The notes beneath the pieces were generated by a model that saw only the letters and a list, made by a program, of their open reading frames with translations, was not told the DNA's origin and made no database searches. The translations under genes and the position numbers were made by a program. From Hydrolagus affinis (taxonomy: Eukaryota): DNA of 64,000 bases. Positions 1 through 64,000 of the stretch are shown piece by piece. The stretch spans positions 1 to 64,000 of the forward strand of contig JAAILG010001019.1 of NCBI GenBank assembly GCA_012026655.1, in the 5' to 3' direction. Numbering within the stretch: position 1 is the stretch's first letter; each line of letters begins with the position of its first letter.

Positions 1-1637
1 AGGCATTGAAGGGGGGTGAGGGGAGGGTGGGGGGAGATGGGGGAGTAAAATTCCGTTTGGGTCTGTAATTATATTTCAGTTATTATTACTGATGAAAATG
101 AAATGTACAGAGGCAATTGATGTATTTTATTTTGTCATTAATTACTTAAAATATGTTTTTAGAGTTTTTTTTTGCTATTCTTTTGATTGCTTGGTACTTT
201 GGAGTTAGAAGGTTGTGGATTTCAGCCACACATCAGGAGCTCATATAGTCTAAGCTAATACTCCAGTATTGTGCTGGGGGGGAGGGTGGGCGGGAGTGCT
301 GCTTTGCTTCAGGGCATCTTCTTGATGTGAAAGGCACATTGCTATGCTCATCAAAAATAATTATACTAACTTTATTAATGTAGCATTTCAGAACATCCAC
401 AATTTGACAAATTGTTTAATTCAGCTTTAAAATAAACAAACAGCTTCATTAATAAGGGCAATCTTAAATGATTTGCAAAATGTTGTACGCTGTGAAATAC
501 AACATAAACAGAGCAAATCTAAACCCAGGTGAAATGTTTCACCTGTGATGCTTCCTTGTTTTAGTACACTGACCCTTACTCCAGATCAATTCTGGGAACA
601 TTTAATTCTTATTATACTCAATTTTTGTAGCACAACCAACCTATTAATAGATGTTTATCCCTGTTTACGTGAAAAGAGAGTGAATCGCTTTTCGTTTGAA
701 AATTGAACTCGATTTTATTTAAATTTCCAAACGAGTATGCAATATTGTCTCCTGTTTTTTTTATCTGCTATTTGGTGCAGTCTTTTCAAGTCATTGCCAT
801 GCTGATTAACAGGATAGTTTTAACATTTGAATTGATGGAAGGCATTAATTCCTCAACAATACTGAAAGGATATTTTTTATATCTGGAACTCAATTTGCTT
901 TGCTGGAGCCCTCTTTGGCTGTATGATTAAACAAAGCAATTTCTAATGAAATTCTGGAATGATTGACTTTGCTGTTGGTAGGGAAATATATTTTCTTTCC
1001 ATCTGTGATACACTGATTGTAGATTTTAACACCTAGGGTACTCTTTGTTGTGCAGTAATCTGATTAAATACCATTACATGTTTCCACTGAGCTCTTAGGC
1101 TGTGCTCTTGTATCATTAACTGACCTTACTGCCACAAGCAAAATAAGGTGGTAATTTTTAACTTGGGCTGTGAAACAACAACAAAGAGCTTTCTCACAGT
1201 TTTGTGTGGTTAACAGCAAGCAGTTAACAAATCTGTTACATTATCAGCAGTTTGTATATAAACATGATGTAGGGCATGTGTGCAGTGTAGCTATATCCAC
1301 AGAAAGACACCCCAGAAGATGGGGGTCATGTATTTTTTTACCTCATGCTGGTTTCTAGTTAATATGTGATTGTTGGATAAAAAGATCAAGGTAAGTGCGA
1401 ACATTAGCGATTAGTCTTCAAGTCCCCAACGAATGTTGCTATGAGTCGGTAACACATTTACAGTAGAGACAGAGCGAAGGAAACTAATTATTTTTAAACA
1501 TACCAGGGAGTAAGGCTGGTAAGGACAGCACTGCATCTCTTTAGAGAAATTGTAATGTTAAGACGAATCTGTGTCTTTGAAGTTTGCAGGAAAGGATTTG
1601 ACGAAGAAGTAAGAGTTATTTTTACTCTTTGTTTCAG

Positions 1638-2673
1638 AGATACCTAAAGGTTCACCACAGCCGGGAGGCATGAATGGAAATGTCCAGTCAGCTACCAGCA
1701 GTGGGCAGCAACTCTCTGCCATCCCTCCTCCAAGCACCAATAAATCCTGGCGTAGCAAATCGATGAATGTCAAACACACTGCCACCTCATCCATGCTGAG
1801 TGTAAAGCAGCCCAGTCCTGTGACATCTCCAACCCCCTCCACTGATAGACTTCGAATTCCTCCACCAGAGACAGCAAAGGCCCCATCCAATGGACAAAAA
1901 TCTATGTTGGAGAAATTCAAGTTGACTAGGACTTCATCAAGACCCCCCATGATTCCAAGTGCAGGACCCACTGATGGTGGCAGAGACGAGGACGTTTTCT
2001 CCGAGTGTGGGGAACTAGATGTTTGTAACAGTGCGATTAACAGTGGGGCATCTGCAACAAGTAGTCCAAAAACACAATTAAAGGGAACATCCCAAAAAAT
2101 AGGGAGCAAAACTATTAGCAATAAAAAAAACCTACCACAAGCGAAGGAGAAAGAGGAGAAAGACAAGGAGAGAAACAAAGGATTGAAAAGTGGCAAAGAA
2201 GAAAAGGAGAAGGTGACTGAGGCGTCTAGAAAGAGCTCAAAAATTGCAAGCTTAATCCCCAAAGGAGCCAAACCTGTTGGAGTCAAAAAAGAAAGCGCTA
2301 TCCCGGCTTCTAGTGGGATACCTAAACCAGGATTGAAAGTATCAACAGGAAAGCCAGCATTGGTGCCCTCACCTGTAGGAACAAAAGATGCAGAAAAGGC
2401 CAGGACTGCTAAAGGAAGCCAAAGCCACCCATTACAGAAATCTCAGGCTGATGGGAAAGCCTCTAGCTCCAGTAGTATAGCTTCATTGGAGGGGAGAGGG
2501 ACAAGCCTGGCTTCTTCTCCAGCTTCCTCCTCAAGCACTACTGCACTTTCGGCTTCCATGGTGAATAGTAGTGGACAGATGATCGGGAACACCAGCATAG
2601 TTGTCCAGCTCCCTCAGCCACAACAGCAATACAGCCATCCCAACACTGCCACTGTTGCCCCTTTCATGTACAA
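1638..2673 (+). CDS. NAV3: Neuron navigator 3, large internal coding exon (Ser/Lys-rich region with SxIP-type motifs)
   Basis: Acceptor tttactctttgtttcag|AG (phase 1) and donor CAA|gtaagt (phase 2). The open frame encodes WRSKSMNVKHTATSSML, GQKSMLEKFKL, KIASLIPKG, SSGIPKPG and HPNTATVAPFMY, matching recalled vertebrate NAV3. Confidence 0.93.
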
Positions 2674-2800
2674 GTAAGTACTATACAGTATCCCAATACC
2701 AATAAAGTTGAGGAAGTTTAAGCATGAAAACATTTCAGATAACAAGTAACATGTCAAACTGCATTTGTAGTTCGATGATAATCTTTCTATCAATATGGAT

Positions 2801-2960
2801 GATAATAATGACCCTTGAATTTGATTCGGAGATGTCTCAAAGAGCTTCACAGAATATACTGTAAAGTGAATTGACTGTCTATTTTGTTGGCGAAACGTGG
2901 CAGCCAATTGCGTACAGCAGTGTCCTACACAGTCGTGGATTGAGTGACCAACTTATTATT
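2801..2960 (-). mobile_element. Partial SINE family A (core and tail)
   Basis: cttcacagaatatactgtaaagtgaattgactgt...ggcagccaattg. Similar partial copies lie at ~4100-4240(+), 14480-14575(+), 27170-27310(-), 35350-35470(+), 38240-38410(-), 38590-38670(+), 45460-45600(-), 50975-51075(+), 54655-54760(-), 58150-58255(-) and 63180-63240(-). Confidence 0.8.
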
Positions 2961-4834
2961 GTAATAATACTGATAGATAATATATATTTGGCTGCCCATA
3001 AATTTCCGTGGTGTGTTTGAACGTGCGCTGAACTTACCTTGTCTACTCCATTTAATGTCTTACTTAGCTTTCTCTCCAGGAGATCGCTTTTTGATCAAAT
3101 TCTTGCTCATTCAGATGTTCTTCACAACTTATTCCTCGAACACTGAGCAACAGCTTCTTTAGCCTTGAAATACATGCTGGGAATCTGAGCCAGGTTCCTC
3201 ATCTTCAGGTATCAGACTAATATTCGATTACAGTCCCCAGCATGCAAACCAGACTTAACAGCAGCACAATTTTAAAATGGCGGGGGTGCAGTCAAGCACA
3301 ACATTGGTTGTGACTGAATTAGCAAGATATTATTGGTAAAGTTTTTCATAACTACTGTATATATTTAATTGTCCCCATCACCAAACCATTATTTCCTGAC
3401 TGAGAAAAAAGCGTGTGGCTGGTATCCAGAAGTGTATAAATGTCCCCTCAATTAGACCACTGTTCTGTGTACAATTATACAAGTACCACACCTCCACACT
3501 GTGTCCTCACCAAGACATTTGTAGGGACATTGTGGAAGATTGAACCCATGAATCCACATTGTTCCATTCTGAGGTGCAGAGTATTAGTACAACAGAGAAA
3601 TATTTCACTGGTTGTGGACACACTATGTTAGTTCATATAGTTTTTTTTAAGGAAAGGGAAGTAACTAATTCTAACCAAAATGAATACCCTTAACATAATT
3701 AAGTAAACGAACTCCATAACTCGTGAAAGGACGAAATTTGTTGGTGTCTTGCTAAATGACATAGCACAGAATTGCAGCTTCCTGTGACCTTGCCACGCTA
3801 AATAAGGTCAACATGGAATTAACATGGCACATTCATCAACCTTTTCTGCTCAGTTTAATACCTGTTTCATTCGATTCTGTGCATATGGATTAGTGTTAAC
3901 TGATCATTCTGCCTCACTGGAATGCTTATCAAACTAATGCGCTTTGATTGCTAATGACTTCACCACCACCACTAAGTCTAGCTGCCTGGCTGCTACACAG
4001 CGGGAGTTTGCAGTGTTATCCTTTACCTTCACTTATTTTAAGGGTTTCTTTGTGTTTTGTTGAGAGCCCTTTCTTTATGGTGAATAATTGCTCTTTTCCC
4101 ACATCGCTGCACCAAATTGGCTGCCATAGTCGCCTACAAAATACAGTCACTACATTGTATGGTAAATTCTGTGAAGAGCTTGAAGATGTCCTTCTGAAAC
4201 TAAATGAGCTTGATCAAATGCAAAGATTATTATTATTACAACTACGTGTTACAGTTAATGCTTCATTGTGGAGAATAAATTAACATTTGAAGATTGATTG
4301 CTGTGTACAAAAAGCATCAGAATGTCACTGAAACAGACTGCTCTGTTGTTTTATATATTTTATTGAATTACTTTCTCTTCGATCCACATACAGATATTTA
4401 AATCTTGCTCTTTGGCAGACACACTCAACTGCTTGGACTTCATATTATGATGCTTAGGAATAACTTATGTATAATTTTCTTCCAAGATTACGATAAACAG
4501 TAAACCCTCTCTATCAAAGCGGTTTGACTGTTTTAAAGCATTTAAAAGAATATTTATTTATGTCACATTTCTGTTTCTGATCCCTATCTGGATCTGCTAG
4601 CTGTGTGAACATCTTCATTGTGTATTTTATTTATGGTTCTTACCACCTTGCTTTAAAACAAACTCAAATGTTTTAGATGATAAGAAAATGTGAGAGTAGC
4701 AAAGACCATTGAGTTTCTCCTTCTACTGGCAATCCAAGTATTACTGAGTTGCTGGTGTATTTATAAACAAGACAGTTACCATAAAATAATGTGAGCCATT
4801 ATCAAACAGGACATTTTTTTTGCAGCTCATGTCC

Positions 4835-5280
4835 TCTCTGCAAGCCTGCCAGCCTCATCCTTGACCAGTTCCACTGGCTCCCTATCCCCCAGAAGATCAA
4901 GTTCAAGATCCTTATACTCACTTTTAAACCCCTATAGGTCTTCTTGCCCCACACTACATCTGTGACCTTCTAGAACCTTGACAATCCACCCGCCCCCTCC
5001 ACTCAGCAGCCTGCGTCACATGCCGCTCCGTCTGCCCATCACCTGTGGTCGGATCTCCATCTTTTCTGACTCCACTTTCTGAAACTTAATCCCTTCATTT
5101 CACCCCTTCCCTTGCCTCCTTCAAGGTCAGTCTCCTGACCCCCTTGACTGCACCTCGAGTTATTTTTCTACCCTACCTCTCAAATTCAACCCCCCAGCTC
5201 AGGTGCAAACTCACGATTATCCTGTACCTTGGGATGTCCTCCCCACATGAAAGGCATTATACAAATACAATTTGCTGTTA
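4835..5280 (+). mobile_element. L2-clade LINE 3' fragment
   Basis: cactggctccct...atcaagttcaagatcctt encodes an HWLP/IKFKIL-like ORF2 end, followed by a stem-loop tail ending atacaaatacaatttgctgtt. Confidence 0.75.
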
Positions 5281-5918
5281 CTGTACTAATTTCATGGTAG
5301 AAATGAACTGGATGGCTGCAGATAATTCATTGCAGAATCTTGTAGTTATTAAACAGCAAGGTACAGCAAATTAAACACACCGAGTTTCTTCTGACTTTGC
5401 CATTACTAGCTCATTTCACTGCTTATTTCATCTTATACAGCTGTTATTGAAAATTGAAACAGGAACAGTCAGTGCACATTGAATGCCAGCCAATAATACA
5501 GTTTATTAAAGGAAATAAAATAAACCCTTTCAGCAGTTTGGCAGTATTTGACTGGACCAAATTTCAGGACATTTAAGAACATTGACAGTAAACAGTAAAA
5601 GTTCAATATGCTCTTTGTGGCACATTTTACGCAAAAACAAGTTCACAAATCCAAGGGAAAACCACGATAGCCAAAGACTGGAGATATGTTTTAGTATCGT
5701 TAACAAGGGTATAAATAACAAAGAAACAGTTGGCACATTATAGAAAAATTCACACAGGGAATATTTGCTTAAAATAATTTTAGAATGCCCTGTATGAATT
5801 TAAAACATCACTGAGAAGCACAGATTGGTTTACAGGTCACATCAGTCCAGTTACCATTGGTTCCTCAGTCTATTTTGCACAGTTCTTTTATTGAAAGTGC
5901 TGTCACACTCCCCCTGTG

Positions 5919-5989
5919 CAGCGCCTTGGGACGTCCTCCCGACGTGAAAGGCGCTCTATAAATGTAATTTGTTGTTGTTGTTGTTGTTG
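5919..5989 (+). mobile_element. Ultra-short L2 3' terminal stem-loop plus (TTG)n insertion
   Basis: cagcgccttgggacgtcctcccgacgtgaaaggcgctctataaatgtaatt(tgt)n. Identical core at 44631-44692; variants at ~18329, 35016, 42130, 42505, 42597, 42918, 48270 and 57180 (+), and ~10093, 16155, 49173 and 55397 (-). Confidence 0.85.
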
Positions 5990-6429
5990 AGCTGATTATC
6001 AGACTGGAATCTGATTTATTTGATTTACGATATTCAAAAACCCCATGTGTTGTTTTAATTGCAAATATTGGATTGTGCAATGTGCAGTAATCAGGCAGTT
6101 TTTAACTGGAATGCAGAAAATAAATTTTGTACTTCTTTCCCAAACACCATTTTAAAAGCTTTCAAAGACCATTCTAAGAATTCGGGATTAGAACAATTGG
6201 CTTGTGCTAACATAAAAAAAAAATTTGGCAGCCAAATTGACCGAGAAAGCTGAAGGAGAAATTATATTCTCTAAATCAGCCCCCAAACTGTTGATGAAGG
6301 CAGGTTTAAAAAGGACTAGATTTTTGTTCATTAAGAATTATCAGGGATAATTAAGGATTGAGAATGTGTTTAGCAGTACCAGAATTCTGATCCAGTTATG
6401 TGTTGTTTCAGGCACCCTGTCTTTAAAAG

Positions 6430-6915
6430 TGATACATGGGATTGAGCTCAGAGTAGAGTGGGGAGACTGATTCTGAGTTATGAAGAGAGACACGCTGAGC
6501 TGAACTCATTTGTTAGCTGTGTGAAGTGCTTTGAGACGTCATCGCGATGCGAAAGGCGCTCTAACAATGTAACTTGTTGCATTGAGGAAGCAGGTGTTTA
6601 AAACGTGCGAGAGTTAGGTAATGCAGGTGTTAGCAAGCTATTTGACTTGAACCACAGACACAAATGAGAGGAAACAGGTGAAGTTAATTATCCTAAAAAT
6701 GACTAGAGAATAGAAGAAACATTTTCATTATCCAATGGATTAATAAATATGTGGATCACATCCCCTAACCTAATATAGAGGAACTTTCTCACAAGAGATT
6801 AAATACACAGTTAAAAAAAATACACAGTTAAAAGTTGAGACAACTCTACTCCTTGTGGATCTTCAAGGCATTTGACACATTTTTTTTTCCATTGGAGTAT
6901 GGTTTCACAGGTGTG
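6430..6915 (+). mobile_element. Highly decayed CR1 3' fragment interrupted by an L2-type tail (~6518-6580)
   Basis: Degenerate agttatgaagagaga...tgagaggaaacagg...agaagaaacattttc pattern of the CR1 ORF2 end. Confidence 0.45.
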
Positions 6916-9071
6916 TAATGCCCGGTCCCAGTGGCCATTAATAATATACAAGCCTTGACCATGCGTGTTGACAGGCTATTCAACAGCTGAGCTTGATCTT
7001 ATCCTTACCTCCATGTCAACCCATAGGCATCTCCCATAGGGGCACCAGAGGATGGTGATCAGGAGGTGGGTCACTGGCTCATTTACTTCTTCATAACCCA
7101 GAGGACCGAGTTCTATTATAATAATCCATCTCTGGTCTGCATGGCTCAAATTCTCACTGCATATACTCACTGAACCGTTAGGGAGAGCATTTTCTCTCTC
7201 ACATTATGCCCATGAGCACATTATCTGTAGAATTTAACCAGCGCTAAATAAACCTAATGTATAATCATTTTCAATTAAGATCCTAGAGTTTATGCTTGAT
7301 TATCTTCTGGAATGGGGGATAGTTTTGCAGAGTTTTGACCCCTTAAAAGTGTTAGCTTTGATGGTCCATTCCCTCAGGAGAGGAATGTAATGGATTGAGA
7401 AGATAGCGTGAATGTGCAGATTGTACTTGCTCTTTTGAATGGTGCAGAGGGAAATGAACCAAATATCCCTTTTATTATTCCAGATTTTCTTACAATACTA
7501 ACTACGACAATTTCATTTTAGCACTCCAGCCATCTAGGTGTTTGGTGCCAATTAGGACTGTATTGCCAGTCATTTGTGTAAGTTAAAGCTGTCCCAATTC
7601 ATTTCATCTGGAATATTTCCAATAGGCAGAGGTAAGCTATTTTCTCTATGTTGAGGTAGCTGTCAACAAAAAGTCCATAGATGGTCGAACAATGTTCATC
7701 CTCTGTGTCATCCAGTACTCTCACTTTTAGAATTCTTAAATTGTTCTTGGCTGCTTCTTCTTGTCTAAAGCAATTAAAATCCAGACCTTTTGACTGGAAT
7801 CTTTGCCAAACCTATCCTGCAGTCTTTGAACAGATATTTATAAAATGACATAGGAATGACTTGGTGATGGTTTATGGCAATCATTTGATGAATATAGTTT
7901 TGAGCCCAAGCAACAATGCTATTTCAGTCTATTCTATGCTATTCTTCCAGAATACTGTATATAATTGATTTTGTCAGTTTTCAAATGACTTTCCAGATCA
8001 CAAGATTTTACACCATGACTAAAAACAGCATTGGCACCTTTGGCTGATTTCCTTAACTAAACCACAGGAAGACTATTCCATTCACAGAGAAGTTCAAGAA
8101 CCTATCTTCCCACCTAGATGAAAGACTTGTATAAAAATGCAATATTGAACTGATCTTCTATTAAATTGTTAGTATAGATACAGCACACATTTTTTGTATA
8201 TTCTTGTAAATTATTAGAATTCAAAAAAAAAAGGCAGTGCCTGTTTGTGCATTTTTCTTTTAGCGACAAAACGTTCTAAAAATTATGAAAATATCAGAGT
8301 ACAAAGTAGAGGAAGAAGTAGAGGCACAATCTAACCTTTATTATTATGAAGCCAATTGGTGGGGTCATCATGTCCTAATTTGTAAGAAAAGAACTATGGG
8401 ACAGAATTATAACCAAAGAAAACTATTTTACAAGTACACTGTAAGGAGTAAAATGTTCATACTTGAGATGTTAACTTCTGAAGTACAAAATTCAACTAAT
8501 GTATATAAGCAAACAATACACAGGTTTCTAATTCAATAGAGTGGGGGTAATGGGGGTAGCTGCCAAGACAGGAGGGAGGCGGAAATGATCAGAGCAGCTC
8601 TTGTTCATGGAACTGACCATTTAACGTCAACAAGTTAGACTGATTCCCCCTGCTTCACCCTGTCCTATATTCTTGCATGTAGAGAACGTTACTACAGCCA
8701 GCCAATCTATCATGATCATGTGTATTTTGAATTAAATCTCTTGAATATCTGGTGAGATTCCAGGTTTCTTCTCTTCTCTCAAAACCTGCAGTTTAGTGGA
8801 TTTGCTCCAAAGAGAGAGGCTTATATTTAGGAGTTGATGAATGATTTTTGGAGATGATTTACAGTAATCACTGTTGCGTGGCATCCACGAGGTGGGATTA
8901 GACTTTATTTCACAACCGGGAAGCATGATTTTTCAATTTTGTTTTCGAATGAACAACCTTGGTTAATAGAGGGACAATCCTAACTCCATTTGCCAGGATT
9001 TCATAATGTATTCAAAAAAGAAACATATTTTATAACCTTCATTATCCGTATACCATAACATAATAATACAA

Positions 9072-9392
9072 CAATCACCAGAAGTTTCACCAGATGTTTG
9101 CAAGTGCCTCAAATGTGGTTACCAGGGTTGCAGTCGAAACTCGCAGGATCAACATTCTGTGAAGCATTCCCGGACAACTCGCTCAGATCCACACTGCATC
9201 GTGGTTAATCTGGAGTCATGGAATATTTGGTTCTATGAATGCGATGAAGAGCTAACACAATGCAATAAAAATGCTCTTTCTCAAACACTGGATTTTCTGC
9301 AGAAACATGCCACTAAGACGGGCTCAGGTTTAACTTTCAAACCATTGAAAGTTCGAGATGAAATTTCTGATGGCAGTGAAACAATGAGATAG
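9072..9392 (+). pseudogene. USP45: Processed (intronless) fragment of a USP45-like (USP16/45 family) deubiquitinase, ZnF-UBP domain
   Basis: One frame reads CLKCGYQGCSRNSQDQHSVKH...PHCIVVNLESWNIWFYECDEEL..CNK..L.Q.LDFLQKHATKT. This closely parallels recalled USP45 CLKCGFQGCGKNSESQHSLKH...PHCIIINLSTWIIWCYECDEKL..CNKK.L.Q.VDFLQKHASKT. It has no start codon and no catalytic domain, and ends at TAG 9390-9392. Confidence 0.85.
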
Positions 9393-9779
9393 GCACATTC
9401 ATTGCTGTATATAAACTAGAACAGATATTATCCATTATGAAGATGCAAAATGTACATTAATAAATATTAAATTTCTGAGTAACTTGTACCCTGCACTCAT
9501 TTCCCATAAATGGACCAATTCTAAATGCAGATCGTATTGCATAACTTTACGCATGTTATAAAGAAGCCAGGATCTGTATATTAATATACAGTATTGACTT
9601 TGCAATAAAAGGGTATTAATAATCCCCACATTTGATACACATGTTAATAATCCTCAGAATTCACATCAGGCGTGTGTCTCACAGCATTGCACAAAGGTGC
9701 TGCCTTCGATTGTAATAAACATGATGCAATGCAGATGTCCATGCAAGTATTTATACCTGTGTCAAAACACATTTTTCAG

Positions 9780-9895
9780 AACTTACTCGGAAAATGATGG
9801 TGGTTTTGTACCATCTGGTGACCCAAGTGCCAGTCCCACAAAAATGGATTCAGTTTACAGCAAGACTGCCAAACAGTGCCTCGAGGAGATTTCCG
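9780..9895 (+). CDS. NAV3: NAV3 internal coding exon (116 nt)
   Basis: Acceptor atttttcag|A and donor TCCG|gtaggt. Encodes (K)TYSENDGG...SPTKMDSVYSKTAKQCLEEIS(G); SKTAKQCLEEISG fits NAV3 rather than NAV2. Phases 2 and 1 fit the neighbouring exons. Confidence 0.93.
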
Positions 9896-11294
9896 GTAGG
9901 TGATGCAGTCTTACTAATTAATGCCAGCGACGCACAATGTTAAAGTTAAAGAAATGCAGGCTCATATTTTCATTCCTTTTCTTGTGAACCAAGCAAGATG
10001 GTTTTGACTAGAGAGAGCTAAGAGGTTGCTCCAAAGGCAAAAAGGGGTGGGGGGGAGATAAAAATGCCTTTGCTCCTCAATTTCCCAGTTGCAACAACAA
10101 TAGCAAAATTACATGTGTATAGCGCCTTTCAAGTTGGGTGGACTTTCCGAGGTGCTGCACGCTGGACTGTTAATTTTCAACATATGTTAAAAAGAAGACG
10201 TGATCTGAATGTTGTATGATATTATTGACTTAATAGCTAGCAGGATAATAATAATAATAATTATCCTTGCATTTGATATATTACATCTGTCATGTCAGGA
10301 CTGCTACGCAGATGTGCTGTCGTTGATTGTAATGAAACTGGTGTAATCTCCTAGCCCAGCAGTTTGGAAAGATGATGTCTTGTGGAGTATTTTTCTAGTA
10401 ATGATATTCTGCAGACACTAGTTATCCTGTTCATTTCTGGAGGAGGTAATAGACACCGTACCAGCTGCTTTTGCTTGAGGTCTGTTCTACATATGCACAA
10501 GTCTGCGGGGAAATGCATCTTCAGATCTCTAGTCCTGCTTGAGATTTATTAATATTTGAAACCTGTGGAGTTGTAGATAGTTAATGTGATTAGTTCAGGA
10601 AAGCAATGGAAACTCGACCTTCCTTGAAAAGTAAAATTCTTATTTAATTAATAGTATATTAATAGTATCTAAGTAACCTTAGATCATTGTGTAGATCAGC
10701 AACAGTGCAATTTGATAAAGACTAACCCTGTACAAGATTGACTAGGACTTTTATCAGGACCTGGGCTGATAAATCTCTTATGTCTTCTTCATTCTGATTT
10801 GTTCTCCAGAACTTTGCAGGCTGTCATCTTGCAAGCCTACACTAGTAGTTGGGAATGCAGAAGTTTTGCTTCGTAATACTATATCACTTTAAATCTTGTG
10901 TGAAAGTGTGAAACCTGAAGGTCATATCCGGTATTTGTTCAGATGTCCATATTGATCGAGTTGCAAGAGTGCCACTGGCAAACAGATTCCGTGGCAGCTG
11001 GAGACAGAAACTAAGCCTTACAGAATGATTTTTACTCCCAAGTAAACAGCCCCGTGGTCCAGTATGGCTAGTATTTGGCAAATGTATCCCTTAGGACATT
11101 ATGTTGTGTCATTGTACCTTAGTTCCCATGGTTTGAGGCAGCAGAATGAACAAAACTTCATCTCCATCCATACCTATCCTGTAATTTCCCAACCAACAGT
11201 TCCCAACCAAAATATCTTACATTCTTAGGTTGAAGATCATTGCTTTATAATGTGAGAACAAAATGTTTGAAACAAACTTTTTTGGGATTTTCAA

Positions 11295-11657
11295 ATTGGG
11301 ACACTTGCTAAAGCAGAGTGGCTTCAGTCTAGAAAAGAAATGCCTCAGAGGAGAACTTCGAGAGATGTATATGATTATAAATGGAATTAAGAACGTAAAC
11401 CCAAATGGAGACTTTAAGATGCACCAAGATAGCAGAACAAGAGGGCACAGAGTCAGAGTAGTAAAGGGCAGTTTTAGGATGGAAATCAGGAAATATTTTT
11501 GCCAGAGTGTTATTAATGATTTGAATGCATGATTGAAACCAGGAAACCAGACTCTAAGAAACAACTTGATGCTGTAATGGAAGGACGTTAGAGTGGGTAT
11601 TTTCTGGATGGATGAGATCAAATGGGCCGAAGAAGTTTCTTCATCCAACCTGATTTG
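11295..11657 (+). mobile_element. Older CR1 LINE 3' fragment
   Basis: FSLEKKCLRGELREMYMII...SRTRGH...FRMEIRKYF resembles the CR1 ORF2 C-terminus, followed by a 3' UTR-like atgggccgaa. Confidence 0.8.
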
Positions 11658-11670
11658 ATAGAATAAATAA

Positions 11671-13732
11671 ATCTCCCTGGATGACAAGAGCAATTGGGGT
11701 GAAAGTAAAGCAAAAAAAAGGAGGCTTATGATAAGTGTCAGGCCTAGAATACAGAATTCAACCAATCGGAATATAAGAAGTGCAGGAGAGAACTAAAAAA
11801 GGTAGTTAGAGGGGCAAAAAGAATGCATAAGAAACAATTAGCAGGTAACATTAAAGGGAATCCTAAGGTATTTTAGAAACATATTAAGGGTAAAAGATTG
11901 GTCAAGGGTAGGGTGGGGCCAATAAGGGACCAAGGAGGAAATCTTATTGTGGAGGCAGAGGGCATGGCTGATGTACTGAATGAGTACTTTGCCTCTGTCT
12001 TCACAAGAGAAGAAGATGCAGCCAATGTCACAGTATTGGAGGACAGTGTAGTAGAAATGGATACGATAAGCATAACCAGAGAGGAAGTACTAAAAAGGTT
12101 GACGGCGCTCAAGGTAGATAAGTCACCCGGTTCGGATGGGATGCATCCTTGGTTACTAAGGGAAGTATGGGAGCAAATAGCATAGTCTCTGGCCACAATC
12201 TTTCAATCTTCCTTGGACACAGGGGTGGTACCAGAGGACTGGAGGGTTGCTAATGTTACTCCCCTGTACAAAAAGGGGTAGAAGGACAAACCTGGGAACT
12301 ACAGGCCAGTCAGTCTAATGTCAGTAGTGGGCAAACTTCTAGTAGTCTATAATCAGGGACAAGATAGATCTTCACTTAGAAAAATATAGGCTGATAAAGG
12401 ACAGCCAGCATGGATTTGTTAAAGGCAAATCTTGTCTTACAAATCTGATAGAATTTTTCAACGATGTAACAGAATGGGTGGACGAGGGAAGCGCAGTTGA
12501 TGTGGTAGTTTACATGGACTTTCAAAAGGCATTTGACAAAGTGCCGCATGAGAGGCTTATTAGGAAAATAGAGGCCCATGGCGTTAAAGGGACAGTGGCA
12601 GCGTGGATCCACAACTGGCTGCGAGACAAAAAGCAGAGAGTTGTGGTGAGTGGCTGCTTTTCAGACTGGAGGGAAGTATGCAGTGGCATCCCCCAGGGAT
12701 CAGTTTTAGGACCACTGCTCTTTTTAATGTATATTAATGATTTGGATTTGGGTTTACGGAGTATNNNNNNNNNNNNNNNNNNNNNNNNNNNNNNNNNNNN
12801 NNNNNNNNNNNNNNNNNNNNNNNNNNNNNNNNNNNNNNNNNNNNNNNNNNNNNNNNNNNNNNNNGATAGTAGCCATCTGCAAGAGGATATAGATAAAATG
12901 GTAAAGTGGGCAGACACATGGCAGATGAAGTTTAATACAGAGAAGTGTGAGGTGATACACTTTGGGAGAAGAAATGAGGGGAGGCAATATAGGCTAGATA
13001 GTACAATTTTAAAGGGTGTGAAGGAACAGAGAGACTTGGAGAATTTGTGTTAGTGTCTCTTTGAAAGTGGCAGTACAGGTAGACAAAGCTGTTAAGAAGG
13101 TATAAGGCTTTACAAATAGGGGTATAGAATACAAAAGTCAGGAAGTGCTGATTAACCTCTATAAGACTTTGGTTAGGCCTCAGCTGGAGTAGTATACAAT
13201 TCTGGTCACCACACTTTAGGAAGGATATTAAGGCATTGGAAAGGGTGCAGAGGAGATTTACTAGGATGGTACCAGGAATGAGGGACTTCAGCTACGAGGA
13301 AAGGCTAGATAGGCTAGGATTATTCTCTCTAGAACGAAGAAGATTGAGAGGAGACCTGATAGAGGTTTATAAGGTTATGACAGGTTTCGACAGGGTGTAT
13401 AGGGAAAGATTATTTCCACTGGTGGGCGAATCAGTGACTCATGGTCACAGATTTAAAATAGTTTCAAAATGAAGCAGAGGGGAGCTGAGGAGAAATTTTT
13501 TCACTCAGCGGGTTGTTCGAATCTGGAATGCATTGCCTGAATAGGTGGTGGAGGCAGATTCCATAACAGCTTTTAAAAGGGAACTAGATCTTTATTTAGG
13601 AAGAGCAGGTTTGTTAGGTTATAGGGAGAGAGCTGGGCAGTGGGATTGAGTTGCTCTTAAATTGCTCTTTTCAAAGAGCCGGCACAGATTAGATGGGCCA
13701 AATGGCTTCCTTTTGTGCCGTATAATTCTATG
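11671..13732 (+). mobile_element. 5'-truncated CR1-clade LINE (ORF2 reverse transcriptase plus 3' UTR), disabled
   Basis: [54 protein letters not shown] and FSLERRRLRGDLIEVYK motifs. Internal stops and frameshifts. CR1-type 3' end (gggccaaatggcttcc...ttctatga). Confidence 0.95.
12765..12864. other. Assembly gap (100 N) within the CR1 element
   Basis: Run of exactly 100 N at the position where the RT catalytic xADD motif is expected; probably a placeholder length. Confidence 0.98.
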
Positions 13733-14970
13733 AAATCATTCTCCCTTTGGATACTGGCTGGAATTTGCAGCACACTCCCAAACTCCTGAACCCCAACAGT
13801 AATTCACACCCATAAGTTAAAGAGCATGCGCCTGGTAAAATACAAAAAGGGTTAAAACACATATTTTTAGCTCATTTTTTTTCTGTATTTTGCTTGGCTG
13901 AGCACTGAAGCCAACAGTGACCTTCCTGACCAGTCTTCTGCAGTGTATTGATTCATGTGAGGAGAGAGAGAGTTGTGAGTCCATCACTTATTCCACCCTC
14001 TGTGGTGGGCTTGAGGGGTTGGGACATGTTACCATACCAACCCATGTAAGGTTATAGGAAGCTAACCTTTCTACCTTTTAAAGACCGCTGATTCAGGATT
14101 TCTTTTCCAAACATGAGTATGGCTATTTGACTTTCTCTCCCAAGGGCTGTGGAGTTTTTGCAATAAATTAATTTCTGTTTCCCCCCCCAGCTTATATCGC
14201 AGGTCAGTCTATTTGCAAGTTGTTGATATTTCTTTAAAAAAAATGCATCTGCAACAAGCTCATAAAAATGGTTTCATTGCTATGTTGCTATACTGTATAC
14301 TGTAGTTCATTTGCAGTGCCGCCATTGCTGAAGCCATCCCTATTTTCTCAGCTCCATTTTAAAATTAAATTATTCAGAGTAATTGTTTCTCCAGATTCTC
14401 TCTGTGCGTAGGAGGCTATGTAGCAAGTCTCCTGAAATAACACTATAGTCATCTACACCGCAGTAGATTGCTCACACTCGAGATGACTACAAAATGCACA
14501 GTCACTGCACTTTACGGTCTATCTTGTGAAAAAGCTTTGAGACTTCCTCGGAACGTGAAAGCCGCTATCAAGCAAGAATTTTCAGAATATCAAAATGCTG
14601 TATTGTTCAACAGAGCAAGAATAGATTCCATGAGTTTCATATGATGGCACAACAGCTTGTTAATAGCTTGGATGCTGCAAATTTCAATGCGCACATTGAC
14701 CGCATCAGCTGGCAGGTCGGTTTTGGCTTGAGTTACAAAGCAACAGAATCTGTGAAATTTCACACTCGGGAAGTGAAGCCTCAGGAAAGTACTGTATTGA
14801 AGATCCTGTAAGGAATTGTTGAACCAATCCCTAAAAATATGTTGAACAAAGTCACAACCACTGCTGCAAGTGGGTATAGGCAGAGAGATGGTCAGCAGGC
14901 AGGTTAATTAATTTAGGTTTAATTAATTGATATCCAAAGATATATCAAATGCAATATATCAAATGTAAGG

Positions 14971-15003
<33 letters not shown>
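14971..15003 (+). repeat. (ATT)11 microsatellite grown from a SINE tail
   Basis: Directly follows atatcaaatgtaagg. Confidence 0.9.
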
Positions 15004-18000
15004 TACATAGAGAGGGGTGAATATATAGAATGAGTGACACAGGTCTACAGAGAAGGTAATGAACTTTGAGAGAGAAATACATAGCTATTGGCAAAAAAAT
15101 CCACTGAGGCACATGAGAAATTGAGCAGTGAAGGATTCTGCCTTTTCTTTTACTCTTGAGTTTAGCCAGAAGGACTGAAATGATCTTTTCATGCCCTGTA
15201 CATCGCTGAGTTCCTCTGATAATCTTTCGCTGAATTATGTGCCCACAGGATACTTTTAAAAATGAGCAGTGAATGCTTTTTTCAGAGTCAGATTTGTGAT
15301 TGTACGTTCACATTCCTCTCAGAATCTCCGTTGTCCTCTTTTTCCCCTCAAATGATATCATACTGGGCTAGCTGACCTGAAAGACTGTGTTACTTGGCTC
15401 GGCATGGGGTTCCACCACTATTAAGCGTTCTGAAATACCAACCGGTGAGAAGGGTACTACATAAATGCAAGTGTTGTTGTTGTTACTTTCACTAAAGTAG
15501 GACTTGTCTATAAAAGATATATTTTATTTAATAATCTTCATACAGGACTTCATGAACGTGTTTTTAATTGTTTGTTATGGATCTTTACGTTAATCTTAGC
15601 TTTGCATGTAAGGGGGTACCCTTCAACATTCATCCAGGTAAGGAGGTTGCTCTCAGTTTATCTGTAATGTTACCGACCTTTGGTCAATTTGTATGAACTA
15701 ACCCCCAGAATTTCAGGTCCTTGGGAACTAATTCACTGATTATCTGGGAGGCAGTGTTACTAAGGGGTGGACTGATCTGAGAAAATTGAGAGTCTGTGAG
15801 GGTAAGCTTCACCTGAGCAAACTGTGTGATAGATTCCTAGTTCTGGGAATACTGACATTTGTACAGCACTCAAAGGGGTGGCAGGAAACAGTTGAAGTAT
15901 CCCATTGGATATTGTGAAGTATATCTGAAGAAGACCAAAGCAGAGAAGAGAAATATAGCAAAGGACAATTGATAGCATTCATCCAAAGAACCATCCAGAC
16001 TGACATCAATAACTAAACTGTAAAGACTTACACTCAACAAATTTGACTTGAGCTGCAGACCCACATTTTTCATTTACCAGAGGAATTCCAATAATCCAGT
16101 GTGAATAGTACATTGCTGGTATAATTTGCTCCAAATTGAACATTCCCCACACTCAACAACTTGCATTTATATATCTTCCTTCATGTGGGGTAGATTTGCA
16201 GAGCGCTTCTAACACTGCTCTCCTAGTTAATACAAATTAGTTGTGATTTGTAATGAGCTGTCAACAGATGGGATATATTTATTATTGAGCAAAATTGCAA
16301 CAGAATTGCAGTATTTCAATACCATATTCAACGATGTTTACTTATTGACAGCACTGAGCAAAAGGTTTAAAGTTAATTCAGTGGTTGTTCAATAAAAGAA
16401 CTGATCAGGAAGTGGAGGCATGGCAGAATTTGCTGCAGTCTACTGCAGATCCATGACCAAGCCTACAACTTGTGCAGTTTCATCTGGTTCTGCAAAAGAG
16501 CAATAAAGGCTTCACAGAATGGAAACTGTTTGACCAGATATATCCATGAGAATAAGCATGTTTGTCACACCGTATTAGGATGTGATAGCAATGAGCTACC
16601 CTGGACTACATCATTTATATTGACTAGTCTGTGTGACTCTACAGTTACTTCCTGGCACGTATCTGATATGCAAAACAAAAGACCTTGCCTCACTGCAGAG
16701 CATCACTAAAGTGCTGTCAGAGGTGAGAGAACACAGTTACGTAGACATCTTGAAAAGTGGGACTATTTTGTGTGGGAAGCTTTCAATATTTTGAATATTT
16801 GGAGGAAAATTAGGGTGAATAGAGGAAGGCAATTTCTACAATGTTGATTGTTAGTAACATGAGGGCGTACAAATGTAACCTGGGCAACAAGAAATACTCG
16901 GTTGAGAGATTTACAGCAAATCCTGAAAGCAATTTAAGCGAGTTTTCCTTGAGTTGTACAATCATTGGTCTTGTAAAAGCCACAACTTCTCCACAAATGT
17001 GTTCCTTCCTGATTATACCATAAACCTGTGCATCCAATATACAGATTGCATGATCTAAGTAACCACCTACATTGCCACTAAAATCCATGGGATTTCTGGG
17101 TGGCTCTCAGGCTCAATGAGATCATCTCTACTCATATAAAGAAACCACAATCACACTTTGCAATCCGCATCACCTGTGTGTTTCGAAAGGATTCTTGTTT
17201 CCCACTCACACATGGGCAATTGCAGCAAAGATAAGTTGGTGAATCATGGCACTGATCTTCACGATGGCTCACCTCCTATCTAGTTAAAAGTAACTTTCCA
17301 TTTATATTGTCCACACTTGCCACTATCATCACTCAAGTGGTACAATGCTGAGTTCAGTTCATGCTGCCCAAGAAGGTCATTAAGACTTTGATACAGTTGA
17401 CCAGCTTTCCTAAGCTCTGTGCTGATAGATGCTCACAAAGTCATGTCAAAACACACCAAATCAGCACATATCCCTTTGCAGAGCACAAGGTAACTCACTG
17501 TTGTTACTCAAGAGGAACCCATGATATACTTCAACCAGCTGTAGAGTGATTTAGCATAATTTTAGTGGACGTGTGAGCACTTATGGATGGACACATCCCA
17601 CTGATCCTCCTCCATCTCCCCAATGATTCAATTAGCCTGTAGATGAGTTTTATATCCTTTGCAGCAGTTCATGTTGGCTCTGAAAATGAAGCAAGCTCCC
17701 TTTACAAGCATTGGTGGTCAGCTAATTCCTCTAATTCCCTTCACAATGTTTTAATGGTTCTGCACTTATTGGATGAGTGACAAGAAATGTCCAACTCCAA
17801 TTTCAGTTTACTTTTCCCCCAAAATTTTGTGTGTCGTTTTGCTGAGCATTTCTTCAACCATTGTTTGTTAAAAAAACGAGTTGGAAAATAGATGTGGGAT
17901 TTTCAGGCTCCATCTGGGGGTTTTATTTTGTAGATTGTTTGCCACATTTTCAGTCGATGAAGGTGAAGCTTTTATCTGTGATTATTGTAGTCACTTTTGT

Positions 18001-18489
18001 TGCTGAAAGCAAATGGGACTGAGAGTGATGGAGGGTGATAGATAGTAATTATCCTTGCATTTGACATTGCACCTTTCATGTTGGTAAGATCTCCCAAAGT
18101 GCTTCACAGCATTGATGGTAATACATGCTGAATGCATTTGTGGATAAACGTGACAGTCAATTTGTACACAGCATTGACAATCAAATTGCCCACAAACAGC
18201 CATGAAGTGAATGACCAATTTTTATTGGGTTGGGTGGGTGGGGAGGGGTGAGATCGTTAGGCCAAGATCCAAGGAGAAACTCCCTTTTCTTTTAAAACAG
18301 TGTCTTTCACAAGATCTTTCACATCCACCAGCGCCTTGGGATGTCCTTCTGACGTGAAAGGCGCCATACAAATGTAATTTTGTTGTTGATTTTGTTGTCA
18401 TTTTGAGACTTCAAATTTGCACCCAAAATTGTGCGACCAAACACTAAATTCAAATTTAAAAAAATTGTGATACCAAAGTTCAGGAAAGA

Positions 18490-18828
18490 ACAGGGTGAAT
18501 AAGGAAAAACTGTTTCCACTGGTGGGCGAATCTATGACTCGTGGTCACAGATTTAAAATAGTTTCAAAATGAAGCAGAGGGGAGCTGAGGAGAAATGTTT
18601 TCACTCAGCGGGTTGTTTGAATCTGGAATGCATTGCCTGAAAAGATGGTGGAGGCCAATTCGATAACAGCTTTTAAAAGAGAACTAGATTTTTATTTAGG
18701 GAGAACAGGTCTGTTAGGTTATGGGGAGAGAGCTGGGCAGTGGGATTGAGTTGCTCTTTTCAAAGAGCCGGCACAGACTAGATGGGCTGAATGGCCTCCT
18801 TTTGTGCCTTAAGATTCTATGATTCTAT
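18490..18828 (+). mobile_element. CR1 LINE 3' end, same subfamily as 11671-13732
   Basis: Near-identical to 13390-13732 (ccactggtgggcgaatc...caaagagccggcacaga). Ends in the gattctat-gattctat terminal repeat typical of CR1. Confidence 0.92.
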
Positions 18829-20299
18829 AACAACAAACAGTAAAGGCTGTTTTGGTGACCAGTATTTCGCTGTTCAATCCTCTGTTTGACTTTTCGGGCC
18901 TGTCCTCAGCCCAGAAAGGGTCTGGAATATAAGAGGAAAAGAGAGGTTGGAAAGCAAATGAGCAGGTACAGAACAATCTTTTCCAGCCTTCAGGATCACA
19001 ACATTTTTTGTAAATTTTGTATTGAATTTTAGAGGAAATTCTGCAATTGAAAGCCATAAACCAGAAAGACAAATAACATGGCAAAATCCAGTTTGCTGAA
19101 GTTGCATTTTATGTCATTGATTAAGCAGTGTGTAATTCATTCATTCTGTTTGTACAGTGAGACTCAATGTTCTCTTTTTAAAAAAAACTACCCAAATGAC
19201 ACTGCTATATTTTGTGCACTGGCCTTCTGGAAAATACAGTATGTTGCAGTGTAAGCTATGTAGAGCAAAGTATTTAAAATCGTCACTAATTAATTCAGAA
19301 GAAATTCTCTAGGAAAATTAAAGGGTGCTTATTTTCAAATGTGGATTAAAACAGCTGTGATCCACTCAACTTTTGAACAGATTAATTTAGTTTTACATAA
19401 AAGAAATATGGTTTCTATTTTGATCGAAACGAATGTTAAAATTAATATGTTCCTGAACTGGATGGCTGCAATCTGATATTTGCAATGCATACAGAGGCGT
19501 TCTCACTATCTCTAGTCATTGTTTGAGCCACTGCAGTCATGACACTGTAAAAACAGCACCCACTGCAGCCTGCCATTTTACAGCAGTGAGTAATCCCTTG
19601 AGGGTGATGGTTGCTCAGAGGCCTTAAGGATTGAATGTGTCTCTGGATCGTTCCCAGGAAACTCTGTGACCAAATCATTGCGCAGTTCCAAACCTCTGCT
19701 GTTATTTAGCTGTGTGTTTTACAGCTCGAAAGACTGAACCCCCTGATGGTCTGAAGATCTCAAGACTGGGCCTTAGACTATCACATTGAATTGAAATGTG
19801 TGGTCAATTCCGTGACGTTTCTGTTTCTGTGGGACGTTACCTTATTGGTGTGTGCCTAGTAACCTTGGCTTTGCCAGTGGAGGGATGGGGTCCACATGAT
19901 CTTGCCCTTCACTGTTCACCTGCCTCCACCCCTTCACGGTGGTGTGCTGGTCCTCATTTGCAAGACCCGCTGAGTGTGATGCTCTTGTTGTCACTGTGCA
20001 ACAGTTCCTCAGTGTTTAGATACCAGGTCATTGCTGGGCTGCGCTGTTGGCGGCAGCTCTTTGCTTGTGGTCATGGCCACAGTGACAGGACTTCCTTCAC
20101 CAACTGACCCACAGCCTTAACCTGACATGAGGTGGCTTCACATCGGCTAACACAGAAATAATGCTGAATAATATACTCCATCATCCCACTCGGCAAACGT
20201 TAACTCGAGTATGCAAGCATTTTAAAACCCTGTGTGTGACTCCCAAACTGTAGCATTTCACCCCTTTTTTTCCCCTTAAGCCATTACATCTGTTACGTT

Positions 20300-21273
20300 T
20301 CCACAAAATTACTTGCTACATTATACATTGAGCTAAAGAGCGAACGAGCAGAGAGTTAAGGGGATCCATCGTAACAGCCCTGTTTTGTTCACCCATATCC
20401 TGTCCATCAGCTCTGTGTTGTTTGTAATAGTCTCTGCCAACGCTTTGGCTTTTTTTTTGTTTAGGCAGCCGCTACACGATCTACAGCCACTGCAGTGGAG
20501 AGGGAAGAGGGATAGGGTTGAGATGCAGGTTGAATACTAAAAGAGGTGTGCCTTGTGCCGAGCTTGCTTCACTGGCTCATTTCATTTCTTATCAAGCTCT
20601 GATGTGGGTGCTATAGTTACAGCAGTTAGCTGCAGCTCCTCCAAGAAGCGATCGCTGCTGCGTCTTGGACTAGGAGTTGCAGTTAAATATTTTTCCCTGT
20701 GAGAAGAATATTCTCAGGGCCATCTTTGATTTTATTTTCATTTCATGCTAAACCCATCGCACCGGGTGTCGGGTGGGGTAGGGGAAGGGAGGGAGAGCTC
20801 TGGCGAGGGATTGAGACAACATGTAGCGGTGGTGTTCTGTTGCTCTGTTGAAGATTGTCATTTTACGAAGAGATATGTTATAAGTTTGGCTTTTGGGCAT
20901 TTTTTTCTGCACAGTGAGAAGCTGCTCAACTCTCTCTCTCTCTCTCTCTCTCTCTGCCTGAACACACATTATGCTTTTTTAAGTATCACTGCAGTGGTAG
21001 TGATTTGGGGGCAGCAGCTGTGATCTATGGCTGCACTAGCATAAGTTGTGCGCTTTCCTCAGGTATGGATTTGCTTCTCGATGAGGCTATAATTGTGGTG
21101 GGACAGCCAGCCTGAGCAGGTGGGTAGAATGTCCAGGTTCAGCACCGGTGTCTGGGAGAGTGAAGTGGGAGACATTTGCAGCTCCATCGAGCTCGATTTG
21201 ATCAATTGTAAACGTCTGAATCTTCGTCAGCCACATTCTGAAAAAACGAGGGCGCAACGCGAAAGCTGGGAAG
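20300..21273 (+). promoter_or_regulatory. Putative internal promoter and 5' UTR for the NAV1-like first exon
   Basis: Repeat-free segment directly upstream of the exon, with more CpG than the flanks, a (CT)n tract and upstream ATGs. In-frame stops upstream of ATG 21274 argue for a first exon rather than a cassette exon. The TSS cannot be located from sequence. Confidence 0.4.
20930..20955. repeat. (CT)n microsatellite
   Basis: Seen directly. Confidence 0.95.
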
Positions 21274-21820
21274 ATGCAAAGACAGACAGAACTATCTGTG
21301 TTTAGAAACTGGAACATGGGGCATGGCATTTCTCTTCGGAAGCAGAAATCTTTGACAAACCTCTCAGTATTGGATGAGAGGGAGAGTGTCCTCTACTCCT
21401 TTGAAGGCAGCTGGGCAGATGACACAGCTAAACCCTGTCAGCCTTTCAGCCGGGAGTTCAGATCGCAGGCCATGTCTTTATCGAGGGCACTTTCCAAATC
21501 GGAGCATTCACTCTTCCAGGAAAGCAGCCTTGGCCAGGAAGGTGGTAAAGTGGCTCTGGCTGTCAACAGCGGTAAGCTGAATAAACTTTCTAAATGCCAG
21601 TGGGCTGAAGTGAAACCCACAAATAAAGTTTCTGAAATGCGTGCTGGAGATGGCAGCAAGTCAGATGATGAAATTCTGTCTATCAAGTCTAAGGTTTCTA
21701 GGAAGCAGAAGACACAGACTGAAGAAGGATGCCTTCGTGAAGGAGTTGCACAATTAGATGAGGACATTATTTTGACCATGCTGGGAGACCTAGAACAAGT
21801 CCTTTACACAAATATACTTG
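21274..21820 (+). CDS. NAV3: Putative alternative first coding exon of NAV3, homologous to the NAV1 N-terminal exon
   Basis: Stop-free 182-codon frame from AAGATGC to donor CTTG|gtaagc (phase 1, compatible with the acceptor at 25574). Motifs LRKQKSLTNLS, LSKSEHSLFQ, AEVKP, KSDDEILS and LGDLEQVL match the recalled NAV1 N-terminus. Confidence 0.8.
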
Positions 21821-23847
21821 GTAAGCTGTGGGATTTTATTCTGTAGTCAGTGGGTTTTATTATAAAGGTAAAACTAAATTGAATTGGAGTGACTGCTTCT
21901 TTTAAAATTCATAGTGTTTTAGTATTCAGTTTATTTTGCACTGCAAAGATATGAAATATCATATCAATACTGTATATGAGATCCACAGGGACACATTAAA
22001 GCAAATGTTAGGAAACTGAATAATGAAAGTTTATTACAAAATTAATATTTGTAAATTACAAAGTGATTGAAAATGAAAGCCGTACTTGTTAAAGAGGGCA
22101 GAAAATATTTTTTTTCTTAAGAACTGTAAAGATTAAAGATTTGTTTAATTAGCCCTTGCTTTACAGTGTTCCCACTTCTACTGTATGTGATAGTTTGCGG
22201 CAGGTACAGTGTCTACCGAACAGTTGCTCGTCTCATTGAGTAAATAAAATGTTAAAATGGTTCTTTTTTGACAGATGGTAGGATTACAGTAAGGAGCTAA
22301 TGGACTAGATCAATTGCAGTAACAATATTATAATACAGACCATACATTGAATATTCTAGCAATCTGCTGCAGATTATTTTAATGAGTCTGTGCGGCAATG
22401 CAATTGTTAACTCTCTTCATTCACTGACTGCCATCAAGCATTAAGGAAATGGAAGACATGGGGAACTGGAATCCACACTGATCAAAAGCACGGTAGATTT
22501 CTGCATCCATCTAAATCAGTCTACATGATAAATAATAACAGATAGAGAGGAATGCAAATCTTGAGCCAATTGCTTAGATTACTTCCTTGTGGTCACTCAA
22601 AACCATCAATTGGGTCTTGCACTGAAGATTTGGTTGAGCAATATTAATTATTAAAGCCGCAAAGTCCTGTAATGTTTTTAAATGTTTTGTATAAATTGCT
22701 GACAGTATCTTATTTAAGGAGCGATATCGAGGACGTTGCCCAAATAGATGTTAATGCATGTAAGCCTAGTATTGCTTAATGAATAAGGAGGTTAAGACTG
22801 TGTCGTATCCATGACCTCCTTTATCCCCTTGCTCTTTCCTTTCCTGCACTTATGATGCCATTTCCTTTCCAAGAGCCACCAGCTGAACAAATATCAAAAG
22901 CCATGGCAGTAGTTTTCCATTTATATCAGTTGAATTCACATCACAATCCTCACTTCAAAATCCTATCAAATCAACTGCATGACTTGCAAATAGCAAGTTG
23001 AAATGGGCAGGTCATTTTCACATGCCTTTTTAAATTTAATAAATCTTTTTGTGGCTACCTAGCATCACATATATAATCTTACTGCATTCCTTGTCTTTTA
23101 TCCATTGCTAAAAAAAAATGGTGGAAACCTAAATTTAAGCTGCGACGTGAAAATGGTGTAAAGAGAGACTGAATGTTGGTAACGTTTGCTAAAAGTGCCT
23201 TGTATCACAAATGGTACGTTTTAAAAATTAATGATTTGAAAAGCACTCCATTTTTCTGGAAACCGAGTCTGCCATAGGAATAGTAATGGAGAAGAAGGTG
23301 TCTGCTCAGGATGTTTCCATGTTAAGGCACCTTTGTCGTCAATTGCTTGATTATGACTCTCCGTTCTCTTTGCTGTATACCAAACGAAAAGTACAGTCAA
23401 TGTGCGAGGCACAGGCATGTGTTGTGCATGCATAATGCATATAATTATTCATTTAATAATCACTTTTTAAAAAATGATATCATTACAAACTATGTTTCTG
23501 TTTTTGACTTGTACCACATAACCTGATGGTTTCATGAAGAAAAATGTTCTGAACCATTCTTGGCAGGATTGGTGCCTCCAGTCTCTCACCCACATTTAAC
23601 TAAAATCTGAAATATTAAACCCTAAGGAGTTAACACTTCACATGATGTTGCTTCGCCAAATCCTCATCGTTGGGGTCTAACATGCAATTTACATTTAGAA
23701 ATCATTCAAGTATCAAATTTGAATTTTATGTGTGTGTTGGAAATCTATTCCCCCTCCCTCACCCCCAACACAAAAACATGGAGGGGAATCTTTCTCTGCC
23801 GCCATCCAGCTAATTTATATTCGGTACATCAGGAACTTAATGATAAT

Positions 23848-24150
23848 CAATAATCTTTGCATTTGATATAGCGCTTTATCACATCTTCTAGATGTCTCAA
23901 AGCGCTTCACAGAATATACTGTAAAGTGAATTGATTGTATATTTGTGGGGGAAACGCGACAGCCAATTGTGCACAGCAGTGTCCCACAAACAGCCGTGGA
24001 TTGAAAATGACCAATTTGTTATAGTTTTTTGAGGGATTATTATTAAGTGTGTGGAGTAAGGACATACTTGCCCAAGGATTCGCCCTGGAATTGAACCCAG
24101 ATCTCCTCGCTTGCAAGGCGAGTGCTCCAACCACTGAGCTACAGGACTCC
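23848..24150 (-). mobile_element. Full-length tRNA-derived SINE (family A in this window)
   Basis: Minus-strand head GGAGTCCTGTAGCTCAGTGG...CTTGCAA...GGTTCAATTCC (Pol III A and B boxes, Ala-TGC-like loop), core tgtttgtgggacactgctgtg, and tail atatcaaatgcaa(a/g)gattatt. Confidence 0.9.
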
Positions 24151-24249
24151 ACTCTCCAATTTCTCCATTATAATCTATACATAAGACCTGAGTGTGATTA
24201 CTGAATTCGAGCTTTTAGAAACTGTTGTACCTGGGTTGCATCTATCTGT

Positions 24250-24587
24250 ATGGTAGCACTCTCGCATCTCAGTCAGAGGGGTGTGAGTTCAAACATCATA
24301 TCGGGACTTTGAGCTCATAGTCCATGCTGAAATGTCAGCCAAAGGAGGTGCACCACATAGTTGGGTCTGCCATCCTTCAGATGAGGTGTTAAACCAATGT
24401 CCCATTTGCTTGTTTGGGACATTAAAGATCATCTGGTACTATTTGAAAAGAGAAAGGAGTTTCTCCTAGTGTTTGTGTTCGTCTACAAATACACAGTCAC
24501 TACACCTTGCAGTAAATTCCTGTAAATCACTTGGAGATGTCTCGACAACATGATAATGTGCCATATCAAATGCAAAATTATTATTGT
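24250..24587 (+). mobile_element. SINE family B
   Basis: tggtagcactctcgcatctcagtcagagggg...ccttcagatgaggtgttaaacc, collinear with 49333-49727. Confidence 0.7.
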
Positions 24588-25209
24588 AAGAACATAACCC
24601 TTCATTTCACTTTCTCTTTCCCCATTAATTAACTTTTCCTAAAAACAAAAATTCTGGATACTGTACTTCTAAAAGCTATCTGTCAGCATTTCATTCTTCT
24701 CATAGTGCAGGGAAAATAATTCTCTGGAAACTAAAAGATTCCAGTTTGATGTGGTTCCTATTTCAAGAGATCTGTGATTTATTTTTAGTATTCGATGGCA
24801 TAAGAACTAGGTGTAGCGGGGGACAGCTGTCAGGAATTTGACAAAAATTTACTGCTGAGAGCAAAGAAATGAATTGTACTTCAGATCTCTGCAGGATATT
24901 GGCATTTCGGCCTCCTGTTTTGTGCCTTTGGTATTCATTCTGTTCTACAGCCCTTCAGTTGTCACCTCCAGCTCAGGTGCCTAGCCAGCGGTGTTAAGTG
25001 CTTTGAGATTTGAAGGGTGCTGTATACAGTACACGTAAATTGTATTGCATTATAATGCGCAACAATAGGCAATCGATGGATATTTTAATATGATATGAAT
25101 TAAGTTCAGAAGGCGCTATTTAGGATAGAGAGGATGGCCTTGGGTTTGATAAAATGTGGTTGTGTAACATAGTGTGGTTTGGAGTAGAGGTATAGGATAT
25201 GAAGGGATT

Positions 25210-25521
25210 TATATTAATAATCCTTGCATTTGATGTAGCACTTTTCACATCTTTAGATATCTCAAAGTGCTTCATGGAATGTACTGTGCAGTGGATTGAC
25301 TGTATATTTGTGGGCGAAACAGGGCAGCCAATTGCGCACAGCAGTGTCCCACAAACAGTCGTGGATTGAAATGAACAATTTATTGTTGTTTTTTATTCTT
25401 GAGGGATTATTATCAGGCGTGTTGAGCAAGGAAACTTGCTCAAGGTTTTGCCCTGCCAGGAACTGTACCCAGGTCTCTCACTTGTAAGGTGAGGACTCTA
25501 ACCGCTGAGGTACAGGGCTCC
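25210..25521 (-). mobile_element. Full-length SINE family A
   Basis: Collinear with 23848-24150. Confidence 0.9.
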
Positions 25522-25573
25522 AGGATTTAAGTAATAATGTGAGGCTTTTATTGTTCATTTCCATTGTTTACAG

Positions 25574-25682
25574 GAGAAGATCCAGAAGCCAGGAGAATGA
25601 GGACAGTGAAGAACATAGCAGATCTGCGGCAGAATCTAGAGGAAACTATGTCTAGTCTCCGAGGAACCCAGATAAGCCACAG
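25574..25682 (+). CDS. NAV3: NAV3 internal coding exon (109 nt, coiled-coil-like segment)
   Basis: Acceptor ccattgtttacag|GA and donor CACAG|gtaggt. Encodes (G)EDPEARRMRTVKNIADLRQNLEETMSSLRGTQISH(S). Read manually; too short for the ORF track. Confidence 0.95.
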
Positions 25683-25787
25683 GTAGGTATTGCTTTGCTG
25701 TATTGAGGTGTACATTATCATGATGTTTGATCGCTGCCTCTTAATGTGACCTGGAAATGACTGGCTCTGACAAAGATCCTTTTAATC

Positions 25788-26095
25788 ATAATAAGAAGAA
25801 AAAGAAGAATCCTTCCATTTGATATAGCGCCTGATCACATCTTCTGGATATCTCAAAGCGTTTCACAGATTATACTGTAAAGTGAATTGACTGTATACTT
25901 GTGAGCAAAACATGGCAGCCAATTGCACACAGCAGTTTCCCACAAACAGTCATGAATTGAAGTGACCAATTTATTATTGTTTAATTTCTTGAGGGATTAT
26001 TATCAGGCGTGCAAAGTCAGGAAACTTGCCCAAGGTTTCACCCTGCTGGGAATCCAACCCGGGTCTGGAGGCGAGTACTCTAACCACTGTACTCC
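25788..26095 (-). mobile_element. Full-length SINE family A
   Basis: Collinear with 23848-24150. Confidence 0.9.
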
Positions 26096-27591
26096 TTTTA
26101 GACCCGTTGTTCATAAAAAGTCATTTGTCTTCTGGATAAGATTAATATTTGCCATATATTGTTCTGTTACTTGGGTCTTGTTAATATATGAGTACTGCAT
26201 ATTGGAATACCTGAATTGCAGTAATATTAAGTACTATTTGTGGTATTTATTAACCAGATTTTTTATGAAATCCAAACCATACAAATTGTGACCAGATATA
26301 CTTCCAAGTCAATCCATAGGTTCTCTTCACCCCTCTGAACTAATTCCAGAAAGAGGTTCCAGCAAATTGACTGTTGTCCTGCAGAGAAGTAACTGCAAGT
26401 TAGATAAGTAATAATTCTTCAACCGCCTTTCTTGTTGGGAGGGCCTCTCAAAGTGCTTCACAGGATACACTGCAAAATGTGGGTGATTTTGTAGATCCCG
26501 ATATTGCAGGTCCCTCTTTCATTCAAATGGCTGTATGTAATTGATATATTTTGAAGTTATTACTTAACTATTAAGTCAAAATTAATCCATGCTTCAATAT
26601 GAATAATGGTCAGCTTTAAATTGATATGGATTTCGGGATAGGATTTCAATAACAACATAGCACTTACTGTTGGCAGCTTCAGTTTCCTCCTTGTTTTATT
26701 GAACTACTACATGTGCTGCTATTGAAACCAAGCCAACATTACACCTCTTTATCGCATTTTAAAACATTAATGCCTTTAAAACTTCTCTACACTTGCCAAT
26801 TTTGGAGACTTCTAAACTTGACACAGGTGGGATGTGAGAAAGGCAGGGTATCAGCTTGATTTCTTAGATTTGCTTTCCTTTTGGATTCAAATTCAAATCT
26901 TAACATCTAAGACTTGAACCTCAAAAGAAGGGGAAACAATGCTTTCTGTCTTACAAAAGAGACTTTTGGTAGCCTGTCTAGGATTTGGGAAGTTTCCAAA
27001 CAGACCGTTTACAAATCGAAGTCAGGTGTCCACAAGCAGATGGTTGGCAATCCTTTTCTATTCCCATATATCACTTCCTGTTCCACTTTGTCCAGCTGGA
27101 AAGGGAACAATGGTCAGAGCTGAGCCACGGTTGAACTCAAAACTGCTTCATGATTCCCTAATAAATAACAAAAAGGAAATCCTTTGATTTGATATAACGC
27201 ACTCTTTCACATTGGAAGCAAGTCTCTAAACACTTTGCAGGATTTTGTAGTCGAGCGCAGAGGGCAATTTGCACACAGTAATGTCCGGGAAATAGCCATG
27301 AAGTTAATAACTGGTGAGCTGCAGTGAAGCCATTCTGGCCACATTGATTTGTCCCTCGAGACAGTTGTGCACTTCTATCAATTGCTTTCTTTTCTAGATT
27401 AGCCAAAAGATACTTAAACATGTTTCTGGTGGAAGAAGCAACGTCTTTTTTTTTTACAATTTAATATCGATTTGGCACGTGAAGAAATAAACATTCTCAT
27501 GAGATTAACACCATTATTTTTGCTCGTGCTGTAGAGTTTATTATGTGAATCGAGTCCAGAAGAATATTGATTGTGTTCTTTGTCTTGGCAG

Positions 27592-27981
27592 CACTTTGGA
27601 AACTACATTTGATAGCACCATTACCACAGAAGTCAATGGGAGAAGCATGGCAGCTGTGTCCAGCAGATCTACATCCATGTCATGGAGGCTTGGCCAAACA
27701 AGCCCACGGCTTCAGGCTGGCGATGCTCCTTCTCTAGGTACCGGTTATCCTCCTCGAGGCAACGCCAGCCGCTTTATACACCCTGACACCTCTCGGTTCA
27801 TGTATACCACTCCACTCCGAAGAGCTGCGGGATCACGACCTAGTAATGCATCCTCGATGGATATTCCCGAGAAAGGGGGTTCTGATCTTGACATGGCACC
27901 TGTTGATGCGGACCTGACTGGTTATATGAGCGATGGGGATTTACTGGGGAAGAACACGAGGAGCGACGACCTCAACAGTGG
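27592..27981 (+). CDS. NAV3: NAV3 internal coding exon (390 nt)
   Basis: Acceptor ctttgtcttggcag|C and donor GTGG|gtaagt. Encodes TLETTFDSTITTEVNGRS...WRLGQTSPRLQAGDAPSLG...GYMSDGDLLGKNTRSDDLNS(G). Confidence 0.95.
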
Positions 27982-30900
27982 GTAAGTCAGAATATTTTCT
28001 GCAATGTTCCTCAGATTCAAGTTAGAAGCAGAAGTTAGATTTTTGTTTTGGATAGCCACATGTGGAAATCCAGCACTGTGCTTAAGACTGTCCTAACCAG
28101 ACTGAGAGTTCCATGCCTGCCACCTACAGGTAGAAATTCCATGTTTGGAATGCAATGCGCACTCTCTCCCTGGAGGGACACACCTAGTTCACCTATTATA
28201 AAAAGAGTGACAGCAAAGAACTGAATGAAAGGGAAATGGAAAAACTGAATCAGCGTTTAATTGCTTATGATATATGAAGAAGTCACGTGTCTGATTTCAT
28301 GGCCCAATGTCATCAGTAAGACCTGCACTTGGAATGGATTTCGCAAACTGTTCTGTTTTGGTGTTACCTTGTGCACCTCAGAGCTCGTGAGCAATTAGGA
28401 ATGTTTTGCTTACAAATTAAGCATTTTGGGTGTGAAATGAATGGATCCACCCTGGTGGCTGAATTCCAACCATTTAACGCAAGTTTTTTTGATGGATGTC
28501 GGAGGACCCAAAACGAAAGAAATAGTTATTTTCCTTAAAATATACAAGTGTAGTATTATGTTTGGGTAAATCTCTATCCATTAAAGGAGGAAATGAGTTT
28601 CCCTTGGTCATAGTGTAGCTTCTATTTCTTTAAAAAAAAGCCTTGAGCGGTTCAGTTAGTGGAGTGCTCCGCTTGGGACCACAACTTTCAGTGATCAAAT
28701 CCCAGTACACCCAATGAGCCTTTCAATGTCGATCAAATGAATACCATATGGAACAAGTGCATAAGGCCAGGATGAACTCAGCGAAACATTCTAGTTTCTT
28801 TGCTGCCCCTGAGTATTCTATTTCTAACATGACTTATGAAAACATGACTATAATAGTTTTGTTTCTTTGTTTAATTCTTTTGATTTAGATTTGTTAGGGA
28901 TAGCTTTAAAGCTATGTTAGGGTGCTTAAATCCTCCCACAGACACTTGCGGGTGTGTTAATTTCTCTACAGAAGAGTTCAACTGCCGAATGCGCAAAGCT
29001 GCATGCACCATTTAGAACGAGAGCATAAAGTGGGTGTTCATTTTAAGTCTCTTGTTAAGGTATTTCCTTCCCTCTGTCTCTCTCAAGACCCTTCAGTCAC
29101 ACACTGTCATTGACTGAGAGGATACATGTGTAACTTGATTGTGACTCTTTGGAAGTCACTCTCTACCGACTGCTCAGAACCTGGCCTCATTCCCCTTTGA
29201 TTTTTCTTTACCTGTTGAACCTTGCTTGGCACTGCCACATGAGCTCAAGATCAGACCAGATACTGATGCAGTGGAGAACCATAAAAAGGAATGAAATTCC
29301 CATAACAAGGAAACAGAGAAAGGCCAGAGAGTTTTGCAATGAGAACAATCATCTGATTTCCATGCTATAAGATTCTATGATATACAGGCATAGACCTACC
29401 CAATGGTGGAGAATGCAGACTCTCGTTTCTCTTGTTAAATGCCACCTTTCCCTGTGCTCTTTTTTCAGTTACTGTAAATGTGCGAATGAAAGAGATTTTG
29501 ACTTTTATATTGTGTGCAAATGTTCAGATCCCTTTCAGTACCAGAATTGTCACTCTTTTGCTGGAATGTAATATTTTTAATTAACATCTTCACAGTTAAT
29601 TAACTCCATAGATCAGACGTAGAAAAAATTATGACAAAATTACATAAAACCCAAATCTTACATTTTTGGCATTGGATTGCTGAACTGCCTCCTCCTCACT
29701 CCGCTCAGCTCTAACACCCAGCCACTAATGTGAAGGACTTCTGACATGAAGAATGCTATATAAGTGTAAATTGTACCATCTTCTTAAAAATAGTTTTTAT
29801 TGTTCAATCATGGATTTGCAGTAAGATTGCTAAAAAGAAATGTTCATCTGTAGTCTTCAGTGACTTGGAGTTTTTTTGTTCCAGCAACTTAAAGTTGGAG
29901 ATGTATAATTAATCAAAAATACACTGTTCACCAGCTATAAATTGTTGGATTTGTTTGATTGAATTTCATACTCAAAAACTGCGATTGAGGCACAGAATTA
30001 ATGCTGGATGAGTCCGCTTTTTGTAAAAAAAATGGTGGTGAGGAATGCAACCTCATTTGAAATTGCAAGTAATAGAAGCAGGTACAATGTGTGCACTGTT
30101 CAACAACTGACAATCAATAGATCGGGTGAAGACAGCAGATAACTCTGATTTGTGGAAACTGAATAGATTGGTTGGGCACTGCACTGCACATTCACACTTT
30201 TGAAGTAAATCTACAGCCCTGCTGCACAGTCAGGTCACATCCATCTTGAATAGTGCAAAATGCACACAAGTGGAAAATTGCTTTTTGGCCTTCAGGATTA
30301 TTGAATAACAGAGGAATGTGGGTCTGATTTTTAACATAATAAATTGGGAAATATAGCACTGCAGAGCAGTAACACACCAGCCACACACACACACCACACA
30401 CACAACTTCAACTTCACAAAAACAAAAGTATCTGAAGCATTTTAATAACAACAACCACTTGTCCATTAGTCTCCACTCCAGAGGTTCTAAAAATGTCTGT
30501 CTGAAGGAGAAAATGTTTGATGTGGCTTCCTTCTGAATCGCCTTTTAGATTTAAATGGGGGGAAAAAAAGCGGCTCAGAAAGGTAGCATTAGGGAACTTG
30601 GTTATAATCAGGAGGGTTTAATAAACTAGCTGAGAAAATATTCAGGGATACCACAGTGAAAATATAAGTGGTAATGTGATCATGTGGTGGTGAAAAAAGA
30701 AAGGCAAGCAAGCACACAGCAAACAAAATACTGCAGAGGACAAAACACACACACACACCAGATGTGATAATCTCTGCCATTTTGCAGTACTCTTCATACA
30801 ACATCTTCTCTCTTTACGTTACATGCAGTTAGTTGGGTTGCTGGCAATTTTCATGAAAATGTGACAGATTTCCCAGACCCCTTACAATTCTGTATTGGGT

Positions 30901-31194
30901 GTAAATTGTTAATACTTGCTCCCGTCACTATGCAAGACTAAATATTTCACTATATATTTGTTGGTGCTAGGTAAAGCAGAATAGCTGCCAATATGTCGAC
31001 AAGGAAAATATCATTCCTTAGATCTTAAACCATTTCTGCAGTGGTGTGTCTTCATTCCGTCTGTGAAAATGCTGCATAATGACTTGATATCATCATACTG
31101 TGACAGAAACGCGTATTTAGTGGTACTATTCAACTGTGAAATGTAAGAACAGAATGAATTTTATTATAAGGGACAAGATAACCGTCATTGAAAA

Positions 31195-31570
31195 TATTAA
31201 TAATCCTTATATTTGATGTTGCGCCATTCATGTCAAAAGGAAGTCTCAAAGCGCTTCACAAGATTTACTATAATATGTAGTGTCTGTGTATTTTGAATGT
31301 GAACAAGACAGCCAAATTATGCACAACAATGGCCCACAAACAGTCATGAAGTGAATGACCAATTTGTATTTGGAGGAATGTTGGCCAGGACACACGGAGA
31401 AACTCTCTTTTTGTATTCATCTTTTTGAATAGTGCCAAGAAATCATTAATCCACCAGAATAGGCACAGGGATCCTTAGCTTAACGTCTCATCCGAAGGTT
31501 GACGCATCCAACATTGCAGCACATCCCACCAGCACTGTACTGGTATATCAGCCTAGATTGTGACGAGCAC
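31195..31570 (-). mobile_element. SINE family B
   Basis: ttaacgtctcatccgaagg...atcagcctagattgtg is the reverse complement of the family B body. Further remnants lie at ~190-335(+), 3470-3600(-) and 18045-18325(-). Confidence 0.7.
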
Positions 31571-31579
31571 AAAAACTTG

Positions 31580-31870
31580 ATGATAATAACAATAATCCTT
31601 GCATTTGATATAGTGCTTTGTACATGTTATCGACGTCTCAAAGCGCTTCACAGAATATACTGTAAAGTGAATTGACTGTACATTTTGGGGCAAAACGTGG
31701 CAGCCAACTGTGCAGAGCAGCGTCCCACAAACAGTCATGGATTGAAATGACCAATTTTATTCTTGTTTTTTTTTGAGGGATTATTATTAGGCGTGTGGAG
31801 TAAGGAAACTTGCTCAAGGTTTCGCCCTGACCTGGCTAGAATCTAACACGTGATGTGTGGCTTGAACCCA
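31580..31870 (-). mobile_element. Near full-length SINE family A
   Basis: Collinear with 23848-24150; head partly degenerate. Confidence 0.88.
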
Positions 31871-32254
31871 TAACCTACTGACTCAAAGGCAAGAGTTGCT
31901 GCCAACTGAACCAGGATGACGCACAAACATTATGTGAATGAAATTCTCTATTCTGAAATGATAAAGCATATAATTTTCCAGCCTCGTCTCTGCAATCTTT
32001 GTCTGCACTTTCCTCTTCTCCCAAATAACACCTTAGCGGTTTGCTGCTGTGGTTCATCTCTGTGCCGATTCCAATGGCTGGAAGCTGAGTTACAGAACTG
32101 AACAATCTGCTGAGCATTTTAATAGGATAATTACGCGTCGAGACCAAGGAAAAGTATAAACAAATTAAAATCGTTGCAGGTAACCCCAAATCATGCAACA
32201 AAGTAAATACAGCGATTCAGCTCCAGTCACCGTGATTTGCTGTGGTCCATAAAA

Positions 32255-32510
32255 ATAACAATAATAATAACCCTTGCATTTGATATAAAAACAGAAGTTG
32301 CTGGGGAAACTCAGCGGGTCAGGCAGCACGCATGGAGAAAGGAAAAAGTGTCAACGTTTCGGGTTTACAACCCTTCTGGTGTCTCATCACAGTGTTTCAC
32401 AGAATATACTCTAAAGTGAATTGACTGTATATTTTGTGGGCATAACATGACAGCCAATTGCACACGGCGGTGTCCCACAAACAGTTGTGGATTGAGTGAT
32501 CAAATTATTG
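32255..32510 (-). mobile_element. Partial SINE family A interrupted by a Penelope-like remnant
   Basis: The SINE tail cccttgcatttgatat breaks at ~32287 and resumes at ~32378. Confidence 0.8.
32287..32377 (-). mobile_element. Penelope-like remnant
   Basis: Reverse complement reads gaagggttgtaaacccgaaacgttgac...tgctgcctgacccgctgagt. Confidence 0.65.
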
Positions 32511-33094
32511 ATCAACGTTTGTAGTCCCCTTCCAACTGGGAGTCAATTTGCAACTGTCTGTCAATTCAGCCATAAATAAAATTGACAAATTAAGGGTAAT
32601 ACTCCAGGACAGGGGACGATAAAGCTATAAAATTCTCCTATGGTTTATGTGACAGCACAAGGCAAGGGAACTAAGCACGTGGACATTATGTGGGATTAAT
32701 AGCAATGAAACAGCAATGGGTTGATGACCATCACTGTCTATAATGTTGTCTGTAGTCATGGTTAACAGGCAGGATTAGACAGATTATATGTATCTCTTAT
32801 ATTTCTGCAGTGTGTGTGAGTGCGCCACATATGAGTTATTCAAGTCATTTGGCCATCCAAATCCTGAAATTACTTTCATGATAATTACTCCTAACCACAA
32901 GGAACCTTTGTTCACGATGTGCTTCCAATTGTTCTGTTTTTTAATACGAATCCTAATTGCAAAAGGGAATATCGTGCCAATGAACTGCAATTCTGCTTCA
33001 ACGCAAATGGTATCAGCCTGTCTGAAGTCAGGAGAGTTCGAGCCCCACATATAAAGAACTGTTAACATCTGCATCCAGTTTATGATATATTTAT

Positions 33095-33785
33095 GGATTC
33101 CTGTAGCTCAGTGGCTAGAGCACTCACCTCGCAAGTGAGAGACCTGGGTTTGATTCCCGGCAGGTCGAAACCTTGGGCAAGTTTTCTTACTCCACATGCC
33201 TGATAATAATCCCTCAAGAAAAAAATAATAAATTGCTCACTTCAATCCATGACTGTATGTGGGACACTGCTGCGTGCAACTGGCTGCCACGTTTCAGCCA
33301 CAAAATATACAGTTAATTCACTTTACAGTATGTTCTGTGAAGTGCTTTGAGATGTCGAAAAAATATGATACGGCACTTCATCCAATGCAAGGATTATTAC
33401 AATTATTAATTACTGCGACTTCATTAGTCACATCGCCTTACAAGCGAGAGACCTAGGTTCAATTCCAGGCCAGGCAAAACCATGGCCAAGTTTCCTTACT
33501 CCACACACCTAATAATAATTCCTCAGAAAAATTAATAACTTGGTCATTTCAATCCACAACTGTTTGTGGGACACTGCTGTGCACAATTGGCTTTCACGTT
33601 TCACCCACAAATATACAGTCAATTCACTTTACAGTATAATCTGTGAAGCGCTTTGAGACGTAGATAAGATGTGACAAACACTATTTCAAAGGATTATTAT
33701 TATTATTTACAGTATATTCTGTGAAGTGCTTTGAGATGTCTAGAACACGTGAAAAGCGCTATATCAAACGAAAGGCTTATTATTA
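33095..33785 (+). mobile_element. Tandem SINE family A cluster (two copies plus an extra tail)
   Basis: Copy 1 ~33095-33410 has an intact head, copy 2 spans ~33425-33705, and an extra 3' tail spans ~33706-33785. Confidence 0.9.
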
Positions 33786-36720
33786 TCTCTGTGATATTAT
33801 AGAATCAAGACTGCAGTAGTTTACTGGGAAGTAACGTTGCTCCTTGTTACATGTGGGAACTAATCCATTAGGAGATTAAAAATTCAATATACATTCTGGA
33901 GAGAATAACAAACAAATGCGATTACAATCTGGTAATCTCAGCTGAGGTGCTCAGATCATATCACAAACCACACGACTAAAGCTTGGATGATATAACTGTT
34001 GTCTGAACCCAGTGATGAGATTGCATGCATGAAATCACTCCCATGTATCTCTTATGTTTCTGTGGTGTGCGTGTAGAATTGGAATCTGTTTTATTCTGTT
34101 TTCAGGCAGTGATGATGCATGTGTTTTGATGGACAGTGACGGCTAGGATGCTTTAAGCATCCTATTTAAATTGACATCCACTCTGAAGGATCAACCTTCA
34201 TAAATTAATGAAGTGATAATGGCAGAGGATTGCCACAAAATATGTATACATTTAAATAATGGGGAGTTAGATTGAACCACAGCCCTCTCCCTATATTACT
34301 CCTGCTTATTAAATGCATTTCCTACTCAGTAACCACATTGGGAGTCATGACTTCTCTTCCTTGTCCACACTAAAACTGTTAAATTGGGATGGAAATTAAC
34401 TGGAAACTCCAGGGGATTCAATGTAAAAATAGATATTGACTTCCTACAAAAGTGAGGAGCCTTTCCTCATTTTCTTTTCAAATAAACAATGCTATCCTCA
34501 ACAAGATTTAGATAGCACCCCTCACACCGGACGGTCTTTCAGAGTGCTTATAGTTATACTTATAGCGCAAAATGATCCTCAATGTCAAGACACCACCTAT
34601 GTGTTTGTGTGGAGATTGAATGGGAAAGGTAGAAATACTGTAAATATAAATAGCAATTTTTTGGTGCCAATTTGCCCTTTAGCCAATGGTCCAAACACAC
34701 ACTCTTGCCGTTCACTACAGCTAAGTGCATAATCCTGGGTTTAGCACCAATAAGGGGTGGTAACAGCAGTTTTGATGATATTGTAAAAGCTTTTCTCTGG
34801 CAGTAAGTTGACCAAGGAAATCTAGCCTGAAGTGCTGGAAGCTAAAGCAGATACAAAGATAAATAATGTCAGGCTTGGAGCTTTAAAAGTGATTTTATTT
34901 GCAGTTTGTCAGAGACACTGTAACCCTGTGTGTGGTTGTTCAAGTACTCTGAGATGCTACCCGGTGTCTCAGAGTGCTTGAACTTTGTGGACATGGACAA
35001 GGAGGGCGCTATATAGGGACGTCCTCTCGACATGAAAGGCGCTCTACAAATGTAATTTTGTTATTGTATATAAGTACAAGTTGTTGTTGTTATTATTATA
35101 GTCGCTGAAAGAAAAAAAATGTCAAGAGGGAATAGTAAAATAAAACAATGAGTTTAGAACCGACATTTAATCTTCCGTTTACGCTGACCTTTACTGCAGG
35201 CATGGCCATCTTTGGCCATATCTTGCAACTGCCTTTAAATGGATCCAAAACAAAGTTTAGTTGGCTGGTAGTTTGTTTTGATCAGTAGGGTATCTGATAC
35301 ATGTAGAAACCCATCACTGCACTTAAGAATATCCATCCAAAACCGAGTGTACCACATATATCCACCCGCAAAAAATGCAGTCAGTTCACTTTACAGTATA
35401 TTGTGTAAACGCCTTGCGATGTCTTAAAGACCTGATAAGGTGCTATATCAGATGCAAGGATTATTATTATGTGTGCTGGTTTATGGTGGGTGGGTGGGTG
35501 GGGGGAGAGGAGAAAAGACAGAGAGGTTTTGAGGGAAATATTCTCTCTTTAGTTACTATGAATGCAAGTGTGATCCTCACTGCAGGGTTACTTACATTCA
35601 AGATGGATTTATTCAAGCTGTAAGTGGATCCAGACCACCTCCACTGACTGTGTTGTTTGGATCCAGTTTCAAAAGGCACCTGTTTTAAATTGATCTTGCT
35701 AAATCTGTGATTGACCCACTGCCTTTGTTTAAAGTAGATTCAGGTATTTGTCTCTGTGAATGAATTATCTTAAATGTGGATCTGTCGCTTGTTGTGAAGG
35801 ACTCACTAAAACTTCTGGATATGTACGCAGTGGAAAGGACCTGCTGGATCTGATAGAAATAGGCTTCACCATATTCCCTCATGTTTCTGTTGGGAATCTG
35901 CTCCTTGGCTCTCTTGATTTGTTTAATGTTTCTTTCTTTTCATGTCTCACATTTTTTCCTCGTTTCAATACTCTGCCATTTAATATTTCCCATCTGACTC
36001 TATCCTTGTCCGTCATGTTTTGGAATAGGAGTTGGAAATATTCTCATTTCTCTTGGTCTTTTATGATTCTTTTCCCTATGTAGATTATCTCCCAGTGGTG
36101 GCCTTTGGCCCAAACCTGCATAATCACCTTCAATGATATATCTTGACTTATTTTTCCATCAACTTTAAATTCTCTGCCTTTAGAAAGGGCAAGCTGTTGC
36201 AAGCAAGCAAGCAATTCCTATCTTTTAACATTAGATAGCAGTTGAGGGGTGGGAATCTAGGTTGTGCTGTTGTAGTCTCTGGAAAGTGATCGTGCCAGAG
36301 AGAAGCTGTGCAGTTCTGTATATCAGAAGTGATTATACAATACAAAATTAAATTTGTAAATGAATGAGGGAGTGGATAAACAACAGTACAGGGACTAGGT
36401 GAAGGTGGCTAGTGATTGTGGCTGGTCTGGGATTCAATGGAACCAGTGAGATTTGCAATTCCTTAAACATTTTTCCAAACGTCTATTTTGCCCAAAGGAA
36501 ATGCAAGCAGGTTGTTTCAAGTACAGTCAAGTGGAACAGATACCAAGGCTTGGATAGTAAAATTGGAGCAATGAATTATGCTGTTTAAGCATAACACCAT
36601 GGGATTTCCTGCAGGGATATTAGTGATTTTTTTTGAAGGTTGTAAGGCAAAATGGTTCCAGCTAGAATTATTTTATTCCATGTTGTTGTGTTTGAAACTG
36701 TCATATCTCATTCCACGTGA

Positions 36721-36738
36721 ATCCAGCAGATGGAGCTG
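36721..36738 (+). promoter_or_regulatory. Candidate CTCF motif
   Basis: atCCAGCAGATGGAGCtg resembles the CTCF consensus and has an adjacent CACGTG E-box. Motif match only. Confidence 0.28.
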
Positions 36739-38429
36739 TTGATGAAGGTAAACACCCTCTACGGGAGAATGTGTCCCTAACTAGACAAATGTCACAGTAT
36801 TGCAGTAATGTGTCATCCCAGTTGCAGACACACACATAATCCTTGAATCTGATTAGATTATTAGATCATCCTGGTAGCTAAACATGTTGCAGTAGCTCAG
36901 TTTGCTGAAGCTTTGGAGGATGTCCCAAGGTGCTGGACGGTCAGGGATTTGGCCCATACCAGGAGGTTGGTTGGGATCAGGAGCATCCAACTTCAATGCT
37001 CTACAAGAATATAGTGTCAGGATACTTCATATGGAAACTTTCTGTTGATCACTACTGTACTGAAACAGAAACCTAGTACAGTACTTTTCCACAGCAAGAG
37101 AACTGGAGGTACACATTCTCTGAGCTGTTTTGATAAGCTTTTGTGCCAACCTTTTGTGTGGCCTGGTGCAGAGGCCAGGGAAATCTTATCCCGACTTCTT
37201 TACTAGGTAAAGTGTGGCTGACGTCAGTTTGAGGGAGGATAAAAGCATGTTTTTGAAGAATAAACCATTTTCGAAAGTTTTCCACTTTTGTGTTATCATG
37301 TACTCTCGCATCTATACAGGCGCTAAGCAGTGACAGGTCATGTGCAGCACCTTAGAAGCTACCAGATACCAAAGATATTCTGCTTCTATTGTCTCCAATA
37401 CAATCAAAGGGTATTATTAATATCACAAAATGTAAGAAAAAGAGTTCCTGTGCTTTATACAGCTGTCAGGGAGTGAAGAATGCCTGAGAACATTAAAAGG
37501 AATCTCAGACAATTGTTGTACAGTACATTCAATCTGTTAATGTAATCTTTTTTCTGAATCTCGTGGTACATGTTTTGTCATATAGATTCATGCTTTTAAC
37601 ACATTGACTTTTGATGTGCAGCTGCTTATTTTCTCTTGCTGCCATTCCATTTAATGTTCAAGTTATCGCTGTTGCCATTTCCTTGCTCCACAAACAGCTT
37701 TTACATGTTGCGGATGTGCACAACGTGGAAACCCTGTCCCTTTCCAATCCATGCTGCTGTTCCTCTCATGTCTGAGTGCATTAAGTGTGGATTAAGTCAG
37801 ATGATTCAAGCCAAACACTTTATCAAGCGTACCTTTTCACTCTGTGCATTGAGACGAGGAAATCACATAATCCATTGTGTGGAGTGGGAAGGATAAATTA
37901 GGCTTTCCATACCACATCCTTAAACTGCTGGGCGCAAAGCAGTATGTACAAGGCAATGCAAAAATGCTTTAAATATATTCCTTCTGTTTATGTGTCTTTC
38001 TTGTTTACTTTCTCTTTATTACCATTTCTTCCATATTTTATCTTTTCTTTTATTTCTGTGCGTTTTTTTAAAACCCATGTTTTATCCCATTTCTAACTGA
38101 CTCGCATGTTGATTGTAAGGACCGCAGTGGATAAAATCTGTCTTTGGTTGGCTGAAACATGTTTCCAGTATATTTTTAAAGTATCTTTATCCCTTGGATG
38201 AGACATTAAACTGTGGTCTGATCCGTCGGTTCAGATGGATAACAATAATAATCCTTGCATTTGAAATAGCGCTTTTCATGTCTTCCAGATGTCTCAAAAC
38301 ACTTCACAGAATATGCTGTAAAGTGAATTGACTGTATATTAGTGGACTAAATGTGGCAACCAATTGCACACAGTGTCCCACAACACTCGTGGATTGAAAT
38401 GACCTATTTTATTAATATATATTTTTTGA

Positions 38430-38565
38430 ACCCAGTTCTAATGAAGGGTCGTGGACCCGAAACGTTGACTCACTTTCCTTTCTCCATGGATGCTGCCTGA
38501 CCTGCTGAGTTTTCCCAGCAACTTCTGTTTTTGTTTCAGATTTCTAGCATCTGTAGTATTTTGTG
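38430..38565 (+). mobile_element. Penelope-like element remnant with a minimal hammerhead-like motif
   Basis: agttctaatgaagggtcgtggacccgaaacgttgact followed by ttctccatggatgctgcctgacctgctgagt. Related copies at 32287-32377(-) and 53198-53296(+). Confidence 0.65.
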
Positions 38566-39514
38566 TTTCACATAACATTATACTGTATTCTATGAAACAC
38601 TTTGAGTTGTCTAGCATGCACGAAAAGCACTACATCAACTGCAAGTATTATTATTATACTTATTTTTATTATCTTCACTCAATTTGTCACTGTGGTGATA
38701 CAGTAAACGCCTTTTATGTCTCTTTTTTGGACAAATCTGCAGACTTGACTCTGGGAAAGTGCAGAGTGTATAAGTGAATGAATTGCCAAACAGTGTTGCG
38801 GGGGAAAATTAGTATTTATTCTGAACTTCGATGTAAACAACAGAAAGTGCTGAACAAAACCACATTATACTGTCAAGTGTTTAGTCTTCTCAGATGTCTT
38901 GTTGCCGCTGGGAGAGTTTTGGCAGAGGGTTTGACTGTACTGTGAATGTTTTGAATTGGATCATTGGAAATGTTTCATGGTTCGCTCAGCACTTTGCGTT
39001 AAGTTGTGCTTGGACCAGGAAGCCTACATAAGAACAGTATTTGGGAAGAAGTTTGATACATTGGAATTTTATTCTTGGATCAGATCAATGTTTATACAGA
39101 GTTGACTGCAACGTAAGAAGACTTTGTGTTACTATTTCTTTCCAACTGTTTGAATACAAGGAAAGGGTTGGAAACGAAATCTAGGCTCTTGTGTTGCAGT
39201 TATTTACCCAATTTAGTTGTCCAGTATGTTATAAAGCATAATTTGGGTGATAGATTAAATAAAGAATTAACGACCACAGCATTGTGATCACTCAATTGTA
39301 GAACAATGTCAAGTTACACCTGTATTCCGTATAGTTTTGTTGCTACTACTTAACATCTTGTAACACAATCCTTCAGTACTCATCAATAAGCAGATTCCAT
39401 GAGGTGAGCCGGTGGCATGTAAGGCTTAGCAAGGGGAAGCTTTTGACTGTGCGCTGTTCAACGCCTTAACTTACCCCTGCCATGAAAGGTGCTGTCAGAA
39501 GTTCTCCAAAGTAA

Positions 39515-39670
39515 AAGAATTACAAAGAATTGCAAAGAATGTACTGCATGGAAACAGGACACTTTGCCCAATTAGTCCATGTCAGTGTTTATACTTCATC
39601 CATTCCTTACTCCCTCCCATATCTTTCTCTCCCCTCCCCATCATGTGATGGTCTAGCTTCCTCTTAAATT
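39515..39670 (-). mobile_element. Decayed CR1 3' UTR remnant
   Basis: The reverse complement resembles the CR1 3' end seen at 61260-61350 (cctgtttccatg), with short terminal repeats. Confidence 0.45.
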
Positions 39671-40496
39671 GTGTACTTACTATCTGTACTATGATGTTAT
39701 ATTTAAAGCAAGGATCATTATCATCATTATTAATTAAAATATGCATTCCCTTTCTAAGAAATATTTTTAGTATATACAGTACATGATGTAGAGTTTGCCA
39801 GTAATTGACTGGAAATTAATTCTTGATAAATTAGCAGTAATGATGTGCTCTTCATTAATCTTGCACTTGCGCTCCTTCGCGCCTTGACTTTGTAAAGAAC
39901 ACAACCAGATGCCACTGACATCTGTTGCCAGCAACGCGATATATGTAAAGCAGAGTGAACCCCACCATATGAAAAATAGTATGTGTCATAAAAGAGAAGC
40001 ACACACCAGAGAGTTCAATCCTGAAAACTAATCTCAAGTCTTTGGATGATCTTTACAAATGGTTTGACTCGACTTGACATCATTTGAACTCCTTTATTAG
40101 ACTGGGTAATCACTCCCAGTTGTACAATATTCTCTGTCATCACATTCAGTAAAGTGGATAATCTGTGTTTTACCGTTAGATTTTTATTCCCTTGTGTACC
40201 AGCGTCAGTGTTACTTCTTGTATCTTTACAACTTCTCGATTCACACCTGTGGAGTTCCTCGCTTTCACACTTGTAAATGTACTTCAACTTTGAGGCTACT
40301 CTGTTCTGCTAAAATAGATTAGAGTTAACGGAATTAATGGCAAATTAGCAGTTATCTTTGATAATTTAGCAATCGGAAGCAGATGGTGAGGATAAATAAA
40401 AAGTGTTGGTCTGAACAGCTGTGCAGTAGAGTTCTGACAAGGGTCTTTTCTGGGTCCCTTACTCACAACAAATACCTTACATGAAATTATTTGTCG

Positions 40497-40790
40497 AATC
40501 CTCTAGTTCAGTAGTTAGAGCAATTACCTCACAAGTGAGAGGCCTGGGTTTGATTCCCGGCAGGGCAAAACCTTGGGCAAGTTTCCTTACTCCACATTGA
40601 GAAGCCTGATAATAATCCCTCAAGAAACGGAACAATAATATTGGTCACTTTAATCCATGACTGTTTGTGGTAATTAGCTGCTGCGTTTCACTCCCAAAAA
40701 TAAAGTAAATTCACTTTAAAATATATTTTGTGAAGTGCTTTGAGATGTCTAGAAGAGGTAAAAAGTACTATATCAAATGCAAGGATTTTT
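40497..40790 (+). mobile_element. Full-length SINE family A
   Basis: Head cctctagttcagtagttagagc...gggtttgattcccgg and tail atatcaaatgcaaggatt. Confidence 0.88.
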
Positions 40791-40891
40791 TTTAATCTAC
40801 CATAACATTTTCTCTTGAAATTAAATGAAGAGTACACTTGGGAGGAGGGTAGTGAGCATGTTCTGGAAGGATGAGTTAGATGTGCTGAAGG

Positions 40892-41285
40892 ACAACTACA
40901 ACAACAAAATTACATTTGTAGAGCGCCTTTCATGTCAGAGGACGTCCAAAAGCACTGAACAATCATGGGTCAGGACCCAAGCATTGGGGAGTGGGGGGTG
41001 GCAGGGTTGGGATGAGACAGGGCAAAGAGGTAGGATGGCGACTGAAGGCATGGTCAAACAGGAGGATCTTGAGACCGGACTTGAAGGAGGCAAGGGAGGA
41101 AGCAAAGTGAAGGCATTGTGGGATGGAGTTCCAAAGTGTTGGGGCAGAGAGGCTGAAAGTCCGGCCACTGATGGTAGGGCGGGTCGAGCGGGAGACATGG
41201 AGTAGGCCGGAACCTCCTGAGCGGAGGGAGCGGACAGGTTGGTAGTGGTCAGAGAGGTAGGAGGAGGCAAGACCAAAGAGATTCA
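40892..41285 (-). mobile_element. L2 LINE 3' fragment
   Basis: Minus-strand translation VRSLRS...GRTFSLSAPTLWNSIP...SFKSGLKILLFDHAF; (caa)n tail on the plus strand. Confidence 0.88.
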
Positions 41286-42504
41286 TCTGAAACAATCTTG
41301 TGGTGTGAATGAGGACAAACAGCAGTTGAGAAGATATGGACCAATTTGGCAATATAGTCGAAGAGTGGAGGTTGGATTTTAATTCAGGTAAATGTGCAGT
41401 AATGTCCATTAGGACAAGAAAACGGTTATTTGGCAATTTTGTATTATTGATCATTAACTGAATCAGTAGATTGAGTGAGGTGAAGGTCATGACAGGCTAA
41501 CATTTGTTTACTTTGTGCAAGGGACTGGCTTGATGGCCAAATAACCTTTTCTCATTTGATGCTTTCTCAGCAAATATAACTGGCATTGCATCTGGAATTC
41601 CTGTTATTGGCTTTCTCCATAATACGCTGCTGTAATAATGTACTTGTAGAAGCCATCCCTCTGATTTTGATTGATAAACAAGGCACTCACAAACCAGAAG
41701 CTAACAGTAATAGCATCTGAACTTGCTAAAAAAAATGCATATTTACTGCCTGTTTTGTGACCAGGATTCTGTCTGACATTTTAAGCCTTTTCCTCCTCGA
41801 GAAGTGGTCTGAAAGCAAAATGCCAACTGCAAACACAAAGGTTTAATTGAACAACATACTCAAGTACTGATCTTTATAGAATAGTGTAACATGTTATTGA
41901 TTCCACAAAAGGAACATTCTTGACCTGAATCCAGCTTTCTTGCATTTTTGATGGCATGTTGCGTAAACTTACAACTTCGGTGAGGAGCAATGAAAAGGTT
42001 GAGGCACTCTGTTGAGACTGGTTTTGGCTGTGGGTTTGACCTCAACGAGAGCATGTCCTGCGCTTTCATATGCTGTTTTACAATCGTTTGTCTTTTGATA
42101 CAGCGCTACTATACACACAGGTCGGGAGGACTTGGGACGTCCTCCCGACGTGAAAGGCGCTCTATAAGTGCAAGTTGTTGTTGTTGATAGAGACTAGTTT
42201 TATTTACAGGAACATTGACGTCTTGGCGAAACACTGGAGGTCTCTCTCCCTTACTGGAGAGAGAGCGATTGCCAGAAACCCAATCGGTGATCGGATTCCA
42301 TTCTGCCAGCAATTGTGTTCATTGTGAAGATTCTTTAACTCTACCCCACAGCCACGCTGGCTGATCTTGACTTGGCGACTGTAGGAAAATGATCTGAAAC
42401 GGTGGCAATGCCTCTTTGAGTGTCTTGGCCACTATGGATTTTTTAACGAGGGAGTAACCAGGAGGATTATTTAGGAAAGCTGCTGTGGAATGCAACTTAA
42501 ATGC

Positions 42505-42656
42505 TAAGCGCTTCGAGATGCTGTCTGGAGTGAAGGGCGCTATATAAATGCAAGTTATTATTGTTGTTGTTAATGTTATCTGAAACACTGTCTGTCCAGC
42601 GCCTTGGGATATCCTCCTGATGTGAAGGCGCTATACAAATGTAATTTTGTTGTTGA
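42505..42656 (+). mobile_element. Two tandem ultra-short L2-type tails immediately upstream of a NAV3 acceptor
   Basis: aagcgcttcgagatgctgtctggagtgaagggcgctatataaatgcaagttattattgttg and cagcgccttgggatatcctcctgatgtgaaggcgctatacaaatgtaattttgttgttg. Confidence 0.8.
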
Positions 42657-42683
42657 TAATGGGAGCTTGTTCTGTTTTTGCAG

Positions 42684-42803
42684 GTACATGACTGACGGAG
42701 GGCTTAATCTGTACACTCGCAGCATGAACCGAATCCCAGACGTGACGGCCACCCGCGATGTCATACAGAGGGGTGTACCTGACGTCTCAGCAGACACAGA
42801 CAG
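42684..42803 (+). CDS. NAV3: NAV3 internal coding exon (120 nt)
   Basis: Acceptor tctgtttttgcag|G and donor ACAG|gtaagg. Encodes YMTDGGLNLYTRSMNRIPDVTATRDVIQRGVPDVSADTD(S). The next expected exon (WDDSSSVSS) was not seen in the window. Confidence 0.94.
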
Positions 42804-43744
42804 GTAAGGGTGAAACGTTGTACTTTTCTGCTGATTTAGTTCCTTAAAAACATAATATGCAACCTGGTTGGGTCTAATGATCCAGCAGCTTCTGTTCTTT
42901 GTACTTGAAGTTGCATCCAGCGCCTTGGGACCTCTTCCCGACGTTAAAGACGCTATTACAAATATAATTTTGTATTGTATCTAGCAGTGACTGTGTACGG
43001 TCAGTTAGCCACCACAACAGTATCTCCCCTTCCCATCTCATACTCTTTCTGGCAGTGATGGACAATTTATGGCTGAATTGTGGATGGGGCAGTCAGCAAG
43101 GAGGTGGCTTGTTTGAACAACTGTGACAAGGACGAACTTTCATTCCATGTACTCTAAGGATACTGACACCTCGGTAGATAGCTCATGTCATACTTGCTGT
43201 CATTGAAGAGTAAATTGTCAGTGCCAAATAACACTTGAGCAGTTATTCGAGTAGGTGCAGAAGATTTGTGGAAGACTTTTCCGTGGAAGGCTTACTAGTT
43301 ATTGAAATTGACAGTTTGCCCTCTCCTGTGAGAGCCGCATCTGGGGCTAGAACCACCGACTGCTTTGCAGTCACTGGATCATTGCCTGTGACAGTGGCTG
43401 GCATTCGTGAAATGAAAAATACCATCGACAGATAGAGGAAAAGTTGACAATCTGTCCAATGGTGAAACGACTTACGAAACAGGAAAGGGCTCAAGCAGTC
43501 CCAGTCACCGTGAGTTGCGCGGTTGGAACCCTAAGCTGCTGAGCACATTGTTTTGCACTGTTTCTCAGGATAATTCCATACATAGTTGGTGTTAGTTGAT
43601 CCAATGCAAAGGGCTGCTTTTCTCTGATCTCTGCAGCCGACCAGATTCCACTTATCATTCCACATCCACAGCAGTGGGAATCCATTCACACATGTGTGGT
43701 GAGCCAGCAGGAAATATAATCTGAGATGAAGGGCTTGTTCTTTT

Positions 43745-43910
43745 ATTTCCCCCAAACCACCATTGGTGGCTGAGCCTTCAGGAACTATGCTTCCACTTCC
43801 TCTCAGTACCACTCCATCTGTCTTTAAATCCCATCTAAAAATCGACCTCTTTGACCCTCTCGTCATCTCCCTTCTTCCCCTCTTCCCTTGGCTCGGCCTC
43901 TGACCCCATC
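43745..43910 (+). mobile_element. Decayed L2 3' fragment
   Basis: accaccattggtggctgagccttcag...tttaaatcccatctaaaaatcgacctctttgac matches the other L2 3' ends in this window. Confidence 0.55.
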
Positions 43911-43985
43911 CCTATCAAACTCTCAGATATTATCTTACAAATACGATTTGTTGCAAATTCTCCGATTTTACAAATGAAACACATT

Positions 43986-44004
43986 TTGCCTGCAGATGGC
44001 AGTG
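43986..44004 (+). promoter_or_regulatory. Candidate CTCF motif
   Basis: ttgCCTGCAGATGGCAGtg resembles the CCASYAGRKGGCRS consensus. Motif match only. Confidence 0.3.
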
Positions 44005-44630
44005 CAGGAACCTTTCTGCACAACTTGCAATTGCTGCTTTGAAACGTTCATCATATAGCACTTGATGAGGAATATACAGATGCAAGTTACCTGATGGTTC
44101 TTATGTCCTCAGGTGGTCATTTGGAGAAGCAAGTCTGACCAGGCTTTTTTTTTAGAAATAAAGGATCCCTTTAATCCTGCTGTGGGAGAAGAACTCCGAT
44201 AGGGATGAGTATCTTTATCAAGAGCCAAACTGCAAACCATGTTTAGCAGAAGCCGCTAGATTTTTTTCTATTAGACTGAATGTGCGATGAACACGTTGAA
44301 ACAAATTAACTGTGAAAAGAATGCAAATATAATGTAATTATCTGTTGCTGGCTTCATACCAGCATTTAACAAATGGACTTTAACCACTTAGCTCATCAGC
44401 CTGTCATACAGACATATCCATGAGTCACACAATACTGTTTACTGACCCCTGGTTCAAGTATACACAGAGGAAATGTAATGACACTTTTCCACAGTGCCAA
44501 AAGTCAGTAATAGCAACAAAATGGTTTTGGTAAAGGTGCCTTGATATCCGCGTTGCATTTCCTACATAGATCAAGAACTAATATCTCTTTAGTGGCCTCG
44601 AGCTTTGAAAACTATCAGTACTGATCATTT

Positions 44631-44698
44631 CAGCGCCTTGGGACGTCCTCCCGACGTGAAAGGCGCTCTATAAATGTAATTTGTTGTTGTTGCTGTTG
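44631..44698 (+). mobile_element. Ultra-short L2 3' terminal insertion
   Basis: About 60 nt identical to the copy at 5919. Confidence 0.85.
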
Positions 44699-45971
44699 AA
44701 GTAAAATGGTGCTGAGCAGAGCAGTGAAGTTGTCAGCTGTGGATTCAGTACGCTATGGCATTGTGATCAAGGATTACTTGTATGTTTTGTTGCAGATCAG
44801 CAGTACACCTCAAAGTGACTTTACGGTAATATGTGAAGCTAATCAGCTCTTCGAAGTTTGGGAAGTCAGCGATTTGTAGAGTTTTGGTCACACTATCTTC
44901 AAATCTTATAGCAAACGCCAGACTCTCAAAGCTCTTTCTGTCAATGGTTCTGAGCAATTTTATGGTTGTTGCCAGCAGGAACCTCATTTAGTTGCCTCCA
45001 CAAACAGCAGTGTTAATGCAAGCCTGCTGCTAACTAACTGGAATCAGCTGAAAGGTTTTCTCCAAATGAAGAATATTTCTCAGCAACCCGCTCCTGCCTT
45101 CCGTTTTCTCTTAAAAAGAGGAATTCCTCTCTCATCTCACTAAGAATTAATGGAAGTCCAGCCACCACAGTGTGCTCCAGAATGAAATGAATGATGAAAT
45201 GTATGGGATACAGGGTGCAGATGAGATTGCCCAGTACATGAGGTTACTGAGCTCTATTGGGTATAGCAATGAGGAAGGAGCCAAGTGAATTGCACCTCTA
45301 CAGAATAGATGGGGAAGTCAAGCCAAGTACCATTGTGGGCAGTTAACAAGGGAAAGTTGAATGATGATGATGATGGGGAAGAGGGCCCTAATGTAAGTGA
45401 GAAGATCTTGCTGGATGTTGAGAAATCATAGAAATTTAATGTGATTTTTTTGGATCTTTTATTATAATAATAATCATCCTTGCATTTGATTAGTGCCTTA
45501 TCACGTCTTTGAAACGTCTCAAAGCGCTTCACGGAACATACTGAAGGTGAATTGACTGTGTCTTTTGTGGGCGAAAACCCATTTGGGCAATTCGGCAATC
45601 AACAGACTTTGAATTGACATCTCAAATATTTATGTTTGTATCCAGTTTGCGCTATGTATGTTTCGCCGCAAAATGCAAACGTGTGTGCTTCTGCTGCTGC
45701 TCTATTAAATTTCAGACAGATGCGCCAATTACAGTGAAATATGCTGTTTACTACTGGTGGATGATAGGAGATTTGAACTGAAATGAGAAATGACATTAAA
45801 CAGAAACGCTGAACACCAAAGCAGGAAAACCCCTAATTTGAATGATTTAAACCACGATGAATGATTAAAGTATCAGGAGAATTTGTAATGAAGTAATTTG
45901 TTTGAACAGAGTTTGCCAGGTGAAAGGCTGTGGTAATTAGAGCTGCAAACATTTCAGAAATTGGCGTAAGC

Positions 45972-46753
45972 TATAATAATAAATAATCTTCACGTTTGAT
46001 GCGGCGCCTTATTGCATCTTCAAGACATCTCAAAGTGCTTCACAGAATATACTGTACTGTGATGTGATTTGACTGTATTTGTTGTGGTGAAACGTGGAGC
46101 ACAACAGTGTCCCACAAACAGATGAGGATTGAGTGACTTTGTTACTATTACAGGTAGACCCCGCTTAACGTCAGCCAGCTTAATGTTATTTAGTTATTAC
46201 GTTGCTGATACTTTGGGAACATATATTCATTTAACACTGCGATATTTGCTATTATGTCATTCGTGCGGGTGGAAAGGGGGCACGGCAGCTCTAGGACCTG
46301 GGAGTGAGCCAGGCTGGCAGCGAGAGAGCGAGCCAGCCGGCAGCGAGTGACACCAGCAGCATGAGTGAACCGGGCAGGCAGTCAAGGAGTATGATAGCAT
46401 TGTGGGGTTTTTTGTTGAAAATTTTGACGAAAAATGTTCAAAAGAACCTAACTCCAGTTTTTACATTCATTCTTATGGGAAAAATGTATTTGATTAACGT
46501 TTTTTCGCGTAAAGACTCACTTTTCAAGAACCAAACTATGACGTTAAGCGGGGTCTACCTGTATTTATTTTTGAAGGAATTATTATCCCCTGAAAAGCGA
46601 TCCGTCCCAATCGACTAACAACCGGGTTCCTACTTACTTCTAGATAAACAGAGGCACCTGGAATAAGGAAATTTGCCCAACGTTTCGTTCTGCCGGGAAT
46701 CAAACCCAGGTCTCTCGCTTGCAAATGGTTCAACCACTAAGCTACAGGATTCC
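45972..46753 (-). mobile_element. SINE family A split by a MITE insertion
   Basis: Tail and core at 45972-46150; head at 46562-46753 ending ccactaagctacaggattcc. Confidence 0.85.
46151..46561. mobile_element. Non-autonomous Tc1/mariner (pogo/Tigger-like) MITE, 411 bp
   Basis: Perfect 23-bp TIRs CAGGTAGACCCCGCTTAACGTCA / TGACGTTAAGCGGGGTCTACCTG, flanked by TA on both sides. No transposase ORF. Confidence 0.93.
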
Positions 46754-49332
46754 GTAAGCTCTGCTATTCAGAGTCGTTACCCCATTCTAAAGTCTTTGCA
46801 GTAATTTTATCTCTGCTGCACCAGTCCAGTAAACTTTGCCACAGAGTGAAAATAATGATCTCTGTGCTGCCGAATTGATTTTAAAAAAAGACTGGAAACA
46901 CTTTGGAAATCTATGCATTGTTATATCCACCATGATAATGCAACTATTTCTAAATTAGTGGGTGAAAGGATTTCTCATGGGAATTTGGATGGAGCTGTAA
47001 TTTGAGCAACTGAATTCATAATTGGTGGGGGTTTTTTGCTCTGATTCTAAAATGTCATAGAGGGGAGGAAAAAAAGGGCAAATACTGGTGCAGAAATCTA
47101 GCCATTCGATTAACTATTGAATGTAAATCTTGTGGTCGATTTTTTTTTGTGTGCAAATTTCTTAACTAGAAAGGCAAAATCGCATCACAGGATCCCCTTA
47201 CTGATTCAATCTACTTTGAGAGAATGGTTCCCCTTGAGTGGGAGTGATGTGAATGACATATTACCAGAATTAAGATTTTACTAGATGAGAAATTTGTTAA
47301 AATTACTGCAGTCTGTCTCGTACTGTCAGAAATACGTGCAGTTGGAGTTGTGTCCCATTGAGAACAGTACCGCAAATTACAAGGTGTATTTTTTGAGTTG
47401 TATAAAAGGCAGGCTTTAGTTTCGTTTAACACCTCTCCCAAGATTTTGGATTTCCCTCTCTTGATTAAACTCCAAAATGATTTCCGTGGTAGATCTTAGC
47501 AGAGCAGTCAAAGACCCAGAAAAATATCAAAATAGATCGCTAATGGCAAATATTGCACCCCCACCTCTGAATTTTTTAAAAAAAAATCTCTTGTGCTTAA
47601 GGAACAAATATGTATGCAGTGCTTATATCGAATGCAAGGATTATTACTTATGCAATGTGAAGTGGATGAGAGGCTATCAGTCAGGGTCATTTATCTGAAG
47701 AGTTCCTGACATGAGTTCACAGGTTCCAAATTTATCTTACCAGCAGTGACTGGCCTGCTGATTGCATGGGGAGTTTGTCTGTTCACTATTTTTCTTTTTT
47801 TCATTCTTTGTCTACTGAGGTTGGGCCCCTCCTGTCATGCATCATTTTGCTACCAAGTATATAAGCAGGAACCTGTCCCTAGGCCGTTGCCAGTGCCCCA
47901 ATTAACTAGCTGCTGGGAGGTGTGAGAGAAACACAGTCTGACCTACCAATGATTTCCTCTCCCTCCCTAAGGAGGTGTACCTTGTCTCCACTTACACCCT
48001 CGCTAAATGACCCTAGCTGAGGCGCAAAACCCAATGGATGAGCAATTGTGAAGTTAGCCAATATTCCGGCACTGCATTACAGTGCAGCACATCAATATAG
48101 AATAATACACTACCTTGCAGGTAGCTGAAGGAAATGTAACGGTGGGGTTCTCTGGCTATTGGCTTTTTGATTTACTACACAAATTACTCAAAAGGATGAA
48201 AAGCTAATTATTAAAGAAAAGACATCCACTGTTTTGCTATTGTGGGTGGAAGCCAGTATAACTTTGGGCTTTGGGACGTCCTCCCGACTTGAAAGGCGCT
48301 ATATAAGTGCAATTTTGTTGTTGTTGTTGTTGTAACTGCTGATCCAAAAAGCTGCAACATTTGATGGCAGTTGTGTAACAATTGGCTGATTATATTCCTG
48401 ACAGGGGCAAGAAATGCTTTTGTGCTGGAATGGTATCCACAGGGTATAGCATTTACAACAATACTGGCATTACATTTCCCTTAAGGTGTGGCTGGATTAC
48501 AAAATACACTGAAATCTACATTTTGATAGTTTAAAATGTATAGAATGAGAATGTAGTGATGTTGTCAGTCCTTATTTTATAGACCGAAGCTTATAGGTCT
48601 TTGTCTTTAGCTGAAGAAAAGTGTTTCCATACAGCAGCTTCTGTCTGATATGTAGTGAAGAATGCAAAAAGTCGTTAAATTGTTTAGACTAGCAGTCAGG
48701 AAACCGCATCAATTTGTTCTTTTTGCTGGTGTTCTAACAATCTGCCAATTTTGTTTTAATGTACAATTTGCTATATTCGGTAAAATCTCTTATAGTAATA
48801 TAATAAGTATGTCCCCTGATGTGAAAGGCGTTTGTTCTATCGAACGCAAGGATTCTTACTGTTTTATTAAAATCTCTTCATTATCTTTAGACAGTTCTAT
48901 TAACTTCAAACCATCTGACAATCACTGCTAAGAATTCGAAGCACTAGGTTCAACATATGACACTGCATAGCAATAGGGGCTTCTGCATAGCAACAGTCTA
49001 CTCTCCCCTGAGACAATAAGGCACGGTCTTTTCTCCCTGGATGCTTTCTTGGGTTCTTTGTTCTTGTGATTTTTTGGGGGGGATTAGCATCAAACCAGCT
49101 ATCCAAAGATCCAACTAGTCAGCAACCCTAACTCCCGGTATATGCTCAGTGTGTGACAATGGCTCAGTTGGTACAACAACAACTTGGATTTATATAATGC
49201 CTTCCACGTCAGACGGTGTCTCAGAGTGCTTCCCTATAATGGATCCCAGGGCCGTGCCAGGGGGAGGGGGAAAAAGGTGATCTAAAGTGCGGTTGAAAAG
49301 AAAGGTTTTAGCCGAGATCTGAAAGTAGGAAG

Positions 49333-49727
49333 TTGGTAGTATTCTTACCTCTGAGTCAGAAGATTGTGGGTTCAAGTACCATATTGGGACTTTCCATTCA
49401 TAATCTAGGCTGACACTACAATAAGTGCTGGGGGAGCGTTACTTGTTGCAGGTGCCGTCCTTCAACTGAGACGATAAACCGGAGATCCCGTCTGCCTGCT
49501 CAGGCTCACGTTCAAGATCTCATGGAATTATTCGAAAAGAGAAGTGATTTCTCCTGGTGATCTATCCTGGTGTCATTCACTTCATCTTCTGTTTGTGGTA
49601 CGTGGCTTTGTACAAGATTGGCTGGTGCATTTGCCTACAAAAATATACAGTCCCTGCACTTTACCATGAATTCTGAGAAGCACTTCACAATGTAAAAGGC
49701 ATAAAATCAAATGTAAAAAATATTATT
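49333..49727 (+). mobile_element. Older tRNA-derived SINE (family B, DeuSINE/SacSINE1-like)
   Basis: Head ggtagtattcttacctctgagtcagaagattgtgggttcaagt, body ataatctaggctgacact...gtgccgtccttcaactgagacgataaacc, and the same 3' tail type as family A. Family name is from recall. Confidence 0.7.
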
Positions 49728-49779
49728 CAAAGGATATTTCCCTGTTTCCTTCACCTCTTTTCTTGCCTCCTCTTCACAA

Positions 49780-50107
49780 AGTGGCTCAATGGTTAGAGCA
49801 CTTGTCTTACAAGCTGGGGAGACCAAGCTGGGGAGACCTGTGTTCGAATCCAGGCAGGTCAGGGCGAAACCTTGGGCAGGTTTCCTTACTCCACATGCCT
49901 AATAATAATCCGTCTAAAAAAAACACAATAATAGAATTGGTCATTTCAATCCAGAACTGTTTGTGGGACACTGCTGTGCGCAATTGGCTGTTGCGATTCG
50001 CCCACAAATATACAGTCAATTCACTTTACAGTATATTCTGTGAAGTGCTTTGGGACGTTGATAAGATATCAACAGCGCTATATCAAATGCAAGGATTATT
50101 ATTATTA
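49780..50107 (+). mobile_element. Full-length SINE family A
   Basis: Head gtggctcaatggttagagc...gttcgaatcc with an internal caagctggggagac duplication, then core and tail. Confidence 0.9.
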
Positions 50108-50171
50108 AAGTGACTTTGCTCATCCATTCAGATAACATGTCTTTTGATAACTTCCAGTTCACTTAACAGTA

Positions 50172-50750
50172 ATAACAACAACAAAATTACATTTGTATAG
50201 CACCTTTTATGTCAGGGGGGCAGCCCAAGGCGCTGGACAGTTAGTATTCTGGACCCGAGCTGGGGCTAGGGATTGGTGCGGGTGGAAGGCAGGGGAGGAA
50301 GGAGGTTGACTGAAAGCACGGTCAAAGAGGAGTGCTTTGAGGTGGGTCTTGAAGGAGACAAGGCATGGGGTGAGGCAGAGGGACTGTGGGATGGAGTTCC
50401 AGAGGGTGGGGGAAGAATGGCTGAAGGCCTGCCCGTCAATGGTGAGGTGGGCAAAGTAAGGGATGTGAAGCAGGCCAGAGCCCACTGAGTGGAACATGCA
50501 AGAAGGTTGTTCGGTGGTTAGGACATCGCAGAGTTAGGGGAGATAAGGCTAGGGAAGGCTTTGAGGGTGAGGACCGGTATCTTGAATTGTATCCTCTGTA
50601 TGATGGGAAGCCAGTGGAGTTGGGCAAAGGTGGAGGTGTTGGGTCACGGAGTCTGGCGCGGGAGAAAAAATGGGCTGCAGAGTTCTGGATGATCTACAGC
50701 CTATGAAGGGAGGAGTTGGGAGGCCGACAACTGGGGAGTTTGCATAATCA
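50172..50750 (-). mobile_element. L2 LINE 3' fragment
   Basis: Minus-strand GQAFSHSSPTLWNSIPQSL...FKTHLKALLFDRAF; (caa)n tail. Confidence 0.88.
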
Positions 50751-50844
50751 TGTCTGAATGTTATTAATATGTGTATGACGGTCTCGGCTTAGCCCCCAGA
50801 TTGGTCTTGAAGCTGAGATCTGGAGAATTTTCATTGCTCTATCT

Positions 50845-50967
50845 GCCTATCTCTCTCTCTCTTTCATCGTCTCTCTCATTGTCTGTCGCTCTCTCTCATT
50901 GTCTCTCTCTCTCTCATCGTCTCTTTCAGCCTCTTTCTCTGTGTCTTCTTCTATTCTCTTCATCTCT
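50845..50967. repeat. Degenerate CT-rich low-complexity tract
   Basis: Interrupted (CT)n with catcgt/cattgt units. Confidence 0.85.
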
Positions 50968-53197
50968 GCCAAAAAAAATTGTTCACTTCAATCCACCATT
51001 GTTTGTGAGACACTGCTATGCTCAATTGCCTGCTGTGTTTCATCCACAAACAATTCCAGTCACTACACTTTATAGTGTAACCTTTATAGTGTAACCAGAA
51101 CTGTGCGTGTTCCAGAAACCTACTGTACATGTAAAACCTGGAAGTGTGTATAAAACGCTGTAATTAATCTGAGACACAGGATAGAACACCTTCATCTTAC
51201 TGCAGCGCAGGTTTGTTGCACAATTCTTTTATTAACATCCAAACCACCAAGGAGTAAATTAATCATGGAGGTTAATTACAAATGGGGGAAGAAAATGTGT
51301 CTAAAGAGATGTCCAAAGTTTTTCTTAATGAAACATAATAATAGTGCAGAAAGTAATGCAGACGTAATTTGAATCAACTCTTTGACTCCTGATTCAGCAC
51401 AATACCTGTGCAATAGGACTGTGGAAATTTGAGAGAGGGGGAGGGAGAATTCTCATACAAATCATTGTTGATACGGTACACTGTAATTCACGATTTAGGA
51501 TTTTTAAAAAAAATTTGTTCTGTTGAAGGGAGTAATTGTCCTTGGTTCCTTAGCTAATATTATCTGATTAAGAAAGCTTCTTGTTTTTTTTTTTGCCTGT
51601 TCATTGTCCTGTCCCCAGACATTACACAAAGCATCAGCATCTGTACCGAGAGCTTCTGCTCAATAGCACAAAGCACGGCTGAGCTGAAAGTCAGGACATC
51701 TGATCAGACTGCGAAAATTCTGGCACTCTCTCCTTTTCTTGTGAAGGTGGTAAATTTTGTCTTGTTAAGTGATGTGAAATTCAAAGTAAGTCACCTGCAC
51801 CCAGGAGGGCATGTCTGATATAAGCCGTTGTGATTTCTCTTCCTTTCCTGTGTTATGGGACTGTACTACACTGAATTGAGCATTCTGACCTGTGAGGTTC
51901 AACCTACTAACTGTCATTTTGATTTTAAGTAATCGTTGTAAAGTGACAGGTTCTCTGCAGCTAGTAATTAAAAAGATTATAACTGGCTTGAATTGTCTAT
52001 ATTGTGTACATTAAGTGTGCTTTGATATTTTAATTTCCTTTTTATATAACTGGAAGGAAATGGTAAATTCCGAAGTTACTTTGTAATGTTTGATGTACGT
52101 CACACATTAGTTTTAAGAGTACAACCACAGAATGTGGTTCATTTCCTACGGTGGCATAGCAAACCAAACCACAGTAGCGATAGATCCTTTTGTTCTATCA
52201 TACATTTGTCTTATTCTCTCTTCTCCCCATGTGATGGTTTCCGGCTTGTTAATTATTCCTGAGGTTAGTGTACCTCTCTGTGTTGTTAATTATTCTTGTG
52301 GTTCTTCTATGCCTATGAGCTGTTAATTATTCTTGAGGTCAGGCTTCAATGTACTCGGTTATTTAAGCAAACTGCTGTGACATGGTTACTTTTCTTGGTG
52401 AATTATAGGTAATATGACTCAATTGAACTCTGGCACTTTCTAGGTATAGCTCATCTACTATTTCCATTTTCTTGAGAGGCTTTGGGTCAATGCGTTGTAG
52501 GAATTAAGGCAGGTCAAACGTTAGCAATCATCTACCTAGCAGGTGACGGTTGATTCATGGTTACCAGCAGACATTTAAAAGTACCGTTCCTTATCCTCCG
52601 CACCTGGAAGAAATTGAAACTGATGTTTGTCAAGGAGCAGTGGTTGCGTTTCATAGCTCACTGTGTAGAATTGTTCTGAACAGTATCAGTGTAAGAAGGA
52701 AGAAGAGAATTCCCATTGGAGGTGAGTTTGGCAGACGTTGGCTTGGTCTGGCTAACTGGGGTAGGGCAGAATCCTCTCCTGAATTGCTCACTCACACTTT
52801 GTCTCAGTCAAAGTATCCATGGAGATGCCTGTGGCTTAGTCTGTCTGCTCTCCCTGGCACAGTGGTTGTTGGGAGCACCGTGAGCCTGAAGGAGAAAATA
52901 ACAGCAAATGGAAAACTAGAGGACAGCAAATTGCTACAATTATGAGAATCTTAAAGATAATACATGTACTTGTATTTTATTATTTGTAGAGTTTGGACTA
53001 CGAGATTCAGAGTGAAAGCTGGAGTATATCTGCAGGTACACAGTTGTCACCAAGCTTTTAAAATAATTGAATGCATTTGAAATCTGGCAGTACAGTACGG
53101 AATCACATGTTAATAAAGTTTAGGTTGTGTTTATCTCCTGAAGTAGCATTCAGTAGATCTTATCTCTGTGGAAGAAAGAGTGAATTAAAGAACGCAA

Positions 53198-53296
53198 AGA
53201 AGGGTCATGTACCCGAAACGTTGACTCGCTTTTCCTTTCTCCATAGATGCTGCCTGACCTGCTGAGTGTTCCCAGCCATTTCTGTTTTTGTTACAA
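53198..53296 (+). mobile_element. Penelope-like remnant
   Basis: gaagggtcatgtacccgaaacgttgact...gatgctgcctgacctgctgagt. Confidence 0.65.
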
Positions 53297-56155
53297 ATAC
53301 TCTTTGTCTTGCATACCATAGTGTACGCCAATTAGCCTCCAGGAGCCCATTTATGCAAATCACTCTGCATTCCATAATTAACATGTGCATATTTGTAATC
53401 ATGATTTTTTTTTGCTGAAGATTTAAAAAAAAAAGTAATTATGAAACAGCCAGACAGCATTGCTTACTGGAAAGGTTGAAGCTGTGGATAGGAGGGATCC
53501 TGTGGTTTGAATTGATACAACAAACTACCTCACTTCATAAGGGTGTGACAAATGTGTACACCCATATTTCCTCTGATTTAATGTAAAAGCTTTGACCTGA
53601 AAATTAACAAGGCGGATAATGATAATATTGATAACCAGGCAACAATCTGAATAATTATAGTCCTTGCGTCTCAACAAATTGTCGGCTGTGATCAGATGAA
53701 TTGTGGGGTTTGGTTTGTCCCAGCCCCAGGAAGTGCAGGCTGACTGCTTGGTGATGGTTTAATTGTTCGGGCTTTCACACAGGCACTCAGCTGCTGTTAG
53801 ATACTGTTTGATTGGCTTCCCTGGGATGTTGGCTATTCCCCAGCTGAGTGACTTCACGCTTAGTGAATGGAGGAGACTCTGAATGCTGTCTCCTACTACT
53901 GAGCATTTGTTTGTCCTGACAATATGCTGGGATTGGGAGGTTTATGCCTGCGGATTTGATGGTGAGGATAAAGACTTATCCGGCTTTTTCTGAGGAACAG
54001 CATCTGCAGGGAAACTTTGCCGAAATTAGTCATTTTGTGCCTAGCAAATGGAACAGGAAATGAGTATTTTAGGTAAGTTCAGTTTTTTTCCAGGATAATC
54101 ACTGTGTGGTACCTGTATTTTGTAGGTCAGTCATTTATGTTTGGTTATGATAGAGGGAAGGAAAGAAGGCTTTATTTTCACTATTTCTTCTACTACTAAT
54201 TTTTATCATCGTTCCAGAGCCTTTTTGTTGTGCATGTGGTTTCTGACATGTTCAGGCCATCACTGAGAGTCTTTTGTTTTATGTCACTTTATGGGCATGC
54301 TATTTAATCAGTACCTTCATCGCCAGTTCAAAGCTAGCTTATTGTTACCAAATGAATTATTCTTGGTCTTTTCAACAGATTTTTTTATTAGAAGGAGATG
54401 TGATTTAAAATGTATTTGTTATGTCATATCTATTGAAATTCAGAATGCAGCTTTACTGTCTAATTTACATAAGATGTCGATCGTGATTTAATACCAAGTG
54501 CAATTAATATGTAACTCCTAGATTTATAAGCACATGGGGAACTTGGGTCTTCTGTGAAAGTGCTTTCTTTTTTTTAACATATAGTATTTTATTGAACTTT
54601 AGAGGACTTTAAGCATGAAATATTTTTTAGTTATATTAAAGTTTTAATATAATCTTAGCATTAGATATAGTGCCTTATCATGTCTTCAAGATGTCTCAAA
54701 GTGCTTCACAGAAGATACTGTAAAGCAAATTGGCTGTATATTTTGGTGGACGAAATATCTGCATGGCTTGATGTGTTTTTATTCGTGAAAGAGTTTTGTG
54801 AGAAACACCCACTGTAAGATTATAGTACAATTTGTACCATCATTTGGAGATGTCTGGATATGACATGGTATGTTGAAATGATTTAGACACAACATGTTTC
54901 TTCAGGCAGATGCTCGTAAGAGTTTTTATCTAGTTCGCGCAGGTGTACAGTGTTCACTACTGTGCCATTTTCCGTGTACAGTACTTAGCTCTAGGGATGC
55001 TCTCAAGTAGCTTGAGTTCACATTCATTATTCCACATTTGGTTTAGTAGAAGGTGAACAGTGAAAGGAGATGGCTCCCCATCTCTCTAAAGGTTTCAAAT
55101 ATGTGTCTCTCCAGTGAACACATTGAACGGGTTTGGTAGTGTTCAGCTTTGCTTGCAAATTGTACAAAGTAATTGTAGCAGATGGTACCATGAAACCTTA
55201 CCTACAGTATTTCAGCTTTCCATTATTAATAATCATTGCTGAACATGTGTTAAACACTAGCAGAAACAGTTACAAAAGAAAGTGGTCAAATGATATAACC
55301 AGAAGAACATGTATTGAAATTTAACAAGCCGTTTAGAGAACGCTTCAGTGCCTATGATATGAACAGTGTATGCTCACTGTCAGACTAGGCGGGTCTCAAC
55401 AACAACAACAAATTACATTTATAGAGCGCCTTTCACGTCAGGAGGACGTCCCAAGTCTCACGTTCCTAGTGAGTTTATTTGCATTTGTGGCCCAATTTTG
55501 TATTCTAGTTGTCTTGTAAAATAATAATTTTCATTGGAACTGGTTCAAATTTGATGTGCTCAGGCCTCAAAGTGATTGCTATTTTGGCTGCCTCATGCTC
55601 CCATCACCATGTGACAGTCCTTCATCTGAACTGGACTTATTTAACTCTTATTTAACATATATTTTCCTCCAGAATTGCACATTCTATTTAAGTGATCATA
55701 AAATAGTATTGCTTCAAAGACACTCTTAAACACACTGAATTTATGGCATAGACCTGATACAACGGCAATAAATAGCTTATTTCAGATATTTAATAAACCA
55801 AATTGCATGTATCTCAATGTGCATTGTTTTGCTAGTAGGGATAGGTGAGAGTCAGAGTGTTCAGCTTGGAACATTGCCGCTGGGAGTTTTACGAATGAGA
55901 GGAGGGAGTGATGAGCCCTATGTAACACTGCTACCTGTGGCATTTACGTCATACCAGACAATGAAATTGATGCAACAATGTCAGGCACTGGGTATGACAG
56001 GGGAACAGAACAGTTATTTTGAATCCTCCCACGGAAGGAGCGTGTGTGTCACTAGTGTTCATGTTCCAATTAAATCTCCCTATTTTCATGATCACAAGGA
56101 CAGATCCATGCCCCTGGATTTGGAGTCACTATGGTCTGACGCCAGTGAACATAAT

Positions 56156-56354
56156 AAGTAAAAGCCAGTTTATCTGTGACCCGATCAACCGTAACTTCTG
56201 TATAACCGGTACCACAAAAAAAGGGTCCGCATTCGATTAACCGGAATTTATCCGGAAAAGTGCATTAAAAAAATTTGGGGGGGGTGCCGAATATCTGGCG
56301 CTTTAACCGCCGTTGGCCAAGTCCCGAGGGTGCCGGATAAACGAGCTTTTACTG
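56156..56354. mobile_element. Short Tigger-like MITE (~200 bp)
   Basis: Imperfect TIRs agtaaaagccagtttatctg / ccggataaacgagcttttactg followed by TA. CpG-rich interior with repeated aaccg/atccgg. Confidence 0.75.
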
Positions 56355-59300
56355 TAGCACCCTCAAAAATCAAAAATTGTTCAGTAAAACACAACTGAGA
56401 GAAGGTAGTACCCTGTATCAGTTTGTAGTTGTTTTGATTATACTGCTTTGATGTTCATTAGATATCAATCTGATGAAAGATTTAAAGTGCTGTACAATAG
56501 TTCTCTTTCTGAATGTCCTTTTCCCAGAGTAAAATGCTTTGCTGTTAAAACAGCAAAGGGCAAAATATATTAAAAGTAGTCAGGGTGTATTGAAGGCTGA
56601 GTTGTTCCTTTTTTTAAAAAAAAAAGCCTTAAACATGGTTTTTAAAATATATATCATGTATATTTACTTGAACAATAGATGTAATTCACTGCAGATTACA
56701 GCCAGTGTTTGAATGAAAGAGGCTGGTGGTTAAAACAGGGAAGGATCATTTGAAGCTGTGTGATTATCTGGAAGCAGCTTTCTTCAGCATAAGAAAGGAA
56801 GTCGTCGTAACTAGGAGACGAGAGGTTCAAAGATTGGTAAAGAGAGGTTCAAAGATTGCTACAGTAATGCTGCTGAATGCATTTTGAATGGAAACAAGAG
56901 CATAGGCATGCTAAAATATAGAGATAGTCAACATTTTCTCTGTACACTTTTGATGGCGTTCCAACATATAGTCTGACCAGTGTAGGCAGCCCGATCTCAT
57001 GGGTTTCCTCTCACCCTGTGGGGAAGAAGCTGATGTCTGCTCGCTATGATACTTCCCCCACAACCTCACTTTTGAAGTGGGAAAGTCAATACATGGGGGA
57101 TTGTAGCAACCAGATGAAGCAGCATATGACCCAGAGGACATGCAACACAGCTGTACTTTTTCACATAGTACCAATGTACCAGCACCTTGGGATATCCTTC
57201 CGATGTGAAAAGTACTATGCAAATCTAATTTGTTGTTATAATATAATTTGTTGTGGTTATTGTGTTGTTAAAACTTATCCCTTTGGATAAGAGATTCTAA
57301 AAGAGAAAATTTTGATTGAGGGAAAATGTTTCAAGAAGAAGATAGGTAAGAGTTGTGTGGTGTGGACTACTATTCATTTAATAATTGAGATCCAAGCCTC
57401 TCTGGCCGCTGGAAAGAAACAGTGCATTTTATTTTATTCCACTCCAGTCAACATTACTCAAAAGTGTGATTCAAAGCTCCGTGTTCCAGGTAAGTTGCAG
57501 TGTAGGTGCTAGGCCATGGGGTATTTTTGATCTTTTATTCCTAATTTGGGAATTGAATTCCATTTTAAAATGACTCGTGTCTCGAATTAAATTGAAAATC
57601 CAGTAATTTTTAAATGAAACATGTGGCTTTTCAGCTTTCAACTCAAGTGAAGACACAACAGACTTTTGAAACACTTTTGCATGCCAAGTCTGTGTATCTC
57701 CCCTGGTTCTGATTTGAGGAAATTTGCCCACAGCTCTGCACAGTTGGATTAAAGCCAAATAAGCACCATTTTGGAGGAAGTGCCTCATCTTCATTATTTG
57801 ATTGTTTTATTTCAATCCCTTGTTTGGCTTTAGAGATGTTGCTGAGTCATTGTGCTTTTATTTCTATTCCCATGGCATTTGCAGGTATACACTGTACAGG
57901 CAAACAAACCTTGTTGGTTTTGCTCTGCACATTTGGATAACATTATGTTTTGAGCAGAACACGCTGGAGTGGGGCGGTGGGAAATTAAAATAAATATGGT
58001 TATTTCCATTATTGTCCTGGGTGAGGTGGGATTTGGATTTGGTCCTGACGCTTTGAAGGTGGTGTTGTGGAGTGTATTTGTTGTCTCATACCTTTTGTGA
58101 ATGTGCATCGAGACATTGGTTGGAAGTTGGAATACTAGTGGAATGAGCTATGAATAATCCTTACATTTGATATAGCACTTTATCATGTCTTCAATACATT
58201 TCAAAGACATCTCAAAGCGCTTCACTGTAAAGTGAATCGACTGTAAATTTTGTGTGCTACTAATTATCCTCTGCAGAAATGAATACTTTGCTGTGCCTGT
58301 CCTAAAATTGCCTCGCACATCCCTGAATCCTCTTGCCCTTCTGCCTTTGTGTATCTGAACATTTGAAAGTAAATTCAGCTTCTCCCCCTGCTTCCCTTCA
58401 CCCTGTGATCTAATGGTCAGAGGCGAGCAATGAGGCTGTGTAGACTTGTCTTTTCCAAACTCCTCGGTGGTAGATAAGATGTGAGTGGTGTGTTCATCCA
58501 TCATTGGTATAATTGATGCAATCTCATCATTTGCACGTGAATCTGCCTGGTGCACTTTCAGAAGCGAGCACAGGGGTGCTGAAAATAGAAATCACCGCAG
58601 TCACAAGGTAAAAGCAGCAAGTGCACAATACCGGGCTGTAAATTCTGCACTGATACCTTTTCGGATTCTTTCCAGCAGGTACGCATTATGTGCATGATTT
58701 ATCTGAATTCTTGTGGGCCTGATTTTCTGCAGTCATAGCATGTTTTCATCTTGTCTGATTGAGAAACAGCGATGATGTTGAATAGAAAGGGGGTGGGTGG
58801 GGAAGGAAGTTCCTTTATTGTCTTGGCCAACACTGTAAGTGAGCAAGCTGTGAACAGCATGAGAAGTCTAAGGAACAAAGCGCCTGCAGCTATGGAACGC
58901 AAAAGGTGCAGCAGCCTAGCAGCTGAGACCTGACGCGCGGTGCAAAACATGCAGGGCTTTACACAGCAGCATGAATTTATTCCTTTGAGACCATGGAAGG
59001 AAGAAATCCTGAAACGTAAAAGCAGAAGGGACATCAATAATTTAGTTTGTTGATCTTATTTATATGGTATGTATATGCGCACTTTCCACGGTTGTGTTTC
59101 ACTCCTCCTGCGAAAGTGGTTGGGTGCAGTCCTGTAAGGGTTAGCCAATCTGTGATACTTTACCCAAGCATATGTTCATGTGTGCACAGTCTAGCTTTGA
59201 GCAATGAGAGGTGTGCACCGGTGAAAAGCCTTAGAAGGCATGTGAGTGTTGGCAGCCCATTCATCAAGGGAGTGGGGGGGTGGGGAAGCGAGTGGGATGG

Positions 59301-60124
59301 GGGTGAAGTCACAGCTGAGCCTCACAAACAACCCTTTCAAATGGTGACCACCAAATGGCAATCAGATGCAGGAGAAGAATCTTGGCTGATTCTCTCCTAC
59401 CAGGGATGCTGAGATCAGTTATAGTTTATTGACTGCTGCGTTGGTGGAGCTCAGCTGAACTCAATCCTTGGAGCTTTGTTTTGAAGCTAATTGCAATGTC
59501 TCAACTGTTAACCACATGAAACAACACAGATTGATATATGAATTTACAATTGTCTGATCTATATTGCTTCTTGCTGCACTGGTCCATATTTTTACGCAAT
59601 AGGCCACTGAGGAAGATCTTTTTGGTTCAATGGACCAAAACAGCATTGAGATATATCACTGGATGTCCAATTGGCTGATCTTATGTGAGGAATTACAATT
59701 GGCAACAGCATTCCTGCGCTAAGGATAGGAATATTGTCCTGGATACCCAATCCTAATTATTCTCTGGCAAACTCTGCTAGATTTACCTTGTGTCAGAGAC
59801 AGTGAGGATAGGATTAACCTCGACAGCCACCATTCCTAAAATGCTCATGAAAAATCACTTGGTTAAGATACGGAAGGATAACTGTCACTTATCAAACTGC
59901 ATTCCCAAATAACTCGCCACCATCAGTATCAACACTAATATAAATAAATAAACACAATACAATAAATATAAATACATGTCAGCAGGAAAATGTCAAGGTG
60001 GAGAAAAGAGATAATTCTAAATAGAAGGGACAAGAATAAATTTCAAAACATTTACATATTTTCTTTGAGTGTGACGGTTTTCTCTGGTTTCCTTATCCTG
60101 TTTTGAATCTCCTAACTGCTGATT

Positions 60125-60350
60125 AACATAAGCACTATCGAAGAGGAAGGTCTTCAGGCCTGATCTGAAATTAGGGAAGTGGGAGCAAGGCCGAGGTATG
60201 GTGAGAGAGAGTTGGAAAGTGTCAGGGAGTAGTGGCTGTTAATGGAACGAAGGGCATGAGGGACAATTAAGAGACTGGAGCCAGCCCAGCGGAGAAGGTG
60301 AGTGGTTGAGTGGGGAGTAAGCTGGTCAGAGAGGTAGCAAAAAGCTCAGG
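60125..60350 (-). mobile_element. Decayed L2 3' fragment
   Basis: gaagaggaaggtcttcagg...gagagttggaaagt is the reverse complement of the L2 ORF2 end pattern. Confidence 0.55.
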
Positions 60351-60429
60351 CATGAATAGATTTGTAGACAAATGTGAAATTTGCACAATCTCAAGGTACT
60401 GGAGAGAAACAATATTTGGTGAAATTAAA

Positions 60430-60849
60430 TGTGGTGGGTTTAAGTGCTGGAGAGGATCGATTTCAGGATCCTCACCATTGTTTTCAAATCCCTCCACTCC
60501 TCCGCAACCCCCTACCTCTCCGACCTCCTCTCTTCTCAAACCAGTACCCGTTGTCTTTGCTCCACCGGGTCTGGCCTCCTCCTTGTCCCCAAATCCTCTG
60601 CTCCACCATCAGCGGCCGTGCCTTCAGCCACTACGCCCCGAGGCTCTGGACCTCCCTTCCTCACTCCCTTTGTCTCTCCCCCTCTCTTCCCAGTTTCAGG
60701 TCTCAGCTAAAGACCTTTCTCTTAGACAGCGCCTTTGGTCACCTTTCTCCGCCTGCTCCTGGCTCGCCCCCGAGATCTGTTATTGTGAAACGCTCTGAGA
60801 TGCCGTCTGACATGGAAGGCGCTATATAAATCGAAGTTGTTGTTGTTGT
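60430..60849 (+). mobile_element. L2 LINE 3' fragment
   Basis: ERIDFRILTIVFKSLH and GRAFSHYAPRLWTSLP...FRSQLKTFL in shifting frames; tail aggcgctatataaatcgaagttgttgttgttg. Confidence 0.88.
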
Positions 60850-61149
60850 ATATTTGAAATGTTTAAAGGAACGGGGAAGAAATGTGAGAGTGACCATAGT
60901 TTTTCCTGCTAAAGACAGAGAGGCAAGACAGAGAGAAAGCCAGGATTGTAGAAAAGGGTCACTTATCAGATAGCAAGCCTTTTCATGTATCCTGTCCAAG
61001 GGGAAGAGAGGTTTTGGAATTGTGGTGACAGGTATGACGTGAAATGTTCTAATGTATATCACTCTCAGTCTACATCCAGCGAAACCGTGCATAGTTTTAT
61101 GTCGATCAATGTTGACAGTAAGGAGCATTGATGTGGTTCACATCTGACT

Positions 61150-61350
61150 TCCGTGGAGAAATCACTCTCAGAAGTGATGAATACCTTGGAACCACATGCT
61201 AATAATCATAGTTACATATTTTAACTATGATACTTTCAGCGTTGTATATTAGAGAAGATAATTAAGGGCTTTGGGAGAAGGGAATAGAAGGAATGGAGGG
61301 TTCATGTGAAGTATAGACTTGTTGGACCAAATGGCCTGTTTCCATGTAAA
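61150..61350 (+). mobile_element. Decayed CR1 3' end
   Basis: attaagggctttgggagaagg...cttgttggaccaaatggcctgtttccatg resembles a CR1 3' UTR. Confidence 0.5.
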
Positions 61351-61707
61351 AATCTGTGTACGTAATCTTTTTTTAATTCAGTTGGAAAGGATACAAAAAT
61401 AGACTCGCTTTTATACCCTATTGTTAAAGTTGTTTAAAAGGTAAGACATGAAATTATGAATAATAAATAGACTTCATGGTGTTGCATTGATCCCAATGAA
61501 TTCTTACAGAACCAGCACTGTGTTGCGTGTGAAAACCTACCCTAGTATGATTGTTATATGTGTGACTAATGTGAAAACTAAGTACCAATATCTGGTTACT
61601 TTGGCAGCTAATTTGAACAAAACTGGCTATCAAACATATTTGCTGAAATATTATTCTGTGTGATTCATTCAATGAAACCGGTTTAGTGAGCCCACAGACT
61701 TTGTGAT

Positions 61708-62006
61708 TGACTATATCCCCCGACCCATCCGCCCCACTATTGGCGGGCGAACCTTCAGCCACTCTCAACCCGACCTCTGAAACTCCATCCCGCAGTACCA
61801 ACACCTCGCCTCTTCCCTGGCCTCCTTCAAGTCTCACCTCAAGTCTCTCTTCTTCGATGGACCCATCGGCAACTCCTAATCCCCCCCCTTCCCTCCCCCC
61901 CATCCCCCGTCCTCAGCTTGGGTCTGAAGCAGTAACTGTCCAGCACCTTGGGACATCCTCCTGAATGGGGAAGGTGCTATACAAGTGTAATTTTGTTGTT
62001 GTTGTA
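61708..62006 (+). mobile_element. L2 LINE 3' fragment (left arm of an inverted pair)
   Basis: cccactattggcgggcgaaccttcagcc...ccttcaagtctcacctcaag, then the stem-loop and (ttg)n tail. Confidence 0.85.
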
Positions 62007-62038
62007 ATGAGGTATATAAAGTTTCAGCATGGTGGATA

Positions 62039-62532
62039 TACAACAACAACAAAATTACATTTGTAGAGCGCCTTTCACATCAGGAGAACAACCCAAGGTG
62101 CTGAACAGTCAGGGGTCAGGACCCGAGCATGATGATCGGGTGGCAGGGTTGGGATGAGAGAGGCAGAGAGGAAGGATGGTGGCTTAGGGCACTGTTGAAA
62201 AGGTGGGTCTTGAGACCAGCCTTGAAGGAGTTAAGGGAGGGAGCAAGGCGAAGGGATGGTCGGATGGAGTTCCAAAGTGTGGGGGCAGAGAGGCTGAAAG
62301 GCCGGACACCGATGGTTGAGCGGGATAAGCAGGGGCATGGAGCAGGCTGGAGCCTGCTGAATGGAGTGAGTGGCAGGTTGACAGCGGATCGGCAGGTCAA
62401 AGATACGAGGGGGCAAGGCCATGGAGAGTCTCGAAGGTGAAGCCGAGGATCTTGAATTCTGTCCTCTGAGGGAGGGGGAGCCAGTGGAGCTAGGCAAGGG
62501 TGGGGGTGATGGGGTTGCAGAGTCTGGTGCAT
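62039..62532 (-). mobile_element. L2 LINE 3' fragment (right arm of an inverted pair)
   Basis: Minus-strand RPFSLSAPTLWNSI...SFKAGLKTHLFNSA; (caa)n tail. Confidence 0.88.
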
Positions 62533-63319
62533 TCAAAATGACTACCATCAAAATCAGTCCATTTGCATTGGATAATGCCTGTGATTTCCTTTTGACCCAT
62601 TTTGTTCACTTCATGTGAGACGCCTCTCAAGCTTTTTCTGTGGGAGGTTGACAAACTAGATCATGGATTTCTGGATGACAGTTAGCCAATGTAGGTTAAT
62701 ATTCAGGTAATGCATTAAGACAGGACACCTCCAATCATTCTGTCTTGCAGCAGTGAAATATTTCACCCTTGAAGCTCAACTTAAAATGTCACTTAGTGCA
62801 AGTGGATGGGTAGATTCAAGGCCACAGTTGACAGTTAGACCCAAGACAGCGCTCCAGCTGCTGTTAATTTAGAAAGGCAAGATGTTCAAATTCCTAATTA
62901 TCTGCATTGGTGGCAACTGTGACTTTTTCAAAGGATGTTATCGGTGAAGAATATATCGGCTTGGCCTACTTAGACTTTAAAGACGGAATCGAATCAGACT
63001 AGAAATCTTTTGGAATGGGCTGGAATAGTGAACATTACTGTTGCTATCTGCTATTCAAACCTTTGGGATTTAATTCTGTGCAGGCAAGTTATAGCCAAGT
63101 CATTCTGTTTTGTTGACAAATGTGCAGGGCATACATTGTCAAAATTTTCATTGTCTCCCTTTATTATAAGCATGCTGCATAATAATAATCCTTGCATTTG
63201 GTAAAGCGCTTTTCACGTCTTCTAGACATCTCTAAGTCACTACACTTAGCACCAAGTGACATTACAGAAGAAACAATGAAAGAAAACATAACATTTAGAG
63301 TTGTGTACCTGTTTTGTAA

Positions 63320-63670
63320 TTATCTCCCGGTAGTGGGGTAAAGAGGGAGAGAGAGAGAGAGGGATGAGCCATTGAGTAAGGCTGGAGAAGGGCTCAGAGA
63401 TTGGGAGAGATAAGGGCACAGAGATGTGTAGGTGTGTGTGTGTGTGTGAGGATCTTAAATGTCAACCATAGGAAGGGAACTAGTGGAACCAGGTGAGGAT
63501 AGACAATGGGAATGCAAAGCTTAATGCAGGTAAGAAATGGCCATATTTTGGATGAGTCAGATTTTGTGGATGGGAGAACTGTGCCGGCCATTGAGGAGGA
63601 CATTGGAAAAACCGAGTCTGGAGGTAGTAAAAAAATGTATCTGCATTTTGCTGTATGTTAATGACTTAGG
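63320..63670 (-). mobile_element. Probable decayed L2 internal (endonuclease-region) fragment with (GA)n and (GT)n microsatellites
   Basis: Purine-rich plus strand typical of antisense L2 and a weak FKIL-like minus-strand peptide. Family assignment is tentative. Confidence 0.35.
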
Positions 63671-64000
63671 CAGCCGATGGTTTGACAGCTATTGTTGCAG
63701 CTCAATTAAATTTACATGGTCTATAATTTAGTCCATAATTCTTGCTAAACAATGCTCTAGCAAACATAGCTAGATGAAGGTAGGGGAAAGATTGCATTCA
63801 ATATTTCTATTTACATATGTAAATATATGATATTCTTTATACAATGAGGCAACTTCAAACATCGTTCAAACATCATTCAATTTCAATAGATTCCACATGG
63901 TAGTTCTCTACCTGCAATCTGTGGTATTAAGGAGACACCTATGTAGACCGTTCTGTATGTAAATTGGTCAGTAAATGGAAGGCTTCAAGCAAACTGAATC

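Follow-up and report, generated by a model that had tools for sequence, protein, structure and literature searches.

Canonical NAV1, as in the human Q8NEY1 isoforms and in Callorhinchus milii (P0003), is a Navigator protein without a calponin-homology (CH) domain, the N-terminal domain of actin-binding type. According to the excerpt of a review (PMC9877351), Maes 2002 paired NAV2 with NAV3, NAV1 having lost its 5' end; the word "promoter" does not occur in that review. This pairing conflicts with Lamb 2021 (PMC8040251), in the excerpt of which NAV3, NAV1 and NAV2 are quadruplicates A, B and C, the first genome duplication having separated the pair (A,B) from the pair (C,D). The excerpt of Sanchez-Huertas 2020 (PMC7480110) gives SRIP and SGIP as the main EB1 sites of NAV1 and maps its actin-binding region to residues 424-762, past the part encoded by the first exon. 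An internal start that yields a Navigator without CH domain has also been proposed for a short Nav2 transcript, which begins upstream of exon 13 (PMC2843687, excerpt), probably in a later intron than the one considered here. The excerpt of PMC7005187 held nothing relevant.

Here we analysed a window of 64 kb at the start of contig JAAILG010001019.1 (C1019) of a chimaera, where the host gene is NAV3, a gene of nerve guidance. A previous sequence-only reading had proposed that an intron of this gene hides a first exon of NAV1 type. With a probability that we put at about 0.8, this exon (21274..21820) is spliced to a shared NAV3 exon, is a homolog of the NAV1 first exon and is likely an ancient alternative start used from a putative internal promoter, which would give a product of about 1,850 residues without CH domain.

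Exon layout of the NAV3 locus

By protein comparison, the exons starting at 25574, 27592 and 42684 are 79-88% identical to catshark NAV3 (P0301), whereas the 27592 exon reaches merely 45-48% against shark and chimaera NAV1. The first exon common to the long and short forms (25574..25682), delimited by splice sites and protein matches and predicted to contain a helix, is followed by the shared exons 27592..27981 and 42684..42803 (79% and 87% to P0301, respectively), and NAV3 extends past the window end (C1019:67957). All NAV3 exons given here lie on the plus strand. Two further genomic copies of the first shared exon occur, on contigs C25 and C3632. The C3632 locus is NAV1; that on C25 we take to be NAV2, as the paralog left over and on account of a motif. 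A second Navigator-type CH exon is found on C560, and AAA-region exons are also present on contigs other than C1019.

Upstream, exon 1638..2673, which ends HPNTATVAPFMYK, and exon 9780..9895 were recognised by their identity to the sturgeon NAV3 model P0293 (60% and 63%, respectively) and by their splice sites. The former, which is not part of the short form, contains several SxIP-type motifs; five are present in the frame 1613-2677, the first straddling the exon edge. The latter is the last exon exclusive to the long form and, since it ends in phase 1, it can use the acceptor at 25574, as can exon 21274..21820.

The exon of interest begins with an ATG at 21274 (A at -3) and remains open for 547 nt, that is 182 codons plus 1 nt, up to the donor CTTG/GTAAGC at 21820. 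Joined to the acceptor TTACAG/ at 25574 across a phase-1 GT-AG intron (21821..25573), it continues into the shared exon without a change of frame. The closest in-frame stops on the 5' side of the ATG are found at 21217 and 21199 (57 and 75 nt upstream). The uninterrupted frame, the start context, the upstream stops and the phase-1 donor had all been described in the sequence-only reading and were recovered when we re-read the sequence; the in-frame join, also claimed there, was confirmed in silico and by a contig of run X1 (see below). When the bases of the exon were shuffled 5000 times, no shuffle had a plus-strand frame open from end to end. Its codon usage is not separable from chance (77 of 500 shuffles as high) and Pfam holds no family for 21274..21820.

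Homology with the first exon of NAV1

The exon shares 43% identity with its NAV1 counterpart in this genome (E 3.6e-34) and 37% with human NAV1 (E 5e-22), and the NAV3 and NAV1 exon profiles match with a probability of 99.9% over 182 columns, so that the similarity to the NAV1 N-terminus is significant over the full length. The NAV1 blocks named in the sequence-only reading are present, in the same order, in the same-genome NAV1 exon and in human NAV1. In this genome, the NAV1 exon, 94% identical to Callorhinchus milii NAV1, and the NAV3 exon both have phase-1 donors placed after the aligned last codon. In canonical NAV1 and short NAV3, the first coding exons are homologous from end to end, the following intron has the same position and phase, and a CH domain is absent; they differ in that NAV1 is another gene, whose exon extends further at the N-terminus and contains the EB1 motif SRIP. 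An open frame immediately 5' of the NAV3 ATG, 21220-21273, aligns with the N-terminal extension of NAV1 and, from this alignment, is perhaps the remnant of a longer ancestral exon.

In an unrooted tree of 39 exons, from which one near-duplicate catshark row had been dropped, 16 NAV1 rows and 23 NAV3 rows are separated by a 100/100 split. Cartilaginous and bony fishes are present on each side, and the window exon groups with NAV3, on a short end branch that fits slow evolution. Since both fish groups stand on each side of this split, the exon and its gene were duplicated together, prior to the diversification of jawed vertebrates.

Canonical NAV1 had also been said to lack the CH domain. Indeed, we did not find a NAV1 CH exon: the Navigator-type CH first exons in this genome number two, and because the assembly is fragmented the absence of a third is not proven. 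However, NAV1 is not purely a short form. Three post-CH exons are present, at C4787:18159, C4787:34755 and C3632:45109 (the last one weak, E 5e-5), and in 59 of 179 proteins with the NAV1 junction our exon does not precede the junction, the shark proteins among these 59 using exons homologous to 1638-2673 and 9780-9895. NAV1 thus retains post-CH exons of the long form and appears to be without the CH exons alone. The account given in the excerpt of PMC9877351 is matched in that the NAV1 CH exon is likewise not found here, but differs in that NAV1 keeps three post-CH exons and that it usually starts at an internal exon which was inherited rather than newly gained. The donor of the NAV1 long-form exon C4787:34755-35759 is apparently GC rather than GT.

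Annotation and distribution of the short form

A protein search with the window exon found 477 proteins among 1291 candidates. Among the 120 of these 477 matches that were listed, at least 79 have a NAV1-type junction, at least 31 a NAV3-type junction and at least 10 no junction, and a NAV2-type junction was not seen. By a strict pattern, 30 of the 31 NAV3-type matches listed start at the exon Met. When the bilby exon was used instead, we obtained 93 proteins, 89 of them of NAV3 type, and 80 of these 89 start at the exon Met by the strict pattern; among the other nine, three begin at the exon's own Met off the pattern and six carry upstream sequence. The carriers named are catshark, sturgeon, arowana, turtles, birds, lizards, bilby and many placental mammals; neither jawless fish nor invertebrate chordates are among the names listed (120 of the 477 matches, plus the 93-protein search).

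The human form corresponds to RefSeq NP_001424948.1 / UniProt A0A2R8YFX5 (P0259), of 1842 aa. It has the orthologous exon, with the same Met and the same junction and 41% identity over the exon, and a CH domain is absent among its precomputed Pfam families. It differs by a score of 65 bits on the NAV1 profile, compared with 139 for the chimaera exon, which has more NAV1-like blocks. In a protein atlas, the human NAV3 exon gave a lead, to be read as a lead only, to a "Neuron navigator 1-like" cluster (0.81).

The short NAV3 isoform is already annotated, from catshark to human, and is new for this animal. The sequence-only reading was consequently wrong in calling the exon hidden, since NAV3 models from catshark to human (NP_001424948.1) start there; it was right that NAV3 here encodes the short form, the exon being real and its start conserved in NAV3 models. 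In a literature search, outside which the 2002-2004 cloning papers lay, we found no paper on this NAV3 form, on the NAV1-first-exon homology or on a NAV2 counterpart, and none characterising the human short NAV3 form.

A probable NAV2 counterpart and the age of the two-form layout

If NAV1 and NAV3 are sisters from the second duplication, as in the excerpt of PMC8040251, the exon that they share predates only that second duplication. Their sharing it is therefore insufficient, and only a NAV2 exon can place the layout earlier than the first genome duplication. The long-form and shared exons of NAV2 are separated by 8.8 kb without gaps, in which a 40-exon profile found nothing, and the best score of the combined NAV1+NAV3 profile in this intron was 0.9 bits, which is not significant. 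Loss of the exon from NAV2, first suggested by the null profile, became unlikely in view of the homologs and the profile match described below.

The longest frame of the NAV2 intron starts with an ATG at C25:182535 and runs for 544 nt to a phase-1 GTAAGT donor (C25:182535-183078). This candidate, first chosen by eye, is one of three plus-strand ATG frames of at least 150 codons in 163 kb, and it lies in a CpG-rich patch (observed/expected 1.0-1.1 vs 0.51). Its codon usage is not separable from chance (331 of 500 shuffles as high). Compared as a single sequence it gave a probability of 1.7%, and E values of 0.13-2.4 with profiles that hold NAV3; the protein atlas gave no usable match. A search of 1.84 billion representatives with the NAV2 exon returned two matches, one a Logan protein (44%), the other a model of the teleost Aldrovandia affinis that joins the exon to the shared exon of the paralog, and a tetrapod homolog was not identified among these representatives. 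The exon is conserved in P0302, P0304 and P0303, and the homologs keep the SRIP motif and the last block.

A NAV2 profile built from four sequences, two of them near-identical, matched NAV3 with a probability of 83% (E 8.7e-6) over 24 columns; the score was 40.5, compared with a maximum of 18.4 in column shuffles (0 of 246 as high). Among 5739 frames, the best non-self match of the NAV2 profile was the window exon (16.3 vs 6.6 bits). The comparison of the NAV2 and NAV1 profiles was not significant (0.7%). The NAV2 exon agrees with the NAV3 internal exon in position, phase and conservation, and from these comparisons the two are likely homologous.

The same data bear on another scenario, in which the exon had a single origin on the NAV1+NAV3 branch after the first duplication and NAV2 recruited its own exon independently, the last helix being merely similar. 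Such a history would suit the scheme in the excerpt of PMC8040251, where the first duplication separates quadruplicates A and B from C and D. It would also suit the NAV2 exon, from which the N-terminal blocks are absent (447th of 5739 frames on the profile of these blocks) and which gives no match to the NAV1 profile. However, the NAV2 exon sits in the same intron, in the same phase and with a similar length, and its 24-column match to NAV3 lies above every shuffle. In addition, its SRIP stands 62-64 residues before the last block, compared with 66-70 in two measured NAV1 exons, and the NAV2 homologs, found independently, score 18.1 and 15.4 bits on the NAV3 end-block profile, compared with 10.6 for the chimaera sequence. 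We consider independent recruitment unlikely, while leaving it a sizeable minority share.

As shown by the tree, the two-form layout predates the NAV1/NAV3 split; in view of the NAV2 comparisons, it likely predates the NAV2 split as well. The earlier proposal that the layout is older than the duplications thus holds for the homology of NAV1 and NAV3 but not for the dating drawn from these two genes alone, and it is the weaker match of NAV2 that carries the older date. It is on the whole probable that a single ancestral vertebrate Navigator gene had both a long CH form and a short form with an internal exon, and that all three genes inherited them. Canonical NAV1 would then be the ancestral short form, the short form of NAV3 would be conserved minus an EB1 site, and that of NAV2 would have kept SRIP in fishes. 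This evolutionary reading and the NAV2 counterpart appear to be unreported.

Splicing and start of the exon

Run X1 comes from organism A, a related species that is about 93% alike, and its status as RNA is a guess. One contig of 924 letters lies on 20976-21821 of the window, and its 28 loose letters are those of 25575-25602, a string that occurs once in the window. The X1 contig carries the predicted 21820-25574 junction and skips the intron; this is one contig from one run, and the 29 letters past the joint are below the 31-letter bridging rule. The opposite end of the contig stays colinear with the genome as far as a CT microsatellite near 20927, which it enters. The leader is accordingly placed at 20927..21273, with an approximate 5' limit as the contig ends in the microsatellite, and since it is colinear with the genome no splice is used across the roughly 350 nt before the ATG. 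It contains 5 upstream ATGs. In all, 10 upstream ATGs are found between 20523 and 21129, one of which begins a 58-codon frame that overlaps the exon start. Run X2 gave an unspliced contig spanning the donor at 21820, run X3 a contig across 20965-23869 that agrees with the assembly, and the raw-read runs X4-X6 next to no reads on the exon.

The exon might instead be mainly an internal cassette placed behind the long-form exons. Amniote NAV1 models do splice upstream exons into the homologous exon, as do the six of 89 NAV3 models mentioned above. Against such a role, in-frame stops lie 57 and 75 nt upstream, the sole pyrimidine-rich AG in 20800-21330 precedes further stops, the spliced contig is colinear 5' of the ATG, and most NAV3 models begin at the exon Met. 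We regard the cassette as improbable and an internal first exon as the preferred reading. The AG in question, at 20913-20914, is located just 5' of the CT microsatellite (20923-20964). It could serve as the acceptor of the exon for a non-coding upstream exon, and the true first exon would then be further 5'.

When the X1 contig was compared with the window, we observed 25 differences in 547 coding positions and 35 in 298 leader positions (p 2e-4), the 35 having been counted from a table and the 25 obtained by subtraction from 60; the sole gap of the contig falls in the leader. Coding divergence is thus below leader divergence, and as regards dN/dS the comparison is limited to the 5 of 25 coding differences that were displayed, of which 4 are synonymous. 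Signs of purifying selection on the coding part of the exon are supported by these data. A decaying relic, or a recent NAV1-derived copy in chimaeras, is very improbable: the window exon does score 139 bits on a NAV1-only profile, compared with at most 90 for every other NAV3 exon, but both readings are contradicted by a frame open from cartilaginous fishes to human, by the lower coding divergence, by the existence of a spliced contig and by its place on the NAV3 side of the 100/100 split.

Predicted product of the short form

For the internal first exon, transcription would begin inside the intron that follows the last long-form exon. The exon would then join the first shared exon in phase 1, as shown in the related species, and translation would begin at the conserved Met. 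In the predicted product, a leader stands where the long form has its CH domain and the SxIP-rich exon; it is mostly disordered and carries short conserved blocks, and its single helix adjoins that of the shared exon. Indeed, the peptide is predicted to be disordered save for a C-terminal helix (residues 163-180), and in a lizard model with the two exons joined, three residues separate it from the helix predicted for the shared exon. AlphaFold models (pTM 0.19) were uninformative on the packing of these two junction helices.

Canonical NAV1 has its SRIP at position 172, within the homologous first exon. The motif is present in 16 of 16 NAV1 exons and, at the same place, in 0 of 24 NAV3 exons; the downstream SGIP is retained in human and catshark short NAV3. 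As the NAV3 exon has no SRIP, short NAV3 would follow microtubule plus ends more weakly. By its motifs, it would be a NAV1-like protein minus one EB1 site.

Consequences and neighbouring features

Alternative promoters are an ordinary kind of gene layout and the isoform is already in databases, which limits the surprise. Nevertheless, these results revise the account in which NAV1 simply lost its 5' end, and the contribution of the CH domain becomes testable inside a single gene. From chimaera to human, a NAV1-like NAV3 protein would stay intact in experiments that target the 5' end of the gene. In the excerpt of PMC11231287, zebrafish morpholinos were aimed at the start codon and exon 2. The homozygous stop p.Trp332* given there would fall, by the rodent long model P0292, in an exon of the long form only, and the other six variants in that excerpt would fall in the shared part of NAV3.

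Three other features of the window were noticed. Some 390 bases ahead of the small NAV3 exon, an intronless plus-strand frame (9036-9392) matches Pfam zf-UBP (E 6e-13). It lacks a start codon close to its 5' end and is soon followed by a stop, and it resembles a fragment of a processed pseudogene derived from a ubiquitin-specific protease. Broken reverse-transcriptase-like frames, presumably of CR1/LINE type, surround the sole N gap of the window (12765-12864) at about 11200-13500. Finally, several copies of a high-copy, heavily covered interspersed repeat are present in 23850-26500, on both sides of the shared exon.
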